A DNA stretch of 64,000 nt from an uncultured Chthonomonadaceae bacterium (GTDB lineage: Bacteria > Armatimonadota > Chthonomonadetes > Chthonomonadales > Chthonomonadaceae): the NCBI GenBank assembly GCA_963817895.1, contig CAWFQB010000012.1:12223-76222 (forward strand), given 5' to 3'. Both the position numbers and the translations under genes were made by a program. The notes under the pieces are model-generated. The model worked only from the letters and a program-made list of their open reading frames with translations, was not told the origin of the DNA and made no database searches. This document shows positions 1-64,000 of this stretch, one piece after another; positions within the stretch are counted from its first letter, which is position 1, and each line of letters begins with the position of its first letter.

Positions 1-195
1 AATGTGTACGGCCTGAAGTCGTTCAAGGACGCCAAAGGCAACACCCACGAGTGGGCGCGCGACCTTGCGGGCGCATTAATCGCCAGACAAAAACCCGATG
101 GCGCGTGGTTCAACACCAATTCTCGCTACTGGGAAGACCAACCCGCCCTCGTCACCAGTTACACGCTGATCGCGCTGGCGTATTGTTTAAAATAA
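1..195 (+). CDS. Prenyltransferase/squalene oxidase repeat protein, C-terminal part (5' end outside window)
   Basis: 'LIARQKPDGAW' QW-like repeat and 'YWEDQPALVTSYTLIALAY' terminus; directly upstream of a MoxR/DUF58/vWA operon, the usual context for this family. Confidence 0.65.
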   Translation, partial: NVYGLKSFKDAKGNTHEWARDLAGALIARQKPDGAWFNTNSRYWEDQPALVTSYTLIALAYCLK

Positions 196-225
196 CTTTG
201 AAATAATCCTGAAAGGTTCTTCTGA

Positions 226-1290
226 ATGACCGTTCCGACTATTGCGACCAACAACTCTGTTTCTCCCGGCGTAGCGCCCTCCGCTCCTGACGATATGGCG
301 CGTTTGCAGAAATTGCGGGATGCGTTTGATTCCATGCGCCGCGAAATCGGGCAGGTGGTTATCGGGCAGGATGCGGTTGTGGAAGAATTGCTGATGGCCG
401 TGTTCGCGCGGGGGCATTGTATCCTCGTCGGCGTTCCCGGACTGGCGAAAACCCTGCTTGTCAGCACGGTTTCGCGCGTTCTGAACCTGTCCTACAAGCG
501 TATTCAGTTTACGCCCGACCTGATGCCCGCCGACATTACAGGCACGGAAATCATACAGGAAGACCAGGTGACGCGGGAGCGCAAGTTCGTGTTTTTGCGC
601 GGGCCGCTGTTCGCGAATATGATTCTGGCGGACGAAATCAACCGAACCCCGCCCAAAACGCAGGCCGCGTTGCTGGAAGCCATGCAGGAGCATAAAATCA
701 CGGTTGGCGGACAGTCGCACAAACTGGCCGAGCCGTTCTTTGTCCTCGCCACGCAAAACCCCATCGAGCAGGAAGGCACGTATCCTCTGCCGGAAGCGCA
801 ATTAGACCGCTTCATGTTTATGATTATCGTGGGCTACCCATCGGCGGAAGAGGAAGTGGCGATTATGAAGGCCACAACGGGCGGCATGAACGCCGAACTC
901 CGCGCCACGCTGACGGGTGAAGACATTATCGCTTTGCAGGACATTGTGCGGCGTATTCCCGTTGGGGATCATGTTTTCCGCTACGCCGCGCAGCTTGTGC
1001 GTCAAACACGCCCCAATGAACCCGAAGCGCCCGCGTTCATCAAGGACAACATCAGTTGGGGAGCCGGTCCGCGCGCCTCGCAGTATCTCGTGTTGGGAGC
1101 CAAAGCCCGCGCCGCGCTGTACGGACGCAACTACGCCACAACCGAAGACGTTGCCGCCGTCGCCCTGCCCGTCCTGCGCCACCGCATCGTGACCAACTTC
1201 AACGCGGAAGCGGAAGGTTTGACGACAGACAAAATCGTGCAGAAATTGATTGCCTCAACCCCGCGCCCAACCGAACCCATCCGAAAGTAA
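226..1290 (+). CDS. moxR: MoxR-family AAA+ ATPase
   Basis: Walker [21 protein letters not shown], Walker [30 protein letters not shown]. Confidence 0.95.
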
Positions 1291-1327
1291 CCACGTAGGG
1301 CAGGAGCGCGGGACAACAGGTATCGTC

Positions 1328-2284
1328 ATGCAGCAACACCAACAAAGGCCGGAACGAGAAGCATATCAAGCCAATCGTTGCAACAAAATGGATGCAAACG
1401 GCTTGCCGCAAGGGGCGCAGGCCGCTTCCGCCTTTACGCCTGTGTCACTTGATACCATTCTGCGGAACATGAACAGTCGGAAAGCGAAGGAGCAGCATGA
1501 GGCTGTTCGAGCAGTCGGGTTGTTGATAACTTCCGCGCCCGATCAACTGCTGTTGCTTGCGAAAATGGAAGCCCAAAACTATCAGCGTCATGCCGCCTCG
1601 GGCGCAATCATCAGCCTCGCAATCGTTGCGCTGGTGGGCATGGCATGCGTCCTGTTAAGTAAGAGCAACATCTGGGCAATAGATAACGCTTTATACATTT
1701 TTGCGGGAACGTGCATCGCGCTGGCCTGCTGGTTAAGTTTGTATCTGCCGCGCCGGGCGCGTCGTAATATGATTGATGTGTATCATTATCTGGATGATCC
1801 GCGCTTTATCGGCCTTGCGCTCAACATGCTTGTACCGGATGGCATTACGGAGTCGCGCCAATCGCCAATGTACACCGGTTACGTTCAAGCGAGTATGGTA
1901 GGTGCGCTGACCAAAATGCTGAAGCGCGTGAATGTGAGTCATAAAACCCTGCTCACATGCGAACAGATGCAAATTTTACTGTCCGTGCTACAGCATTCCC
2001 GAACGGACAGGGCATTAACACTGGCTATTCTCCGCGCCTTACAGCAAATCGGCGATGAGAGCGCTATTCCCATTGTGGAGCGCATAGCCCGCTCGACGTT
2101 CGACGTTCATTCCGAGGCCGAAGAGTGTCTGGAGTACCTGCGTGGTCAAGCAGATCAGAAACGTCAGGCGCAAACCCTGTTGCGGGCTTCCGACAGCGTG
2201 GTAAGTACCCGACCGGAACACATGCTGCGCCCCGCCAATCCCGAAACCGACGCCGCGCCGGAGCAACTGTTGCGCCCCTCATAA
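1328..2284 (+). CDS. Two-TM, HEAT-like helical protein with triple LLR(A/P) C-terminal tail (paralog 1)
   Basis: Two hydrophobic segments, LQQIGDESAIP, tail TLLRAS..MLRPA..PEQLLRPS; start uncertain (1328 or 1388). Confidence 0.8.
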   Translation: MQQHQQRPEREAYQANRCNKMDANGLPQGAQAASAFTPVSLDTILRNMNSRKAKEQHEAVRAVGLLITSAPDQLLLLAKMEAQNYQRHAASGAIISLAIVALVGMACVLLSKSNIWAIDNALYIFAGTCIALACWLSLYLPRRARRNMIDVYHYLDDPRFIGLALNMLVPDGITESRQSPMYTGYVQASMVGALTKMLKRVNVSHKTLLTCEQMQILLSVLQHSRTDRALTLAILRALQQIGDESAIPIVERIARSTFDVHSEAEECLEYLRGQADQKRQAQTLLRASDSVVSTRPEHMLRPANPETDAAPEQLLRPS

Positions 2285-2301
2285 GGTAGGTAAAACAACA
2301 C

Positions 2302-2412
2302 CGTAGGGACACAACTTGTTGTGTCCTCCTCCGGCAACGTTGTGTTCTGCGGCGTAGAGGCAGGCGCGGACACAACCGCGCCAATGCGGACACAACAAGT
2401 TGTGTCCCTACG
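2302..2412. repeat. REP-like GTAG doublet (25-bp perfect inverted repeat)
   Basis: CGTAGGGACACAACTTGTTGTGTCC (2302-2326) and its exact reverse complement (2388-2412); each arm is GTAG plus an internal palindrome. Confidence 0.85.
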
Positions 2413-2451
2413 AACGTTTTTCAAAGTAGTCAAAGGGTCGTTAAGAGATAA

Positions 2452-3333
2452 ATGGCGGAAGTTGTTAGAAATAGCGCGGAAACAACGCTCAAGGGGCTGT
2501 ACAGCCGAAACCCTGCGATTGCGGAAGCGGCCCGTCATCAGGCGGAGCGGCTGACTACAGAAGAGTTTTTGCGGCTGCTGCACTTGTTCGAGTCGGAATC
2601 GTCACGGACGCAGATAGGTAAGGGAACACGCGCCTTTGTCTTTCTGTTTTTGCTCTGTATGTGCGGAGCATCGGGATACGCGACATGGATAGATCAACAT
2701 TATTGGGGCATGGGGTTTTTCATGACGGCGTTCTGGACGGCGTTGGCGGTCAGTTGTTTCTTCTGGCGTGTTCGCTATACCAACGAGGACAGCGAACAAG
2801 TTGAAAGCTGTCTGCGGGGCGTACTGAAAACAATGCAATCGCCCGCCCTCGCGCAGGCGGCAGCGGTTTTGCTCGACAAACGCCAGCAGCAGGAGCTTGC
2901 CAACCACGTTTCGTATGGCAATATCGCGATTATCCATGCCGCATACGCGGCTTTGCTGCTCAACCTGCCAACGCTGCCAACGGCGCAGGGATGGAACCCG
3001 TCAGGCCGTCAGGCGTTGTATGATTTGTTGCAGGACGATACCTATGAACACAAACTCGCGTCGCATATTCTGGATGCCGCCGCTCGTTGGCGCGATGTGG
3101 ATGCTCTGCCACAAGTAAGTAAGCTGGCGAAGCGCGAAGATCGTCCTATGCCCCTGCGCCGCCACGCGAACGAGGTAATGACTCTTCTGCTGGCGGAACG
3201 GCAGAAGCGGCAGTTGGGCGACAGCTTGCTGCGGGCATCCGAGGCTCCGCAGGGGCAAAGCAGGCGGGAACTGCTGCGTCCCGCAACAGGCCATGCGGAA
3301 ACGCCGCCCGAACAACTGTTGCGGCCCTCATAA
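2452..3333 (+). CDS. Two-TM, HEAT-like protein with triple LLR(A/P) tail (paralog 2)
   Basis: Two TM segments, ILDAAARWRDVDALPQ, tail SLLRAS..ELLRPA..PEQLLRPS. Confidence 0.85.
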   Translation: MAEVVRNSAETTLKGLYSRNPAIAEAARHQAERLTTEEFLRLLHLFESESSRTQIGKGTRAFVFLFLLCMCGASGYATWIDQHYWGMGFFMTAFWTALAVSCFFWRVRYTNEDSEQVESCLRGVLKTMQSPALAQAAAVLLDKRQQQELANHVSYGNIAIIHAAYAALLLNLPTLPTAQGWNPSGRQALYDLLQDDTYEHKLASHILDAAARWRDVDALPQVSKLAKREDRPMPLRRHANEVMTLLLAERQKRQLGDSLLRASEAPQGQSRRELLRPATGHAETPPEQLLRPS

Positions 3334-3349
3334 GACAGGTAAGAACAAA

Positions 3350-4234
3350 ATGGCACAGGTCACCCAAAACAGCGCGGAAGCGATACTCGAAGGACTGTAC
3401 AGCCAAAATCCTGCGGCTGTGGAAACCGTACGCCATCACGTAAAACATTTGTCTGCCGAGGAGTTGTTACATCTGCTGAGTTTGCGACACTCGGAAGAGG
3501 TACGTACACAGATGGGAAAGCGAACGCGAACCTTTGGCGTTGCGTTTTTTCTCTGTATAAGTGGATTAACCGGGAGCTTGATACGGGCAGATCAAAGTTT
3601 TTTGGCTCTTGCACTTTTAGCGACGCCATTATGGATGGTATTGGCGGTAGTTTTTTTCTTCTGGCGAAGTCGCTATACCAAAGAAGATAGCGAACGAGTT
3701 GGGTACAGTATACGCTGGGTGCTGAGGGATACCCATTCATCAGCCCTTGCTCAAGTCGCTGCGTTGCAGCGCAACGAACGCCAACAGTATGAACTCGTTA
3801 ATCGAGCTTCGTATGGCGCTATTGGATTTCTGCATGAGGCACCTCAGATATTGCTACGCATCCTGCCTACACTGGAAACGGCAAATGGATGGAATGCAAA
3901 GAGCCGCCACGCCTTGTTTGAATTGATCCTGGACTACTACGAAGAACCCAAACTTGTTTTCTGCATTCTGGATGCCGCCGCCCGCTGGCGCGATGTGGAC
4001 GCCCTGCCGCAACTAAGTGAGTTGACGAGGAGAGAAAATTGTCCACAGCCCCTGCGCCGTCACGCGAACGAGGTCATGACTCTGCTGATTGCCGAACGGC
4101 AGAAACGACAATTGGGCGAAGGATTGCTGCGGGCGTCCCAGCGTCCTCAAGGGCAAAGCAGGCAGGAACTGCTGCGTCCGGCTACCCGTCACGCGGAGAC
4201 GCCGCCTGAACAACTGCTGCGCCCGCAAACCTGA
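3350..4234 (+). CDS. Two-TM, HEAT-like protein with triple LLR(A/P) tail (paralog 3)
   Basis: Colinear with paralog 2 (MAQVTQNSAE vs MAEVVRNSAE; same ILDAAARWRDVDALPQ); tail GLLRAS..ELLRPA..PEQLLRPQT; start at ATG 3350. Confidence 0.85.
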   Translation: MAQVTQNSAEAILEGLYSQNPAAVETVRHHVKHLSAEELLHLLSLRHSEEVRTQMGKRTRTFGVAFFLCISGLTGSLIRADQSFLALALLATPLWMVLAVVFFFWRSRYTKEDSERVGYSIRWVLRDTHSSALAQVAALQRNERQQYELVNRASYGAIGFLHEAPQILLRILPTLETANGWNAKSRHALFELILDYYEEPKLVFCILDAAARWRDVDALPQLSELTRRENCPQPLRRHANEVMTLLIAERQKRQLGEGLLRASQRPQGQSRQELLRPATRHAETPPEQLLRPQT

Positions 4235-4264
4235 CAAACCGCTATTCGCATCGGGAGCGTCAAC

Positions 4265-5164
4265 ATGCAGGCTGAAATCGTATCCCCTCAACTGGATAAG
4301 GTGGAATGTGAGCGGCACTTACGCGGGCTGAACAGCTATAAACGCGAAACCCGCGAAACCGCCCTGCGGCAGATAGCCGCGCTGACGCCGGAACATCTGC
4401 TGCAACTGATGCGGGAAGGGTCGCGTTTTTACAGAAAGCGCTACCGTCTGAGTTCCTGTGTCGAACGGGCTTTGGTGATTTCGTGTTTTCCCATTGGCAT
4501 GATACTGTATGCTCTCTCTGCCGATGGAGTAGTCTGGTTGGCGCTATTGATAGTGGCGTTCATCGCAATCGGCTGGCGTTTTCTGACCGTACCCTGGCGT
4601 ATGTACCGCTCTCTCGTTGGCGTTCTGGAACACACCGAGGATTTGAAGCTGATTGGACCGATGATTACGATGTATGTTCGCCCGGAAGGGCTGAGATACA
4701 AGCTGGATGCGCTGGGAAATATGCTGTGCCGCCTGTTGCCGCAACTGCGTTTCGATCATGCCGGTCTGCTGACTGTCGAACAGAAGCAGGATATGCTTCG
4801 TCTGCTTCCTGTAAGTATTGGCTCTAAAGACGGGAGGTTAAACGTAAGCGCCTTAGACTTGAATATTGCCCTGCAAACCTTGAAAGCATTGGAACAAATT
4901 GGGGATGAAAGCGCTATTCCCGCCGTGAAACGGCTAACATGGGATTCTTTCAATAATAACAAAACTGTACAGAAAGCCGCCGAGCAGTGTCTCAAACATT
5001 TGCGCTCACATCCCGGTCAGCATAAGGAGATGCAAACCCTGTTACGCGCATCCGCCGTCACAGAATCCGCCTCCGATACTCTGCTGCGCCCTGCATCCGG
5101 CAACACCGACACCGCCCCTGAACAACTGCTGCGCCCGACAGCGCAAGGCAAAGTCGGAACCTGA
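4265..5164 (+). CDS. Two-TM, HEAT-like protein with triple LLR(A/P) tail (paralog 4)
   Basis: LEQIGDESAIP closely matches paralog 1; tail TLLRAS..TLLRPA..PEQLLRPT. Confidence 0.85.
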   Translation: MQAEIVSPQLDKVECERHLRGLNSYKRETRETALRQIAALTPEHLLQLMREGSRFYRKRYRLSSCVERALVISCFPIGMILYALSADGVVWLALLIVAFIAIGWRFLTVPWRMYRSLVGVLEHTEDLKLIGPMITMYVRPEGLRYKLDALGNMLCRLLPQLRFDHAGLLTVEQKQDMLRLLPVSIGSKDGRLNVSALDLNIALQTLKALEQIGDESAIPAVKRLTWDSFNNNKTVQKAAEQCLKHLRSHPGQHKEMQTLLRASAVTESASDTLLRPASGNTDTAPEQLLRPTAQGKVGT

Positions 5165-5192
5165 CAACCTAAGAACCTATTTACCTGGACTT

Positions 5193-6101
5193 ATGGAAAC
5201 ACAAACAAAACAACTGGCGGACCCGCAAACGCTGGCCCGCATCGCCAAACTGGAACTACGCGCCCGCGCCGTTGTGGAGGGCGTCATATCCGGTATGCAC
5301 AAAAGCCCGCACCGTGGCAGCAGCGTGGAATTCGCGCAGCACCGCGATTATGTGCCGGGGGACGAAATACGGCATATTGACTGGAAAGTGTACGCCCGCT
5401 CGGACCGCTACCAGATCAAGCAGTACGAAGAGGAGACGAACCTCAAAGCCACGCTTGTCGTAGATACCAGTACCAGCATGGATTACAAGGGCATCAATTC
5501 CGCCCTGTCCAAGCGCGAGTACGCCGCCATTGTCGCTGCCGCCATCGCGTCCCTGCTGATGCGGCAGCGCGACACGGTTGGCCTGACGACATTTGATGAT
5601 AATATCCGAACGTTCATTCCCCCGGCAGGCACGAGCGCGCACATGAAACTGCTGTTGGAAATGCTGGAAAAGCGGGACACCGCGCCCAAAACCATGATCG
5701 GCAACACGTTTCACGACCTAGCCGAGCGCGTGAAACGTCGGGGAATGTTGGTTGTTCTCAGCGACCTGTTCACCGATCCTGACGAGATGTTGCGCGGCCT
5801 GCAGCACTTCCGGCACCGCAAGCATGAAGTGATTATCTTCCACGTCTTAGACCGGGATGAACTGACGTTTCCCTTCAAGGATTCCGCCGTGTTTCAGGGC
5901 ATGGAGGGCGAAGAGCCGCTGATGGCTGAACCCAACGCCCTGCGCCGCGAGTACCTGAACGCTTTCGGCGCGTATGTCGAAAAACTGAAAAAAGGCTGTC
6001 GCGAACTCAATATGGACTACCAGCAGCTTGTCACCGATCAGCCCGTAGACACGTCCATCTCGCGCTATCTCTCGTCACGTTCCAATCAAGGCAAACGATA
6101 A
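5193..6101 (+). CDS. DUF58 domain protein (MoxR-associated, vWA-like)
   Basis: GSSVEFAQHRDYVPGDEIRHIDWKVYAR, VDTSTSM. Confidence 0.92.
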   Translation: METQTKQLADPQTLARIAKLELRARAVVEGVISGMHKSPHRGSSVEFAQHRDYVPGDEIRHIDWKVYARSDRYQIKQYEEETNLKATLVVDTSTSMDYKGINSALSKREYAAIVAAAIASLLMRQRDTVGLTTFDDNIRTFIPPAGTSAHMKLLLEMLEKRDTAPKTMIGNTFHDLAERVKRRGMLVVLSDLFTDPDEMLRGLQHFRHRKHEVIIFHVLDRDELTFPFKDSAVFQGMEGEEPLMAEPNALRREYLNAFGAYVEKLKKGCRELNMDYQQLVTDQPVDTSISRYLSSRSNQGKR

Positions 6102-6112
6102 CCTTATTAGCT

Positions 6113-8288
6113 ATGCCACCCTTTCTAAACCCAATCTTTCTTTACGCCGTCGCGTTTGCGGGCGTGCCACTGCTTATTCACCTGATACGGCGGCGCAAAC
6201 TCAAGGTCGTCCAGTGGGCAGCGATGGAGTTTTTGCGCCAGTCGCAGAAGAAGCAGCGGCGGCGGATGCGAATCGAAGAGCTGATTCTGCTCACGCTGCG
6301 GACGCTGATTGTGATACTCGCCTGTCTCGCGTTCGCGCGTCCTGTCACGCACACGCTGGGCGCAGCCCTTCTGTCACAGAATCAGCGCGTGTACGCCGTG
6401 CTTGTCGTGGACAATTCCTATAGCATGGGGCAACGGGGGCGGGACGGCAAAAGCAGTCAGGAGCGCGGCGCATACCTATGCGTCGCAAATCCTGACCCGC
6501 ATCCTCAAACCCGGCGACTCGGCCTCCCTCGTGCTGCTGTCCGACAAGCCGGAAGCGCTTATCAACTCGCCCAGTTTTGACCGCGATTCGATTTTGCGGC
6601 GTTTGCGGACGGTTGCGCTTGTGGATCGCCCGACCGATTATCTGGCAACCGCGCAGCTTGTCAACAAACTGCTGAAAGCGTCCAATGCGCCCGTGAAAGA
6701 GGTGTACTGGCTCAGTGACGATCAGGCGACCGCGTGGGCGACGAGCAAGCGCGATAGCGCGCGTCCCGTGTGGCAGGAGTTGGGCCGGCAGGCGCGGCTG
6801 ACGTGGGTATCCGTTGGCGCGCCGAACGGGGAGCGGGATAACCTTGTCGTGGAAGCCCCCACTCTGAGCCGGGAACTGGTCACACCACAACTGCCCGTTC
6901 GTATCGAAGCGAAAATAGTGAATTACGGAGCAAAACCCCGCAACGATGTTCTGGTCAACCTGAAAATAGATGGCAAGCAATCCGACAGCAAGCGCGTGTC
7001 CATTGCGCCGGGCGGAAACGTCCTCGTCCGGTTCCCGCAAACGCCCTTTCTGACAACCGGAACGCGCGTCGGGCGGATTGAACTGGCGGACGCTTCGCAT
7101 GTAGACGGACTGGAGCGCGACAACGGCGCGGACTTTGTTGTCCGCTGCCGGGACAGAATCAGAGTTCTGGTACAGGACATGCACCCGTCCGGCGACCCGA
7201 CCAAAAGCGACAGTTTTTACCTGCTGAACGCGATGGCCCCCAACGGGGCGCAGGAGAGTCTGGCCGCGAAACTGCGCGAAGGGCCGGGATTGGGCGGCGT
7301 GACCCTGCGCGACTACGACGTGGTGATTCTGACGGGCGTAAGCGGCCTGTCTACGGGAGATAAACGCGCCCTGACGGAGTACGTGAAAGCGGGCGGCGGC
7401 CTGATGCTGTTTCCGGGTAATGGCACGGAAGCGAGCCGCGTCAATGCCGATCTTGGCGGTGAGGGGGGCTTGCTGCCCGCTCGCCTGACAGCGACGAAAA
7501 CCCTGAGCGACAGCAACGCGATGACGCTCAACCCCGGTTCCGTTACGCATCCCGCTCTGACCATGTTCAAGGACACGTCGAGCCTGAATGTGGCGAGCGT
7601 GCGGTTTACGCGGTATTTCGGTCTGGAACCCGCGCTGGAAGCCAACGATCCAAACGCCGTACAGGTGATGATGCGCTTCAGCAACGGCGACCCCGCCTTT
7701 GTGGAGCGGCATGTGGAACTGGGGCGCGTGATCCTCGCGGCAAGCAGCGCGGGCGCGTCGTGGAACCAGTTGCCGCTCAAGCCGAGCTACGTTCCCTTAG
7801 TGTATCAACTGCTGTTTTATCTGGGACAGGGCGCGGCCTCGCACCGCAATCTCGCGCAGGAAGAACCGCTGTTTCTCGCCCTGCCGCTTTCCGATGCCAA
7901 CAAGCCCGTGCGCGTGACCACGCCGGACGGACGGACAACCACGCAGAACAGCGCGTTGGATGCGCGGGGCGTCACATTCCGCTACGGCGCAACGCAGCAG
8001 TCGGGCGTGTACAAAATCGCCGTGCAGGGCAGCCCAACGCAGGACGCTTTTGCCGTCAGCCTGCCCACTGCCGAGTCCGACCTGACCGCAACCGATCCCG
8101 CGCAGGCCGCGACACAGGCCGGTGTTGTCGGCAACCGTTTGAGCGTGGCGAATACGGCGCAGCAATTGCAAACGTCGGTATCTCGCGCCCGCTACGGCGC
8201 AGAAATCTGGCGAACCCTGCTGATGACGGTAATCGGCCTGCTGTTCCTCGAAATCGTCCTCGCGCAACAGTTCGGACGAAGAGGATAG
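6113..8288 (+). CDS. BatA N-terminal / vWA domain membrane protein, split by one frameshift near 6465
   Basis: BatA N-terminus (PLLIHL..WAAMEFL..LAFARP) and VDNSYSM in ORF 6113-6580; continues in ORF 6402-8288 to C-terminal TM 'EIWRTLL..LEIVLAQ'. Confidence 0.85.
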
Positions 8289-8294
8289 GAGGAA

Positions 8295-8404
8295 TTTCAC
8301 CACCAAGACGCCAAGAAGAACTGAATAAAGAGGAAAGAACATAGTTGGGTACTCTTTTTCTCCTCTTCGTATTTCTTGGTGTGCTTGGCGTCTTGGTGGT
8401 GAAA
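8295..8404. repeat. Intergenic inverted repeat element (21-bp perfect arms)
   Basis: TTTCACCACCAAGACGCCAAG (8295-8315) / CTTGGCGTCTTGGTGGTGAAA (8384-8404); related half copy near 16065-16093. Confidence 0.8.
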
Positions 8405-8411
8405 ACACATT

Positions 8412-8747
8412 ATGGATACAGAAAAAAATGGTGGGTTTGCGGAGTTGACGACGGAAGAGGTACTGGCGCGGCGGAAGGCGAATCCCGATTTGCTGTTGCT
8501 GGATGTGCGCTGGCCGGGAGAGTGGGAAACGCATCACATTCCGGGCGCGACGCTGCTGCCGATGCCCGAAGTGTTGCCGAGCCTGCCGAAGATGGACCCG
8601 CAACGCGAAACCATTGTAGTTTGCGAACATGGCGTCCGCAGCCATATAGTCGCGGAATATCTGGCATCACAGGCCGATTTTACCAACGTCAGCCACCTGC
8701 GCGGCGGCATGAGCGAGTGGACAGGCGAAGTAGAAACCGGCCCATAG
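8412..8747 (+). CDS. Rhodanese-like domain protein
   Basis: LLDVRWPGEWETHHIPGA, CEHGVRS active-site loop, LRGGMSEW. Confidence 0.9.
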   Translation: MDTEKNGGFAELTTEEVLARRKANPDLLLLDVRWPGEWETHHIPGATLLPMPEVLPSLPKMDPQRETIVVCEHGVRSHIVAEYLASQADFTNVSHLRGGMSEWTGEVETGP

Positions 8748-8848
8748 ATCGAATTGGTACTCATTCTGCAATAGTTTTAAATCCTAATTTACGTGTGTTC
8801 GCGTTCATTCGCGGCTAATTTTGTATTCTGATGTGGGAGGAACGGTAT

Positions 8849-9151
8849 ATGGGGTTTGTGAAAGTGGCGGAAGCGGCAAGCGTGAAGGCAGGCGAGGGGC
8901 GTGTGGTGGACGCGGGCAGCCGGGAACTGGCGATTTTCAACGTCAATGGCGAGTTTTATTGCATTGACAATACCTGTCCTCATGCCGAAGGCCCATTGGG
9001 TGAGGGCTATGTGGATGGCGCGGAAGTGAGCTGTCCCTGGCACGCCTGGCAGTTCAACGTCAAAACCGGCGAAATGGCCTATAACCCGCAAATCTGCGTG
9101 GCAACCTTCCCCTGCAAAGTGGAAGACGGCGCTGTGCTGGTAGACGTGTAA
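8849..9151 (+). CDS. Rieske (2Fe-2S) ferredoxin
   Basis: CPH..CPWH motifs; GGAGG RBS before ATG 8849. Confidence 0.92.
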   Translation: MGFVKVAEAASVKAGEGRVVDAGSRELAIFNVNGEFYCIDNTCPHAEGPLGEGYVDGAEVSCPWHAWQFNVKTGEMAYNPQICVATFPCKVEDGAVLVDV

Positions 9152-9224
9152 CATGCGCGTGGCACATGAAATAGCCGGGGCATAAACGTATTTCACTCCA
9201 GTCCTGTATGCTGCGCCGCAATAT

Positions 9225-10154
9225 ATGTCACACCGCAACACAAATTTTCCTCATCTGCCCGACTCTCTGCGCGAGTGGTTATCTCGTGGCAACACCAATC
9301 AGGATGTTCGCGTCACGCCGCAGTGGGGCGGTATGATAAATACGGCTGCTCGTCTGGAAATGAGCCGGGGCGCAGTGTTTTTCGCGAAGTGGAAGGAGAA
9401 TGCGCCAAAAGGGTTCTTCGCCGCCGAAGCGAATGGATTGGAGCGTCTGCGCGCGGCGCGTATTATTCTGACGCCGGGGGTATATGCGGCTGTGGATTTG
9501 GAAGAAGCAGGCCAAACATCATTCCTTGTGCTGAACTACATCGAAACGTTGCCGCCTTCCGACCCGGCTCAATTTGCGCGGCAATTTGGCAAACTGCTGG
9601 CGCGATTACACCGGAAAACCATTGCGCAGGATGGGATGTGCGGACTGGAAGCAGACAACTATATCGGCGTAGTGCCGCAAATCAACGCGCCCTGCGCCCG
9701 TTGGCCGGACTTCTACCGCGAATGTCGCCTGCTGCCGCAGATCGAACTTGCCCGTCAGAACGGTCATTTGCCGGAGCAACGTGAACACCTGCTAATGACC
9801 GTTGTAGAACGGCTGGACGAACTGCTCAAGGACATGGACGAACCGCCCTGCCTGCTGCATGGCGATTTGTGGCGCGAAAATTTATTATGCGCGAACGATG
9901 AACCCATTCTGATTGACCCCGCAGTTTACTACGGCCCGCGTGAAATGGAAATCGCGTATATGGAGCTATTCAACGGCTTCGCGCCCGACGTTTTGGAAGC
10001 GTACCGCGCCGCCTATCCTCTCGACAGGAGTTATGAACGCCGCCGCCCCCTGCATCAGCTATACCCGCTCCTCAACCACCTCAACCACTTCGGAGAAACC
10101 TACGGCCCAAAGGTAGACCGCGTTTGCCGAGAACTCACAAACGGTCAGGGATAA
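9225..10154 (+). CDS. Fructosamine kinase family protein
   Basis: FAAEANGL, LLHGDLW, IDPAVYYG, LYPLLNHLNHFG. Confidence 0.92.
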   Translation: MSHRNTNFPHLPDSLREWLSRGNTNQDVRVTPQWGGMINTAARLEMSRGAVFFAKWKENAPKGFFAAEANGLERLRAARIILTPGVYAAVDLEEAGQTSFLVLNYIETLPPSDPAQFARQFGKLLARLHRKTIAQDGMCGLEADNYIGVVPQINAPCARWPDFYRECRLLPQIELARQNGHLPEQREHLLMTVVERLDELLKDMDEPPCLLHGDLWRENLLCANDEPILIDPAVYYGPREMEIAYMELFNGFAPDVLEAYRAAYPLDRSYERRRPLHQLYPLLNHLNHFGETYGPKVDRVCRELTNGQG

Positions 10155-10165
10155 ACCGTAAAAAG

Positions 10166-10202
10166 ACAATACCGTTCAGAAGCTGAACGGTATTGTTCTT
10201 TA
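10166..10202. terminator. Bidirectional intrinsic terminator
   Basis: 14-bp stem ACAATACCGTTCAG/CTGAACGGTATTGT flanked by A- and T-runs between convergent genes. Confidence 0.8.
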
Positions 10203-10220
10203 AGCCGATGGCAACAGGAA

Positions 10221-10898
10221 TTAGAGTGGGAAACGCGCCTGTACAGTGGCGATAGAGTTGCCATACCCTTGAAAGTGAACCGTGCCTTCCAGTCCAAAGT
10301 GAGAAGTGATTTGCCCGCCGATAAACAGTTTGCCGCCTAAGCGAGTCACTTCTCCGAAGTAGGGGCCGATGCCGCCGCCGACATAAATACCGGCTCCGCC
10401 GGGAAGCCGAACGTGGTACACCTGATCGAACGTGAGCGGAACCAGTGTAGTAACACCGCCGAAGTTCGCGGCTGCGATCACATCTATATCAACGCGTGTG
10501 CTGAACCCTCTGGCAATACTCAGGCCGGGGATGGTCACATCCGCGCCCCCCGCAAATTTCAGCCGGGGCGATAGAGCCGCGCCCAGACGGAATGCAACCG
10601 GGATGGCGCGAGACACAACATCGGCCTGACAGATGGATGGGGCAGCGCGAAATCCGTGTTTAGCCAGAATGCTCTCCGCATCGAAGTTGCTTTTCAACTC
10701 CTGCTTTGTGAGCCGCTCACTCGAAAAGGCCGTTTGTGCCTGCGGCATGGAATTTAGAGTAGAATTTGCAATCGGCTGGTTTGGTGTGTCAGCGTGTGCA
10801 GAAGTGGGGAGATAGCCAGCCATCGAGAGGGCTGTCGCCATCCACAGGGAATGTAAACATAATGCGTGTCGAGTTTGTTGATTCGTCATGGAATTCAA
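10221..10898 (-). CDS. Secreted hypothetical protein, possible small outer-membrane beta-barrel
   Basis: Signal peptide ending SAHA; alternating beta-strand pattern (IYVGGGIGPYF), ends TVQARFPL. Confidence 0.6.
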   Translation of the reverse strand: MNSMTNQQTRHALCLHSLWMATALSMAGYLPTSAHADTPNQPIANSTLNSMPQAQTAFSSERLTKQELKSNFDAESILAKHGFRAAPSICQADVVSRAIPVAFRLGAALSPRLKFAGGADVTIPGLSIARGFSTRVDIDVIAAANFGGVTTLVPLTFDQVYHVRLPGGAGIYVGGGIGPYFGEVTRLGGKLFIGGQITSHFGLEGTVHFQGYGNSIATVQARFPL

Positions 10899-11216
10899 TC
10901 CTCAAGTTGAAATTGCGTTCAAATTTACACACGAAAAAGCGCGTGGAAAAATTGCCCTCAACGGTACAAACAGGCATATATTTTGCGCTATTCCTATGTG
11001 TATAGGAACAGAACTACAACCACTGCATAGAACGCTACACCGGCGCAACAACTATCTATAAGGCGCAATGATTGCTCTAAGCGAAGCTCTACTGTAACAA
11101 GCAATCTATGCTTGTCCTGTGTCTTTTACGAGTAAACCACTTTCCCGTCTGGATTACCGGAAACATCACGAGGAACTGACACGTCGTAACCGGCAATGAT
11201 ACACAGGAGGTTGCGA

Positions 11217-12371
11217 GTGAAACAATGGATTGTATTGGCGTGTTTGGGCGCTTTGGCGTTGCCGACAGGGGCGCAGGAAACCTTGCCCCATCAGCAGTAT
11301 ACGGGAACACCGGAATTGATTGCCACTTTTAACGGCCCGATGCTGACGGGCGTTACCGTGTCGAAGCAGGGGCGTATCTTCGTCAACTATCCGCGATGGG
11401 GAGACAAGGTAGAGCATACAGTCGGGGAACTCAAGGGCGGCAAAACCGTCGCGTATCCGCCCGGAATTGCGCAAAGCGCGAACGGAACCGGTCAGGAGAA
11501 CGCGCTTGTATCCGTGCAAAGCGTCGTGGTTGATCCTAAAGATCGCCTGTGGATACTGGATACGGGCAGTCCGATGTTCATGCCGACAACGCCCGGTGGT
11601 CCCAAACTCATCGGCGTGGATTTGAAGACCAACAAGATTTTTAAGAAGATTCTGTTTCCCGCCGATGTCGCCCTCCCGACAACCTACCTCAACGACATAC
11701 GCTTTGACTTGAAGCGCGGCACGGGCGGCATGGCTTTCATCACCGATTCCGCCACCAAAGGCCCGAACGGGATCATTGTGGTTGATCTGGACACGGGCAA
11801 AAGTTACCGCCGCCTGAATGACCACCCTTCTACCAAAGCCGAGCCGAACTTTCTGCCGGTTGTAGAGGGGCAGCCGCTTATGCAGCGCGAACCGGGCAAG
11901 CCGCCACAATATATGACGATGGGTTCGGACGGCATCGCCATCAGCCCGGATTGCAAAACGCTGTACTACTGCCCGCTTGCTAGTCGGCATCTGTATAGCG
12001 TCAGCGTGGACGCGCTTGCCGATCAGAGCCAGCCGGATGAGCAGGTGGCGGCAACCGTGAAGGATGAGGGCGACAAGGGCGGCGCATCGGATGGTTTGGA
12101 AACGGATGCGCAGGGGCGTATCTACGCCACCAACTACGAACACAACGGCATTGTCCGCCGCCGAACGGACGGCACGTATGAAACGCTGATTTATGATCCG
12201 CGTATTCTGTGGCCGGATACCATGTCGGTTGCGAGTAACGGCTACCTGTACTTTACCAACAACCAGTTGCACCGGCAAAAGCAGTACCACAACGGCAAAG
12301 ACCTGCGCATGAAACCCTATTCCCTGTTGCGCATCAAAATCAACAGTAACGCCGTTGCCGCAACAAAGTAA
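11217..12371 (+). CDS. Major royal jelly / L-dopachrome tautomerase-related protein
   Basis: GRIFVNYPRWGD, SVQSVVVD..RLWILDTG, SDGIA, WPDT; AGGAGG RBS before GTG 11217; signal peptide. Confidence 0.88.
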   Translation: MKQWIVLACLGALALPTGAQETLPHQQYTGTPELIATFNGPMLTGVTVSKQGRIFVNYPRWGDKVEHTVGELKGGKTVAYPPGIAQSANGTGQENALVSVQSVVVDPKDRLWILDTGSPMFMPTTPGGPKLIGVDLKTNKIFKKILFPADVALPTTYLNDIRFDLKRGTGGMAFITDSATKGPNGIIVVDLDTGKSYRRLNDHPSTKAEPNFLPVVEGQPLMQREPGKPPQYMTMGSDGIAISPDCKTLYYCPLASRHLYSVSVDALADQSQPDEQVAATVKDEGDKGGASDGLETDAQGRIYATNYEHNGIVRRRTDGTYETLIYDPRILWPDTMSVASNGYLYFTNNQLHRQKQYHNGKDLRMKPYSLLRIKINSNAVAATK

Positions 12372-12495
12372 AATAATGGAACATTGGCGACTGATATATC
12401 CTCTTACGCATGGTTAACAAATTGCGGAAGGAGATCACGCCGCAATTATTGAGAGGGATAGGGAGAACGGCAGGCATAGTATCTGCCGTCCCATT

Positions 12496-12529
12496 ACGCG
12501 CTGAAGCATTGCGCTTCAGCGCGTTTTTT
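12496..12529 (+). terminator. Intrinsic terminator
   Basis: 12-bp stem ACGCGCTGAAGC/GCTTCAGCGCGT followed by T-run. Confidence 0.8.
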
Positions 12530-12690
12530 CGTCTGATCGTATCCGAATTGTTGCTGTTGAGCGGTTGCCGGAACGTTTTTGTACCTTTTGGCCTAGTGGT
12601 GTTGAGAGGGCAGGCGGAACAAGCAGGCGAGTTTGCGCGTCTTGCTTGCAGAACAAACCGGGCATACTGTTGACGGTTCAGGGGAGCGTT

Positions 12691-13704
12691 ATGAGTAAAA
12701 AGGGTGGTTTGCTGGCGTTGGGGTTCGGCGTGGCGGCGTTTGCCGTTGCCCGCGCCAATGCGCGTAACAAACGCGCGATGAACTTTCACAATCGAACGGT
12801 CGTGATTACCGGCGGTTCGCGGGGGCTTGGGCTGACATTGGCGCGGCAGTTCGCGTCACGGGGCGCAAATCTCGCTCTTGTCGCCCGAGATGCGGATGAG
12901 TTGGAACGCGCCCGCGAAGAACTCAGCGCGTACCATGTCGAAGTTCTTACCATTGCCTGCGATGTGACCGAGCCGGAGCAGGTCGAGTCCATGATGGCCC
13001 GCGTCCGCGATTGCTTTGGCGACATAGACGTGCTGATTAATAACGCGGGAACCATACAGGTCGGGCCGATGGAAGAGATGACCGTTCCCGACTATGAAGA
13101 GGCGATGCGCCTGCACTTTTACGCGCCCCTGTATACCACGCTTGCCGTCTTGCCCGAAATGCGGAAGCGGCAAAGCGGGCGTATCGTCAATATCGCGTCC
13201 ATCGGCGGTAAAATCGCCATTCCCCATCTGCTGCCGTACAGCGCCAGCAAATTCGCGCTTGTCGGCCTGTCGGAAGGCTTGCGCAGCGAACTCCTCAAGG
13301 ACAACATCTTTGTCACGACGGTTTGCCCCGGGTTGGTGCGCAGCGGCAGCCATGTCAACGCCCGCTTCAAAGGCCAGAACCGGGCGGAATATACGCTGTT
13401 TTCCATCGGGAACGCCGCGCCCCTCCTGTCTACGAACGTGGAAAGCGCGGCCACGCAGATTATCAATGCCTGCAAGTTCGGCGACGCGGAACTGATTTTC
13501 TCCGTTCCCACGCATATCGCCGAAAAATTTCACGCGCTGTTCCCCGGCGTCACGGCGGATTTGTTCGGCCTGACCAACAAGTTTCTGCCCGGTCCCGGCG
13601 GTATTGGAACACAGTCCGCAACAGGGTATGACAGCCAATCCATGCTCGCCCCGTCCATCCTGACGGCAATGAGCGATGAAGCCGTTGTAGAAAATAATGA
13701 ATAA
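12691..13704 (+). CDS. SDR family NAD(P)-dependent oxidoreductase
   Basis: TGGSRGLG, NNAG, YSASK. Confidence 0.93.
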   Translation: MSKKGGLLALGFGVAAFAVARANARNKRAMNFHNRTVVITGGSRGLGLTLARQFASRGANLALVARDADELERAREELSAYHVEVLTIACDVTEPEQVESMMARVRDCFGDIDVLINNAGTIQVGPMEEMTVPDYEEAMRLHFYAPLYTTLAVLPEMRKRQSGRIVNIASIGGKIAIPHLLPYSASKFALVGLSEGLRSELLKDNIFVTTVCPGLVRSGSHVNARFKGQNRAEYTLFSIGNAAPLLSTNVESAATQIINACKFGDAELIFSVPTHIAEKFHALFPGVTADLFGLTNKFLPGPGGIGTQSATGYDSQSMLAPSILTAMSDEAVVENNE

Positions 13705-13716
13705 GGAGACAACATA

Positions 13717-14454
13717 ATGTCAAACACAGGTGTCAATGTAATACCCTACGATGATCGGGAAACCGGCCCGAACTGGCGCAGCCGTCGCCATACCAATGTC
13801 GGTGAGGCGGAGCGGTGGGCGTCCATTTTCGGCGGCGCGGCTTTGGTGATTGCCGGAATGAAGAAGGGGAGCGTACCCGGCCTGACGATCTCCGCGCTGG
13901 GCGGCGGGCTGATGTGGCGCGGGCTGACCGGCCACTGCACCATGTACGACGCGATGGACATCAGCACGGCCGGCACGGAAGAGAAGGGCCTGCACGTTGT
14001 CAAAGCCGTTACTATCAACAAGCCTGCAAGCGAACTGTACGCCTTCTGGCGCAACTTTGAAAACCTGCCGCAGTTTATGAAGCATCTGGAATCCGTGCAG
14101 GTGGAAGACTCGCTTCATTCCCACTGGGTTGCCAAAGGGCCGGCGGGCAAGTCCGTGCATTGGGACGCGGAAATCATCAACGAGCGCGAAAACGAGCTAA
14201 TCGCGTGGCGCTCCACGGAAAACGCGGATGTGGACAACGCCGGTACGGTCAACTTCAAGCCGGCCCCCGGCGACCGGGGTACAATTGTGAAAGTGACCGT
14301 GCAGTATAACCCGCCCGGCGGCATATTGGGCGCGCATATTGCCAAACTGTGGGGCGAAGAACCCTCCATGCAGATCGAAGACGATCTGATGAACTTCAAG
14401 CGCCTGATGGAAACGGGCGAAATTGCCACTACTGAAGGCCAATCACGAGGGTAG
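13717..14454 (+). CDS. SRPBCC/cyclase-dehydrase protein with N-terminal DUF2892-like segment
   Basis: NVGEAERW..GLTGHC; LYAFWRNFENLPQFMKHL; DLMNFKRLMETGE. Confidence 0.88.
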   Translation: MSNTGVNVIPYDDRETGPNWRSRRHTNVGEAERWASIFGGAALVIAGMKKGSVPGLTISALGGGLMWRGLTGHCTMYDAMDISTAGTEEKGLHVVKAVTINKPASELYAFWRNFENLPQFMKHLESVQVEDSLHSHWVAKGPAGKSVHWDAEIINERENELIAWRSTENADVDNAGTVNFKPAPGDRGTIVKVTVQYNPPGGILGAHIAKLWGEEPSMQIEDDLMNFKRLMETGEIATTEGQSRG

Positions 14455-14464
14455 GGAGAATACT

Positions 14465-14767
14465 ATGTCAGATGAAAAGAAAAAAGATGGACACCGGACG
14501 GAAAAGCAGCATCACGAGATGCACGAGCATGAGAAGCAGATTGAGCATGGGCGCGACGCCCACGCGCACAATCCCGCGTCCGATGTGGGGCAGGTGACTT
14601 CCAGCCATAGCATGCATGAGCATGGCTTGCAGAACAAGGAAGTCAACAAGCAGCACGATAAGGAAGTGGACATACACAGCGACGACAAGAACGAGCGGCA
14701 TACGCATGTCCCGAAGGCGGAGCAGATGGAACACGATTTGCAAGCAGAGGAGAGCAAAAAAGGATGA
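14465..14767 (+). CDS. His-rich hydrophilic hypothetical protein
   Basis: 100 aa, 16 His, highly charged; RBS present; ATGA overlap with next gene. Confidence 0.7.
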
Positions 14768-15933
14768 AAGCGCTGTGTTGGTATGGCAAGCATGACGTGC
14801 GCGTGACGCAGGTTCCCGATCCGAAAATCCTCAACCCGCGCGACGCCATCATCAAAATCACCGCAACTGCCATTTGCGGCTCGGATTTGCACCTGTATGA
14901 CGGCGTAATCCCCACGATGGAGAGCGGCGACATTCTGGGACATGAGTTTATGGGCGAAGTGGTGGAATTGGGCAAGGGCGTTACCAATCTCAGCATCGGC
15001 GATAAAGTGGTTGTGCCGTTTACGATTTCGTGCGGCAGTTGCTTTTTCTGCCAGAAAACTCTCTGGTCGCTGTGCGACAACTCCAACCCGAACAAGCGCA
15101 TGGCGGACTTGATGTACGGACATTCGCCCTCCGGCCTGTTCGGATACTCACACATGCTCGGTGGATACGCGGGCGGGCAGGCGGAATATGTCCGTGTGCC
15201 GTTCGCGGATGTTGGGCCGGTCAAAGTGCCGGACGGGTTGCCGGATGATAAGGTCTTGTTCCTGTCCGACATTTTCCCGACAGGTTACGAGGCGGCGGAA
15301 AATTGCAACATTCAGCCGGGAGATACCGTTGCGGTGTGGGGCTGTGGGCCGGTGGGCCTGTTCGCCATCAAAAGCGCGTATATGCTGGGAGCGGGGCGGG
15401 TCATCGCCATTGACCACTACCCGGAGCGTCTGCAAATGGCTGCCGATTATGCCGGAGCGGAAACACTCAATTACAATCAGGTGGATATTGGCGTCGCGCT
15501 GCGGGATATGACCGGCGGCAACGGCCCGGACGCCTGCATAGACGCCGTAGGCATGGAAGCGCACGGCGCGGCTATGGACAACCTCATGGATCGGGGCATG
15601 CAGTACGCCAAAATCGGCACGGATCGGGCGCACGTTCTGCGGCAAGCCATTATGGTGTGCCGCAAGGGGGGAACGGTTTCGCTTCCCGGCGTATATGGCG
15701 GCCTGCTCAACGCGATTCCATTCGGCGCGGCCCATGCCAAAAGCCTGACCTTCAAAATGGGCCAAACACACATGCACCGCTACATGAAGCCGCTGATGGA
15801 AAAAATCGAAAAGGGCGAGATTGATCCTTCAGGCATCATCACGCACCGCCTGAAACTCGACGACGCGGCGGAAGGTTACAAGATGTTCAAGGCCAAAAAC
15901 GACAACTGCGTCAAGATTGTTATGACGCCGTAG
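14764..15933 (+). CDS. Zinc-dependent alcohol dehydrogenase (formaldehyde dehydrogenase-like)
   Basis: [28 protein letters not shown]. Confidence 0.92.
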
Positions 15934-15985
15934 TTTTACCTCACCCCAACCCCTCTCCTTGCCGCGCAACGCGCTAGGAGAGGGG
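15934..15985. repeat. CCTCACCC..CCCTCTCC/GGAGAGGG hairpin repeat
   Basis: Near-identical copy at 36229-36279; related copy at 32046-32091. Confidence 0.8.
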
Positions 15986-16091
15986 CTAATTGATGTTGTA
16001 ACTCCTCTCTTGGCCGCGCAACACGACGCGAGAGGCTTTTTCTTGTTTATCTTCATCTTGTTCTTCTTGGTGTTCTTTGCGTCTTGGTGGT

Positions 16092-17249
16092 TCAATTCCT
16101 TTGCAGGCGTTGAACGATTTGGGTCAGGATAGCAGCGGCGCGTTCAAGTTCTTCGGGCGTGGTGTGGCGTCCGAAGGTGAAGCGGATGCCACTGGACGCG
16201 AGTTCATCGGTAAGCCCGATGGCTTTGAGGACGTGCGAGGGTTCGATGCTGCCGGACGAGCAGGCGGAACCACTCGACGCGGCCACGCCCTTGCGATCCA
16301 GATTCATGAGCAGAGTGGGGCCTTCCACGCCGGGAACGGAAATATTCACGTTGTTGGGCAGGCGCAGAGTAGCGTGTCCATTCAGGGTAATGTCGGGCAG
16401 CGAACTTTGCAGCAGATGAAAAAAATCGTTCCGCATTTGGGTTAAGCGCTGCGCTTCCTGTTCGCGGTTGGACAGTATCAACTTTGCCGCCTGACCGAAA
16501 CCTGCAATGGCGGCAACATTCTCCGTACCCGCCCGCTTTTCCCGCTCTTGTGCGCCGCCGTGCAGAATGGGCGCCACCTTTGTACCCTGCCGAATGTACA
16601 ACGCCCCCACGCCCTTCGGCCCGTACATCTTGTGGGCGCACAGCGTCAGCAGATCGCAGCCGAGTTCCTTCACATCAATCGGCATCAGTCCCGCCGTTTG
16701 TACCGCATCCGTGTGAAAAACCGCGCCGCGCTCGTGAACCAAAGAAGCAATTTTCTGTATGGGTTGAATGGTTCCAATCTCGTTGTTGGCATGCATCACG
16801 GAAACGAGCGCGGTTTTATCGGTCATAGCGTCGGCAACCGTTTGGGGCGAAACCAACCCGTTCTCATCCACCCCGACAATCGTAGCCTCGTACCCATGCG
16901 TTTGCAGGAAGTGCGCGGCGTGAAGCACGGCATGGTGTTCAATGGCAGTTGTGACAAGATGGTTCTTGCCGGACGGCGCGGCGTACAGGGTTCCGATGAG
17001 CGCGAGATTGTCCGCCTCGGTTCCACTGCCCGTGAAATATATTTCGCTGTAATCCGCCCCGATGAGCAGAGCAATCGCTTCCCGCGCCTCGTCAACGGCG
17101 GCCCGCGCATCGCGCCCAAAGCGATGTATGCTGCTGGCGTTGCCATACGAACCTGTTCCGGTCAGGTACGGCAGCATGGCGTCGAGTACGGCAGGATCGA
17201 GCGGCGTCGTCGCGGCATGATCCAGATAAACAGGTGTTTCGGTAGTCAT
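16092..17249 (-). CDS. iscS: Cysteine desulfurase (IscS/NifS)
   Basis: YLDHAATTP, HTDAVQ, AHKMYGPKG, SSGSACSS. Confidence 0.93.
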   Translation of the reverse strand: MTTETPVYLDHAATTPLDPAVLDAMLPYLTGTGSYGNASSIHRFGRDARAAVDEAREAIALLIGADYSEIYFTGSGTEADNLALIGTLYAAPSGKNHLVTTAIEHHAVLHAAHFLQTHGYEATIVGVDENGLVSPQTVADAMTDKTALVSVMHANNEIGTIQPIQKIASLVHERGAVFHTDAVQTAGLMPIDVKELGCDLLTLCAHKMYGPKGVGALYIRQGTKVAPILHGGAQEREKRAGTENVAAIAGFGQAAKLILSNREQEAQRLTQMRNDFFHLLQSSLPDITLNGHATLRLPNNVNISVPGVEGPTLLMNLDRKGVAASSGSACSSGSIEPSHVLKAIGLTDELASSGIRFTFGRHTTPEELERAAAILTQIVQRLQRN

Positions 17250-17282
17250 GGAGATAGTATACAGCACGAGGCGGGGATTGTC

Positions 17283-17374
17283 TGAACCATGATTTCACAT
17301 GATTTGAGGATTACCATGATTGAGAAGGCGCGTTCATCATGCTAATCCCTCCAATCATGTGAAATCATGGTTCA
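17283..17374. repeat. CATGATT-rich inverted repeat element
   Basis: 22-bp perfect arms TGAACCATGATTTCACATGATT; same family at 26062-26212. Confidence 0.85.
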
Positions 17375-18220
17375 AACAGTTCTCGCGGTCAATCCGATGA
17401 ATGCGCCCATGCGTCCACATCCGGGAACAAGGCGGTGGCTAAAGAAGAGGTCGGTGTAGCGATTGGTGCGGTACTGGCAGACATCAAAATTGAGGGAAGG
17501 AACGCCTGCCTGTCGCAGTTGGTGGCAAACGGCGGCGTAAAGGTCAAGCTGCCAGTGACCGGGGCACGTGGGAGTGAACACGCCGACAGCCTGCCGGTCT
17601 TCGGGCGTAAAGCCATTGTAGACTGTTTCATCCACTTCGTAGCTGTCCGGCCCGATGCCGGGGCCAATGGCAATCAGGCAATCCTGCGGCTGTGTGCCGA
17701 AATGTTGCCGCATGGTTTCCAGTGTGTGAACCGCAATGCGCCCTGCCGTGCCGCGCCAACCGGAATGAGCAAGACCAATTGCTTTGTGAATGGGGTCAAG
17801 AAAGAAAATGGGCAGGCAATCCGCTATCGTAATGCCGAGCAGAAGTCCGGGCGTATTTGTTACCAGCGCGTCACACTCAGGAATAGCGGTATCAGGCAAA
17901 AGCGCCCCGCGTCCCGCATCGTCTGCGTTTACAACTGCCACATTCGCGCCATGCGTCTGCGCGGGTACAACGAGTTTCTCCGCTTCAAAACCCAATGCGC
18001 GGCAGGCGGCAATCCGTTTATAGCGCACGTCCTCATAATCTTGCGTGACGCTGAACGACAGATTGTTTTCGGTTGCAGCGCCAGCTCGCAGCGTAACGCC
18101 GTGACGAATACGAGGATACGCATGTCTGAGGTTACGGGAACGAGCAAGATAAAGCGGCTGAGTGAGGGATACCTCCCAGGTATTCTGCTTTTGTGCTGTG
18201 ATATAGCCCGTATTCGCCAT
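17372..18220 (-). CDS. pgeF: Peptidoglycan editing factor PgeF (YfiH/DUF152)
   Basis: QTHG, DALVT, ADCLPI, HSGWRGT, FFSHR; follows ftsZ; start uncertain. Confidence 0.9.
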   Translation of the reverse strand: MANTGYITAQKQNTWEVSLTQPLYLARSRNLRHAYPRIRHGVTLRAGAATENNLSFSVTQDYEDVRYKRIAACRALGFEAEKLVVPAQTHGANVAVVNADDAGRGALLPDTAIPECDALVTNTPGLLLGITIADCLPIFFLDPIHKAIGLAHSGWRGTAGRIAVHTLETMRQHFGTQPQDCLIAIGPGIGPDSYEVDETVYNGFTPEDRQAVGVFTPTCPGHWQLDLYAAVCHQLRQAGVPSLNFDVCQYRTNRYTDLFFSHRLVPGCGRMGAFIGLTARTV

Positions 18221-18328
18221 AGTGAGCCAATGCTGTAATCTGACAAGTTGGCCGCAGACCTGATTAACCGGCATTTTATATGCCGGTTACAGCCCGAAGA
18301 TTTGCGCCGCAGTGTACTAACCACTCGC

Positions 18329-19603
18329 CTACGGACGGCGGCGCAGGAAGGCGGGAATGTCTATGTCCTCGTTGTTGGACTTGCGCTCCGGCTGTGATGG
18401 GGACTGAGACGGCGTGGCGGGCGTGTTCGGCTGTGACGCGGGCGTTTCTCCGGCGCGGGTGGGCGCGTTTGCGGCGGGCGGATTGCCTGAAGCGGGTGGC
18501 GTAGAGCGTCCGTTGTTGACCGAGTCGCCGGGTTGATACGGGCGGGTAGACGGGTACGCGCTTGCGTTGCGGGGTGGCGGTTGCGGGGTTGGCGTGGTTG
18601 TTGCTGTCGGCTTGATGATTTCCCCGGCGGCATTTACGCCGCTGAAGCCGGTTGCCAGCACCGTAACGCGCACTTCGCCCTCCAGACTCGGATCGGCCAC
18701 CCACCCGAAGATGATGTTGGCGTCGTTCTGGTCGCACAGTTCCTGAATCTGGTTGGCGGCTTCCGTGAACTCCTGTAGGGTCAGGTCGTTACCGGACGTG
18801 ACGTTGACAAGGACACGCGACGCGCCGTTGATGCTTGTTTCCAGCAGTTGCGACGAAACCGCATTCTGGGCCGCTTCTACTGCCCGATGATCGCCGCTGC
18901 CATACCCGATGCCCATCAGGGCGGGACCCGCGTGAGTCATAATCGCCCGCACGTCGGCAAAATCCACGTTGATCATGCCGGGAATGGTGATGATGTCGGA
19001 GATACCCTGTACGCCCTGCCGCAGCACATCATCCGCCATTTTGAAGGCTTCCACCAGAGTCATGCGCCGGTCGCCAACGGACAGCAACTTTTCGTTCGGC
19101 ACAATGATGATGGTATCAACCTTACTTTTCAGTTCTTCGACACCCGCTTCGGCCAATCGCATTCGGCGCGGGCCTTCAAATGGGAACGGTTTGGTGACGA
19201 CCGCAACGGTCAACGCGCCCATTTCCGCCGCGATTTCGGCAATCACGGGCGCGGCCCCGGTTCCGGTTCCGCCGCCCATGCCTGCCGTGATGAACACCAT
19301 GTCCGCGCCATCAAGCATCTTCTTGATTTCGCTTTTACTCTCCTCCGCCGCCACGCGCCCGATGCTCGGATCGCCGCCCGCGCCAAGCCCGCGCGTGGAG
19401 TTTTCGCCAAGCTGAAGTTTGCGCGGCGCTTTGGAGATGTTCAACACCTGAACATCCGTGTTCATCGCCAGAAACTCGATGCCGCTCAAGCCCGACTCGA
19501 TCATACGATTGACCGCGTTCGTGCCGCCGCCGCCCGCGCCAATCACTTTGATTCGCGCCGAACCCAATTCCGGCAAACTTCCACCAAGAGAATTATTTAT
19601 CAT
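18329..19603 (-). CDS. ftsZ: Cell division protein FtsZ
   Basis: GGGTGTG tubulin motif, NVDFADV, C-terminal DIPAFLRR. Confidence 0.98.
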
Positions 19604-19729
19604 CGGACGCCCTTCCCGCAAAAATGTCAAGATTCACTCTAAAATGATAGGATTCATTATATCTAAAAACGCCCTCGGAATCCAACTAATTCCGGGTTGC
19701 TTTCCGTATTCGTTGCTATACATGCGTTT

Positions 19730-20986
19730 TTAGTCTTCGCCGCCGAGCAAACTGTGCCACCACTGCTTTAAGCGTTGCAGGAACGGCGGCAGATTGGAAT
19801 GGGAACGTCGGCGCGTATCCCGTTGCGTGTCGCGTTCATGCCGCGCCCCGTACAGCACCAGGCCTACTGCCGTCGCGTACATCGGGTGAGTAAGGGCTTC
19901 TGGCAGGCTGTTGATGCCATGCGGCTTGCCCACCCGAACGGGCATGCGCAAGACCTGCTGCGCCACTTCCACGCACCCCTTTAGCTGGCTGCCGCCGCCA
20001 CTGACGACAAGGCCGGCGGGAACTTTGTTTAAGCAGTCCCCCCGTTCCAGTTCCGCGTGTACCAGTTCAAACAACTCCTGCATACGCGGTTCAATGATCT
20101 GCACAAGGGCGCGGCGGCGCAATCGTCGCGAATCGTCGCGCCCGACCTGCCGCACCTGAATCACATCCTCTTCCCCGACCAGTTCCGTCAACGCGCTGCC
20201 GCTTTCGGTCTTCAGGCGTTCAGCCTCGTCGTGGCCTACCGTCAATCCATACGCGACGTCATTGGTGACATGGTTGCCGCCAACCGGAATCACAGCGGAG
20301 TAAAAAATCTCGCCATTCACAAACACGGCCATATCCGATGTGCCGCCGCCAATATCAACAAGACACACGCCCAATTCCCGCTCTGCCGGAAGAAGGACGG
20401 CTTCAGCGGTCGCGATAGGTTCCAGCACCTGTTCGATTACGTCCAGATGCGCTTTGGTCACGCACTTGTCAATGTTTTGCAGGCACGTCGTCGCGCCATG
20501 CACGATATGGGTATGGACTTCCAGCCGCTGCCCGCTCATGCCTACAGGCTGGCGAATTCCATTCTGGCTGTCAATGGAGTAGGAGCGGGGGATGGCATGT
20601 ATAATCTGCCGATCCGGGGGCAGCACAATGACGCGGGCGGCTTCCAGAACGCGTTCCACATCGCCATGCGTAATTTCGCGATCAGGATGGGTAATGGCGA
20701 TTCGCCCGTTGCTGTTGAGCGAGGAGATATGTTCGCCGGTCACGCCAACGTATACGCCCTCCACCTCATGCCCCGCCTGTTTGGAAGCGCTGTCAATGGC
20801 CTCTTCAATGGCGCGGGTCGTGGATTCAATATCCACCACCATGCCCTTTTTCATGCCAAGAGACGGCGCGACGCCGACGCCGGTGATGAGCAGTTCTCCA
20901 TGCTCGGCTACCTCGGCGATGAGCGCGCAAATTTTGGTTGTGCCAATATCCAGACCCGTAATTATATCGTTTCGCGCCACGCGCAT
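19730..20986 (-). CDS. ftsA: Cell division protein FtsA
   Basis: GLDIGTTK, DIGGGT, YATAVGL. Confidence 0.97.
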   Translation of the reverse strand: MRVARNDIITGLDIGTTKICALIAEVAEHGELLITGVGVAPSLGMKKGMVVDIESTTRAIEEAIDSASKQAGHEVEGVYVGVTGEHISSLNSNGRIAITHPDREITHGDVERVLEAARVIVLPPDRQIIHAIPRSYSIDSQNGIRQPVGMSGQRLEVHTHIVHGATTCLQNIDKCVTKAHLDVIEQVLEPIATAEAVLLPAERELGVCLVDIGGGTSDMAVFVNGEIFYSAVIPVGGNHVTNDVAYGLTVGHDEAERLKTESGSALTELVGEEDVIQVRQVGRDDSRRLRRRALVQIIEPRMQELFELVHAELERGDCLNKVPAGLVVSGGGSQLKGCVEVAQQVLRMPVRVGKPHGINSLPEALTHPMYATAVGLVLYGARHERDTQRDTRRRSHSNLPPFLQRLKQWWHSLLGGED

Positions 20987-20999
20987 TCACCCGTTCACA

Positions 21000-21080
21000 T
21001 AGGGAGTAGGGGGTAGGGAACAGGGAGTAGGACATTGCATCTGTCCGCTCCTACTCCCCACTCCCTACTCCCTACTCCCT
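21000..21080. repeat. Inverted heptamer tandem repeats (AGGGAGT / ACTCCCT)
   Basis: About 4 units on each side, forming a hairpin upstream of ftsA. Confidence 0.75.
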
Positions 21081-21087
21081 GTCTTTG

Positions 21088-21516
21088 TTATCCCAGAGGA
21101 CCCGATGGTCCGGGCAGTCCGGCGAACGCGGCGGCGTTGTCTTCCTGCAAGCGTTTACGCGCCAATGCCACTTTGTTCAGATAGAAGCGGCGCATCAGCG
21201 AGAGATTGTTGAAAATACGCGCCCCCAGCACCAGCACGGCAACCAATCCTAGGTCCGCGCCGATGTGCGTGCCGTACCATGTCAGGCCGACCGCGAGCAG
21301 GGCATTCAGAATGAAGCCACTGGCAAAAATGTCGTTCTGGAAGCGGCCCTCGATACCGGCGCGGATGCCGCCGAAAACCGTATCAATGCCCGCAAGCGCG
21401 GCAATAGACAGGTACGGCGCGCCTTCCGGCGGAACCTGCCAGTGAAACCCGTTGAACAGGGCGAACCCCGTGAACAAACCCGCTCCCAATCCGACAACAG
21501 GCAACAAGGCTTTCAT
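21088..21516 (-). CDS. Small basic family protein (DUF1290, Sbp)
   Basis: YLSIAALAGIDTVFGGIRA..RIFNNL; position between DUF881 and ftsA. Confidence 0.88.
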   Translation of the reverse strand: MKALLPVVGLGAGLFTGFALFNGFHWQVPPEGAPYLSIAALAGIDTVFGGIRAGIEGRFQNDIFASGFILNALLAVGLTWYGTHIGADLGLVAVLVLGARIFNNLSLMRRFYLNKVALARKRLQEDNAAAFAGLPGPSGPLG

Positions 21517-22334
21517 TGGGCATTCCCTCCCGCGCTATCGGACGTATCAGACTTTTCGGAGGTGTCCGAACCTTTTTTATCGGCATGGGTTTCGTCGGCA
21601 GGCTTCACTTCATGCGTGAATTTCATTTGCGTACCGCCGGCAAACGCGGGCAGTACCAGTTTGGCCTTGCGTTCCAGTTTCGCCATGTCCGGGTCGAACT
21701 GCCGCAGCTTGTCCAGTACGCCGTTGGGCAGGTTGATGCCGCCGTACAGCGCGTTCTGGTCGCCGATGGCCTGAATAACGAATGGCGGCGCGGCAGGCAC
21801 ATTATTGACATGGACGACCGGGCCGACGCAGCGAATAGACGAAGTGGCGATAATGCGCTCACCGTTCACGGCAATCGCTTCCGCGCCGGACGCTTTAAGT
21901 TCGTTGACGACGAGGGCAATGTCCACGTCATGCACAATGCTGGCGAGACTGAGCGGGTCGTTGAAGGTGTTGCGGCGCGCGCTGTCTACAAGCGTCACCT
22001 GTATTCCCGGTCCGGCAACCTGCGTCAGTCCGGCAAACACGCGGTACTCGCTGAGTTTCTTGTTTTTCTCGCTTTCCGCGTCCTTGCCTTTCATCAGGCG
22101 GTTGTTGTCGCCGTTGAGTTTGTTGATCTCTTTTTCGTACTCGGCGGCTTTTTTGGCGGCAACCTGCACGTCACTGCCGTACACGAAACCGGCCCGGTTG
22201 GTGGCTCCGCCGCTGTGGTTGATTTGGGAGGCGGTCTGCCAGGCCGCCGCCATGAGCAGGCCCAGCACAAAGCACAGACTGGTGATTTGCCAGAGAAAGG
22301 AACGATGGTTCATGCCCGTGGAAAACACGCTCAT
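21513..22334 (-). CDS. DUF881 domain protein
   Basis: AGLTQVAGPGI, VHDVDI..VNELKASGAEAIAVNGER, IRCVG. Confidence 0.92.
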   Translation of the reverse strand: MSVFSTGMNHRSFLWQITSLCFVLGLLMAAAWQTASQINHSGGATNRAGFVYGSDVQVAAKKAAEYEKEINKLNGDNNRLMKGKDAESEKNKKLSEYRVFAGLTQVAGPGIQVTLVDSARRNTFNDPLSLASIVHDVDIALVVNELKASGAEAIAVNGERIIATSSIRCVGPVVHVNNVPAAPPFVIQAIGDQNALYGGINLPNGVLDKLRQFDPDMAKLERKAKLVLPAFAGGTQMKFTHEVKPADETHADKKGSDTSEKSDTSDSAGGNAQ

Positions 22335-22477
22335 TTTGTCTTACTGATTTCCTTAAACTCACAGTGGCGCGTCTCCGCAGGACAGCCGCGCGAACATCCG
22401 GGTGGCAGGCGGAACACCCAAATGTTCAGGGCGTGTCACTCTGGTTGCAAGCCTGTGACTGTGCAACACTGGCCCGC

Positions 22478-23431
22478 CTACGGTATCACGTTCCCGAGCA
22501 GCGAGGGCGTTCCCGGTATGAGCGGGGACACCTGAACGGCGCGAGGAGTGCAGGCGGGTGCGGAAGGACTGGACAGATTGATGGAAGCGAGCATTTGCCC
22601 GATAGCGGGGTCTTTCGCGTAGATGTGTTTCACCAGCGCGACTTTCGCCGTAATGTCATCGGACTGACCGAATTTGAACTCCATTCCATCGCGCATATTT
22701 AAGCATATATTATCGCTTTGGTCAATGACTATTTTCGCTATCCTAACGCCGTTCTCCTGCATGGACGCGGGAGTATTTTGCGGCAGCATTTGCAAAACGT
22801 GAACCGCGCCCTCCAGAGCGGGATCCTGAACGGCAGAACCCGGCTGTACAATGATTTCCTGATGATAAACAATATGCGGCAGATGGTTGATAACCGTTGG
22901 ACGGGCAATCCGAATCGGGACGCGCGCAGTATCCGTCTCATACCATTGCGCACCCACTTTCAGCGCGAAAAAGGGCTGGCGCGGCGTAACATCAATCGTG
23001 ACAGTGCGGCCCCAACTGTGCGGAACATGGGCATTGCTCACCCAGGGCAGCGCGTTCGCCTCCTGTCGTAATCGCCGGAAGGGTACGCGCAGCAGGTTGG
23101 TGGCGCGAGGCACATCAAGAGCCTGAAGCGTTTGCGCGCGCTCGGTTTCCGGCAGCGTTTCCAGGCCTCTGACTCGTACTTGCTCAACCGTGAGCGCGGG
23201 CGACGCGCAAATCGCGACCACAATCTCAACCGCCAGTACAGTGTACAGCAATCGCAGCGTTCGCCGTCGCCGTTTCTTCTTCTCTGCGGGGCGGACATCC
23301 TTGTTAATCACGCCATGCGTTTTCGTCGCCGGAACCGCGCCTTTTCCCGAACGCGGCTTTTGGCCCTGAGACTTATGCGGCGCATGGCCGTTTGAAGGCG
23401 AATATGCGCGTGAAGGTGGCTTGTTATTCAC
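22478..23431 (-). CDS. ftsQ: Cell division protein FtsQ/DivIB
   Basis: Basic N-terminus, single TM, POTRA-like region (LPWVSNAHV); position after ddl. Confidence 0.8.
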   Translation of the reverse strand: MNNKPPSRAYSPSNGHAPHKSQGQKPRSGKGAVPATKTHGVINKDVRPAEKKKRRRRTLRLLYTVLAVEIVVAICASPALTVEQVRVRGLETLPETERAQTLQALDVPRATNLLRVPFRRLRQEANALPWVSNAHVPHSWGRTVTIDVTPRQPFFALKVGAQWYETDTARVPIRIARPTVINHLPHIVYHQEIIVQPGSAVQDPALEGAVHVLQMLPQNTPASMQENGVRIAKIVIDQSDNICLNMRDGMEFKFGQSDDITAKVALVKHIYAKDPAIGQMLASINLSSPSAPACTPRAVQVSPLIPGTPSLLGNVIP

Positions 23432-24558
23432 GAGAACCTCCGGGTGCTTGATTTAATAATCCTATCCAGCAACTCTGCAAAGGGAATTCCGGCGACGGCG
23501 GCGGATTGCGGCAGCAGACTGGTGGGCGTCATGCCCGGAATGGTATTCGTTTCCAGCGCGAACGGGCCGTCCGCAGTGACAATGAAATCCGTGCGCGACA
23601 TGCCCCGGCATCCGAGCAGGTTATGGCACTGCTGCGCCAATTCCTGAACCTGTTGTGTTTGCGACTCGTTCAATCGCGCCGGGATGATGTGTTCGCTGCC
23701 GCCAATCGCGTATTTGCTTTCAAAATCGTAGTGGTCGGATGTGGGCACGATCTCGACAACAGGCAATGCCGTCAGTTCCTCGCCACAATTTCCCAACACG
23801 CCGACTGTGATTTCCATGCCGCGCAGGTATTGCTCGATGAGAATAGTTGTGTCGTACTGAAAAGCGTGACGGACGGCTTTCCCTAGTTGTTCAGGGGTTT
23901 GCGCCAGCGCGCCGCCAACGGTAGAGCCTTCCCGATTGGGCTTGACGAACACGGGAAACCCGCCAATCTGCGCCTGTATCCGCGCAATCAAAGTATCCGC
24001 ATCCGTCGGCAGTTGTGACAGCAGTATCTCGCTGGCAACCGGGATATTCGCGCCTCGGAACAGCCGCTTGGTCATGGCCTTATCCATCGCCAAAGCGCTT
24101 GCCAGTATACCCGAACCGGTATAGGGTATCCCCAATACTTCCAGCATCCCCTGAACCGCCCCATCTTCGCCGCCTCGCCCGTGCAACGCGATAAATACGA
24201 GGTCAGGAGGGTGATTGGTGGTTGGTGGTTGGTGGTTGGTGGCTGGTTCGAAAACGTTATCCGTAGGGACGCAATTTATTGCGCCCGTATTGTTGTTCAC
24301 GTCCGCGATGTTGTTAGATGCGGGCGCAATAAATTGCGCCCCTACGGGTTGGCTGCTTTGCAGTTGCAACAAATCCCGCGTGTCAATGGCGACAACATCG
24401 TATTTGGTTGGATCAAGGCCGCTGACAATTTGACGGCCTGTATTCAGGGAGATTTCGCGTTCGCTGGATGTGCCGCCCATGAGAACGGCAACCCGGAGTT
24501 TGCGTTCGGCTGAAATTACAACAGTATGTATCGCGGCGTTGTTGGGTAGCGAGGCCAT
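23428..24558 (-). CDS. ddl: D-alanine--D-alanine ligase with repeat-derived insertion
   Basis: GGTSSEREIS, ALHGRGGEDG, MDKAMTK, ETNTIPGMT; ATG overlaps murC stop. Confidence 0.95.
   Translation of the reverse strand: MASLPNNAAIHTVVISAERKLRVAVLMGGTSSEREISLNTGRQIVSGLDPTKYDVVAIDTRDLLQLQSSQPVGAQFIAPASNNIADVNNNTGAINCVPTDNVFEPATNHQPPTTNHPPDLVFIALHGRGGEDGAVQGMLEVLGIPYTGSGILASALAMDKAMTKRLFRGANIPVASEILLSQLPTDADTLIARIQAQIGGFPVFVKPNREGSTVGGALAQTPEQLGKAVRHAFQYDTTILIEQYLRGMEITVGVLGNCGEELTALPVVEIVPTSDHYDFESKYAIGGSEHIIPARLNESQTQQVQELAQQCHNLLGCRGMSRTDFIVTADGPFALETNTIPGMTPTSLLPQSAAVAGIPFAELLDRIIKSSTRRFS
24262..24346. repeat. REP-like GTAG doublet inside ddl
   Basis: CGTAGGGACGCAATTTATTGCGCCC / GGGCGCAATAAATTGCGCCCCTACG (24/25 inverted match). 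Confidence 0.85.
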
Positions 24559-26075
24559 CAGGAATTTATCTCCGAAACAGAATTCAGCAGAGCGAGAAAC
24601 CGTTCGCCCTGTTCGCGTATGTCGCCCGCGCCCATAAACACGCACACGTCGCCGGGGCGCGCCAGATACCGCAACATTGCAGGAATGGATTGTTTATCCG
24701 GCGTGAATGTAGACGGCAGGTTCGGGTTTTGCGCAATGGCCTTAAACACAATATCTTTTGCGTCAACGCCGGCAATGGGCTGTTCGCGGGCGGCGTAAAT
24801 GCCGGTGACGAACAACGCATCCGCCTGCGCAAGCGCGTCGGCAAAACCGTCCATAAAGTCGCGCGTTCGGCTGTACAAATGTGGCTGAAAGATGGCGACC
24901 AGACGGCGATTCGGATATGCGCCGCGCAGGGCGTCCAATGTGGCGCGTATTTCCGTGGGATGATGCGCGTAATCGTCCATAACCAGTACGGTTTCTGCAT
25001 CCTCTACGTTCAGTTTGCCTTCGCCAAGCACATCCTGCCGCCGAGTCGCGCCCCGAAACTGTGCCAAGCCTTCAACAACAAGTTGTTTTGGCACTCTCAA
25101 CAACCGGCCCACAATAGCCGCAGCAAACGCATTTTCAAGATTATGCTTTCCGGGCACAGAAAGGGTATAGCATGTATCGTATTCCGAGTCTGAGTCAGCC
25201 CATACAAAAGAAGGACGCGCGCCTGTAGAAAACGATCTGGCATGCATGTTGGCTTCGGGATGTTCCAGCCCATAAGGGATCAAGGTAGCCGTAAAAGGTG
25301 GCTTCACAGTTCGATACCCGCGCATACGGCGAATGCCTTCATTATCCCAATTGGCAACAATGATGCCGCCGGGTTCTCCATCTTGACTGCCCGCCGGTAC
25401 ATTGCGGGCAAATTCACGAAACGCTTCAAAAACCCGCTCTTCGGTTCCATAGTGGTCTAAGTGGTCGGCTTCAATGTTGGTGATTACGGCGATGTCAGGT
25501 TTGAGATACAGGAACGAATCGTAGGCTTCGCAGGCTTCGGCGACGAATGGCCCGTCAGGACTGCCGACGCGCACATTGCCGCCCAATTCCGGCACTTCGC
25601 CGCCGACAAAAACGGTCGGGTCCAGTCCCGCGTGTTGCAGCATCACGCCGATCATGCCGGTTGTCGTGGTTTTGCCGTGCGTACCCGCAACCGCGATTTT
25701 CGTCCCCTTATGCGCCGCCATCAACTGCCCCAAAAATTCCGCCCGCGACACAACCGGAATATTCCGCTCGCGCGCCGCGCGAACTTCCGGGTTGGTATCC
25801 CCAACGGCTGCCGACGCGACAACGAGATCAACATCATCCGCCAGATTTTCCGGCTTGTGCGCGGTATACAGTTTCGCGCCACCTGCCGCAAGCCGCGCCA
25901 CAGCGGGATTCAGCGCGGGATCGGCGTTCGGGTCGGAACCGGACACCTGAATCCCCCGCGCCTGCGCCAGTTGCGCGAGGGCGCTGACCCCAATTCCCGC
26001 AATTCCTAAAAAATGTATGTGTTGTGACGTTGTCTGCAAAACGATGTTCCGATACTCTACTTTGTCTTGAACCAT
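24558..26075 (-). CDS. murC: UDP-N-acetylmuramate--L-alanine ligase
   Basis: HFLGIAGIGVS, GTHGKTTT, DDYAHHPTE, FQPHLYSRT; true start may be TTG at 26039. Confidence 0.96.
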   Translation of the reverse strand: MVQDKVEYRNIVLQTTSQHIHFLGIAGIGVSALAQLAQARGIQVSGSDPNADPALNPAVARLAAGGAKLYTAHKPENLADDVDLVVASAAVGDTNPEVRAARERNIPVVSRAEFLGQLMAAHKGTKIAVAGTHGKTTTTGMIGVMLQHAGLDPTVFVGGEVPELGGNVRVGSPDGPFVAEACEAYDSFLYLKPDIAVITNIEADHLDHYGTEERVFEAFREFARNVPAGSQDGEPGGIIVANWDNEGIRRMRGYRTVKPPFTATLIPYGLEHPEANMHARSFSTGARPSFVWADSDSEYDTCYTLSVPGKHNLENAFAAAIVGRLLRVPKQLVVEGLAQFRGATRRQDVLGEGKLNVEDAETVLVMDDYAHHPTEIRATLDALRGAYPNRRLVAIFQPHLYSRTRDFMDGFADALAQADALFVTGIYAAREQPIAGVDAKDIVFKAIAQNPNLPSTFTPDKQSIPAMLRYLARPGDVCVFMGAGDIREQGERFLALLNSVSEINS

Positions 26076-26212
26076 GATTGGGCATGATTTAGATGATTAA
26101 CATGATGCACTGTCTTGAACGTTGATTTACCTGATTAGAGCAAAATCCCAATGATGCGCCTCCTCAATCATGGTAATCATCCTAAATCATGCCTAATCAT
26201 GGTTCAAGACAA
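26062..26212. repeat. CATGATT-rich inverted repeat element
   Basis: TTGTCTTGAACCATGATT ... AATCATGGTTCAAGACAA arms. Confidence 0.85.
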
Positions 26213-27971
26213 TCAGGGCCGCTCATAAATAACCAATCTCGACGGTATACCGCTCGGTTCCCGGCTGCGATACACAATCGGCCATGTCGCCAGTAATTTC
26301 CTTACGTCCTCATCTATGTTCGGGTTGCCGTCAAAAGTGCTGTTGACGACCGCAAAGCGTATATCACCTTTTGCCATGCGCTGCAATCCGTTTTGTCGGG
26401 TTCGACCCTGCGGCAGTTCGGCTATTTGCGTTTCCCGTATCGGCAGTTGTTCGCCAACCATCAGATACCAGCGCGGCACGACAACCGGCTGCGGCCCAAT
26501 CACCAGCCGATCTCCCGCTTGCCACTTTTGCGCCAGAAACCGGGCCGCGTCCGGCCAGCGCGAGGTTTGCGCCTCCTCGTCCGTGATGCGCAATTCCGGG
26601 CGAACCTGCCAACGCGCCAGATACGCGCACACGCCGAACATCAGGACAGGAACGAGTACGGGAACAAGCGCATGTCGCGTTAAGATTGCGCTATTGCGCG
26701 CGTTCCGCTTTGCGGTTTTGGATACGTTCTCCAAACTGCGCCAGTTCATAAAAGCAGAAGCCTGTCAGCAGCGTCAGCGGGGGCAGACAGTGCGCCATGT
26801 ACTGCGGGCCGAACTCTACCGTAAGATGCGCAACCGCTGTTTCCACAGCCGTAATCACCAGCAAAACGCCCGCGCCGCGTGAAAGCCGCCGCTTCCCAAT
26901 CTGCCACAAGACCACGCAACTCCCCAACACATACAGGACAAAATAGGGCTTGTAATCGTGCGAGAACCAGTACAAAAACGCCCACTTCGGAATCGGATTG
27001 CGCGATACGCCGCCCACAACAGCGGAAATCGTGTTGGCAGGCAAATGCGCGTAGTGCTGAATGTTGCGCCACGCCCCTCCGAATAATCCTGCCGGCCATA
27101 GCAGTAAAACGACAACTAAGAACACCAGACTACCTGCAATGAGTGCCTTGATACGCCATTGTAAGGTTAAGCGTCCGTGCAATAAATTGCGCGGCTGTGA
27201 TAACGAAGCCCGCCTTCGCGGACTGAAGGCGTTAGCGTCGTTATCGGTATCATCGGCTTGTTCTATCCTGTCAAATAAGAACGGCAGGCTTAACAGAACG
27301 GCCAACAGAATGGGAAAGAAACTCTCCGTTGTACAGAACAGCCAGCCCAATACGCCGCATGTCCCAATCAGCCAACCCTTCTGCGCCGTATGGATATATT
27401 GCAGTAACGTCCACAAAACCGCCATGATGCCGAGCGAGATTTCCGCCCACGGAATGGCATGGGACGAGGCGCGGATTTGCAGCGGCGTGACCAGAACAAT
27501 CACGGCACAGGCCAAACTCACATCTCTACGCCCGCCAAATAGGCGCAACCCGCACAGATATACCAGACACACAACGAGCGAACCCGCAATGACAAACGGC
27601 GTCCGCGATGTCTGCTCATCCTTGCCCCATGTCTGCGCGGAACGCAGCAGGTACGCCGTCATAGGCGGGTGAAAATGCCGCAGTCGAACCAATCGCAGCG
27701 GCTCACTTGCCACGTCCGAGCGATCCCAACGCTGATCGGCAACGGAATGTGTGCTTGCCAGCGCATATTCCGCCTCATCCTGCCACAAATCGCCCCGCGT
27801 ATGCCCCATCCGAACCGCAAACGCGCCCACAAATAGCAGCACAACAATGAGAACATTCAGCCACCAATGCCGAGAAGAACGCATTGTTCTGTTTGCATCG
27901 TCCACTGTTGCCGATGTGTCTGCTTCCGCTGCGATTGCTTCTTCCGTATATTCGCGTTCATTCGCGTTCAT
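26213..27971 (-). CDS. ArnT/PMT-like (GT-C) membrane glycosyltransferase, apparently split by a frameshift near 26700-26750
   Basis: Multi-TM; 'WQDEAEY' acidic pair after TM1, 'HPPM', 'RTPF'; continuation ORF 26213-26749 has a TM plus soluble domain. Confidence 0.75.
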
Positions 27972-27993
27972 TCGCGGCTACTTCCGAGTTCTG

Positions 27994-29112
27994 CTACTTC
28001 CGAATCAATCGAAACACTTCCTGCGCCACCAGATCGGCGGCCTGCGGGCGGGCTAATTGCAGCATCGCGCCCCGCATCTTGTCCCGGCGAGCAGCGTCGT
28101 CGCGCAGGGCGAGCAGGTCTGCAATTAAGTTCGACGCGGACAACTGGTTTTCCGCGCGCAGCAATCCCGCGCCCGCTGTTTCCAGTACCAGCGCATTGAA
28201 CGTCTGATGATCCGCATACGCAGTCGGCAGGGGAACCACAATCGCGGGCAGGCCGTTGACCATCGCTTCCGACAGCGTTGAAATGCCGCCTCGGCACACC
28301 AGCACATCGGCGGCGCGAAGAGCAAGCGGAACCTGCGCCTCGTCTAAAAATGCCGTCGCCAGATAGCCCTGCCGCCCCCAAATCTGTTTCGCCTGCGCTG
28401 CTTCCCGTACCTGCTCTAAATTCTTCGCGCCCGTTTGATGCAAAATCTGTACGCCCGCTTTCAGCAGTTGCGGCGCGGCTTCCAGTACGATAGTATTAAC
28501 CGCCCGCGCGCCCTGACTGCCGCCAATCACTACAACCGTAAACGCATCCGGGTTGAGATGGTCAAAGGCGGTTCGCGCCTGTTCGGGCGTAACATCTAAG
28601 GGCGCGACAACGCCTTCCCGCAATGGCAGTCCCGTCAGCACCGTTTTTGCGGCTGGAAAACTGGCCCGCGTCGCCTCGAACGCGATGCAGATACGACTCG
28701 CGTACCGCGCCAGCATCTTATTCGTGCGCCCTGGAACCACGTCCGGCGCGACAATCACGGTCGGCAATCCCAACTTCGCGCCCGCCAGAACCGCTCCCGC
28801 CGCCACATAACCCCCCGTGCCGACAACCGCTTCCGCTCCAAATGTTCGCAGATGTCCCCGCGCTTCCCGATACCCTTTCCACAACGAGAGCATCACGCCA
28901 ATCGTAGACGGCGACAACACCTTCCGCAGCTTCTTCGCCGTCACTGCCTGAAACCGAACGCCCCGCGCAGGAACTACCTGGCACTCCATCCCCGACGCGC
29001 CGCCGATATACAGCACTTCTGCATCCGGCTGTAGTTTCACGACGCTCTGCGCCACCGCCACCGCGGGAAATATATGCCCGCCCGACCCCCCGCCACTCAC
29101 CACCACGCGCAT
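27994..29112 (-). CDS. murG: Undecaprenyldiphospho-muramoylpentapeptide beta-N-acetylglucosaminyltransferase
   Basis: GGGSGGHIFP, GGSQGA, HQTG, DHQTFNA. Confidence 0.96.
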   Translation of the reverse strand: MRVVVSGGGSGGHIFPAVAVAQSVVKLQPDAEVLYIGGASGMECQVVPARGVRFQAVTAKKLRKVLSPSTIGVMLSLWKGYREARGHLRTFGAEAVVGTGGYVAAGAVLAGAKLGLPTVIVAPDVVPGRTNKMLARYASRICIAFEATRASFPAAKTVLTGLPLREGVVAPLDVTPEQARTAFDHLNPDAFTVVVIGGSQGARAVNTIVLEAAPQLLKAGVQILHQTGAKNLEQVREAAQAKQIWGRQGYLATAFLDEAQVPLALRAADVLVCRGGISTLSEAMVNGLPAIVVPLPTAYADHQTFNALVLETAGAGLLRAENQLSASNLIADLLALRDDAARRDKMRGAMLQLARPQAADLVAQEVFRLIRK

Positions 29113-29132
29113 AATAAACTCCAATGCGAAAT

Positions 29133-29378
29133 TAACCACCCGCTGCGCTAGAGACACAGAGACACAGAGGAAAAGCCAATGCGAGAGAAGATAGGAGATA
29201 CAAGATACGAGATATGAGAGGGAATAACCACAAGCCTACCCTCTGCAAAATAATCCTGTTCCATCCTGAAAATCTTATTAATCCTGTCTATTCTCCCCTC
29301 GTATCTCGTATCTCCTATCTCGTATCTTCTCTGTATTCCCTCTCTGTGTCTCTGTGTCTCTAGCGCAGCGGGTGGTTA
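29133..29378. repeat. Nested palindromic repeat composite
   Basis: 37-bp perfect outer arms (29133-29169 / 29342-29378), inner GATACGA heptamer arms, central AATCCTG-type repeats. Confidence 0.85.
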
Positions 29379-30527
29379 TTTCTTCCTCTTCGGCGTAGTT
29401 TGCGCGGGTGGGGTCGGGTGCTGGGCGATGTTGAGCAGGATGCCGACGGAGGCCAACAGCAAAATTAGCGAGGACGAGCCGTTACTGATGAAGGGCAGGG
29501 TCACGCCCGTTGCCGGAATGGAACCCGTCGCCGTGCCAATGTTGACAAGCGCCTGCCAGCTTATCAGGGCCGCGATACCTGAAGCGAGCAGGGAGCCGAA
29601 CGGGTCTTTAGTCTGCTGCGCGATCCGAAAGCCGCGCCAGCTGACCGCGCATTGCAGGCCGAGCATGACCAAAGAGCCGAACAATCCCAATTCTTCGGCA
29701 TACGTGGCAAAGATAAAGTCGCTGTTGCCCTGCGGCAGAAAATACTTTTCGCGCCCCTGTCCCAACCCCATGCCCGTAAATCCGCCCGAACCGATGGCGT
29801 AGCGCGAATGAACCAACTGGTAGCCGATGCCGCGCGGGTCTTGTTCCGGGTGCAGAAACGTCGTGATGCGCCCGCCCCGGTGACTGAACCCGGAAACCAT
29901 CAGCCAAACCGCTACGCCGCACACGCCCAAAATCAGCGCAATATGCCGTTTACGCGCCCCGGCCAGAAACAATTGCGTCATAAACGCCAGAAACAAAACC
30001 GCTGCGGTTCCCAAATCCGGTTCGCGCTCGATCAGCAGCAGATAGACCACAGCGACGGCAAGCAGGGGCCCCAGCCCTTTTTCGCTCAAATCGCGTTGGT
30101 TGCAGTTCGGGCGCGACAGAAAACTGGCCGCATAAATCATCAGCAGCAGTTTGGCGACTTCGGACGGCTGAAACTTGATCGGGCCGAATTTCAGCCAGCG
30201 CGCGGCGTTATTTTCGTGAACGCCGATATGGGGCGCGTACACGGCAAGCAGCAGCACAATGCCCGCGAACATCAGGCCAACCGCGTGTTTTTTGAGGTTC
30301 CAGTACCCGGCATGCATGAAACAGAACAGGAAGAACAGGCCCAAAACCGCGCCGCCGGCCTGACGCTTTGCGAAAAAGTAGGCGTCGTGGTTCATCACCG
30401 CGCTGTCCAACGCTTTCGGGTAACTGCTGTCGAACACCATCCACAGCCCGATGACGACGAGCGCGAGGGTGACGACGAACAGCGGCACATCTACGGGCAT
30501 ACGCAGGCGGGTTTGCTGCCGACTCAT
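29376..30527 (-). CDS. ftsW: Cell division protein FtsW (SEDS)
   Basis: FQPSEVAK, EPDLGT, DFIFA..EELG, GVTLPFISNGSS. Confidence 0.95.
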   Translation of the reverse strand: MSRQQTRLRMPVDVPLFVVTLALVVIGLWMVFDSSYPKALDSAVMNHDAYFFAKRQAGGAVLGLFFLFCFMHAGYWNLKKHAVGLMFAGIVLLLAVYAPHIGVHENNAARWLKFGPIKFQPSEVAKLLLMIYAASFLSRPNCNQRDLSEKGLGPLLAVAVVYLLLIEREPDLGTAAVLFLAFMTQLFLAGARKRHIALILGVCGVAVWLMVSGFSHRGGRITTFLHPEQDPRGIGYQLVHSRYAIGSGGFTGMGLGQGREKYFLPQGNSDFIFATYAEELGLFGSLVMLGLQCAVSWRGFRIAQQTKDPFGSLLASGIAALISWQALVNIGTATGSIPATGVTLPFISNGSSSLILLLASVGILLNIAQHPTPPAQTTPKRKK

Positions 30528-32030
30528 AGCGCGGCCTCCTCAACGGCTGAATTCGAGTGTTTGGAAGGCGTAAGCGCGTGTACGGCTTTGCGGAAAGCGA
30601 CGCCGCGCGCCTCGAAATCGCGAAACATATCGAAACTCGCGCAGGCGGGCAGCAGCAAAACCGCTTCACCGGAACGGGCGAGAGAACGCGCAAGATCAAC
30701 GGCGGCTTCCAGTGTGGAAGCGCGGTAAATAGCCGTGTAGCCGCCCGCCCGAAAAGTTGTTTCCATCTTGTCCGCCACCTGCCCGATGAGAACAACGGCT
30801 CTAGTCTTTTCCAGCAGCGCGGGTACAAGCGGCGCGTACTCCAATTCCTTGTCCGCGCCGCCCATAATGGCAACCGTAGGACGATCCATCGCGCGCAAAC
30901 TGCTGTCGGCTGCCGCCACATTGGTACACATGCTGTTGTTGATGTAGCGAATGTTATCTACCTCCGCAACAAACTCCATGCGGTGCGCCACGCCGGGAAA
31001 CGTCCGAATCGCGTTTGCAATTACTTCAGGCGGCACACCAAGCGCCCGAGTCGCCGCACTGGCAGCGAGTACGTTGTCTATGCTATGTGCGCCGGGAAGC
31101 GTCAGCGGAAGTTCTGAAACCGGAAGGATGGCAATCGGACCGTCCTCGCCCATCTGAATAGAGCCTTTTTTACCCAGACGAACGGTAATCATACTATCCT
31201 GCACCCACGCGCACATGCCGCCATCCGGGGGCAAACCTCGTTGCGTGAACCAAATACGGTTAGAATGTGTCAGATCCAGGCCGATGCTGCGCGACGCAGG
31301 ATCATCGTAGTTGACAACTGCCCAATCAGATTCTGTGTTGGTTGCAAAAAAGCCGCGCTTTGGTTTGTGCATAATCCTCAAACGAGGAATGGCGATTTAG
31401 ATGGTCAGGCGTGATATTCGTCAAAATAGCCACATGAGGCCGGAAACGTTCTATCCATTCCAATTGAAAACTACTGATTTCCGCGACAATAATCGGGGTA
31501 CGCAGGATGTTTTGTGCCTTCTCATACAAGCGTAGTTGTTCGGCTTCCCAAGTGGCTTCGACAAGCGTTCGCTTGATCTCATCCGCGCTGATATTGCCGG
31601 CTACAAAGGGTCTTCGGCTAGATGTTTCCAGAATGTGGGCCACAAGTAAGGTCGTTGTGGTTTTGCCATTGGTTCCTGTGACAGCGATGAGATATGGTGG
31701 ACTTGTCACACGAAATGCGAGTTCGATTTCCGACCAGATAGGGATACCGCGCTGTACGGCGGCTTGCAGAACGGGTGCGGTTTTGGGTACGCCGGGACTG
31801 GTGACAACGAGTTCGGTTTCGGGCGGCAGGGCAGAATCGGTATCGGCCCCCAACACAAACGGCACATTCAGTTCTTCCAGTTGCGCGACGCGATCTGTTC
31901 CCAACTGCTGCGCCGTTTTGCTGTCGGACAGCAGCGCGTTCGCGCCCAGACGCGCCAGAACCCGTGCCGCCTCCATGCCGCTATGCGCCGCCCCGATTAC
32001 GCTGATGTGTTTGTTGGTAAAGTCTTTCAT
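30524..32030 (-). CDS. murD: UDP-N-acetylmuramoyl-L-alanine--D-glutamate ligase, frameshift near 31345
   Basis: SPGVP, TGTNGKTTT, EISSFQL, DHLNRH in 31326-32030; HRME, PACASFDMF in 30524-31381. Confidence 0.92.
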
Positions 32031-32137
32031 GTTATAGAGGAGAAGCCCTCAACCCCTAACCCCTTCTCCCAAAAAAGCCTGGGAGAAGGGGAACTGTAGG
32101 TATTATTTGCGTTCATTCGCGTTTATTCGCGGCTAAT

Positions 32138-33187
32138 CTATCCTCGTCCCCATAGCAGCGCGAGTGCCGCGCAGACTGCGCCCGCCAGCCAGAAGCGAAT
32201 CACAACCTGCGTTTCAGGAACCTCCAATTCCTCAAAATGGTGGTGCAGGGGCGTTCGGCGGAAAACGCGGTGCGATTTGGCGTACTCTAATCCGTGTTTG
32301 CGACGTCGCAGCTTGAACACGCTTACCTGAATCATCACGGAAATTAGTTCGGCCCAACAGACGAGGGACGCGATAATCAGCGCCACTTCCTGATGACCGA
32401 GCATGGCCGCGCCCGCCAGTCCCGCACCGAGGGCAAGGGAAGCCGTATCGCCCATAAACACGCGGGCGGGATGCGCGTTCCACCACAAAAAGCCGCACAA
32501 CGCGCCCGCAAGCGCCACGCAAAAGAAGCCGAGCGCGGGCTGAACCGTCCACACAAGCGCGGCAAGGGCGAGAGAGATCAGAATGGTCACGCCGCTGGAA
32601 AGACCGTCAAGCCCGTCCGTGAAATTGGTGGCGTTGGACAGGCCGACAAGAAACAGCAGGGCCAATGGATAGTACAGCCACCCGAGCGTAACCGGAAACG
32701 GCGCGATGCCCAATGCGTTTGTCACCTGATCCGGCAGGATATGCGCGACGGTTTGTACGCCGTTCGGAGTCGCGTAGCGCATCCAGACAAGAAACACAAT
32801 CCCGACGACCCACTGCGCGGCAAACTTTTCGCGCGCCCGCAGTCCGAGGTTTTTGCCCCGTTTCAGGCTGAGATAATCGTCCAGAGTTCCAATGCCGCCA
32901 AAGGCGAGCGTCATCAGCAACAGCGGCAGCAACGTGAAATCCTGATCGGGGTGACGGTGCGCCCCGAACTGCGTTAAAACGATGTAGGGCAGGGTGACAG
33001 CCGTTAAAGCGAACAGAATCAGGACGCCGCCCATGGTGGGCGTACCCTGCTTTTTGCCGTGCGTGGTGGGCGCGTCGCTGCTGACGTTCTGCGTGGCTTT
33101 CAACTGCTGCAAACGCCCGATGACCCATTTGCCGGGAAGCGCGGCCAGCAGAAACGCGAACACAAAGCCGAGCGCGAGGTTAAGCAT
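32138..33187 (-). CDS. mraY: Phospho-N-acetylmuramoyl-pentapeptide transferase
   Basis: KQGTPTMGG, NFTDGLDGL, VFMGD, PLHHHFE. Confidence 0.97.
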   Translation of the reverse strand: MLNLALGFVFAFLLAALPGKWVIGRLQQLKATQNVSSDAPTTHGKKQGTPTMGGVLILFALTAVTLPYIVLTQFGAHRHPDQDFTLLPLLLMTLAFGGIGTLDDYLSLKRGKNLGLRAREKFAAQWVVGIVFLVWMRYATPNGVQTVAHILPDQVTNALGIAPFPVTLGWLYYPLALLFLVGLSNATNFTDGLDGLSSGVTILISLALAALVWTVQPALGFFCVALAGALCGFLWWNAHPARVFMGDTASLALGAGLAGAAMLGHQEVALIIASLVCWAELISVMIQVSVFKLRRRKHGLEYAKSHRVFRRTPLHHHFEELEVPETQVVIRFWLAGAVCAALALLWGRG

Positions 33188-34604
33188 GGGCGTTGCTATC
33201 CGTTTCGCCAGTCAGCGCGTTGACAATCACTTCCATCCCCATCGCCCGCGACCCTTTCACCAGAACCGTATCTCCCGGCTGTACCAATTCTTTGATATGC
33301 TCCGCCGCTTCCTGTGCGTCGTGAAAGCGGACGGCAGGACGTTCTGCGGCGGACAACCCACCCTGATCCGCCTCTTCTGCAATCCACGCGGCCATTTCCC
33401 CGACAGTTACGAGCAGGCGAACACTATAATGAAACGCGATATCATGACCTACTTTTTCATGCGCAATAGACGATTCCCCGCCCAGTTCACGCATGTCGCC
33501 TAATACGGCAACACGCTGACTGCTCATCTGCTTCAGCGTGTTCAGGGCGCTGGACATGCTTTCTGGACTGGCATTATAGCAGTCGTCTAAAACTGTAATG
33601 TCGTTTGGCGCATGGCGTACCATCATGCGGCCTTCCGCTCCCTGCCACTGCGAAAGGGCTTTGGCGGCTTTATCGGTGGGAACATTCAGCGCGTATCCAA
33701 CGGCAAGGGCAGGAGAGCATTAGATACCACATGGAAGCCAACGGCCTGCAACTGAATGGATAAAACTTTCTTTGCGCTGCCAATGCGAACGCGAAACGCC
33801 GCCGCTCCCTCCGTATTGACCACAACGCTATTGGGCATAAGTTTTATTTCCGCGTCTCGAACCGGGTCGCCGGTTTGAATAAGGCGGGAGCCGGGTGGTC
33901 GGGCGGGTTTTATAATCTGCGGAAAGAGAATGTTGCGCGGCATAATCGCAATCCGCTTTCTGAGGCAGACGCGCAAACAGTTCCGCTTTTGCCCGCGCAA
34001 TATTCTGAATGGAACCCAGCAGTTCCACATGCGCAGAGCCGATATTGGTAATCACGCCGATTGTGGGTTCGGCGATTTCGGCAAGGTAATCAATCTGCCC
34101 CAAACCCGCGCATTCCCATTTCCACAACCGCCACCTCGTGCGTTTTGTTCAAGTTGAAAAGGGTGAGCGGAACGCCGATTTCGTTGTTATAGTTTTTCTC
34201 GTTCGCCAGCGTGTTGTAGGTGGTTCGCAAAACGGCGGCAATCATTTCTTTGGTGGAGGTCTTACCTACGCTGCCGGTTACGCCGATAATGGGAATCGCG
34301 AACTGTCGGCGATAGCGCTGTGCCAGATCGCCGAGGGCGCGCAACGCAGCCGGAACTACGACTTGCGCGCCCCATCCTCTGTAATGCCTTCCATTTCGCG
34401 CTCGACAACGGCAATTGCGCCCGCCCTTAGCGCCTGCGCCACAAACGCATGGCCGTCCGAGTGTTCGCCCTTCAACGCAAAGAACAACGCGCCCGGTTTG
34501 GCCTGCCGCGAGTCAATGCAGACGCTCGTAATTTCGCCTGTAGCGTCGCCAACGATACGCCCGTTCATACCCTCCGCAGCCCATTGTAAGGTAAAGGGTT
34601 CCAT
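33180..34604 (-). CDS. murF: UDP-N-acetylmuramoyl-tripeptide--D-Ala-D-Ala ligase, about four frameshifts (near 34360, 34100, 33955, 33715)
   Basis: DSR, DGHAF, TGSVGKTSTKE, NNEIGVP, EMGM, DCYNASP, GDMRELG, VKGSR spread over successive frames. Confidence 0.9.
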
Positions 34605-36147
34605 TACGCCAGCAACTCCCGCGCCACTTCCCTGTCGTCGAAATGGTGTTTGGTGTCGCCGATGATTTGATAATCCTCGTGGCCTTTGCCCGCGATTACA
34701 ATCAGATCGCCGGGGTGGGCAAGGCTGACGGCTAAGGCAATCGCTTTATAGCGGTCGGCTTCAACATGTATGTCGGCGGTCAGTGCGGCATCGGAAGTTT
34801 TGTCCATGCCGGTCAGAATTTCGTCAATGATCGCCTGCGGCTCCTCATGGCGTGGATTGTCCGAAGTGACAATGGCGACATCGGCAAGCGTTCCGGCCAA
34901 TCGGCCCATAATTGGGCGCTTGGTGCGGTCGCGGTTGCCGCCGCAGCCGAATACGCACAGCAGGCGGTTGGGATGCAGTTCGCGGGCGGAACGCAGAACG
35001 TTTTCAAGTCCGTCCGGCGTGTGCGCGTAATCCACGACCACGCTGAAACCGCGATTGTTCGGCACAGCCTCGAAACGACCCGGAACAGGAGGCAAATTCG
35101 CCAGTCCCCGCGCAATGGTTTCCTTATCAACGCCCAATTTCAGACACGTGCCAATGGCGGCAAGAGCGTTGCCAACCTGAAACGCGCCGCCAACCGGCAG
35201 CGCAATGGGCATTGTCCAACGCGCCGTGCCGATGTCGTAGGAAAGGGTAAACGTTGCGCTTTCCGGGGCGAGTTGTACGTCTTTCGCCTGCAAATTCGCG
35301 GGGTTGCTTTCACTGGTATAGGTGAGAATGTCGCCCCGCGCCAGCGTGACTAGATTGCGCCCCTCCCACGCGGCGACATTGATAATGGAAGCGAACACGG
35401 TTTTATCCGGGCGCGGGTACAGAATGGGGTACTCGGCAAACAGGCGGGATTTGGCTTCAAAATAGGCGTCGAGCGTGCCGTGAAAGTCGAGATGATCCTG
35501 CGTCAGATTGGTGAACACGCCGATATTGAAGGCGATGCCGTCCGTGCGATGCTGCGCAAGGGCGTGAGACGACACCTCCATCACAACCGCGTCCGCGCCC
35601 TGTTCCCGCATCTGCGCCAGCAGGTCTTGCAGTTGATCGGATTCCGGCGTGGTATGTTCGCTCGGCAAGTCTACGCCGTCCATCTCCGCGCCCAACGTGC
35701 CAATTGTACCCACTTTGCGCCCTGCTTCTCGCAGTATGGACGCGATCATGCGGGTTGTGGTTGTTTTGCCGTTCGTGCCGGTCACGCCAACCATTGTCAG
35801 CCCGTGGGAAGGGTTGCCATAAATTTCGCAGGCCAGCAGGGGCAGGGCATGGCGCGTGTCTTTCACCGTAATAACAGGCGTGTCCGGGGCAAGTCAATGC
35901 CGGTTTCTTCCAACCCGCCCGCCTGAACTACAAGCGCTGCCGCTCCCTTTTGCAATGCGTCAAGCGCGTACCGATGCCCATCAAACGCCTGTCCGCGCAG
36001 GCAAACGAAAACATCTCCCGATTCCACCAATCGCGAGTCATGCGAAATGCCGGATACAGTCACGGCTTCCAACACGGACGTATCCAGCTTGGATTGCGCT
36101 TTCGGCAGGCGGGACAGAAGTTGTGCAAGCGAGCAGGCGGGTTTCAC
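34604..36147 (-). CDS. murE: UDP-N-acetylmuramoyl-L-alanyl-D-glutamate--2,6-diaminopimelate ligase, frameshift near 35885
   Basis: HDSR, TGTNGKTT, MEVSSH, DYAHTPD, DNPR (DAP-type), AGKGHE. Confidence 0.93.
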
Positions 36148-36297
36148 GGGTGAGTTCCTGAATAAAGTAGATGCGCTCTGATATTTGAATGGCGGGACGT
36201 GGCGGGAATGTCTGTATAGTATAGCAGATTTTACCTCACCCGGCCCCTCTCCTAGCCGCGCAACGCGCCAGGAGAGGGGAGAGTATGGTTGATTTTT

Positions 36298-36347
36298 ATT
36301 CCGCGCAGGCGGAATTCGTTATCACAGCCGAGGAATTTATTCCCCGG
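36298..36347 (+). repeat. Two-hairpin repeat, homologous to a copy inside the GT-C gene (27175-27224, minus strand)
   Basis: CCGCGCAGGCGG..TTCGTTATCACAGCCGAGGAATTTATTCCCCGG vs CCGCGAAGGCGG..TTCGTTATCACAGCCGCGCAATTTATTGCACGG. Confidence 0.75.
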
Positions 36348-36534
36348 AACACCAGTCAGTAGTGTAGAAAAGGTTGAAGAAAAAAAGGCCGCGCCAAAAA
36401 TGAAACCGGGCAAACACCCGACGGCACGGCCCCAAACCATACGTGAACCGGAGCATGGCGCGTATGGCGATATTGCAAAGGATGAAGGAGGAAGGATGAA
36501 AAAAGACGGTTATCCTGACCCTGTCTCCTGACCC

Positions 36535-38412
36535 CTAATGATGATGAACCAGCAGTTTTTCCGGGTGCTTGATGCTGTATTCGGCGGCTTTGAACTGTGT
36601 ACAGTTCGGGTCGTCTTCGGGAACATGCCAGTATTGCATCAGGCGCGTGGCAATCGCTTTGAAGGCGGGCGCGGCCACTTCCGCGCCGAAGTGCTTTTCG
36701 CCGCTCGGCTCATCTACAGCCACCTGAATCACCACGCGCGGCTTCACGTTCGGGCTGGCGGGCAGATAGCCGATGAAGGACGCGACGTATTTCCCCGGCG
36801 TATATTTCTGCGCCGTGCCGGTTTTGCCCGCGAACTGGTAGCCCGGAATGGCGATGGTTTTGGCGGTTCCATTGGACACGACGGAGCGCAGCATATCCGT
36901 CATTACCGCGCTGGTATGCTGAGAAATCACGCGCCGCTGAACCTCCGGCTCCCACTTCTGCACGGTTTTGCCGTTCGCGTCCGTCAGGGAGGTAATCAGG
37001 CGGGGCTTCATCAGCAGTCCGCCATTGGCGAAAGCCCCATACGCCAGCGCGACATGCAGGGGCGTGGTGGCAATGCTGTGTCCGAACGCGACGCGGGCGG
37101 CTTTGGCTTCCGTATACTGCTTTTCGTTACGGTCGAAAGACCAGCGTCCCGCCGTCGCGCCGGGAACAACCACGTCCAGTTTGTCCAGCAGTCCGAACTT
37201 CTCATCGGCGGCTTTCAGCTTACGGGCGGTCATTCTCATGCCGATTTGCGCGCTGGCGACGTTGCACGAGTGGCGCAGCACATCCCGCACCGTCTCTTCG
37301 CCATGCACTTCGCTGTGCGCTTCCCGAATGGTTTTCTTGTTGACCGTAATCGAGCCGGGGCAATAAAAACCGGTTTCCGTCGTGATGATGCCCTGATCCA
37401 GCGCGGCGGCAATGGTCAGAGCTTTCAGGGTGGAACCGGGTTCGTACAGGTGCGCGATGCAGCGGTCACGGAAATGTTCCGGCACTTCCTCTTTGGGCAG
37501 TTTATTGAGTTCTTTGCGCTTGTCCGGGTTGGGGTCGAACGTGGGCAGGCTGGCAAGCGCGAGAATATCGCCCGTATTCGGGTCGAGAGCGATAACGGAA
37601 ACGCCAATGGGATGCGAGTCCGCGACGATCTTTTCCGCTTCTTCGGTAACGATGTGCTGAATGTTGGCGTCCAGCGTGGTATGCACATCGTAGCCGTCAC
37701 GGGCGGGAATCATCTTCTGAATCGTATCGGGAATTTCGCGCTTGTGGTCGTCCACTTCGGCAAGGGCAAAGCCGTTCGCGCCGTCCAGCCATTTGCGGCA
37801 GCCCCGCTCCAGTCCCGCCTGCGCGATTCCGTCCGAGCGCGTGAAACCGACGACATGCGCCGCGCTGTCGCCACTGGCGTACACGCGCTTGCTGCCGTCC
37901 TGAATACCAAAGCCGAGGTGAGGACGCGCCTCGCGAATCATCTGCGCCACTTCCAGCGATACGCCCCGTTTCAGGCGGACGAACCGAACCGGCTTACGCG
38001 GATTGAAATCGCTCCGCGCTTTCTGAATCGTTGCGGCAAGTTCGTTTTCGGGAATTTGAAGAATGGGCGAGGCGTTCTGAATACTCAGCGCGAGGTCTTG
38101 TTCCAGTTTGCGCGCGGTTTTGGCGTCCTTGCCGTCCGTGAGCGCAGCAGTGGGATCGAAGCCCGCTTCCCCCTCATACAGGCTGACGGCAAGCGGGCGG
38201 CCATTATGATCGTAAATGGTTCCCTTGCGGGCAAGCAGGGGGATTTTCTGTTCCCGTTTTGACTCCGCCGTTTGCCGTATCTCCGCGCCATGCAACCCCT
38301 GAAGATACAGCAACCTCGCCATCAGGGCAAGGTAACAGGCCAGTATAAACAGAAACGCGATATTGATTCGCCGTTTCTGAACGCTGCTCCGCTCCAGGCT
38401 GCGCACGGCCAT
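36535..38412 (-). CDS. ftsI: Class B penicillin-binding protein (FtsI/PBP3)
   Basis: EPGSTLK (SxxK), SCN (SxN), KTGTAQ; dcw position. Confidence 0.93.
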   Translation of the reverse strand: MAVRSLERSSVQKRRINIAFLFILACYLALMARLLYLQGLHGAEIRQTAESKREQKIPLLARKGTIYDHNGRPLAVSLYEGEAGFDPTAALTDGKDAKTARKLEQDLALSIQNASPILQIPENELAATIQKARSDFNPRKPVRFVRLKRGVSLEVAQMIREARPHLGFGIQDGSKRVYASGDSAAHVVGFTRSDGIAQAGLERGCRKWLDGANGFALAEVDDHKREIPDTIQKMIPARDGYDVHTTLDANIQHIVTEEAEKIVADSHPIGVSVIALDPNTGDILALASLPTFDPNPDKRKELNKLPKEEVPEHFRDRCIAHLYEPGSTLKALTIAAALDQGIITTETGFYCPGSITVNKKTIREAHSEVHGEETVRDVLRHSCNVASAQIGMRMTARKLKAADEKFGLLDKLDVVVPGATAGRWSFDRNEKQYTEAKAARVAFGHSIATTPLHVALAYGAFANGGLLMKPRLITSLTDANGKTVQKWEPEVQRRVISQHTSAVMTDMLRSVVSNGTAKTIAIPGYQFAGKTGTAQKYTPGKYVASFIGYLPASPNVKPRVVIQVAVDEPSGEKHFGAEVAAPAFKAIATRLMQYWHVPEDDPNCTQFKAAEYSIKHPEKLLVHHH

Positions 38413-38430
38413 GTGGGGGTTTCCTTTCGA

Positions 38431-38538
38431 TCAGGTGTTCAGGTACTCAGGTGTTCAGGTGTTCGGTTGACTGCCTTTACGCGCGCTGGCAAACGTGTAC
38501 TACTGTATTTCCTGAACACCTGAATACCTGAATACCTA
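38431..38538. repeat. Inverted octamer tandem repeats (TCAGGTGT / ACACCTGA)
   Basis: About 4 units on the left and 3-4 inverted units on the right. Confidence 0.75.
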
Positions 38539-38541
38539 ATC

Positions 38542-39084
38542 TCATTCGGCTATACCGGACTTGTCAGCTGACGGGGAGGCAAGCGGCGCGGCAACCGGCG
38601 ACTGGGGCAGAGACGCTTGTATCAGGGATGATTGCAGCAACTGCGCGGGCGTGGTTTCGCCCACCGTCACCATCTGCTTCTCTTCGGCGGGAACCATGCC
38701 CATTGCGCGGGCCTTCTGCTCGATATGCGCCGGGGTATACACGAGAGCGCGCAGATGCTTTGCCTGCTGCCGCTTTTCCCGCGCCTGTTTGAGCATCCCC
38801 ATCAATTTGGTATGCCGATAGCCCTCCTGCGTGACCTGCGCATGCCCGGACAGGTACATCATGCCCGCGCTCACGACCAGCATGGCAAGAATTACCAGCG
38901 CGATCAGCCAGAACATCTGAATCGCATGGCGCTGGCGCGGGCGCGATACGGGAACAGGCTGTGACCGGGCGGGCGGGGCAGGCGCGGGCAGAACCGGGCG
39001 GCGGTTCGGAAGGGCGACTGCCCCGGAAGCGTAAGTTTCGGCGCGGTACGCGGCGTTTACAGATTGGCGCGGCAAAGTGGACAT
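38542..39084 (-). CDS. Probable FtsL-like cell division protein
   Basis: Single TM, coiled coil, IEQKARAMGMV; lies between rsmH and ftsI. Confidence 0.75.
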   Translation of the reverse strand: MSTLPRQSVNAAYRAETYASGAVALPNRRPVLPAPAPPARSQPVPVSRPRQRHAIQMFWLIALVILAMLVVSAGMMYLSGHAQVTQEGYRHTKLMGMLKQAREKRQQAKHLRALVYTPAHIEQKARAMGMVPAEEKQMVTVGETTPAQLLQSSLIQASLPQSPVAAPLASPSADKSGIAE

Positions 39085-39162
39085 GCTGCAACCTCTTGGG
39101 TAGGGATGAGATACGAGATACGAGTATGGGAACGCGGGCGAGTTTGTAGATTTGAGTGTCTT

Positions 39163-40212
39163 TTAACTCGTATCTTGTATCTCGTATCTCGTATCTACTC
39201 TCTCGGCTATGCGCAATTTCGCGCTGCGGGCGCGGGGGTTGCGCGTGATTTCGACTTCCGTTGGCACAATGGGTTTGCGCGTAATCAGGCGCAGAATTGG
39301 TTCTTGTATCGGCGTCAGGAACGCGGCGGGGGAAGAACCGGGCGCGGATGCGCCCATGCCCGCCGCTTCGCTGAATACGTGTTTCACAATGCGGTCTTCC
39401 AGCGAATGGTAACTGATGACGGCTAATCTTCCGCCCGGTTTCAGGCGGTCAATGGCCGCATTCAATCCGGTTTGCAACTGTCCCAATTCATCGTTGACGG
39501 CGATGCGCAGGGCTTGAAAAACGCGAGTGGCAACGTGGATGTCGCGCGGCCAGGCTTTGCGCGGCACGCTCTGCTCCACGATTTGCGCAAGCTGCGCCGT
39601 TGTTTCGATGGGCTGTCTGGCGCGGCGTTCCACTATGACCTGCGCGATACGCTTTGCCCATCGCTCCTCGCCATATTCGTAAAAGATGCGTTCCAATTCC
39701 CGCGCCGAAGCGGTTTGGACCAATTCGCCTGCGGATACGCCCCCGCTGCGATCCATACGCATATCTAAATTTTCGTCGCGCCGGAAACTGAAGCCGCGCG
39801 AAGTGTCCAATTGGTGCGAAGATACGCCCAAATCGAACAAAATTCCATCCATTTTTGACTTTTTTGTGGCAATATTTGTGTCTAATGCCGTCTCCATGTT
39901 GCCAAACGGCGTATGTAAGAGTATAATGGAGACAAAGTTCTGTACCGGCGTGAGCCGAATCCGCGCGGCTTCCAGCGCGTCCGTGTCCCGGTCAAGGCCG
40001 ATGAGCGTTCCGTCCGGCTGCAATTTTTGCGCTAATGCAAGGCTGTGTCCGCCGCCGCCAAGCGTAGCGTCAAGTATAATTTTTCCGGGCTGTGGATCGA
40101 GCGCGTCCAGTATTTCGTCCAGCAGGACGGGCGTATGGTAGTTGCTGATTGCCGGTTGCGAGTTGAGAGTTGAGGAAGCGGGTTCGGACGCTTCCGGTTT
40201 TTCAGAGTTCAT
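39163..40212 (-). CDS. rsmH: 16S rRNA (cytosine1402-N4)-methyltransferase
   Basis: HTPVLL, DATLGGGGHS, DLGVSSHQLD, SYHSLEDR, NPRARSAKLR. Confidence 0.97.
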   Translation of the reverse strand: MNSEKPEASEPASSTLNSQPAISNYHTPVLLDEILDALDPQPGKIILDATLGGGGHSLALAQKLQPDGTLIGLDRDTDALEAARIRLTPVQNFVSIILLHTPFGNMETALDTNIATKKSKMDGILFDLGVSSHQLDTSRGFSFRRDENLDMRMDRSGGVSAGELVQTASARELERIFYEYGEERWAKRIAQVIVERRARQPIETTAQLAQIVEQSVPRKAWPRDIHVATRVFQALRIAVNDELGQLQTGLNAAIDRLKPGGRLAVISYHSLEDRIVKHVFSEAAGMGASAPGSSPAAFLTPIQEPILRLITRKPIVPTEVEITRNPRARSAKLRIAERVDTRYEIQDTS

Positions 40213-40245
40213 AGCAGTAACTCAACTATCAACAGGCAATCAACA

Positions 40246-40785
40246 TCAAGCCTCAACTGCAATCTCACTGATAGACACCGCAGGAACTTGCGCGGCTTCG
40301 ACAGTTATTGCCAGTGGCAGCGCGGTGGCTTTGCGGTTGCGGGCGGCTTCGGCGGCATTATCCGGCGTAAATTCCGCCGTGTGCGCTTCCCATCCGTTGC
40401 GGTTCCAGATTTCAAGGCGCGTCCCGTTGCCGATGATAACCGCCGCGTCGCTTTCGCGCAGTTTGGCCCATTCGCGCAAATGGCGCGGTATGGAAACCCG
40501 GTTCTGCTGGTCAGAATTGACGAATTCGCAGCTTCCGAACATGCGCTGTAAAAAAATCAGGTCGGGGTTCAGTTCGTCATGAACGTCCACGCTGATAAGC
40601 TGTTCTTCCATCGCTTCCCATACGGGCATGGGATAGGCGCGAATGTGGTTACCTGGCCCGATGGTGAGAACGAATTCTTCACCGAGCTTGTCGCGAAATT
40701 TCTGGGGTACAATGACACGGCCTTTGTCATCAAGGCTGTGTTCAAAACGCCCCCACATTCTTTGAGTAGGAGAACTTATCGCCAT
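40246..40785 (-). CDS. mraZ: Division/cell wall cluster transcriptional repressor MraZ
   Basis: HSLDDKGRV..P, DQQNRVSIP, RLEIW; first gene of dcw. Confidence 0.93.
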   Translation of the reverse strand: MAISSPTQRMWGRFEHSLDDKGRVIVPQKFRDKLGEEFVLTIGPGNHIRAYPMPVWEAMEEQLISVDVHDELNPDLIFLQRMFGSCEFVNSDQQNRVSIPRHLREWAKLRESDAAVIIGNGTRLEIWNRNGWEAHTAEFTPDNAAEAARNRKATALPLAITVEAAQVPAVSISEIAVEA

Positions 40786-40867
40786 GCGATTGCGCTGAAC
40801 GCTTTCTGCAACAAAAAACAACGGAATCGGGAGAGCAGTACAGTGGAATTGGGAGGGTGTTCCTACA

Positions 40868-40922
40868 CTCCCTCCAACAAGTTCCCCACAAGTCTCCCCA
40901 CGCTCACCCCGGAATTGCCCCA
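40868..40922 (-). promoter_or_regulatory. Putative MraZ operator (TGGGG direct repeats)
   Basis: TGGGG/CGGGG/TGGGG/TGGGG about 11-12 bp apart, just downstream of the -10. Confidence 0.55.
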
Positions 40923-40950
40923 TTGTACTTGCTTGCCATGCGGAAGTCAA
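40922..40950 (-). promoter_or_regulatory. Sigma70-type promoter of the dcw cluster
   Basis: TTGACT-17 bp-TACAAT on the minus strand. Confidence 0.75.
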
Positions 40951-41531
40951 GTGTTTTGGCAGGTATTTCGGCGTCTTTTTACAACTTTTTTCCTCAGAAA
41001 ACAGGCGTGTTTACGCCTGTCTACCAGAATCACGGCTTCTGTTCCCGCTTCAACGCTTTTGGTAAGAATGTTGGTGGGGCAAAGTGGAGTGGCTGCCCAT
41101 TTTGGACTGCGTTAGTGGAAATGTGGGGGTACAGGGTGGGGGAGTGGAGGAGAATAATTCTTGCCTGATCCGTTGCGTATCACGTATGTCTGGCCGGGTT
41201 CTATTTCCCGCGCCATCAACCCCTCTTCCACGTCGGGACAGTTATTTTATCGCGATGGGCTGCGCCATGCCGCCTATCTAATCGCCAAACACGAACTGCG
41301 CGTCTGGTTCGAGCCGAACTGGCGCAACGCGCGCCTGCTGGCGCGTCAATTTCCGCGTTGTCTTGTCTGCTCCATCCCCGAAGAGTCCGATACGCCCTCC
41401 CTGCACAAAATACCCGGCTGGCGCAAACCTCGCTCAAAAGGCGTAGTGTAATCCGCAAAGGAATTATCCCGCGCTGTATTGAAATAGTCTTCAGTTTTGT
41501 TGGAACCTGTGCGTAAGAAGGAACGACGTTA

Positions 41532-41912
41532 ATGCAGTCTCAACTACGCAAAGCCTGCCCCCGCTGCCACACGCAAACAGGATTGACCGCCGCCTGCTGT
41601 TTGACCTGCGGCCATCAGTATCGCACCCTGTTTGTGCCGCCACAACCGGCAATGGCAACCGTTCAGCCCACGCGCAAATTGTACGTTCTTGCGCCCGGTG
41701 ACAAGGATATGAGCGCGAGGCAGGCGGCTATCGGACTGGCGGCGGTAATCGCGCTTTCCAGCCTGATTGGTCTTGCCTCCCCCGCCGTGCAGGGACGGGC
41801 CAACGAATTCAGCCGAACGGACAAATTGCGCCGGGGAAAACCGGCGCAGCCTGTCCTGCCCACAACTGGTATCAATGCGCAGCCGCGTATCGCTGAAGTC
41901 CCGTCGCGATAG
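41532..41912 (+). CDS. Zinc-ribbon membrane protein, hypothetical
   Basis: CPRC..CLTCGHQY and one hydrophobic segment. Confidence 0.6.
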   Translation: MQSQLRKACPRCHTQTGLTAACCLTCGHQYRTLFVPPQPAMATVQPTRKLYVLAPGDKDMSARQAAIGLAAVIALSSLIGLASPAVQGRANEFSRTDKLRRGKPAQPVLPTTGINAQPRIAEVPSR

Positions 41913-41924
41913 GAGCCAATCCGT

Positions 41925-42260
41925 ATGCCGACAGACATTGAACCCTCCCCAACTGTTTCCTCCCCCGGCGTTAACAAACCCTTCGCGTATTTCCTTGCCG
42001 GATTGGCTGTGGGCGCTATCTGCGTTTTGCTGCCGTTTTTATGTATTCTGCCCCTTGCGCTGCATCAGGCGCGCGTCAGCGACGGTCTGCAACTTCAATT
42101 GAACCTGAAGGAGTCGGAACTCGCAAACTATAAGCAGCAACAGATGCAGCATCGCCCGCCTCCGCCGCCCGATTCTCGCTTTCCGCCTTCCGGCTATCCC
42201 CCGCCGCCCCCGCAAGGTTCACCCGAAGGGCCTTTCACTGCCGCGCCCGACATGCCTTGA
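41925..42260 (+). CDS. Pro-rich membrane hypothetical protein
   Basis: AGGAG RBS, TM segment, poly-Pro tail. Confidence 0.6.
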   Translation: MPTDIEPSPTVSSPGVNKPFAYFLAGLAVGAICVLLPFLCILPLALHQARVSDGLQLQLNLKESELANYKQQQMQHRPPPPPDSRFPPSGYPPPPPQGSPEGPFTAAPDMP

Positions 42261-42360
42261 AGACAAACCCAAAATCAAAGCAACCTTGTGAATCCAGAAC
42301 CGCCGGAAGCGCAACAAGGGAGCGGAGCCGGAAATCACCGGGCCGAGGAGAAACAAAGCC

Positions 42361-43161
42361 ATGAGTTTGTTGAGCGAGGCGCAAACGCAATTCTTCCAAA
42401 CCGAAGGGTATCTGGTGTTCGAGCGGTTCTTCGATGCGGACGAATGCGCCGCATTGAAAGCCGACATTGACGCGCTGATGGAGCCTTCACTCCCGAACAC
42501 GCCCCGACGCTATCCGGTTGAAATGCCCAAACTTGGCCTTCTTATCAGCCATCCCCGCGTGATGGACGTGGTGGCGGACGTGATGGGTGCCAGTTTCGCG
42601 TTTCACCATCTTCACGCGAGCCGGCAGGAAACCGGAACCCCCGGTGTCCATTGGCATCAGGATTACGAGCAGTTTCCGCAAACCAATCGTTCCCACGGCA
42701 TGGTTCACTTCTTCTACTATTTGAACGGCTTGAACGGCGCTATCGGCGACCTGTTGGCCCTGCCCCGCAGCCAGAATATGGTTGTCGGCAACGACGCCCT
42801 GCGCCTGCTTGGAGAAACTACGCTGCCGGGAGCGGTTGTGATAGATAATCTGCCGCCGGGTTCCGCCGTGCTGGTTCATTCCGCGCTCTGGCATGCCCGC
42901 CGCGCCAAACCGGGCGGCGAGGAGCATCCCCGTTACTTTGCCGATGCGTCCTATTGTCAGGCCGGTATCCGCTGGCCCTCCTACGGCAATCCCCGCTGGC
43001 GCGAAATTCTAGCCAAAGCCCGCGACCTCAATGTTGCCAACAACCCCGATTGCGCCCACCTGTTCGACGAATCCCACTTCTTCGACGAGATAAAAGCGCG
43101 AACGTTCATCAAATCCAAACCCGGCAGTCTGCTGCTGAATATGACGGATTGGAAAGAGTAG
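42361..43161 (+). CDS. Phytanoyl-CoA dioxygenase (PhyH) family protein
   Basis: FQTEGYLV, WHQD, distal LWH. Confidence 0.88.
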   Translation: MSLLSEAQTQFFQTEGYLVFERFFDADECAALKADIDALMEPSLPNTPRRYPVEMPKLGLLISHPRVMDVVADVMGASFAFHHLHASRQETGTPGVHWHQDYEQFPQTNRSHGMVHFFYYLNGLNGAIGDLLALPRSQNMVVGNDALRLLGETTLPGAVVIDNLPPGSAVLVHSALWHARRAKPGGEEHPRYFADASYCQAGIRWPSYGNPRWREILAKARDLNVANNPDCAHLFDESHFFDEIKARTFIKSKPGSLLLNMTDWKE

Positions 43162-43243
43162 CCTTTGCCGTTCCCACAGACTTGCGGACACTCTCGACTG
43201 CCGAACGCCTCTGTGGTATAATCTGTTGAGGAGGAACCATACC

Positions 43244-43522
43244 ATGCCCGTAGAGCGATTTGAAGCCCTGACCCTAGAAGAGTTCGACAAACGCCTTGAA
43301 GCCAGCAATGAACGCAAGCGTCTCGAAATCATTGAACTGGAAGAACGTCAACGGAAAAGGGAAGAGATTATCGCCCGCAAAGAAGCAATGCTGCAACGCC
43401 TCGAACAAACTCTTGCAGAAATTGAGCGGGAAGAAAATGAGATTGCGGCAATGGAAAAAGAACTGCCTCCGTTACGCCGCAAGGGTCGCCGTCGCCAACC
43501 TGCCTCTCCGATGCTGCAATGA
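43244..43522 (+). CDS. Small coiled-coil hypothetical protein
   Basis: GAGGAGG RBS, extended -10 TGGTATAAT upstream, ATGA overlap with HNH gene. Confidence 0.7.
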   Translation: MPVERFEALTLEEFDKRLEASNERKRLEIIELEERQRKREEIIARKEAMLQRLEQTLAEIEREENEIAAMEKELPPLRRKGRRRQPASPMLQ

Positions 43523-43800
43523 TCACGGCGCATCTGCGCCGCACTGTTCGCGCTCTCTATGCTTTCGCTTGCGGCTACTGCGGCGTTGCCGAAACCGAAG
43601 TCGGCTCCTCGCTCACCATATATCCTTATCAGCCGGAAGATGCGGGCGGTTCCGATGAGATTGACAATTTGGTGTATGCGTGTCATGCGTGCAATCTGCA
43701 CAAGTCTGCCGCGTGGAATCCTCAAATCCGCCCGTTCTCCACCCCCTCCAAACCGATTTGTCACTTCATATCGGTCCCCTCTCGGCTTCTCGCTCTGTCT
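43519..43800 (+). pseudogene. HNH endonuclease, degenerate
   Basis: CGYC..GGSDEIDNLVYACHACNLHK; expected catalytic DH reads YP; continuation PPVLHP lies in another frame; 3' end approximate. Confidence 0.7.
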
Positions 43801-44209
43801 GCCCTTCCCACGCTCACTACTGCTCAACTCCCAACACTCCAATCCCTGCGCCGAGCAAAGACACGGTTCCTTTCGATTCTGATGATAGCAACTACGACGG
43901 CTGGACGCTAAGGGGCAACTGTCGGAACACATAGCCAGAAAGAAAGTTGTTTATAACGAATATTTCATCTTAATTGCGCTGATACTGGCTTGTGGAGGCA
44001 AAAATAATTGTTGAAAAACTGGTATTTACTGCTAAAATAGAGGTGTAGAAAACGGTTAATCTGCATATACAGGCAAAGCGGACTGAGAGTACAGTTTATG
44101 CGCCTGCCAGTACTCCTTTCAAACGGCATTGTGGCCGTTGACATACCAACGCAGCCAGTGTCGGCGCGCGTTTGCCGCCGGATGCTGACGTACCGAACAC
44201 GAGCCTCCA

Positions 44210-45013
44210 ATGCACACACCTCATCGGCGCGGTTTTACCCTGATCGAACTCCTTGTCGTGATCGCCATTATCGCGATTCTTGCCGCCATTCTCTTTCCCG
44301 TATTCGCCAAAGCGCGCGAAAAAGCCCGCCAGACCTCCTGCACTTCCAATCTGAAGCAGATACTGCTCGGCTGGAGCATGTACGCGCAGGATTATGACGA
44401 GCGACTGCTGCCCTATTCGTTTCCCACCGATATCAACGGAACCTGTGACGGGTCTTCGTGCGGGCTGCCGGTTGCCTGGCCGCTGACGCTACAGCCGCAA
44501 ATTAAAAACACGGGTGTTTTTAAGTGTCCGAGCGACACGCATAGTATCAGCTACACCTACAACGCTGAAATTCCCCGCATCACCGGCAGTGGCGGAAATC
44601 GTCCGCTCGCGGGCGTTCAGGTTGTGGCGCAAACGCCGATCTTCATTGACGCCGCCGGTATCAACAACGTGGTATCGGGCGGAACCACCTACACGCAGGC
44701 GCTTGCCTTTTTCATTGACAAAGGCAACTTTACGCTGGGCGGGCGCAGGCTCAACAATCCCGCGAACTTGAACGCGACGCCGGGATGGACCAGCGGCGCG
44801 GGTGGCGGCTGCCCCAATTCCGGAGCGCCGGAAGCGCGTCCCGCCGCTGACCGCCACACAGATGGCGCGGTGTACGGCATGGTGGACGGACATGTGAAAT
44901 GGCTGCGCAACGCCACTTCGCCCGTTTGTACGCCGCTTGGGATTGTGCCTGCGCGCGATGGTCTGGATTATAACGGCGACGGCATTCTCGGAAATGCGTC
45001 TACCATTGATTGA
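44210..45013 (+). CDS. Prepilin-type N-terminal cleavage / DUF1559 (H-X9-DG) protein
   Basis: [56 protein letters not shown]. Confidence 0.93.
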
Positions 45014-45139
45014 TACCCTGACTGATGCCACTATATGATTTTGGAAGGATTTCTGTACGCCGGGGCGGGCGCTTGCCGCAGGACGCTCTGCCTTTGCGCC
45101 GCCCCGTCGCGTCCTTTTACGAGTTTACGAGGAGTGAAA

Positions 45140-45951
45140 ATGCTATCAAGAAAGCCTCGCGGGTTCACGCTTATTGAACTGCTCGTCGTGATCGCCATTA
45201 TCGCGATTCTCGCGGCGATTCTGTTCCCGGTATTTGCCCAGGCGCGGGAAAAGGCGCGCGCCACCTCGTGCCTGAGCAACGCCAAACAAATGGGACTGGC
45301 CCTGAACATGTACCTGCAAGATTACGATGAGCGCTTTGTCGCTACCCGCTGGTCGATCCCACCGATGCCTGCGGCGTGGGCGGAAGCGCCGTCAACGGTT
45401 CGCAGTGGAACATGATTATACAGCCGTACATCAAGAACACGCAAATATTCCAGTGTCCCTCCGACAGCACGGCGCCGGGAACCGGCGTGTCGCAATCGCG
45501 TAAGCGCAGTTACATTCTGACATCGGGGCCGCGTGACCGGCTGGATGCGGACTGCTCCGCGCCGGGGGGCATTTCGCACACGGACTGGGGCGCGTCCATT
45601 GCGGAAATCCCGACTCCGGCCAGCATGGTCGCCTGCTATGAGCGGTGGGAAACCGGCAGCAATATTGACAATCCGTTTTCGGTGCATCAGGACTTATCGG
45701 GTACGCAGGACTGGTGTACCTACCCGGACCCGACGGGAAGCACCTGGCTGCAATACCCCCGCAAATCGCACTGGTTCGATTCCAGCCCCAACTTCGATCC
45801 GCAACACCAGATGCGCGCCACACTGCTGTTCGCCGACGGCCATGCCAAGCAACTGCTTTACAATCAGACCTGGTCGTCGAGTGGCGGGCCGGAATGTACC
45901 GGCAGCGGCCCCACAACCTGGAGCATGTTCGACAAACGGAAGAACTTCTAA
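45140..45951 (+). CDS. Prepilin-type / DUF1559 protein, frameshift near 45340
   Basis: GFTLIELL N-terminus; second frame has [15 protein letters not shown] and [15 protein letters not shown]. Confidence 0.88.
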
Positions 45952-45961
45952 GGAGACATTC

Positions 45962-46549
45962 ATGTCCAAAAATGTCCATATCGGGCGCGGGGAAGCCGGT
46001 TCCGATGGGGCGAAAGCAACGCCTCCGAAACCTGCCGCGTCCGCAGCCGCGCCCCGGCAACTCCCGCTTGCCAACGTGCCGCGCCCCGCGCTTATCGGGG
46101 GCGGCGTCGCGTTGCTCGTAATTATCCTTGCCGGGTTGTGGTTCATGTTCGGCGTGGGGCCGGAAAACTCGGCCTCGTTCGCCGCTTCAGCAGGCAAGGA
46201 GGCTCCCGCGTCCCCTGCCAGAACCGCCGCTACAGGGGGAACTGCTGCGGCAACCGACACAGGCGCAGGCGGCAATACATCTGCCTCGCCGTCCGCTCCG
46301 CCCACGCCCGTAACCAACGCGCCAACCGCTTCCAGCGCGTCGAGCGGTTCGGCGGGAATGTCCGCAGTTCCTTCTCCCGCGCCTGCCGACGCGGGTTCTG
46401 CTGCCGGAGTGCCTGCGGCAGCGGGAACGACGCCTGTAGAAGTGGAGGGTTCTCCCCCCGCAAACAGCCATGCGGGTGACGGTTCCACCTGGAAGGCAGG
46501 CGACGCCGCAGGCAAAGTTTACCGGCACGGCCCCGCTTCCGATCCGTAA
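45962..46549 (+). CDS. Single-TM Ala/Pro/Ser-rich hypothetical protein
   Basis: AAGGAG RBS right after the DUF1559 stop; TM then low-complexity region. Confidence 0.7.
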   Translation: MSKNVHIGRGEAGSDGAKATPPKPAASAAAPRQLPLANVPRPALIGGGVALLVIILAGLWFMFGVGPENSASFAASAGKEAPASPARTAATGGTAAATDTGAGGNTSASPSAPPTPVTNAPTASSASSGSAGMSAVPSPAPADAGSAAGVPAAAGTTPVEVEGSPPANSHAGDGSTWKAGDAAGKVYRHGPASDP

Positions 46550-46769
46550 CGCGGCGGTATCGCCTTGTCCTATATTCTGCTCATCCAGCCGCGTTGAGTT
46601 GGAAACGCATCGAAATAGGGAGGAAGAATCAGGCTTTCGGTCATACTCTAAAAGACCCGGAGGCTTGCGCTTCCTCCCTTCGTAATGAACGATTTGAAAG
46701 TCTTCATGCTCTATTGCCCTCTTTTGACGTATAATAGACGACTTCTTATGCGCAAGAAAGGAAAGAGAA

Positions 46770-47081
46770 ATGAGTTTGACGCTGACACGCGAACAGGAAG
46801 CAAGATTGCAGCGCAAGGCGGCGCGAATGGGAAAGCCTGCCGAAGTGGTTCTGGATGAACTTTTGGAAGAACAGGAGCCTCAATCTTTTACCGCCCGCCA
46901 GCTTCTCGCCTTACCGAAAGCCGAGCGAACTCGTATCCTTCAGGCACAGGCGGAGCGAGCGGCGTTGGAATACGAAGCGGACCTTGCCCGTCCGGCAGAG
47001 GAACGCGAACTAACCGCGTTTACCGCTCTGGATGGCGAAACATTTAACGACTACCCCGCAGAGGAGACGGCTCATGACTGA
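46770..47081 (+). CDS. Antitoxin-like small protein
   Basis: MSLTLTREQEARLQRKA.. ribbon-helix-helix-like start; acidic tail. Confidence 0.6.
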   Translation: MSLTLTREQEARLQRKAARMGKPAEVVLDELLEEQEPQSFTARQLLALPKAERTRILQAQAERAALEYEADLARPAEERELTAFTALDGETFNDYPAEETAHD

Positions 47082-47110
47082 GACGCCGCAGCAGGTGAAG
47101 TTTCCTGAAA

Positions 47111-48109
47111 GTGAATAATCAAGCCATGCGACGTATTTTAGTAACGGGGGCTGCGGGGAAAGTCGGACAGGCGTTTATCAATCGCTTTTTGTCAGAACGG
47201 CAAGACACGCCGACTGTTGTACGCGCTTTGTGCCATAACCGCAAACTGCCGGAGCGCGAGGGGCTAGAAGTGGTTACGGGCGATATGTCGGTTCAGGCGG
47301 ATGTGCAGGCGGCAATGGCAGACGTGACGCATGTGCTGCATCTGGCGACCTGCAAAGAGACGCCGGACGCCGTAATGGATGTGGCGGTGAAGGGGCTGTT
47401 CTGGCTGCTGGAAGCGTGCCGCCAATCGCCAACGTTTTCGCAATTCGTGCTGCTCGGCGGCGACGCGGGGATGGGACACTTCTTCTACCGCTTTCCCACG
47501 CCAATTGTGGAAACGCAAAAACACTCGGCGTATCCCGGCTGCTACGCCCTCTCGAAAGTGCTGGAAGAGGTAATGCTGGAGCAATATTATATCCAGTACG
47601 GCTTGAACGGCTGCTGTCTGCGCGCCCCCTGGATCATGGAAAAGGACGATTTCAAGGTCACGCTGTCGTTCGGGGATGATATATTCGGTGGGCCGCGCTG
47701 GAAGGATTTAGTAGCGCCGGAACAAGCGGCAGAGTATGCGCGAACCCAAACCGTTCCCGTGATGCTGGACGCGGACGGCGAACCGATACAGCGCAATTTT
47801 GTTCATCTCGACGATCTTATCACAGCGATTATAGCCGCGCTCGACCATCCCCGCGCCCGACAGCAAACGTTCAACATCTGCATGGATGAACCTGTCCAGT
47901 ACCGTAAAGTGGCGGAGTATCTGCATCAAACGCGCGGCCTGCCGTCCGTAGACATTCCCACGCAGTTTCAATCCACCTGGCTGGACAACACAAAAGCGAA
48001 GTTCCTGCTCGGCTGGCGTCCTCTCGTGGATTTACCCGCGTTGATTAACCTCGCCTGGAATTATCAGCGCGGCGCGAACGATCCACGCATCATCTATTAT
48101 CCGGGGTGA
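47111..48109 (+). CDS. NAD-dependent epimerase/dehydratase family protein
   Basis: ILVTGAAGKVG, YALSK, NFVHLDD. Confidence 0.9.
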   Translation: MNNQAMRRILVTGAAGKVGQAFINRFLSERQDTPTVVRALCHNRKLPEREGLEVVTGDMSVQADVQAAMADVTHVLHLATCKETPDAVMDVAVKGLFWLLEACRQSPTFSQFVLLGGDAGMGHFFYRFPTPIVETQKHSAYPGCYALSKVLEEVMLEQYYIQYGLNGCCLRAPWIMEKDDFKVTLSFGDDIFGGPRWKDLVAPEQAAEYARTQTVPVMLDADGEPIQRNFVHLDDLITAIIAALDHPRARQQTFNICMDEPVQYRKVAEYLHQTRGLPSVDIPTQFQSTWLDNTKAKFLLGWRPLVDLPALINLAWNYQRGANDPRIIYYPG

Positions 48110-48142
48110 GGCGAAGGCGCAGGGATGAATAAGTCTGGCTAA

Positions 48143-48244
48143 GAGCCTATCCCAACAGTCGATTGCATTTGCGTCCGAAGGACGCTTGGCCGCAGGCCAC
48201 TCAGACGGGTACGTTCTCTGTACCCGGCCTGGTGGGATAGGCTC
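48143..48244. mobile_element. MITE-like element, possibly IS5-family derived
   Basis: Terminal inverted repeats GAGCCTATCCCA / TGGGATAGGCTC with TAA on both flanks (possible 3-bp target duplication); no ORF. Confidence 0.65.
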
Positions 48245-49191
48245 TAAGTTGTCGCTTGTCCATGAAACACCAGTGTGTGTCTATCTATAGGGATGCGCAA
48301 TCCCCGTAGAAATCCTGATAGAAAATAAAAAAGCCGCTTGACACCCCGCAACCGCCGGACGCGCAAGCAGTCTTGAAGCGTAAGAACCGCATGCCAGCGC
48401 ATTCGACCCAACGGAGCCAGTCTCATGCCGGGCGCGCCACTACGGAAGTGCTTGGAGCAAGCGGCGCCCAGAGCCGTGTAATCGCGCTGGGATAGGTCTT
48501 TGCCCTGCTCCCAGGTGCGATACCCATAGTGCAAAACGTGCGCTCTCGACGCGAGATAGACGGAATAGCCTTTCAAAAGCGCGCGAACCGCGATGTCTGT
48601 GTCATCGGCGGAAGGGAACAGCGCTCCCGGCCCAAGCATCGAATCGAAGCCGCCAATATCTTGTATGCACGAACGCCGCACTGCCATTCCCGCGCCGATC
48701 CCTCCAACCCCAACGCCGATTCTGCCATGCTTCTCCGGGGTTAGCGTCTGATCCTGCTCAATGGGATACTCGTGAATGAACCCATTCGTCTTGTCATAGG
48801 GAGCGGCGTAGACGCTGCAATAAACGACGCCGATTGCCGTGTTGGTAGAAAAAACAGTTTCTATCTGACGTAGCCAGTCGGGGTAAACCTCGCAGTCATC
48901 GTCCGTGATTGCCACGATCTCACTTTGCGTTTCCGCAATCGCTAAATTATGCGCTTTGCCCAATCCCTTGCTTGCCGTATGAATATAGCGCAGACGCGAC
49001 TCGGATTGCAGGGGCAGCAACGCCTGTTTTGTTTCGTCATTGTCGCTTTGATCAATGACGACGCACTCGAAATCGGGATGTGTGTTCGCGAGAATGCTAT
49101 GGACGGCCATGAGTAACGTGTCGCCCCGGTTAGCCGTACAGATGATCGCGCTGATTCGGGGGTGTTTCGCTTCGGTAGAATTATAGTTCAA
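48244..49191 (-). CDS. Glycosyltransferase family 2
   Basis: ISAIICTANR, VIDQS, ITDDDC, GGFD, DTD. Confidence 0.92.
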   Translation of the reverse strand: MNYNSTEAKHPRISAIICTANRGDTLLMAVHSILANTHPDFECVVIDQSDNDETKQALLPLQSESRLRYIHTASKGLGKAHNLAIAETQSEIVAITDDDCEVYPDWLRQIETVFSTNTAIGVVYCSVYAAPYDKTNGFIHEYPIEQDQTLTPEKHGRIGVGVGGIGAGMAVRRSCIQDIGGFDSMLGPGALFPSADDTDIAVRALLKGYSVYLASRAHVLHYGYRTWEQGKDLSQRDYTALGAACSKHFRSGAPGMRLAPLGRMRWHAVLTLQDCLRVRRLRGVKRLFYFLSGFLRGLRIPIDRHTLVFHGQATT

Positions 49192-49322
49192 GTGAAACCC
49201 TCCTGTATAATCCTGTCGCGGGAACCTGCCTGGCAGATCAATAATTTCGGGCGAACGCTCTATTATAGCCGGATGCGGCAGACTTGTAAAGAGTTCTTAA
49301 TATAGTTTAGGAGCAAGTAAAG

Positions 49323-50819
49323 ATGATGGCAGATTTTATACTCGCGTTGGATCAGGGAACGACGAGTTCGCGTGCGATTCTGTTTGACCAATCCGGGCGT
49401 GTCTGCGGCGTGGAGCAGCAGGAGTACGCGCAGCGCTACCCGCATCCGGGATGGGTGGAACACGCGCCTGAAGACATCTGGACTTCGCAGGCGGGCGTTG
49501 TCGCCAAACTTTTGCGGGAACAGAATGTCACGGGAGCGGACATAGCCGCCGCAGGCATCACCAATCAGCGCGAAACCACCATTCTATGGGAACGCGCGAC
49601 GGGACGCCCGGTTGCCAACGCCATTGTGTGGCAGGATCGGCGAACTCAGCCTCTGTGCGAACGTCTGCGCGCGGAGGGACTGGAACCGCTGTTTCGCGCC
49701 CGAACCGGCCTGCCGCTCGACCCCTATTTTTCCGGCACAAAAATAAATTGGCTGCTGGACAACACGCCCGGACTGCGAACGCGGGCGGAACGGGGCGAAA
49801 TCGCGTTCGGAACCGTAGATACGTTTCTCCTCTGGCGGCTGACAAAAGGCGCGGTTCACGCGACTGATGTTTCCAACGCTTCCCGCACCCTGCTGTTCAA
49901 TATTCTCACGGGCGAATGGGACGCGGAACTACTCCAACTTTTGAATATCCCCCGCGAATTACTGCCCGAAGTGAAGCCGAGCAGCCACATCTACGGTGAA
50001 ACCGCAACCGAACTATTGGGCCGCGCCATTCCCATATCCGGCATTGCGGGCGATCAGCAGGCCGCCACATTCGGGCAAGCCTGCCACCAACAGGGCATGG
50101 TAAAAAACACGTACGGAACCGGCTCCTTCCTTCTGATGAACACCGGCAATCAACCGCAATTCTCCCAACACGGCCTGCTGACAACAGTAGCATGGCAACT
50201 GCCAACCACCAATCACCAATCACCAATCACCTACGCATTAGAGGGCAGCATTTTCGTGACCGGGGCGGCAGTGCAGTGGCTGCGGGATGAGTTGCAGATT
50301 ATTCGTTCGGCATCGGAGATAGAAGGGTTGGCGACTTCGGTTCCCGACAGTGGGGGCGTGACGTTTGTGCCGGCGTTTGTCGGGTTGGGAGCGCCGTACT
50401 GGGACGCGGGCGCGAGGGGCGCGATTGTCGGACTGACGCGCGGGACGGGAAGGGCGCACCTGGCGCGGGCGGCTCTGGAAGCGGTCTGCTTTCAAACCCG
50501 CGACGTGCTGGAAGCCATGCGGCAGGACAGCGGTTTGAATATTCCCGAACTGCGCGTGGATGGCGGCATGACTGTCAACGATACCCTGATGCAGATGCAG
50601 GCGGATTTACTGGGGACAACGGTTGTGCGCCCCGCCGTCACGGAAACAACGGCTCTGGGCGCAGCGTATCTTGCGGGGTTGGCGGTCGGTTTCTGGCAAA
50701 CAGCGGAAGAGATTGCCGCGCAGTGGGCTGTAGACAGAACCTTCACGCCGCAAATGAGCATGGACGAGCGCGAAACGCTGTACACAGGCTGGAAGCAGGC
50801 GGTCACGCGAGTGCGTTGA
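49323..50819 (+). CDS. glpK: Glycerol kinase
   Basis: [52 protein letters not shown]. Confidence 0.97.
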
Positions 50820-50821
50820 GA

Positions 50822-50965
50822 AGAAGATTTAGCCGCGAATGAACGCGAATGAACGCGAATATAATTCAAAATAGACAGGATTAACAGGTTTTTCAGGATT
50901 TGACAGGATTATCGTAGTGCAATCTTGCTCTATTTCATTCGCGTTCATTCGCGGCTAAATCTTCT
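50822..50965. repeat. Nested inverted repeat composite between convergent genes
   Basis: 32-bp perfect arms built from GAACGCGAAT decamers, enclosing ACAGGATT repeats; solo arms near 8798, 27950 and 32107. Confidence 0.85.
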
Positions 50966-50968
50966 GCG

Positions 50969-52204
50969 TTATGGTGTGGCGGGCAGGTTTTCGTACCATT
51001 TTATGATGTTGCTGCCGCAGCAGATGATGTCGGGGCGTTTGTCGCCGTTGATGTCGGCGATTACCAGACCGGAACCGCCCATGCCGCCCACGTCGAGGGT
51101 GAAGCGTTCCCATTTCGCGCCCTCGGCGTCCACGCAACGGTAGCCATACAGGTTGTGTGTTCCGCCGCGATAACCGGCGATGATTTCGCTTTGCCCGTCG
51201 CCGTCTAGATCAACGCAGCCCAGAGCGTGGCCGTCTTCCAGCGTGGTGTCAATGACATGCCGCTGCCACAAGCCTTTGCCATTCGAGGGTAGGGTATAAA
51301 CCACAACCTCATTGCCGTGCCAGGGTTCTATCGTTGCCAGAAACGGGCGCTTGCCTTTCAGCCAGCCCCGGTCTATCTCGCTGCTGCCCCGTTTGGGCGG
51401 CATGTTTTGTTCCCCGCTTGCCAGCAGGGTTTTGCGCCAGGTTCGATTTGCGCCCTTGCCCTCCGGCGCAAACCATGTCACGCCCTCATAACTGGCAACC
51501 AGCAGGTCGTCGCGTCCATCGCCGTCGAAGTCCAGAATCCTCATGCCGTGCGCGACTGTCAGGGAGCGGTCTATGGTATAGGTTCGCGCTTTGCCGTTCG
51601 CGAACGCATAGCCCGTGATGGCAACCGGAAGGGCATAATTTGGCGGCGTCGCGCCCTCGCCTAAAATTGGAACGACCACGAGTTCTTTCTTGCCGTTGCC
51701 GTCCCAATCCGCCCATCGCAGGCGGTGCGCGGTGGGAATGTTGGCAAAATCGTGTCCCGTCCATTCCTCGTTTGCGTTTATGGGTTGCGCAAACCATTGC
51801 AAACGTCCGCCCTGCCGCGTGTTGTTCAGGTCGAACGCGCTGGCAACCGCCAGTTCCAGTTTGCCGTCGCCATTCAGATCATACGCGGCAAGGTCAATGT
51901 TGCCCCGCGTAGCCGTTGTAATGACATGCTTCTGCCACGTCGGATTTTCGTACCACGCGATCTCGTTTTTACCGCTCGACAATCCGAGAACATCCGGCTT
52001 GCCGTCGCCGTTTATGTCCGCAACCGCGCACTGATATACGCCGGGAAGTGTGGCGATAAGATGTTCGCGGAAACGAACGGGCGCAGCAGTTTCAGGTTTC
52101 TTCCCGGCTATCGTTGCCGTTCCCATTGCCGCCCAAAGCAACGCGAACAGGCTCAGGGTTCTGCGCTTCCCGTTCAACACAGGTTTGTTCGGTAGTTTAT
52201 TCAT
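50969..52204 (-). CDS. FG-GAP/VCBS repeat secreted protein
   Basis: Repeated D(I/L/F)xGDGxxD motifs; signal peptide. Confidence 0.88.
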   Translation of the reverse strand: MNKLPNKPVLNGKRRTLSLFALLWAAMGTATIAGKKPETAAPVRFREHLIATLPGVYQCAVADINGDGKPDVLGLSSGKNEIAWYENPTWQKHVITTATRGNIDLAAYDLNGDGKLELAVASAFDLNNTRQGGRLQWFAQPINANEEWTGHDFANIPTAHRLRWADWDGNGKKELVVVPILGEGATPPNYALPVAITGYAFANGKARTYTIDRSLTVAHGMRILDFDGDGRDDLLVASYEGVTWFAPEGKGANRTWRKTLLASGEQNMPPKRGSSEIDRGWLKGKRPFLATIEPWHGNEVVVYTLPSNGKGLWQRHVIDTTLEDGHALGCVDLDGDGQSEIIAGYRGGTHNLYGYRCVDAEGAKWERFTLDVGGMGGSGLVIADINGDKRPDIICCGSNIIKWYENLPATP

Positions 52205-52661
52205 GGGGGATGAGATGAGTCATTTGTGAAGCCACTGTCCACCAGCGTTCGTCACGGCGAACAAAAGTATCCGTGAAGCGCAGACTTGTTTTCGTCTCTT
52301 CGTTGTCGGCTTTCACGGTTCCATCCCACTGTCCTGTGATAATGCCCGTATCTCCGTAAACATGTACGGCAAGGTCGCTCAGGGTATAAGATACCACTTT
52401 GAAGCCACTGTCCATACTCTTAATGAACTGCGCTTTGGTCGTCAACTTGCCGTTGTCGTCTGTGAACACAAAATCCTCGGCGCACAGGGCTGCCAGCGTG
52501 TTTTTATCGCGCGCTTTAAAAGCCTCGTTCAAGTCCCGCTCCACTTTCAGCAATTGCGCGGTTACGTCCGGTTTATGGTCGGCTTTGAGCGCGGGAGTAT
52601 CGGCGGCTATCGTAAGCGTAGACAGGCAGCCGAACAGAATGACAGCGATTACCGTTTTCAC
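52197..52661 (-). CDS. NTF2-like DUF4440 secreted protein
   Basis: Signal peptide; VHVYGDTGI, RFTDTFVRR..W. Confidence 0.85.
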   Translation of the reverse strand: MKTVIAVILFGCLSTLTIAADTPALKADHKPDVTAQLLKVERDLNEAFKARDKNTLAALCAEDFVFTDDNGKLTTKAQFIKSMDSGFKVVSYTLSDLAVHVYGDTGIITGQWDGTVKADNEETKTSLRFTDTFVRRDERWWTVASQMTHLIPHE

Positions 52662-52694
52662 AGCATTAAATTCCTTTCTGGAAAAGTTCCACTC

Positions 52695-53874
52695 TCAAAA
52701 ACCATCGTTGATCCACATGGGCGGGCCGTCAAGCAGCCGCGCCAGTTGTTCAAAGGCTTGTTCGCTGTGGATGGTCAGGCGTTCGGCGCGGCGCAAGTCG
52801 GAAAGGGACGGCGTACCGAAATACGCCTGCGTCAATGCCTGAATATCCATTTCCATGTCGGGCTTATCACCGGTAGACGTGACCGTTGTTTGCCCCTCCT
52901 CAACGCTGATTCGCCACGCGCCCTCATTCCAACCCGCGTGTTTGTCTTCCACTGCCAGAACAAAATTTGCCTGTAAGGGGTTGAGCGGCTTCCACGTTTG
53001 GAACGCGCCGACAACATCCACGATACGCGCCATGAGGCAGCGGGCGCAGTTTGGTTTCCACATCCCAATGGTTTAGATGGGAATACAGCGTATCATCGGC
53101 GGGCGCGTTCCATGAGAATTTGTCAATCTGCATGTCATGGCGGCGCAACAGGCCAAGCAATCCCTGCTGCGCGCGGGCGGTCAAATAGATGAACTCGCGC
53201 AACCGCGTTTCTTCGCGCTTGCCGCCGTGATAGGTCAGATAGCCTTCCAGTTCGCCGTTTTGTTCATACACATACGTATAGAAATGCTCTTTGGGCGTAT
53301 CATCCAGCATGAGTTTCCATTCCATAGGCGTTCGCTTTAACATGCCGCGATACCGCGTTGCGAATTGGGCGTAGGTATCGGCAATCCTTTCGCGGTCATT
53401 CAGCGTTGCGGCGCGAACATTTTCCGTATACGGGGAGGGTTTCAGGATGCGCGAAGGCAGCGAGTAGCGGCGATTCAGCCCCACCCATTCATAGCCCAAC
53501 CCCCGGTAAAAGTCCCAGTGGAACGGTTCCAGAATAGAAACACACTGCCCGTTACGGCGCATCTGTTCCAGGCAGTAGCGGACGCCCCCGGAAGCGTAAC
53601 CTTTGCCCCGCGCTCCGGGCAGAACGGCCACGCCATTGATAGCGCCCATCGGCACAACTACATGCGGCCCGAAATGCAGGTTCATATTCACCAGCAGAAA
53701 CGTCGCCTGTAAGCCCGCCTCATCGAAAATGCCGTAAATCGCCTGACGCTCGCTGTTGTCCCGATCCCACTCCTTCCACTCGGACATGTCCCGCTTGCCA
53801 TGCTCAAACGCCTGCGACCACAAATAATACGCCCGCTCCAACTCCTCGCCCGCCAATTGCCGAATGTCCATCAT
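52695..53874 (-). CDS. Eis-like GNAT acetyltransferase with C-terminal SCP2 domain, frameshift near 53040
   Basis: INGVAVLPGARGKG, LEPF..FYRGLGY; MARIVDV..WNEG..MDIQALTQAYFG in second frame. Confidence 0.88.
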
Positions 53875-53878
53875 GCTC

Positions 53879-54871
53879 TCACTCTCCACTCTCCACTCTC
53901 CACTTTTCGTATATATCCGCGATTACGTCGTCAATGTCGGCGCGGCGGGTTTCCACGTCGGCGAGGCGCGTCTGCCGCGACGCCTGCTGTAATAAATCGG
54001 CGACGCTGACCTGCGTGGCGTCGAACGTATACTCGTGCCGTCCCGCTTCGCTGCCTGTCAGGGTCGCGTTGCGCAGAACCGGGGCCGCGTCACCCGCCGT
54101 TTCCAGTATCAGGGTTCGGCGGTCGGCAAACTCGGAACGCAGGCGGGCAAAGTCGCCATCATACGCGATTTTACCCTGCGCCACCATCACGATGCGCCCC
54201 GCAAGCTGTTCCAATTCCGACATGTCGTGGCTTGTCACCATGACCGTCATTTGCCGTTCCCGGTTGATGTCTTTGAGGAACCGCAGAATGTTGCGTTTGG
54301 CAAGCACGTCAAGACCGAGCGAGGGTTCATCCAGAAACAGAATCTCCGGCTCGTGCAGCAGCGCCAACCCTAAATCAGCCCTCATACGCTGACCCAAACT
54401 GAGTTCGCGCACAAGGCTGTTGAAAAACGGAGTCAGGTCGAGCAGTTCCTTTACCAGACGGGACATGCGCTCATACCGTTCGCGCGGAATGTCCCACACG
54501 ACGCGCTTCCATTCAAAACTCGCGGAAACCGGGTGGTCGCGCCACAATTCTGTGCGCTGCCCGAAAACAACGCCGATGCGCCCCACATACTGCTGCCGCT
54601 GCGTGGCCGGGTTCATGCCCAGCACTCGCACAGTTCCCGTATCCGGCGACAGCAATCCCGACAGCAGTTTTACGGTCGTGCTTTTGCCCGCGCCGTTCGG
54701 TCCGGCATACGCCACGATCTCGCCGCGCCCGATTTGCAGGTCAATGTTTTGCAGCGCGTGGACTTCTCGTATCTGAGGCCGCAGCAGCGACTTGACCACA
54801 TCCCCCAACTTTTCCGAACGCTGCTTCTGCCGGTATGTTTTGCTCACTTTTTTTAACTCGACTACGCTCAT
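53879..54871 (-). CDS. ABC transporter ATP-binding protein
   Basis: GPNGAGKS, LSLGQRMR, LFLDEP, SHD. Confidence 0.95.
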   Translation of the reverse strand: MSVVELKKVSKTYRQKQRSEKLGDVVKSLLRPQIREVHALQNIDLQIGRGEIVAYAGPNGAGKSTTVKLLSGLLSPDTGTVRVLGMNPATQRQQYVGRIGVVFGQRTELWRDHPVSASFEWKRVVWDIPRERYERMSRLVKELLDLTPFFNSLVRELSLGQRMRADLGLALLHEPEILFLDEPSLGLDVLAKRNILRFLKDINRERQMTVMVTSHDMSELEQLAGRIVMVAQGKIAYDGDFARLRSEFADRRTLILETAGDAAPVLRNATLTGSEAGRHEYTFDATQVSVADLLQQASRQTRLADVETRRADIDDVIADIYEKWRVESGE

Positions 54872-55800
54872 CCTCTATGTCCTAATTCACTGTACCGTTG
54901 TGAGCCGACGCGGGCGTAATGCTTTCGGCCCTGCTGAAAAACGAATGTGGCGAACAGGGTCAGCAACAGCGCGGCAAGTGGCGTGAGCAGTTGTTTGGCG
55001 GGCGCGTTTTCAAGGCCGAGCAAAAGGCGGCAGGGATACCACGCGACAAACCCGACGGGCAGCACAGTCAATAGTCCCCCTGCCATCAGTCCGCTCAAAC
55101 CGTCCAGCGGGTAGGGCTTCAGTTCGTTCATCAGGCGGGCGGTGGAACTGCTGATCTCTTCCGCCGAGCGGGGCGCCCAGAACGCCAGACTGCCCCAGAT
55201 AAACTGAAACGCCAGCATCACGACTGCGGAACACAGCAGGCTGAACAACAGTTTCAGCAGCCAGAGCGGATGCAATCCCATTGACAACTGCCGACCGGCC
55301 CACGCCATCATCGCCATTCCCGGCAGCAGCATCAGGGACGCGCTGAACGGCGCAAAGCCTTCCGTCAATAATCCCATCCAGATGGGCTGCGGCTGAATCA
55401 GCGAGTGGTCGAACTGCCCCCGTCCCAACCGTCGGCTGATGTGCGACACATTATAGTTGAAGCCAACATCTATGAGCGCGCCCACAACCGCCGAGTAGCC
55501 AAGCAGAAATACAATTTGCGCATGGCTCCAGATGCCGATTCCCGTGAACCGAATGGACAGCAGCCAGATGCTCGTAATCATCGCAATACCCATGACCGCG
55601 TCCGTGAGCATCCACAGCAGAAACAGCTTCATATCCCGCGTCACAAAAATCAAATCCAGACGCGCGTATAAGGCGTACAGGCGCAGCAGACGGCGCAAGG
55701 TAGTAAAGGAAAAAGGAGAAAGGAGAAAGGAGAAAGCAACGCTATCCGAAATTCTCTTTTTCCTTTTTCCTTTCTCCTTTTTCCTCTCCTCAACCTCCAT
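54868..55800 (-). CDS. ABC-2 family transporter permease (DUF990 type)
   Basis: Multi-TM; GQFDHSLIQP, LAFW, YPL, LPVGFVAWYP. Confidence 0.85.
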   Translation of the reverse strand: MEVEERKKEKGKRKKRISDSVAFSFLLSPFSFTTLRRLLRLYALYARLDLIFVTRDMKLFLLWMLTDAVMGIAMITSIWLLSIRFTGIGIWSHAQIVFLLGYSAVVGALIDVGFNYNVSHISRRLGRGQFDHSLIQPQPIWMGLLTEGFAPFSASLMLLPGMAMMAWAGRQLSMGLHPLWLLKLLFSLLCSAVVMLAFQFIWGSLAFWAPRSAEEISSSTARLMNELKPYPLDGLSGLMAGGLLTVLPVGFVAWYPCRLLLGLENAPAKQLLTPLAALLLTLFATFVFQQGRKHYARVGSQRYSELGHRG

Positions 55801-56581
55801 ACGACACCATCTTTTCCTTGCTGACGCGCCATAGCCACAGAGTCAGGGGCCAAAGGGCAGCGCACCAGAACGCTTGCAGGATTAAAAGCCGGAGTGGGTC
55901 GCCTGTACCCGTGTAGATGCGCAGGGGAGCCGAAGCCATGGAAGCGAACGGCAGCCAGCCGAAGATTTTGCCCAGGTTCCAGGGCAGAAGCGCAAGCGGA
56001 ATAAACGCGCCCGACAGCAGAGCGGCAATCGCCGCCCGCGCCCGCGTCATGGCGAACGGCGGAAATTGCAGGCCGATGCCGATACCGGTAAACAGAAAAT
56101 CCAATGCCAGTCCAACCCCGACGGCAAGCAACAGACTGGGCAGGAACAGCAGTCCCGAAGTCCAACTGGCGGGCTGAAGGCTGATGTGCATTAAGGGAGC
56201 CAGCAGCAGCAGGGGCAGGGAAAATGTCGCCAGATGAAACAGCCATTTGCCGCAGGCTTCGGCCGTAAACTGCCCGAATATGCTCAGGGGCTTGATAAAG
56301 CGCGTGGCAATCGTGCCATCCCAGAACGCATCGGACACATCAGTATACGCTTCCAGCAGTTCGGCAAACATCTCCGCCAGCAGCGAGTACGTCAACAGCA
56401 GGGGCAGGGTAAACCCGGAAACCGTTTCGCCATGCGGCAGCAGCAGTCGCCAGAGGGACAGCAGCACGGCCACGCGCATCAGCCGCAGCAGATAATCCAT
56501 CAAAAACAGGGGACTGTCGCCGATGTAACTTGTGGCCGACAGCAGGGCGGTTTTTGTATATTTATGCAGCCCAATCGCCAT
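55790..56581 (-). CDS. ABC-2 family transporter permease (DUF990 type)
   Basis: DGTIATRFIKP, LSGAFIPL, LPFASM..P, ends SYGG. Confidence 0.88.
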   Translation of the reverse strand: MAIGLHKYTKTALLSATSYIGDSPLFLMDYLLRLMRVAVLLSLWRLLLPHGETVSGFTLPLLLTYSLLAEMFAELLEAYTDVSDAFWDGTIATRFIKPLSIFGQFTAEACGKWLFHLATFSLPLLLLAPLMHISLQPASWTSGLLFLPSLLLAVGVGLALDFLFTGIGIGLQFPPFAMTRARAAIAALLSGAFIPLALLPWNLGKIFGWLPFASMASAPLRIYTGTGDPLRLLILQAFWCAALWPLTLWLWRVSKEKMVSYGG

Positions 56582-56636
56582 CCGAATCCGGTTCCGCTTT
56601 CAGCCAAAAATTTCGCGAAAAGAGCGCAAAATTTTC

Positions 56637-56665
56637 TTGACAAGTTTGCGCCAATCTGCGATAAT
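56637..56665 (+). promoter_or_regulatory. Sigma70-type promoter
   Basis: TTGACA-17 bp-GATAAT. Confidence 0.75.
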
Positions 56666-56696
56666 ATTATTGACAAAGAAGGAGGTGGTGACTAGC

Positions 56697-56732
56697 ATGG
56701 ATTATAGTCAACGAGGTGAGCAGGCGGGTTAG
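56697..56732 (+). CDS. Putative small peptide MDYSQRGEQAG
   Basis: AAGGAGGTG SD at 56679-56687, 9 nt before ATG; near-consensus promoter upstream; hairpin downstream. Confidence 0.55.
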   Translation: MDYSQRGEQAG

Positions 56733-56831
56733 CCTGTTTTAACCAGTTGCTCACGCGGCGCGAAAACATTGTTTAGCGCAGGTGTGAACTCAACAAGTGA
56801 TGAACAGGCTCTTGTCCTGTTCGCCTGCTGA

Positions 56832-56860
56832 AGCCCGGACGCGCTCGTCGCGTCCGGGCT
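56832..56860. terminator. Strong hairpin between the sORF and the convergent pilin gene
   Basis: 12-bp stem AGCCCGGACGCG/CGCGTCCGGGCT; U-tract weak. Confidence 0.6.
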
Positions 56861-56914
56861 ATAATTATGTCGCATAAAGTGGGGGATTTGCAAAGGGTGG
56901 GGAGAAAATAACCG

Positions 56915-57310
56915 CTATTTGTTGTCGTAGCCGGGTTCAAACGTACCCGCGCTCGAATCGGAACACGAGACGACAAACGCGCCGCCGTGCGGACCGGGAA
57001 CCGCGACGCTGTATGTTTCGCCATTGGGACCGATGGGAAGCGGGTTCAGGTCAGGCTCTTTGGCGGAAGTGGCAGGGCCACTGAAAACGGAATAACCCGC
57101 GCTCTGGTTCAGCACATACGCGGCCTGCACCGCTGTGGCGACGCTGTGCATGTTGACGCGATTGGTTTTCTTGTGGCTGTCGGCAACCGCGCTGATGTAA
57201 AGCGGGAGGGCGACCGCCATGAGAATAGACAAAATCAGGGTAACGACGAGCAACTCAACAAGTGTAAAGCCGCGAAGATGGCGGCGGTTATAGATAATTG
57301 TATGTGCCAT
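56915..57310 (-). CDS. Type IV pilin-like protein
   Basis: RG^FTLVELLVV prepilin cleavage motif; 131 aa. Confidence 0.88.
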   Translation of the reverse strand: MAHTIIYNRRHLRGFTLVELLVVTLILSILMAVALPLYISAVADSHKKTNRVNMHSVATAVQAAYVLNQSAGYSVFSGPATSAKEPDLNPLPIGPNGETYSVAVPGPHGGAFVVSCSDSSAGTFEPGYDNK

Positions 57311-58079
57311 TGTGCGGAACTCCCTTCAATCGGACAAGCAACGTCGTTCAGACGCCGCTACTGTCCCGAATGTTCATCTTTCTTTGGTAAGGACAGAGGA
57401 AAATAGCGCCAAAATTGAGAAGGAATACGGAATACTCTGCGAACCGGGTATGCCGATGTGCAGGAGGGCAGCCGTCTTTCAGTCCGCGTATTATTATGGC
57501 CTGATGGTGGCGCTATGGGACAAAACAAGGGCGACGAGGGCGATCTTTATTTTGCCCTCGCGTTTGAGATCGCGCTTTCGCATCGGTATCTGGTAGCCCT
57601 GATACGAGTCGTGGGCGACAGCGCCTTTCGCCTGGCCGCGAAAGGCTGTCCGGGGGAAAGCATCCAGTTGCTTTCCGCGATGCAGTCTCTACAGGAAAAG
57701 ATGAATTTTCGCCCTACCCCCGGCTTTGCAGCGCGCGTCCGGGAACACCTGCGCGCTGGAAGCCTCGCTTGGAAGGGAAACGTTCGACCGCCACTGGCAG
57801 ACCGGGCTGTACACACCCCTCGAAGTCCTCATTCCCGCAGCGCTCGAGCATACAAACCACCTCTCAAAAATTACCTGATTTTATCCCGTATTTGCTTCTG
57901 CCCCGGCTCTTTTTCTCCCTTTCAATCCCGTTTATCGCGCGTTGCAAACACACTTAACGCCGAACACGCTAAATTGCTAATGCCTGGCTAATGCCGCTCT
58001 GCTATACTCTCCCCAATAGTCACCCATCAGCGCGAACGCCGCCTGATTATCTACCCGGCTGTTTCAAGGAGAAATTACG

Positions 58080-59750
58080 ATGTTGCATTCCAGACGCTTC
58101 TGCATCCCTTTATTGCTGGCTCTGTGTAGCGGCCTGTCTGTGCCGATGTCCGCGCGCGCCGCCCCACCGAGTGGACGCTTCTACTTCGGAGCCGGAAACA
58201 ACGACTATAACAGCGTGATCTTTGAAAGCAACCGGGACGCTTCCAATACGGTCGCGCTCACGGGCTACCAGAACGGCCTCCATAGCCAGTATCCTTCCGT
58301 TTCTCGAGACGGCTCTCTGATCGCTTTTTCCTCAAACCAGACTGGCGATAGAGATGAGCATATCTGGGTGATGAATAGTGACGGCTCTCATCGCCGCCAA
58401 CTGACCTTCGACGATCTCATTGAGCATAATTATGATAGAGACATGTACCCGGCAATTTCGCCGGATGGCAGGAAGATCGCCTTCACTTCCAATCGTACCC
58501 CGGAATTAATTCGGCCCAATTACTATCCTTACATTGACCATCCGCGCGAACTCTATGTAATCAATACCGACGGCACGGGATCGACGCAACTCACCGTCAG
58601 TGACGGGAACCTGGGGAGTAACACGCTCCAGCAGGTCGCCTGGGGACCGGATAGCAAGACAATTATGTTCACCGGCTATATTCCATATACCGATGCGAAT
58701 GGTTACGGCATCAGGCAGGGTGTCTATACCATCCAGTCGGGCGGGGGTGGGCTGCAGCAGATCGTGGGGGGATTCAGCAATTACTACAATATAACAGCGG
58801 GACTGGACTGGTCGCATGATGGCCGTTATGTTCTGTACACCACCGCGCAGACCGGGCAAAACCCACTCGTTCATGTCTACGATTTGCAGGCCAATGCGGA
58901 AACGGGATTTGCCCAGCCTTCCTTTTCCAGCTCACCCGGAGATATACGTTTTTCGCCGGACGGCTCGCAACTCGCGTTTTCCCGCTACTATGAGTATGAT
59001 TTGCTGTTCACAGATCGCGCGGGGAATGTGCTGAATGCGCTGCCGGAGGGGAATTTCTTTACAAACTATACCGCTTGGAACCTGAACGGCGACGGGTTTT
59101 GGTGGCAAGATGCGGTTCCGGTCGCCGCGCCCGCCAGCCTGACTCTGACGTCCGCCACTGTCTATGCCAATCTCGGCCAAGTCGTGCCGGTAGTGCCGAT
59201 CCTCAAAGATGCGGCAGGCAATATTCTCGCGCAGGTCGCTTTCTCCGGAAGCGTTTCTGCCATCGGCGGCTGGAGCGGTTATTCCGCCAATCCCGACTAT
59301 GACCCCATCTTCTTCGCGCTCAGTCCATACGAGAACCGGGTTCAGAACAACGGCATCACGAGCGGCCCCTATCAGTTCACGACCAACAACGGGGGGCTGA
59401 CGGTCAATCAGACGATTATCTGGGGTCAGCCGCATGTCGAATTACAACTCGTCAGCACGGTTCGCTTTGGGGACGGTTCCGTTCGCGTCACCGTACAGCC
59501 TTACGATTCGGGAAATGCGCGGGTGACAAATCTGTCGCTTTCCGGCGTTTCGCTCAATGGCGCGAATTATACGTATACGAACCGGACTTTCTATTCTGAC
59601 ATGGGGCCGGGGGATAGCGGCGTACCCGGTCAATCCATCTTCGATTTCGCTCCGGGCGTTTTGCTTCCGGGCAGAACAGGCCTCCTCAAGATTACGGGAA
59701 CGTATGTCGGCGGAACCTACGCTTCCAGCCTGCGCGTCACGATTCCCTGA
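58080..59750 (+). CDS. Secreted TolB-like PD40 beta-propeller protein
   Basis: Signal peptide (ARA); repeats SRDGSLIAFSS, SPDGRKIAFTS, WSHDG, FSPDG. Confidence 0.85.
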   Translation: MLHSRRFCIPLLLALCSGLSVPMSARAAPPSGRFYFGAGNNDYNSVIFESNRDASNTVALTGYQNGLHSQYPSVSRDGSLIAFSSNQTGDRDEHIWVMNSDGSHRRQLTFDDLIEHNYDRDMYPAISPDGRKIAFTSNRTPELIRPNYYPYIDHPRELYVINTDGTGSTQLTVSDGNLGSNTLQQVAWGPDSKTIMFTGYIPYTDANGYGIRQGVYTIQSGGGGLQQIVGGFSNYYNITAGLDWSHDGRYVLYTTAQTGQNPLVHVYDLQANAETGFAQPSFSSSPGDIRFSPDGSQLAFSRYYEYDLLFTDRAGNVLNALPEGNFFTNYTAWNLNGDGFWWQDAVPVAAPASLTLTSATVYANLGQVVPVVPILKDAAGNILAQVAFSGSVSAIGGWSGYSANPDYDPIFFALSPYENRVQNNGITSGPYQFTTNNGGLTVNQTIIWGQPHVELQLVSTVRFGDGSVRVTVQPYDSGNARVTNLSLSGVSLNGANYTYTNRTFYSDMGPGDSGVPGQSIFDFAPGVLLPGRTGLLKITGTYVGGTYASSLRVTIP

Positions 59751-59854
59751 GTAATAAACACAGGTTCAAGAGTTGATAGTTTGATGCTCCTGTATCCCTA
59801 TCAACTATCAACTCCCTCCTCACCCATTTTGCGTGAAAGATTTCGGAGATAGCA

Positions 59855-60382
59855 ATGAAGATTTTTCGAGTCATTTTGCTTTTCGGAGCGCTGCTCGTGG
59901 TTTCCGCCGCAAGCCAGGCGCAAATACAAGTCACGTTCGATCAGAACCCGATTACGACAAACCCCGGCGCGACAGTCACCTTTACCGGGGAACTGACGAA
60001 TACGAGCCTGAACACTCTGTTTATCAACAGCGATTCTCTCAACCTGGTTGGAGCGACACTGATCTCCGATGACAGCGATTTTCTGATGAACGCGCCCATA
60101 TCGCTGCTGCCCGGCGAGGTCACATCCTCGTTCGCGTTCTTCACCATCAGTTCGGACGTTGCCACTCCGTTGGGAAGTTATTCGGGCGCGTTCAGCGTCA
60201 TAGGCGGCCTGAACAACTCCGCATCCGATGACCTGTCCGGGACGCCTCCGCCCGCCTTTCAGGTAAATCTCGTCGCCCCTTCCGACGGCGCTCCCAACGT
60301 CCCCGAACCCGGCAGCATCGCCCTTTTTGGCGGCCTTATCGCCAGTGGCACAACAATCTTCCTGAAACGCCAAAGGCTTTAA
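59855..60382 (+). CDS. PEP-CTERM sorting domain protein
   Basis: Signal peptide; C-terminal VPEPGSIAL-TM-KRQRL. Confidence 0.9.
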   Translation: MKIFRVILLFGALLVVSAASQAQIQVTFDQNPITTNPGATVTFTGELTNTSLNTLFINSDSLNLVGATLISDDSDFLMNAPISLLPGEVTSSFAFFTISSDVATPLGSYSGAFSVIGGLNNSASDDLSGTPPPAFQVNLVAPSDGAPNVPEPGSIALFGGLIASGTTIFLKRQRL

Positions 60383-60484
60383 TGGACAGTCCCTTCTGCG
60401 TCAGCAAAACAAAATGCGCGCTCTGTACAGGGCGCGCATTTTTCGGCATTGGAAAATCGGCAGGCAAAATGTGATAACTCCTGC

Positions 60485-61549
60485 TTACGACTTGCGCCTG
60501 CGTTTCAGGGCAGGATTTTCCACGAGATGCCAACTCAGCCAGGCGCAGGGCGCTGTCAGTAACAACGCGCTAAAGAACAGGGGCAGGGTATGGCGAACAG
60601 CCGGCACGTATGCCACCAGACACTGCTGAATGGGACACGCATACAGGTAGATGCCATACGATAAATCCCCTGTTCGCTTCGACCACTCCTGCAAACGCAA
60701 TCGCGGCGTATACGCCAGCCAGAACAGCAATACAGGCGAACCAAAGGGCAAAACCAGCAACAGGGCGTTGAGATTGCGTCCAGCGACCAGTACCCCGGCC
60801 AACACAGCCAGAGCGATTTTGTCGGAAATGGGCGATTTCAGGAATTGGGCGGATAGCATCCCCATCCCGAAGTAAGCAAGGTTGGGAAGCCATCTTGACA
60901 ACGCCTGTATATCCCGCATCGGGGGCGCATCCAGACGCGCGATAGGGTGCAGCGTATTGGTCCAGTAGAGCAGCAACACAAGCGTCGAAAAGGCGACAAC
61001 CGCTTCGCGCCTGCGCAACAAACCCGCCATTCCCAGTACTGCCAGAATCGCGTAACACCAGAACTCGCCCTGAATTGTCCACAACGACGAGTTCACGAAA
61101 GGAAACGGATTGCGGATAAACGTGGGCGGCAGTTCTGGGACTTGCAGGAAGAGTATGCTTCGGGCGAACAACCAGAGGTTGAACTCATGCCAGTAGCGGC
61201 GGAAATTTTCAGCGCCGAGCGGGGCAAAGACAAACGCCGCGCAAAGGCAGGCAACGAAATACCCCGGACAAATACGCCGAATACGCTTGTTAAAGTATTC
61301 CTTTGCGTTTTTGCTGCGCAGCCAACTTTGACTGATGAGATACCCGCTGATGGTGAAAAATCCATAAACGGCCAGAGTTCCGCTGTATATCTGGCCGCGT
61401 GTAAGCCGGTACACGCAATCGTCGCTCAAAAGACCCGTGACAAGCAAACTCGAATGTCCCCACATCACCAGCAGCGCTAAAGCGACTCGCAGGAAATCGA
61501 AATTATTGTGATGGGGAAGCGCGTTTTGCGAGGGGGCAGGGGTATCCAA
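60485..61549 (-). CDS. Acyltransferase family 3 (OafA-like)
   Basis: FDFLR..H, FFTISGYLI, RIRRI.P, SLWTI..E, DLSYGIYL, SWHLVENP. Confidence 0.92.
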   Translation of the reverse strand: MDTPAPSQNALPHHNNFDFLRVALALLVMWGHSSLLVTGLLSDDCVYRLTRGQIYSGTLAVYGFFTISGYLISQSWLRSKNAKEYFNKRIRRICPGYFVACLCAAFVFAPLGAENFRRYWHEFNLWLFARSILFLQVPELPPTFIRNPFPFVNSSLWTIQGEFWCYAILAVLGMAGLLRRREAVVAFSTLVLLLYWTNTLHPIARLDAPPMRDIQALSRWLPNLAYFGMGMLSAQFLKSPISDKIALAVLAGVLVAGRNLNALLLVLPFGSPVLLFWLAYTPRLRLQEWSKRTGDLSYGIYLYACPIQQCLVAYVPAVRHTLPLFFSALLLTAPCAWLSWHLVENPALKRRRKS

Positions 61550-61639
61550 AAGCAGTCATCTTTTCCTGAATGTAAGTATGTAACTCTACATCGAGTATAC
61601 CCTGCAAAAGGAACGGAAAAGTACATGCCTCGCTTGTTC

Positions 61640-62086
61640 CTAAACGTCGTTTGGATGCACAGCGGTCAGGAACGCGCTGAAGCGGGCAAAGTCGCTAACA
61701 TTGCAGGTGAGCAGGTGTGTGATGCCGTGCATGTGAGCGCAGGCCGCAATGCGCGTATCGTGTACCTGCTTGCCCCGAACGCCATGCAGCAGCACCAGAC
61801 GCCGCTACTCGTCGTAAATGATGGCGGTATCCGCATGGATGCCAAACAAACTCTCAATGTCGCGCAGTTCCTTTTCCGCTTTCGGCACGGTCAGCCCTAG
61901 CCCCGGATTGCTCGCATCCGTCGGGCGTGTCAGGTAGTTCCAGAATTCAATCGCGCATTGGGAGAACGTAGTTACACGCTCTCCGTTCGCCTTCAGGCGC
62001 ATCACGACCTTCAGGCACAGGGCATATTCCGGCGTTCCCGGTTGCGTGAGATGTTTGAGAATGTTGGTATCGGCGGCCCAGGGCAT
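61640..62086 (-). pseudogene. VapC-type PIN toxin with in-frame TAG at 61805-61807
   Basis: DTNIL..EFWN..TRP; same frame resumes RRLV..GKQVHDTRI..HLLTCNVSDF to stop at 61640. Confidence 0.85.
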
Positions 62087-62523
62087 CAGTCGCGATCCTC
62101 ATAATCCGCTTCTCGCGAGAACGCGCAGGGAGGCAGTGTGGGCAGCTCGCGGTGGCTCTCCGCCCATGCCAGAAATTCCCGGCTCCACTCTTCCGGTGTC
62201 GCTGTTTCGTAGAAGAACTTTTCTTCGAGCGGCATCTTGGGCAGCAACATGGCGAGTTCTTCTTCTGTGCCATGTGCCAGAAGATGATCGACATAGGGCT
62301 GGAAGGATTCGGCAATCTTGGCTTCCAATTCGGGATCGCGGGGCATGTGCGGCAGCAGCATCAGGATTAAGATCATGCCTAAAACGCCCCACACGGAGGC
62401 GGGAGGTTGTTCGGCAGCTTGCCGAACTTCGCGCGCCGCTTCCTCCGCCGTGACGCCGCTTTGTTCCGCGCGTCGGCGTAAACGCGCTTGGGCATCTGGG
62501 GAAAGATTTAACGTCAGTGGCAT
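62086..62523 (-). CDS. Putative antitoxin coupled to the PIN gene
   Basis: MPLTLNLSPDAQARLRRRA start; C-terminal WAESH..SRE..Y; stop overlaps toxin ATG. Confidence 0.7.
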   Translation of the reverse strand: MPLTLNLSPDAQARLRRRAEQSGVTAEEAAREVRQAAEQPPASVWGVLGMILILMLLPHMPRDPELEAKIAESFQPYVDHLLAHGTEEELAMLLPKMPLEEKFFYETATPEEWSREFLAWAESHRELPTLPPCAFSREADYEDRD

Positions 62524-62562
62524 GTTCGTTACTCCAACGTTGAATTCAAATCAGGTGATTTG

Positions 62563-62829
62563 TCATTCGTCATCGCCATACAGGTTTTCACGCCGCAGCA
62601 TGTCAGGCGTTAAGCCGGATGGTTTGTCGGCGTGGCTGCTCGTCCACTCCTGAAAGACTTGCTGCCAGTCGGCGTCTGAAATTGCGCGACGTGGCGGCAG
62701 GGGCCGAGGCGCAAGTCTGTTCCCACTGTCTTCAGCCGCAGTAGTCAACTCAGCCTTGATCTCTGGCGTGGAAGATGGTGAGGGTGTCTGCGCGAACGGA
62801 TACGCGAATTGCTGTACAGCGCTCTGCAC
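62563..62829 (-). CDS. Antitoxin-like fragment
   Basis: C-terminus FQEWTSSH..LRRENLY resembles that of the adjacent antitoxin; start unclear. Confidence 0.45.
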   Translation of the reverse strand: MQSAVQQFAYPFAQTPSPSSTPEIKAELTTAAEDSGNRLAPRPLPPRRAISDADWQQVFQEWTSSHADKPSGLTPDMLRRENLYGDDE

Positions 62830-63038
62830 AAAGCGGCGTTCACGTCGCTTGAAGGTCAGTTTGCGCCGATCGCGTAAACCATCCGCTTTTGTTTAGTCGT
62901 CAGATGTTTTATGCTGATAGAAGTATCCGTTGTGTTTTTCTCTGTGAGTGACATGGCTTTCCACTTCCGCTCTTTTCAGGGCAAATACAAAAAGTTCCTT
63001 ACCCGCATGGATAAGGAATTTATTGTTTTGAATTGATA

Positions 63039-63110
63039 TTGGCGGTATTGGATTTGAACCAATGACCTCTTCCGTGTCAAGGAAGCGCTCTACCCCTGAG
63101 CCAACCGCCA
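63039..63110 (-). tRNA. tRNA-Val(GAC)
   Basis: Cloverleaf: acceptor TGGCGGT/ACCGCCA, anticodon arm CTTCC-TTGACAC-GGAAG, T-loop TTCAAAT; CCA not encoded. Confidence 0.95.
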
Positions 63111-63183
63111 TTGAAATCACTGAACCCCTGAGTAACAAGAGTATCAGTCGCAACTAACCACCTGAAAGTGATCTGCCATGAAA

Positions 63184-63212
63184 AGTATACCCGAACTTGG
63201 CCCTGGGGTCAA
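63184..63212 (-). promoter_or_regulatory. Sigma70-type promoter for tRNA-Val
   Basis: TTGACC-17 bp-TATACT. Confidence 0.7.
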
Positions 63213-63390
63213 GAGCAGATATTTGTTTTTCAGGGACGGCGCAGCTTAACTGATGAGAACTTGCTCTGAATAGGCGTTATCCCATCCGGCTTTCTTCTGC
63301 CGCGCCTTAATTCCACCCTCATGTTTTCTCCTGCCTTCGGTGTGATCTTTTTCCTTTATAGATAGTGAGTTTGCGGCGCTGCGGGAACCA

Positions 63391-63933
63391 TTACGTTCCA
63401 GCAAGCAGCCGGTCGTAATCTTGTCGTATGATTTGGTAGCACTCGCAGGAAGCCCCTTCCAATCCCTTGCGATCCAGGACAGTGATTTTGCCCCGGTTGT
63501 AGGTGATTAGTCCGGCCTTTTGCAATGTTCCCGCCACTTCCGTGACCGTCGCCCTGCGAACGCCAAGCATCTGTCCCATAAACTCATGCGTGAGCGAGAA
63601 TTCGTCTGGCTCAACCCGATCCTGGGTGAGCAGCAGCCAGCGGGCGCAACGCTGCTCGATAGAATGGAGGCGATTACACGCCGCCGATTGCGCAATCTGG
63701 GTAAAAAGCGCCTGCGTATAGCGATGCAGGATAGACACCAATCCCCCGCCGTTCTTGACTTCTTCCCGAAACATGTCCGTCCTCATCCGCAAAGCCTCTC
63801 CCTCTACCTGACAGAACGCTTCGGTGGGAGTTTGGTCGGCTCCGAGGAATACGGGAAGTCCCACCATTCCTTCGTTGCCAATGGTTCCCACTTCGGAAAA
63901 TACGCCCGCGTTTGTACGCTGGCGTACAAACAA
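63391..63933 (-). pseudogene. Crp/Fnr family regulator, apparently 5'-truncated
   Basis: EVGTIGNEG, ACNRLHSIEQRCARWLL, LGVRRATVT HTH; start of the cNMP domain absent and in-frame stop just upstream. Confidence 0.7.
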
Positions 63934-64000
63934 GACGGAAATCTGCTACAATAGGTTCTCAGCCAAAAGGATTATCTTTTGCAGTGAAACGGATGGCACG

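What the first reader, a model, noticed from the sequence alone, without database searches (positions are those of the whole stretch)
1328..5164. Array of four divergent membrane proteins sharing a triple LLR(A/P) C-terminal tail, embedded in a MoxR-DUF58-vWA operon
Seen: four tandem ~300-aa genes share an N-terminal helix (L+(G/N)(L/M).S...E.A...LL.L), two TM segments, a HEAT-like region and a conserved tail 'LLRAS-x~9-(L/M)LRPA-x~7-PEQLLRP', while their middles diverge strongly. They separate moxR from DUF58, which are normally adjacent. Known: MoxR ATPases work with vWA partners as chaperones or remodelers. Inference: the tail may be an undescribed docking, sorting or degradation signal, and these proteins may be variable clients or adaptors of the MoxR/vWA machine. 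I do not recognise a named family for this tail.
Basis: partly seen in the sequence, partly recalled or inferred. Interest (0 to 1): 0.85.

Follow-up and report, generated by a model that had tools for sequence, protein, structure and literature searches.

The report
Three-part LLR tail on membrane proteins
The four genes are real members of a very large, unnamed protein family of one bacterial order whose members end in the same evenly spaced three-part peptide tag, probably a docking signal for a shared partner that is still unknown, and their place inside the MoxR operon looks like an inherited accident rather than a functional link.

Summary
Observation confirmed: four ~295-aa genes between moxR and DUF58 end in LLRAS..[LM]LRPA..PEQLLRP. 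The tail is not operon-specific. It ends 85 ORFs at 57 places in this genome (0 in reversed control), and matched 17 of 20 genomes of this order versus 0 of 181 others in the phylum. It sits on unrelated bodies: TM-hairpin/HEAT, small two-TM and Spo0M-like proteins, the last also occurring tail-less. Motif pitch is 13-16 residues in 145 of 152 spacings, with genome-typical codons.

The MoxR link fails. Among 33 near-complete relatives, four have tails but no detectable operon and three have the operon's moxR but no tail. selD keeps a tail neighbour as often (8/20 versus 10/22).

Best reading (0.6, inferred): a modular, cytoplasmic, trivalent docking tag for one oligomeric partner, still unidentified; co-folding was unavailable. 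No Pfam/NCBIfam model matches. The scan noted this family before on another genome (e1-3225718/-719).

The parts
226..1290 (+). moxR, MoxR AAA+ ATPase (354 aa); context, not part of the tail system
   Evidence: Pfam AAA_3 E 9.6e-63; close orthologues in relatives
1388..2284 (+). Gene 1: TM-hairpin/HEAT protein with triple-LLR tail (298 aa; alternative ATG at 1328); orthologue of the single slot-B gene of G001
   Evidence: tree pair SH-aLRT 99
2177..2278 (+). Tail of gene 1: motifs at residues 264, 279, 294
2302..2412 (.). Intergenic 25-nt perfect inverted repeat (GTAG-ended, REP-like); genome-wide repeat, not specific to the array
   Evidence: I1; 54 exact copies of its 14-nt core in the genome
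2452..3333 (+). Gene 2: divergent TM-hairpin/HEAT-like protein with tail (293 aa); recent duplicate of gene 3
   Evidence: 59% identical to gene 3
3226..3327 (+). Tail of gene 2: motifs at residues 259, 274, 289
3350..4234 (+). Gene 3: duplicate of gene 2 (294 aa)
   Evidence: D1
4124..4225 (+). Tail of gene 3: motifs at residues 259, 274, 289
4265..5164 (+). Gene 4: TM-hairpin/HEAT protein with tail (299 aa); modelled
   Evidence: AF2 mean pLDDT 86.3
4445..4594 (+). Hydrophobic hairpin of gene 4 (residues ~61-110), basic residues on both flanks, most variable region
5039..5137 (+). Tail of gene 4: motifs at residues 259, 273, 288; low pLDDT after motif 1
5193..6101 (+). DUF58 (vWA-like) gene; context
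   Evidence: Pfam DUF58 E 9.3e-49
6113..8288 (+). BatA-vWA gene, split into two ORFs (6113-6580, 6402-8288) by a one-base insertion near 6465; context
   Evidence: BatA E 3.5e-18, VWA_2 E 1.6e-4; intact 724-aa orthologue in G002

Best explanation
The four genes are a local tandem expansion of an order-wide family (relatives are named Chthonomonadaceae/Armatimonadota by their sources). The shared unit is a ~35-residue C-terminal module: three [LM][LV]R[APSG] motifs about 15 residues apart, joined by variable P/A/S/T/E/Q linkers. SHOWN: the module is selected as protein, has a fixed count and pitch, is grafted on unrelated bodies and is detachable. INFERRED: it faces the cytoplasm (positive-inside on both sides of the hairpin), is unfolded alone, and binds three neighbouring sites of one oligomeric partner (a ring or polymer) with avidity. 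The variable hairpin/HEAT or arrestin-like body then picks the cargo or stimulus, so many different receptors or adaptors plug into one hub at the membrane. My leading guess for the hub type is a protein-remodelling or degrading ring machine, but no partner is identified. The operon position comes from about two old insertions, inherited and locally duplicated.
For: 85 tail ORFs at 57 places, 0 in reversed control. 64 of 85 have exactly three motifs and 145 of 152 spacings are 13-16 residues; in the 150 best library hits 276 of 293 spacings are exactly 15. Leu and Arg codons at the motif follow genome-wide usage. Tail dN/dS is 0.11/0.76 versus 0.41/0.52 in the hairpin for genes 2/3. HEAT-type and small-type profiles align only over their last 64 columns. 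Spo0M-like proteins carry the tail in 5 of 14 loci and lack it in 9. Tail pLDDT is 52-62 and 48-59 in two models. K/R flank both ends of the hairpin. 3,688 clusters at 50% identity match the tail profile. Neighbours are heterogeneous housekeeping genes.
Against: No partner was found, and binding was never tested (co-folding unavailable). Fixed pitch also fits a small folded or self-assembling repeat, and the small-type model drew a low-confidence helix over residues 125-141. Low pLDDT is not proof of disorder. Topology rests on charge bias only. The first motif ends a confident helix in the HEAT type and may be partly structural. Tail genes do recur in the moxR operon (11 of 18) and beside the proteasomal ATPase (5 of 20).
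Confidence: 0.6

Rival explanations
1. One reading: the tail docks on this MoxR/DUF58/BatA-vWA machine, which remodels these proteins or uses them as adaptors.
For: Tail genes lie in this operon in 11 of 18 other family genomes plus this one, in two slots, with a small-type gene after BatA-vWA in G016. The two slots form separate groups in a quick tree; holding all 17 operon genes together is marginally rejected, p-AU 0.046. Motif 3 has a conserved Glu that a vWA MIDAS could bind (recalled).
Against: Four tail-positive genomes at 96-100% completeness gave no BatA-vWA hit and no close DUF58 or moxR. Three tail-negative genomes keep the moxR orthologue. Fisher p 0.50. 0 of 8 loci of the second family have a tail within 1.5 kb of moxR, and the selD control is similar, 8/20 versus 10/22. 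The slot-B clade also holds five genes that lie elsewhere in this genome. A different, widespread MoxR paralogue (41-49% identity) is not excluded as reader.
Confidence: 0.07
2. The tail tethers adaptors to, or acts as a built-in degron for, the UBact/ARC proteasome: three motifs for the three N-terminal coiled coils of the ATPase ring (coiled-coil number recalled), like arrestin adaptors with PY tails (recalled).
For: Pup-ligase genes occur in 40 of 41 relatives, including every tail-positive one. A tail gene lies upstream of the ARC ATPase in 5 of 20 loci, three of them divergently within 67-223 bp. The tail is also grafted on Spo0M-like proteins. UBact has a conserved LL[KR]R.
Against: The ligase is in 115 of 201 phylum genomes, the tail in 17, so the profiles do not match. 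Tail versus UBact profile probability is 0.06. Four of the five adjacent genes look like one orthologous HEAT group, so about two events.
Confidence: 0.1
3. The tail is a small self-associating module (homotypic adaptor or lattice former), or binds the conserved HEAT groove of sister proteins, clustering the family in the membrane without a separate hub.
For: Fixed pitch and count. A conserved acidic patch (ALEQIGDE) lies in the last HEAT repeat. No co-distributed partner gene was found.
Against: In two monomer models with 94 and 111 sequences the tail stayed low-confidence. Linkers are Pro-rich and variable. No operon core protein carries a second copy, as EAD coupling would need.
Confidence: 0.13
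4. Biological-role rival (compatible with docking): hypervariable membrane immunity or sensor proteins that recognise foreign membrane-inserting proteins and signal through the tail.
For: The hairpin and loop are the most variable part (14-30% identity among five small-type paralogues versus 45-76% in the caps). There are tandem arrays and decayed copies. Ankyrin genes are enriched nearby (10 of 73 within 2.5 kb versus 3.7, p 0.003) and one Imm35 neighbour was seen. 3 of 50 members hit PADLOC HEAT-ARM_XIII.
Against: No dN/dS above 1. No clear toxin among 138 + 37 scanned neighbours, only one deaminase with a MafB19-like hit. Many loci are old and syntenic with housekeeping genes. The ankyrin positions were hand-picked one per gene and several share one island, so p is overstated. 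The PADLOC hit may be generic HEAT.
Confidence: 0.15
5. The tail mimics the RNA polymerase beta-flap tip and sequesters sigma region 4 (membrane anti-sigma factors).
For: The best PDB sequence hit of the tail profile is the flap-tip part of the sigma4/beta chimera 3t72, 7 of 9 residues like motif 3. The genome has 51 sigma-r2 matches.
Against: E 0.13 (stretch E 0.98) is chance level. Sigma genes are not significantly near tail genes (6 versus 3.5 at 3.5 kb, p 0.12). The hydrophobic residues that follow in the flap tip (recalled) are absent.
Confidence: 0.03

Closest known systems
SHOCT domain (PF09851; PMC3581485, abstract and first part of Results read)
   Same: Short (~30 aa) C-terminal module shared by many unrelated, often membrane-linked architectures; function unknown.
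   Different: SHOCT is two amphipathic helices with no indels and is spread over hundreds of species. This tail is three short motifs in Pro-rich linkers, found in one order only, with no PF09851 match.
Effector-associated domains (EADs) of MoxR-vWA ternary conflict systems (PMC7159879, passages read)
   Same: Small non-enzymatic terminal adaptor on diverse paralogues, some encoded away from the core operon.
   Different: EADs are folded domains with one copy on a core component and track the core system across genomes. Here no core protein has the tail and tail and operon vary independently. The paper has 0 occurrences of 'Armatimonadetes'.
CsoS2 [IV]TG repeats (PMC10484944, passages read)
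   Same: Works-like analogy: short motif repeated at regular pitch in a disordered chain that binds several subunits of one assembly.
   Different: Different motif and pitch (about 8 versus 15), soluble scaffold; no BMC shell gene was found in this 81%-complete genome.
PBS-lyase-type HEAT repeat proteins (HEAT_2 PF13646; CpcE/CpcF)
   Same: Body of the major subfamily: HEAT_2 hits in 11 of 62 tail proteins scanned; helical-repeat structural matches, CpcE/F chain Z 7.4, rmsd 7.1, 158 aligned.
   Different: A TM hairpin is inserted after the first helix pair and the tail is added; structural scores are in the common-arrangement range and give no function.
MoxR-proper (MRP) / Bat operon (PMC11834572, passages read)
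   Same: The host operon: moxR, DUF58, BatA-vWA, with DUF4175-like and prenyltransferase-fold genes upstream.
   Different: The tail genes are insertions absent from many orthologous operons.

Membership tests
MoxR/vWA system component or client | Co-occurrence with the MoxR-DUF58-vWA machine across genomes | tested here: not met
   25/4/3/1 in 33 genomes, p 0.50; BatA-vWA not found in 4 of 4 tail-positive genomes lacking the moxR orthologue
MoxR/vWA system component or client | Conserved neighbourhood beyond that of other tail slots | tested here: not met
   moxR 10/22 versus selD 8/20 family loci; 0/8 in the second family
MoxR/vWA system component or client | Physical binding to MoxR, DUF58 or vWA | not tested
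EAD | A second copy fused to a core component | tested here: not met
   None of the 85 tail ORFs is moxR, DUF58 or BatA-vWA
EAD | Small folded domain | tested here: inconclusive
   Tail pLDDT 48-62 in two models; low confidence is not proof of disorder
SHOCT | Match to PF09851 / two amphipathic helices with conserved Gly and Glu | tested here: not met
   0 of 65 tails match at E 0.05
HEAT_2 / PBS-lyase HEAT repeat proteins | Paired-helix repeats by profile or structure | tested here: met
   Family members up to E 5e-14; window genes 1 and 4 below cut-off; helical-repeat model
UBact/Pup-like degron | Profile similarity to UBact and terminal G[EQ] | tested here: not met
   hhalign probability 0.06; variable C-termini
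UBact/Pup-like degron | Binding to the ARC coiled coil | not testable with these tools
   Job not accepted, queue full
Repeat DNA element inserted in genes (RPE/REP-derived tail) | Conservation at synonymous sites | tested here: not met
   Motif codons follow genome usage; tail dS 0.76 versus dN 0.11
Known anti-phage defence system (PADLOC) | Model match plus system partners | tested here: inconclusive
   3 of 50 hit HEAT-ARM_XIII, window gene 4 none; partners not checked

The most novel reading that the evidence does not exclude
The tail is a genetically encoded, trivalent adaptor tag. It lets a bacterium plug dozens of membrane receptors, HEAT proteins and Spo0M (arrestin-like) adaptors, about 1% of its genes, into the UBact/ARC proteasome or an undescribed ring machine without a conjugation step. 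That would be a prokaryotic parallel of arrestin/PY-motif cargo sorting, evolved in a single order.
Probability: 0.12. Interest if true: 0.85.

Novelty: new variant of a known kind. Interest (0 to 1): 0.5.

Why it matters
Bacterial short linear motifs used at this scale (up to ~85 proteins per genome, 3,688 clusters at 50% identity) are rarely described. A fixed three-by-fifteen geometry predicts a specific multi-site partner, and one peptide pull-down could find it. A named, cultured relative carries the family (source names), so the test is feasible. The work also removes a false lead: the MoxR/Bat operon's unknown clients are probably not these proteins.

Tried and rejected
Literature: ten searches returned no paper on this tail. 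The library lacks most subscription papers, and no supplements were opened.

Databases: no named family in Pfam, NCBIfam or PDB sequences. ESM Atlas gave one unnamed Armatimonadota cluster (0.94) for the whole protein and nothing for the tail alone. Fold searches gave only generic helical-repeat or hairpin matches.

Partner leads tried: sigma/beta-flap mimicry; UBact mimicry; BMC shell, not found in this incomplete genome; FtsZ-tail likeness, where the genome's FtsZ ends in a different motif and LLR[PA] is not enriched in other C-termini; a conserved partner beside low-copy tail genes or Spo0M genes, none found (the output of 123 was cut in the middle). A translation-arrest leader role is unlikely: downstream genes are no more often co-oriented and close than average (0.42 versus 0.44).

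Not obtained: co-folding of tail with the ARC N-domain was not available, so nothing was folded. The search for related loci gave nothing. No RNA holder was listed. The promoter/terminator scan was at chance level. The careful tree did not finish, so quick trees were used. No rpoB flap-tip pattern was found in this assembly.
Full report
OBSERVATION. The four ORFs, their order between moxR and DUF58, the N-terminal helix, the hydrophobic hairpin and the triple tail are all there. Motif starts are at residues 264/279/294, 259/274/289, 259/274/289 and 259/273/288. Genes 2 and 3 are a recent pair (59% identical); other pairs are 23-37%. A triple-motif pattern hits 39 of 107,787 six-frame ORFs of the genome and none in three shuffles.

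SCALE. An iterated tail HMM finds 85 ORFs (81 at E below 1e-4; 0 among reversed ORFs) at 57 places, 38 of them within 1.5 kb of another. My simple gene caller kept 65 of the 85 among 6,990 calls; several are fragments. A fifth, divergent copy lies in the same operon just upstream of the window. A 65-row tail alignment (4 window tails plus 61 from the 40 loci fetched, out of 57 places) matched 24 of 24 family genomes (4-71 matches each, 87 in this one), 11 of 14 of a second family and 0 of 2 of a third. In an even phylum sample it matched 17 of 20 genomes of the order and 0 of 181 outside it (this is 'not found in those searched'). It matches 3,688 clusters at 50% identity. Sources name homologues as Chthonomonadaceae, Chthonomonas calidirosea and Armatimonadota (lineage). 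Calling this order Chthonomonadales is my inference from those names.

ANATOMY. Bodies fall into unrelated groups: about 47 TM-hairpin/HEAT proteins, a small two-TM type (18 matches here; 13 of 68 order genomes, all in this family), a three-member group, a Spo0M-like protein and singletons. Of 62 scanned, 11 hit HEAT_2 and one Spo0M. HEAT-type and small-type profiles align only over their last 64 columns. Spo0M-like proteins in the order carry the tail in 5 of 14 fetched loci and lack it in 9, so the tail is a detachable module. The gene 4 model is a helical repeat with the hairpin inserted after the first helix pair; motif 1 caps a long helix and the rest has pLDDT 52-62. The small-type model gives 48-59 for the tail, with a low-confidence helix. 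K/R enrichment on both sides of the hairpin implies N-in/C-in (inference). 64 of 85 tails have exactly three motifs and 145 of 152 spacings are 13-16. In the 150 best library hits, mostly small-type, 139 have three motifs and 276 of 293 spacings are 15. Codons at the motif follow genome usage. Between genes 2 and 3, dN/dS is 0.11/0.76 in the tail and 0.41/0.52 in the hairpin; no region exceeds 1.

THE MOXR LINK, FOR. In 18-kb regions from 18 of the 21 other family genomes with a fetched moxR orthologue (three left out for short contigs), 11 have a tail gene in the operon, either after moxR (slot B) or before the prenyltransferase-fold gene upstream (slot A). A quick tree used 97 of 141 rows (44 dropped for short matches, including three operon-slot genes). 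It puts the six slot-A genes in one clade (SH-aLRT 86) and nine of eleven slot-B genes in a 14-row clade (92) that also holds five genes from elsewhere in this genome; window genes 2/3 are long branches placed apart. Holding all 17 together is marginally rejected (p-AU 0.046, 70 rows, long branches in play). So about two to three insertions, not twelve.

THE MOXR LINK, AGAINST. The other four moxR loci of this genome have no tail gene within 12 kb. Using the close orthologue (at least 67% identity) and tail counts, 33 genomes at least 90% complete split 25 both, 4 tail only, 3 moxR only, 1 neither (Fisher p 0.50; kin are not independent). For the four tail-only genomes the BatA-vWA query found nothing, DUF58 only distant paralogues or none, and MoxR only 41-49% paralogues, while tail-negative G031 gave 40%, 68% and 72% hits. 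These are single-protein queries, so 'not found with this query'. As a like-for-like control, selD (also picked because tail genes flank it here) has a tail gene within 1.5 kb in 8 of 20 family loci, against 10 of 22 for moxR; a third anchor gave 1 of 14 and 2 of 2. Neighbours of tail genes are diverse (138 scanned; 37 of 73 listed), and several slots are syntenic across genera. C. calidirosea is described as having dispersed functionally related genes (PMC4959169, passages), which further weakens neighbourhood as evidence here.

MECHANISM. Shown: a protein-level, fixed-geometry, modular C-terminal tag. Inferred: cytoplasmic, unfolded alone, binding three adjacent sites of one oligomer, with variable bodies supplying specificity (0.6). 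A mere flexible tether would be expected to tolerate length change, which is why I favour a rigid multi-site partner. The partner is unknown. The proteasome lead has universal presence in tail-positive genomes and 5 of 20 adjacent loci, but the ligase is in 115 of 201 phylum genomes and UBact shows no profile match. The beta-flap lead is chance-level. An immunity or sensor role is possible (variable hairpin, ankyrin enrichment) but no toxins or positive selection were seen. Co-folding was not available, so no binding claim was tested.

COMPARISON AND NOVELTY. The nearest kinds are SHOCT (PMC3581485; abstract and first half of Results), EADs (PMC7159879; passages) and, as a works-like analogy, CsoS2 repeats (PMC10484944; passages). 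Membership tests for SHOCT and EAD fail. The host operon is a MoxR-proper/Bat type (PMC11834572; passages). No Pfam or NCBIfam model fits the tail, and ten searches found no description (listed under Tried and rejected); other papers were seen only as search listings and no supplements were read. The arrestin/PY analogy, the three coiled coils of ARC and MIDAS chemistry are recalled. Two earlier scan notes on another genome describe the same family with the same docking-tag reading. I had stated my reading before seeing them, and they are not independent evidence. New here are the independence test against MoxR, the selD control, the pitch statistics and the tail-less versus tailed Spo0M pairs.

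VERDICT. Real, unnamed and large family; operon link probably incidental; new variant of a known kind; interest 0.5.

Noticed in passing
window 6113-8288: BatA-vWA gene split by a one-base insertion near 6465; the Dop-like gene (G000 C14 ~122.7 kb) and a moxR paralogue (C4 ~681 kb) are also split, suggesting assembly indel errors.
   Followed up: partly
window 2302-2412: GTAG-ended 25-nt perfect inverted repeat, REP-like; its 14-nt core occurs 54 times in the genome.
   Followed up: partly
L071:10362-11560 (G002): The slot-B gene of a same-genus genome is in fragments across three frames: pseudogene or sequencing error.
   Followed up: partly
L150-L169: ARC-Dop-UBact-prcB-prcA-PafA locus present in 20 of 20 order genomes fetched; Pup-ligase family in 115 of 201 phylum genomes. 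A soluble HEAT tail gene lies divergently beside ARC in G009, G020 and G021.
   Followed up: partly
L228-L241; G000 C5:371260-372243: In the second family Spo0M-like genes occur in exactly the 11 tail-positive genomes and none of the 3 tail-negative ones, but in only 2 of 25 genomes of this family; possibly one or two shared losses.
   Followed up: partly
G000 C4:38-53 kb (L054): Island with nine small-type tail ORFs (several decayed) interleaved with four ankyrin genes; the genome has 140 Ank_2 matches in about 73 genes.
   Followed up: partly
G000 C1:1533978-1535063: Divergent triple-LLR gene missed by the HMM, lying between two sigma-factor genes.
   Followed up: no
L073:7910-11221 (G023): Three unrelated genes without Pfam match occupy slot B between moxR and DUF58, so the slot accepts other inserts.
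   Followed up: no
window 18329-19630 (- strand): ftsZ lies in the window, and division/cell-wall gene homologues further on; unrelated to the finding.
   Followed up: no

Follow-up and report, generated by a model that had tools for sequence, protein, structure and literature searches.

A phylum-wide candidate small RNA gene of Armatimonadota with an 11-codon reading frame in one strand of its main helix

What is served by a near-consensus promoter and a very strong Shine-Dalgarno (SD) sequence placed in front of a reading frame of only 11 codons, when no larger gene of the same strand follows? The original prediction for this DNA offered two answers, a micro-peptide that is acetylated and exported, or a structured RNA that senses translation. 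We examined the locus in the window, by which we mean the whole stretch of 64,000 nucleotides under analysis, and in related genomes. Judging from these comparisons, the element is a real, conserved small RNA gene of ~197 nt (56672-56868, + strand), presumably transcribed from its own promoter.

The predicted transcription unit and its distribution

The signals that would define the transcript are the following.

56637-56665, + strand: putative sigma-70-type promoter, TTGACA (56637-56642), a 17-nt spacer and TG-n-GATAAT, with 11/12 consensus matches
56672-56868, + strand: predicted transcript, from the putative start (GAC) to the tail behind the terminator; covariance-model match of 162 bits
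56832-56868, + strand: terminator-like 12-bp hairpin (56832-56843 with 56849-56860) followed by the A/T tail ATAATTAT; from the fold and the order-level sequences

The TTGACA-17-GATAAT promoter named in the original prediction is indeed present, with its -10 hexamer at 56660-56665 preceded by TG. Four promoter-like sites were counted in the region 56000-57500, against 0.6 ± 0.8 in shuffles. Among 86 distinct loci of relatives, 71 have a promoter with at least 10/12 consensus matches, 64 have a spacer of 17 nt, and the distance from the end of the -10 hexamer to the SD sequence described below (SD1) is 15-17 nt in 64. We place the probable transcript start at ~56672 from the position of the promoter, and conservation in the alignments starts at ~56672. 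The 12-bp hairpin is also where it had been predicted, and a strong hairpin was picked at the terminator position in all 33 order-level sequences; it was missing from a simple terminator scan because its tail holds too few T. The fold of the whole transcript (a 199-nt stretch) reaches -88 kcal/mol, compared with -62 ± 4.6 for dinucleotide shuffles (z -5.67), and none of 200 shuffles equalled it. The strong promoter and ribosome-binding site predict high expression. A longer in-frame ORF, running from a GTG at 56532 to 56732, was rejected: it crosses the promoter, and the region upstream is not conserved. The sequencing runs found to contain the locus include none recorded as RNA, and four runs examined yielded contigs only. 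Two contigs from metatranscriptomic-labelled libraries of the same study (flagged 'probably DNA') match the window from 56673/56674 to 56819/56838 and carry unlike sequence upstream.

The element occurs once in the window's genome, which rules out a repeat or mobile element. Relatives carrying it were found by BLAST in three families of the order, and 33 order-level copies were aligned (alignment A1) for the construction of a covariance model (R1). At E <= 0.001, R1 has a match in 61 of the 68 genomes of the order, including 42 of the 45 high-quality ones; 60 of the matching genomes have one match and a single genome has two. Across the phylum, 57 of 151 sampled genomes match at E <= 0.01, with strong matches in seven or more additional families; several others gave no match, which may reflect sensitivity, since R1 was built from one order. 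A second alignment (A2) holds 98 aligned matches, 86 of them distinct, and the total length of the element in these distinct sequences ranges from 123 to 228 nt. When one genome per species of bacteria and archaea was searched with a strict IUPAC pattern, 84 stretches were returned. Among the 80 titles listed, 64 name Armatimonadota taxa (counted as such were Armatimonadota, Armatimonadetes, Chthonomonadales, Chthonomonadaceae, Chthonomonas and Fimbriimonadaceae), 14 read 'bacterium' only and two bear other labels (a Puia and a Bryobacterales MAG). As far as these scans reach, the element is specific to the phylum Armatimonadota.

No Rfam 15 family matches the element, either at E <= 1 in the window interval 55500-58000 or at E <= 0.1 in 12 diverse loci. 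Such an RNA is not described in the available parts of the literature on small or structured RNAs of Armatimonadetes/Armatimonadota and on the Chthonomonas calidirosea transcriptome, and the same portion of the literature yielded no small-RNA biology for this poorly studied phylum. Within these bounds, we consider the locus a previously undescribed small RNA gene and a clean candidate for a new RNA family, being phylum-wide, single-copy and endowed with a covarying structure.

The mini-ORF: probable selection on translation and on nucleotides

The part of the element that would meet the ribosome comprises four features.

56678-56689, + strand: SD1, a very strong Shine-Dalgarno sequence; GG.GGTGGT is invariant in A1
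56689-56710, + strand: small hairpin of the minimum-energy fold (56689-56694 with 56705-56710), with the ATG in its loop
56697-56732, + strand: mini-ORF of 11 codons and TAG, MDYSQRGEQAG; frame conserved among 86 homologues
56713-56719, + strand: SD2, GAGGTGA, inside the ORF and complementary to the 16S anti-SD over 7 nt

Both the SD sequence reported earlier (AAGGAGGTG, at 56679-56687) and the ORF MDYSQRGEQAG (ATG at 56697, TAG at 56730-56732) proved correct. The 3' end of the 16S rRNA, read from the window's genome, is the customary GGATCACCTCCTTTCT; comparison of the two sequences by hand shows that SD1 can pair with this anti-SD over 12 contiguous positions, two of them as wobble pairs. 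The ATG is found in 86/86 distinct sequences, in which the SD core is also invariant and the spacing between SD and ATG is 6-10 nt. The small hairpin around the ATG, in contrast, has weak support: 88% of its cells are paired across the 86 sequences, and just 1/6 pairs changes on both sides. In single-sequence folds the ATG is fully unpaired in 54 of the 86.

The frame has 11 codons in 79 of the 86 distinct sequences, 10 codons in five and more in two weak matches. The five shorter frames belong to one genus and have lost exactly one codon, upstream of the conserved core. The stop is TAG in 63 sequences, TAA in 19 and TGA in four, with no other triplet; where the second base is G, in four sequences, the third is always A, indicating that TGG is avoided. 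The patterns of start, frame length and stop thus match what would be expected under selection on translation.

These observations weigh on the reading in which the RNA is structured and untranslated, acting as a sponge for a protein or the 30S subunit or as a base-pairing sRNA, with the anti-SD-complementary tracts serving as binding sites and the ORF being incidental. Such a reading would account for conserved blocks that are invariant as nucleotides, for an invariant internal loop that is duplicated in one genus (see below), for the two tracts complementary to the 16S 3' end, and for a single-copy, phylum-wide distribution such as housekeeping RNAs have. It does not sit well with the universal ATG, with a stop that varies among the three stop codons only, with a sole change of frame length that amounts to one whole codon, or with an SD-to-ATG spacing in the working range, and no Rfam family is matched. 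We hold it to be unlikely, while giving it real weight.

If the frame is translated, is its product what is selected? Pooled over codons 2-11, pN/pS is 0.78, and on this count the amino-acid sequence of the mini-ORF is without purifying selection. Codon 4 is AGT and codon 5 is CAA in 79/79 sequences, with zero synonymous changes, while codons 2, 3 and 9-11 vary at all positions, the first and second as much as the third. In one family of the same order, CGG AGG replaces CGA GGT, giving RR for RG (SQRR versus SQRG). Residues thus change while the nucleotide motif and the frame stay, which argues for selection on nucleotides and on translation, as in regulatory leader ORFs. In short, the length of the ORF is conserved and its sequence is not.

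An 11-residue product (a signal, a cofactor precursor, a RiPP-like substrate or a small regulator), with the helix setting only stability or translation rate, is accordingly a reading that we consider quite improbable. It is true that start, stop and frame length are conserved with all three stop codons in use, that the residues S and Q occur in 79/79 sequences, R in 69/79 and G in 66/79, that the strong expression signals would suit an abundant peptide, and that the window and six other loci of the same family have an Eis-like GNAT and an ABC-2 exporter close to the element. Against this stand the pN/pS value and the fact that the conserved residues are invariant as nucleotides, no synonymous change of AGT or CAA having occurred in 79 sequences; one family reads SQRR or SQPE by way of a 1-nt shift that leaves the GGAGG motif intact. 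The peptide is furthermore without a signal sequence, its C-terminal residue is variable, and no modifying enzyme or exporter is conserved as a neighbour across families. The acetylated and exported micro-peptide of the original prediction is likewise unsupported, given the same pN/pS and the genes meant to process it, which lie upstream in only part of one family.

The nucleotide motif that persists through these changes is SD2. From its end there are 7 nt to the last sense codon and 10 nt to the stop. The two codons that contribute to it, 6 and 7, are CGA in 58/79 and GGT in 62/79 sequences, and the family with CGG AGG has a GGAGG/GAGG motif at the same place, the frame length being retained. 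In the sequences inspected, the stretch from CAA to the stop shows no variation in length, and the distance from SD2 to the last sense codon is constant even in the genus with 10 codons. In the rod described below, SD2 pairs with an anti-SD-like tract of the 3' strand. This partner differs among lineages, resembling the 16S anti-SD itself in one group, while SD2 is constant, which suggests that pairing within the molecule is not all that constrains SD2. In single-sequence folds, SD2 is at least 80% paired in only 51/86.

The rod, its alternative hairpin and a possible switch

Downstream of SD2, the mini-ORF runs into the following structure.

56714-56723, + strand: 5' strand of helix P1a, partner 56817-56826; together with P1b it comprises ORF codons 6-11; 72% of cells paired
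56724-56728, + strand: 5' strand of helix P1b, partner 56811-56815; 74% of cells paired
56731-56739, + strand: 5' strand of helix P2, partner 56802-56810, overlapping the last two bases of the stop codon; RNAalifold, 92% of cells paired
56740-56741, + strand: 5' side (UA) of an internal loop invariant in A1, the 3' side being 56799-56801 (N-A-U)
56742-56798, + strand: variable apical domain, from a tetraloop hairpin to ~100 nt in the alignments of relatives
56802-56826, + strand: 3' strand of the rod, with the partners of P2 (56802-56810), P1b (56811-56815) and P1a (56817-56826), the last including the anti-SD-like tract

RNAalifold applied to A1 predicted P1b, P2 and the terminator. Changes on both sides occur at 7/10 pairs of P1a, at all pairs of P1b as counted (6) and at 5/8 pairs of P2. 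In A2 the rod (Model A) has 76.5% of cells paired, compared with 70.3 ± 0.4 in column shuffles, none of 500 being as high, and a covariation score of 0.193, compared with no more than 0.099 for controls with slid 3' partners; such shuffle controls overstate significance, because the sequences are related and the alignment is partly fitted to the structure. We therefore regard the covariation counts as supportive, not as proof. Both complementary pairs of the original prediction exist. Its upper helix, AGCCTGTT/AACAGGCT (56731-56738 with 56803-56810), falls within P2 and is supported by covariation, whereas its basal register (56719-56726 with 56822-56829; Model B) is less well kept than P1a and P1b, with 63% of cells paired. 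A helix between the 3' tail and ORF codons 2-4 was discarded: the two are complementary in the window, but the tail is static where the ORF changes.

At the internal loop, GTTTTA.C and GT.ATGA are invariant in A1, the flanks being invariant U and GAA runs, and in one genus of another family (L063-L070) the loop module is duplicated, with the second copy inverted. An invariant and duplicated internal loop points to a recognition motif. Readings of the loop as a K-turn, a tetraloop-receptor, a loop-E or a hammerhead motif were set aside after comparison by hand with the consensus features of these motifs, their registers or core bases misfitting.

The 3' strand has a second potential partner. 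In the alternative local hairpin (Model C, 56802-56808 with 56816-56822), 83% of cells are paired and two pairs covary; its covariation score is 0.120, a value equalled by a control slid by one column. The hairpin occurs in three compensated versions. When the 3' segment was folded alone in 69 of the 86 sequences (17 were left out, their aligned segment being shorter than 25 nt), the median z was -2.05 against mononucleotide shuffles, with 37/69 below -2. The alternative hairpin was not predicted in the genus with 10 codons and a duplicated module, in the L055-L062 group and in a few members of the window's family; the switch considered next may therefore not be universal.

Taking translation signals and structure together, we favour, with about an even chance of being right, a stand-alone translation-coupled RNA switch of ~130-230 nt, in which the act of translation would matter and not the peptide. 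The near-consensus promoter would drive the RNA, and SD1, near the 5' end, would load a ribosome that reads the 11 codons. Since the 5' strand of the helix is made up of codons 6-11 and the stop, a ribosome that translates up to the stop has to melt the helix entirely, internal loop included. With a ribosome at the stop, P1a, P1b and P2 would be melted, SD2 would lie at an initiation-like spacing behind the P site, and the released 3' strand would refold into the local hairpin in most lineages. Free of ribosomes, the RNA would return to the far more stable rod: in the window, the predicted fold is -88 kcal/mol when free and -57 kcal/mol when every base from the 5' end up to 12 nt beyond the stop is held unpaired. 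The RNA would hence alternate between two states, a rod that is closed and not translated and an open form that carries a ribosome. The second answer of the original prediction, a translation-sensing structured RNA, is to this extent upheld, the SD, ATG, frame, stop, covarying helix and alternative hairpin all fitting it; the sensing itself is what we infer.

The output of the switch would most likely act in trans, by way of whatever binds the loop while the rod is closed, or of the 3' strand that is set free when it opens. The two states could be read out by a protein on the internal loop, by an RNase or by base-pairing of the released strand. The switch model does not explain why AGTCAAC and the internal loop are invariant, and the single-sequence results on SD2 and the ATG given above count against it. 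If it is correct, the element takes the principle of the leader peptide, in which the position of the ribosome sets the fold of the RNA, and makes it free-standing and presumably trans-acting, thereby providing a compact natural sensor of translation. Furthermore, gene finders skip 11-codon frames, so that the family is a ready test case for the annotation of mini-ORFs.

A bolder proposal, which we think distinctly doubtful, is that the RNA imitates an mRNA so as to capture and park ribosomes, with SD2 tethering the terminating ribosome; if abundant, such an RNA would gauge, buffer or store the pool of free ribosomes. The 12-bp SD would load the ribosome, the fixed frame would set SD2 7 nt behind the P site at the stop, and the anti-SD mimic within the same molecule would mask SD2 in the idle RNA. 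Were this true, the element would be a phylum-wide governor of translation of a kind not described so far.

Neighbouring genes and known systems

In the window, the element is flanked by genes of the opposite strand only.

52924-53889, minus strand: Eis-like GNAT; upstream, divergent
53879-54871, minus strand: ABC ATPase; upstream, divergent
54868-55800, minus strand: PF06182 permease (ABC-2, former DUF990); upstream, divergent
55790-56581, minus strand: PF06182 permease (ABC-2, former DUF990); upstream, divergent
56915-57310, minus strand: prepilin-type (N_methyl) ORF; downstream, convergent

The two divergent permeases, the ATPase and the GNAT had been recognised from the outset, as had the lack of a + strand gene downstream, where the next gene is the convergent ORF at 56915-57310. 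We surveyed the neighbourhood by a Pfam scan of 77 flanking ORFs at 40 loci. An Eis-like GNAT, an ABC-2 permease or an ATPase lies upstream and divergent in the window and at six other loci (L009, L011, L014, L021, L025 and L029). Genes of the ABC-2/GNAT type are thus upstream at no fewer than 7 of the 22 loci of the window's family, window included, a lower bound because some upstream ORFs have no Pfam match. At the 18 loci that we examined in other families or orders, an ABC-2, ATPase or GNAT gene is never upstream, and the flanks differ between families, so that the ABC/GNAT link is a matter of local gene order and not a conserved functional module. Other flanking genes encode GreA, MraZ, ferrochelatase, IMP dehydrogenase and seryl-tRNA synthetase. 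At six loci of one sister family (six examined, five of them scanned against Pfam), a convergent gene with a CarboxypepD_reg domain ends within 1-20 nt of the element.

This survey leaves very little room for a cis-acting leader or attenuator of a neighbour, whether of the divergent ABC-2/GNAT operon or, by read-through, of a downstream gene. Leader peptides likewise have a short ORF with alternative helices and a terminator behind it, and a same-strand gene does follow at a few loci, GreA at L058, L060 and L061 (called by Pfam scan at the first two and by the place and length of the ORF at L061) and MraZ at L017 and L020. The next gene is nevertheless convergent in the window and at the six loci of the sister family, the flanking genes vary among families, and hand inspection found no convincing pairing that would compete with the terminator as an antiterminator; moreover, attenuation of the ABC/GNAT operon is impossible, since the operon is divergent. 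A divergent copy of a classical housekeeping RNA (6S, SRP RNA or tmRNA) is hardly credible: the element is single-copy, rod-shaped and preceded by a strong promoter, and the Rfam 6S model is without a match in the window's genome (that model detects only 5/14 control genomes), but SRP RNA (48.6 bits, contig C4, 183016-183116) and tmRNA (contig C14, 622321-622672) are encoded elsewhere in the window's genome, genome G199 has both the element and a canonical 6S RNA (RF00013, 63.9 bits), the 5' and 3' ends form no helix with each other (the 5' 40 nt being free of the 3' end) and the apical domain ranges from ~0 to ~100 nt. Mimicry of rRNA was likewise discarded, the conserved loop motifs having no counterpart in the rRNA operon region scanned.

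Among known systems, leader-peptide attenuators and ribosome-sensing leader ORFs (trp-type leaders; the erm, cat and cmlA resistance leaders) resemble the element in having a strong SD, a very short ORF that cannot be translated without opening a helix, one strand with two alternative partners and a terminator hairpin thereafter; the short ORF overlapping alternative helices is there, and its translation is predicted. The element differs from them in that no regulated gene follows on the same strand with an alternating terminator and antiterminator, the terminator being seemingly constitutive, in that it is a stand-alone, single-copy gene kept across the phylum while its neighbours change, and in lacking repeated regulatory codons.

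Dual-function small RNAs with a translated small ORF, such as SR1/SR1P, RNAIII/hld and SgrS/SgrT, have, like the element, a promoter and a terminator of their own, RNA structure and a small ORF preceded by a dedicated SD. In contrast to theirs, the ORF of the element has 11 codons, is one strand of the main helix and, with its pN/pS of 0.78, lacks purifying selection on its amino acids. The precursor gene of microcin C7, mccA, has 7 codons and lies beside a GNAT immunity domain and an exporter. A tiny ORF, a strong SD and a hairpin behind it, together with the GNAT and exporter near the element in the window, recall this arrangement. However, the C-terminal Asn that defines MccA-type peptides is found in only 2/79 element sequences, the neighbourhood is not conserved, and no MccB-type adenylating enzyme was found among the 11 window ORFs scanned against Pfam.

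In the autoregulatory site of prfB (RF2), an internal SD-like tract precedes an in-frame stop, and the short spacing drives frameshifting. The element similarly has an anti-SD-complementary tract inside its ORF at a fixed distance upstream of the stop; its spacing of 7 nt to the last sense codon is, in contrast, initiation-like, no extended frame lies after the stop, and the use of TAG, TAA and TGA sets no limit to a single release factor. Finally, the STAB-SD sequences of Bacillus, found in the cryIIIA, aprE and ermC leaders, are 5' stabilisers that form parts of long mRNAs. The element resembles them in its near-perfect extended SD within ~10 nt of the 5' end, and by analogy a ribosome bound at SD1 could protect the RNA; unlike STAB-SD sequences, SD1 is followed by a conserved ATG, frame and stop.

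Variation among relatives of the element

In the loci of one genus from another family (L063-L070), the open reading frame of the predicted small RNA gene is 10 codons long, and the rod, the long helix that pairs the 3' half and stop region of this frame with a downstream strand, carries two copies of the GUUUUAGC/AUGAAC internal-loop module, the second of them inverted. The pseudo-symmetry of this doubled module would suit a dimeric binder. Copy number also varies: searching with the covariance model, we found a single genome of the order, G064, to contain two copies of the element, which lie on contigs C38 and C2 and score 141.5 and 130.9 bits, respectively.

Flanks of the element and its 3' tail

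Directly 3' of the terminator hairpin, the window has a TATAAT-like tail (CTATAAT, 56861-56866). Most relatives within the window's family keep this tail at the same place, despite differing downstream genes; it could be either a piece of the RNA 3' end or a -10 box. A further promoter-like site was observed at 56670-56698 (TTGACA, 17 nt, TAGCAT; 10 of 12 matches), where it overlaps the 5' leader of the element and its ATG. Since the first hexamer belongs to the conserved GAC start region, this site is probably a chance match.

As for the downstream genes themselves, three loci from two other families (L058, L060 and L061) have a GreA gene 3' of the element and on its strand; Pfam confirms the gene at L058 and L060, and at L061 it is inferred from an ORF that corresponds in position and length. 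An MraZ gene is similarly placed at two loci of the window's family (L017 and L020). The distance from the element to the same-strand GreA or MraZ gene is 170-360 nt; these cases are too few to establish an association.

Matching contigs in libraries labelled metatranscriptomic

Two short contigs, from runs X18 and X19 of the same study, closely match the element over 56673-56838, variable domain included. Each differs from the window at 2 letters, both runs falling in the 95-99% band, and both contigs switch to unrelated sequence precisely where the transcript is inferred to begin. The libraries are labelled metatranscriptomic and flagged as probably DNA.

Other features of the window

55705-55787: near-perfect palindrome of 80 nt at the ABC-2 permease ORF junction
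63039-63110, minus strand: tRNA-Val (GAC)

The palindrome is found where the two ABC-2 permease ORFs meet, inside the start annotated for the second ORF. Purine-rich, GGAGAAA-like repeats make up one of its arms and their complement the other. The palindrome is a repeat dispersed in the genome, which has at least five further sites with E < 1e-8; the miRNA matches that it gave in Rfam are spurious.
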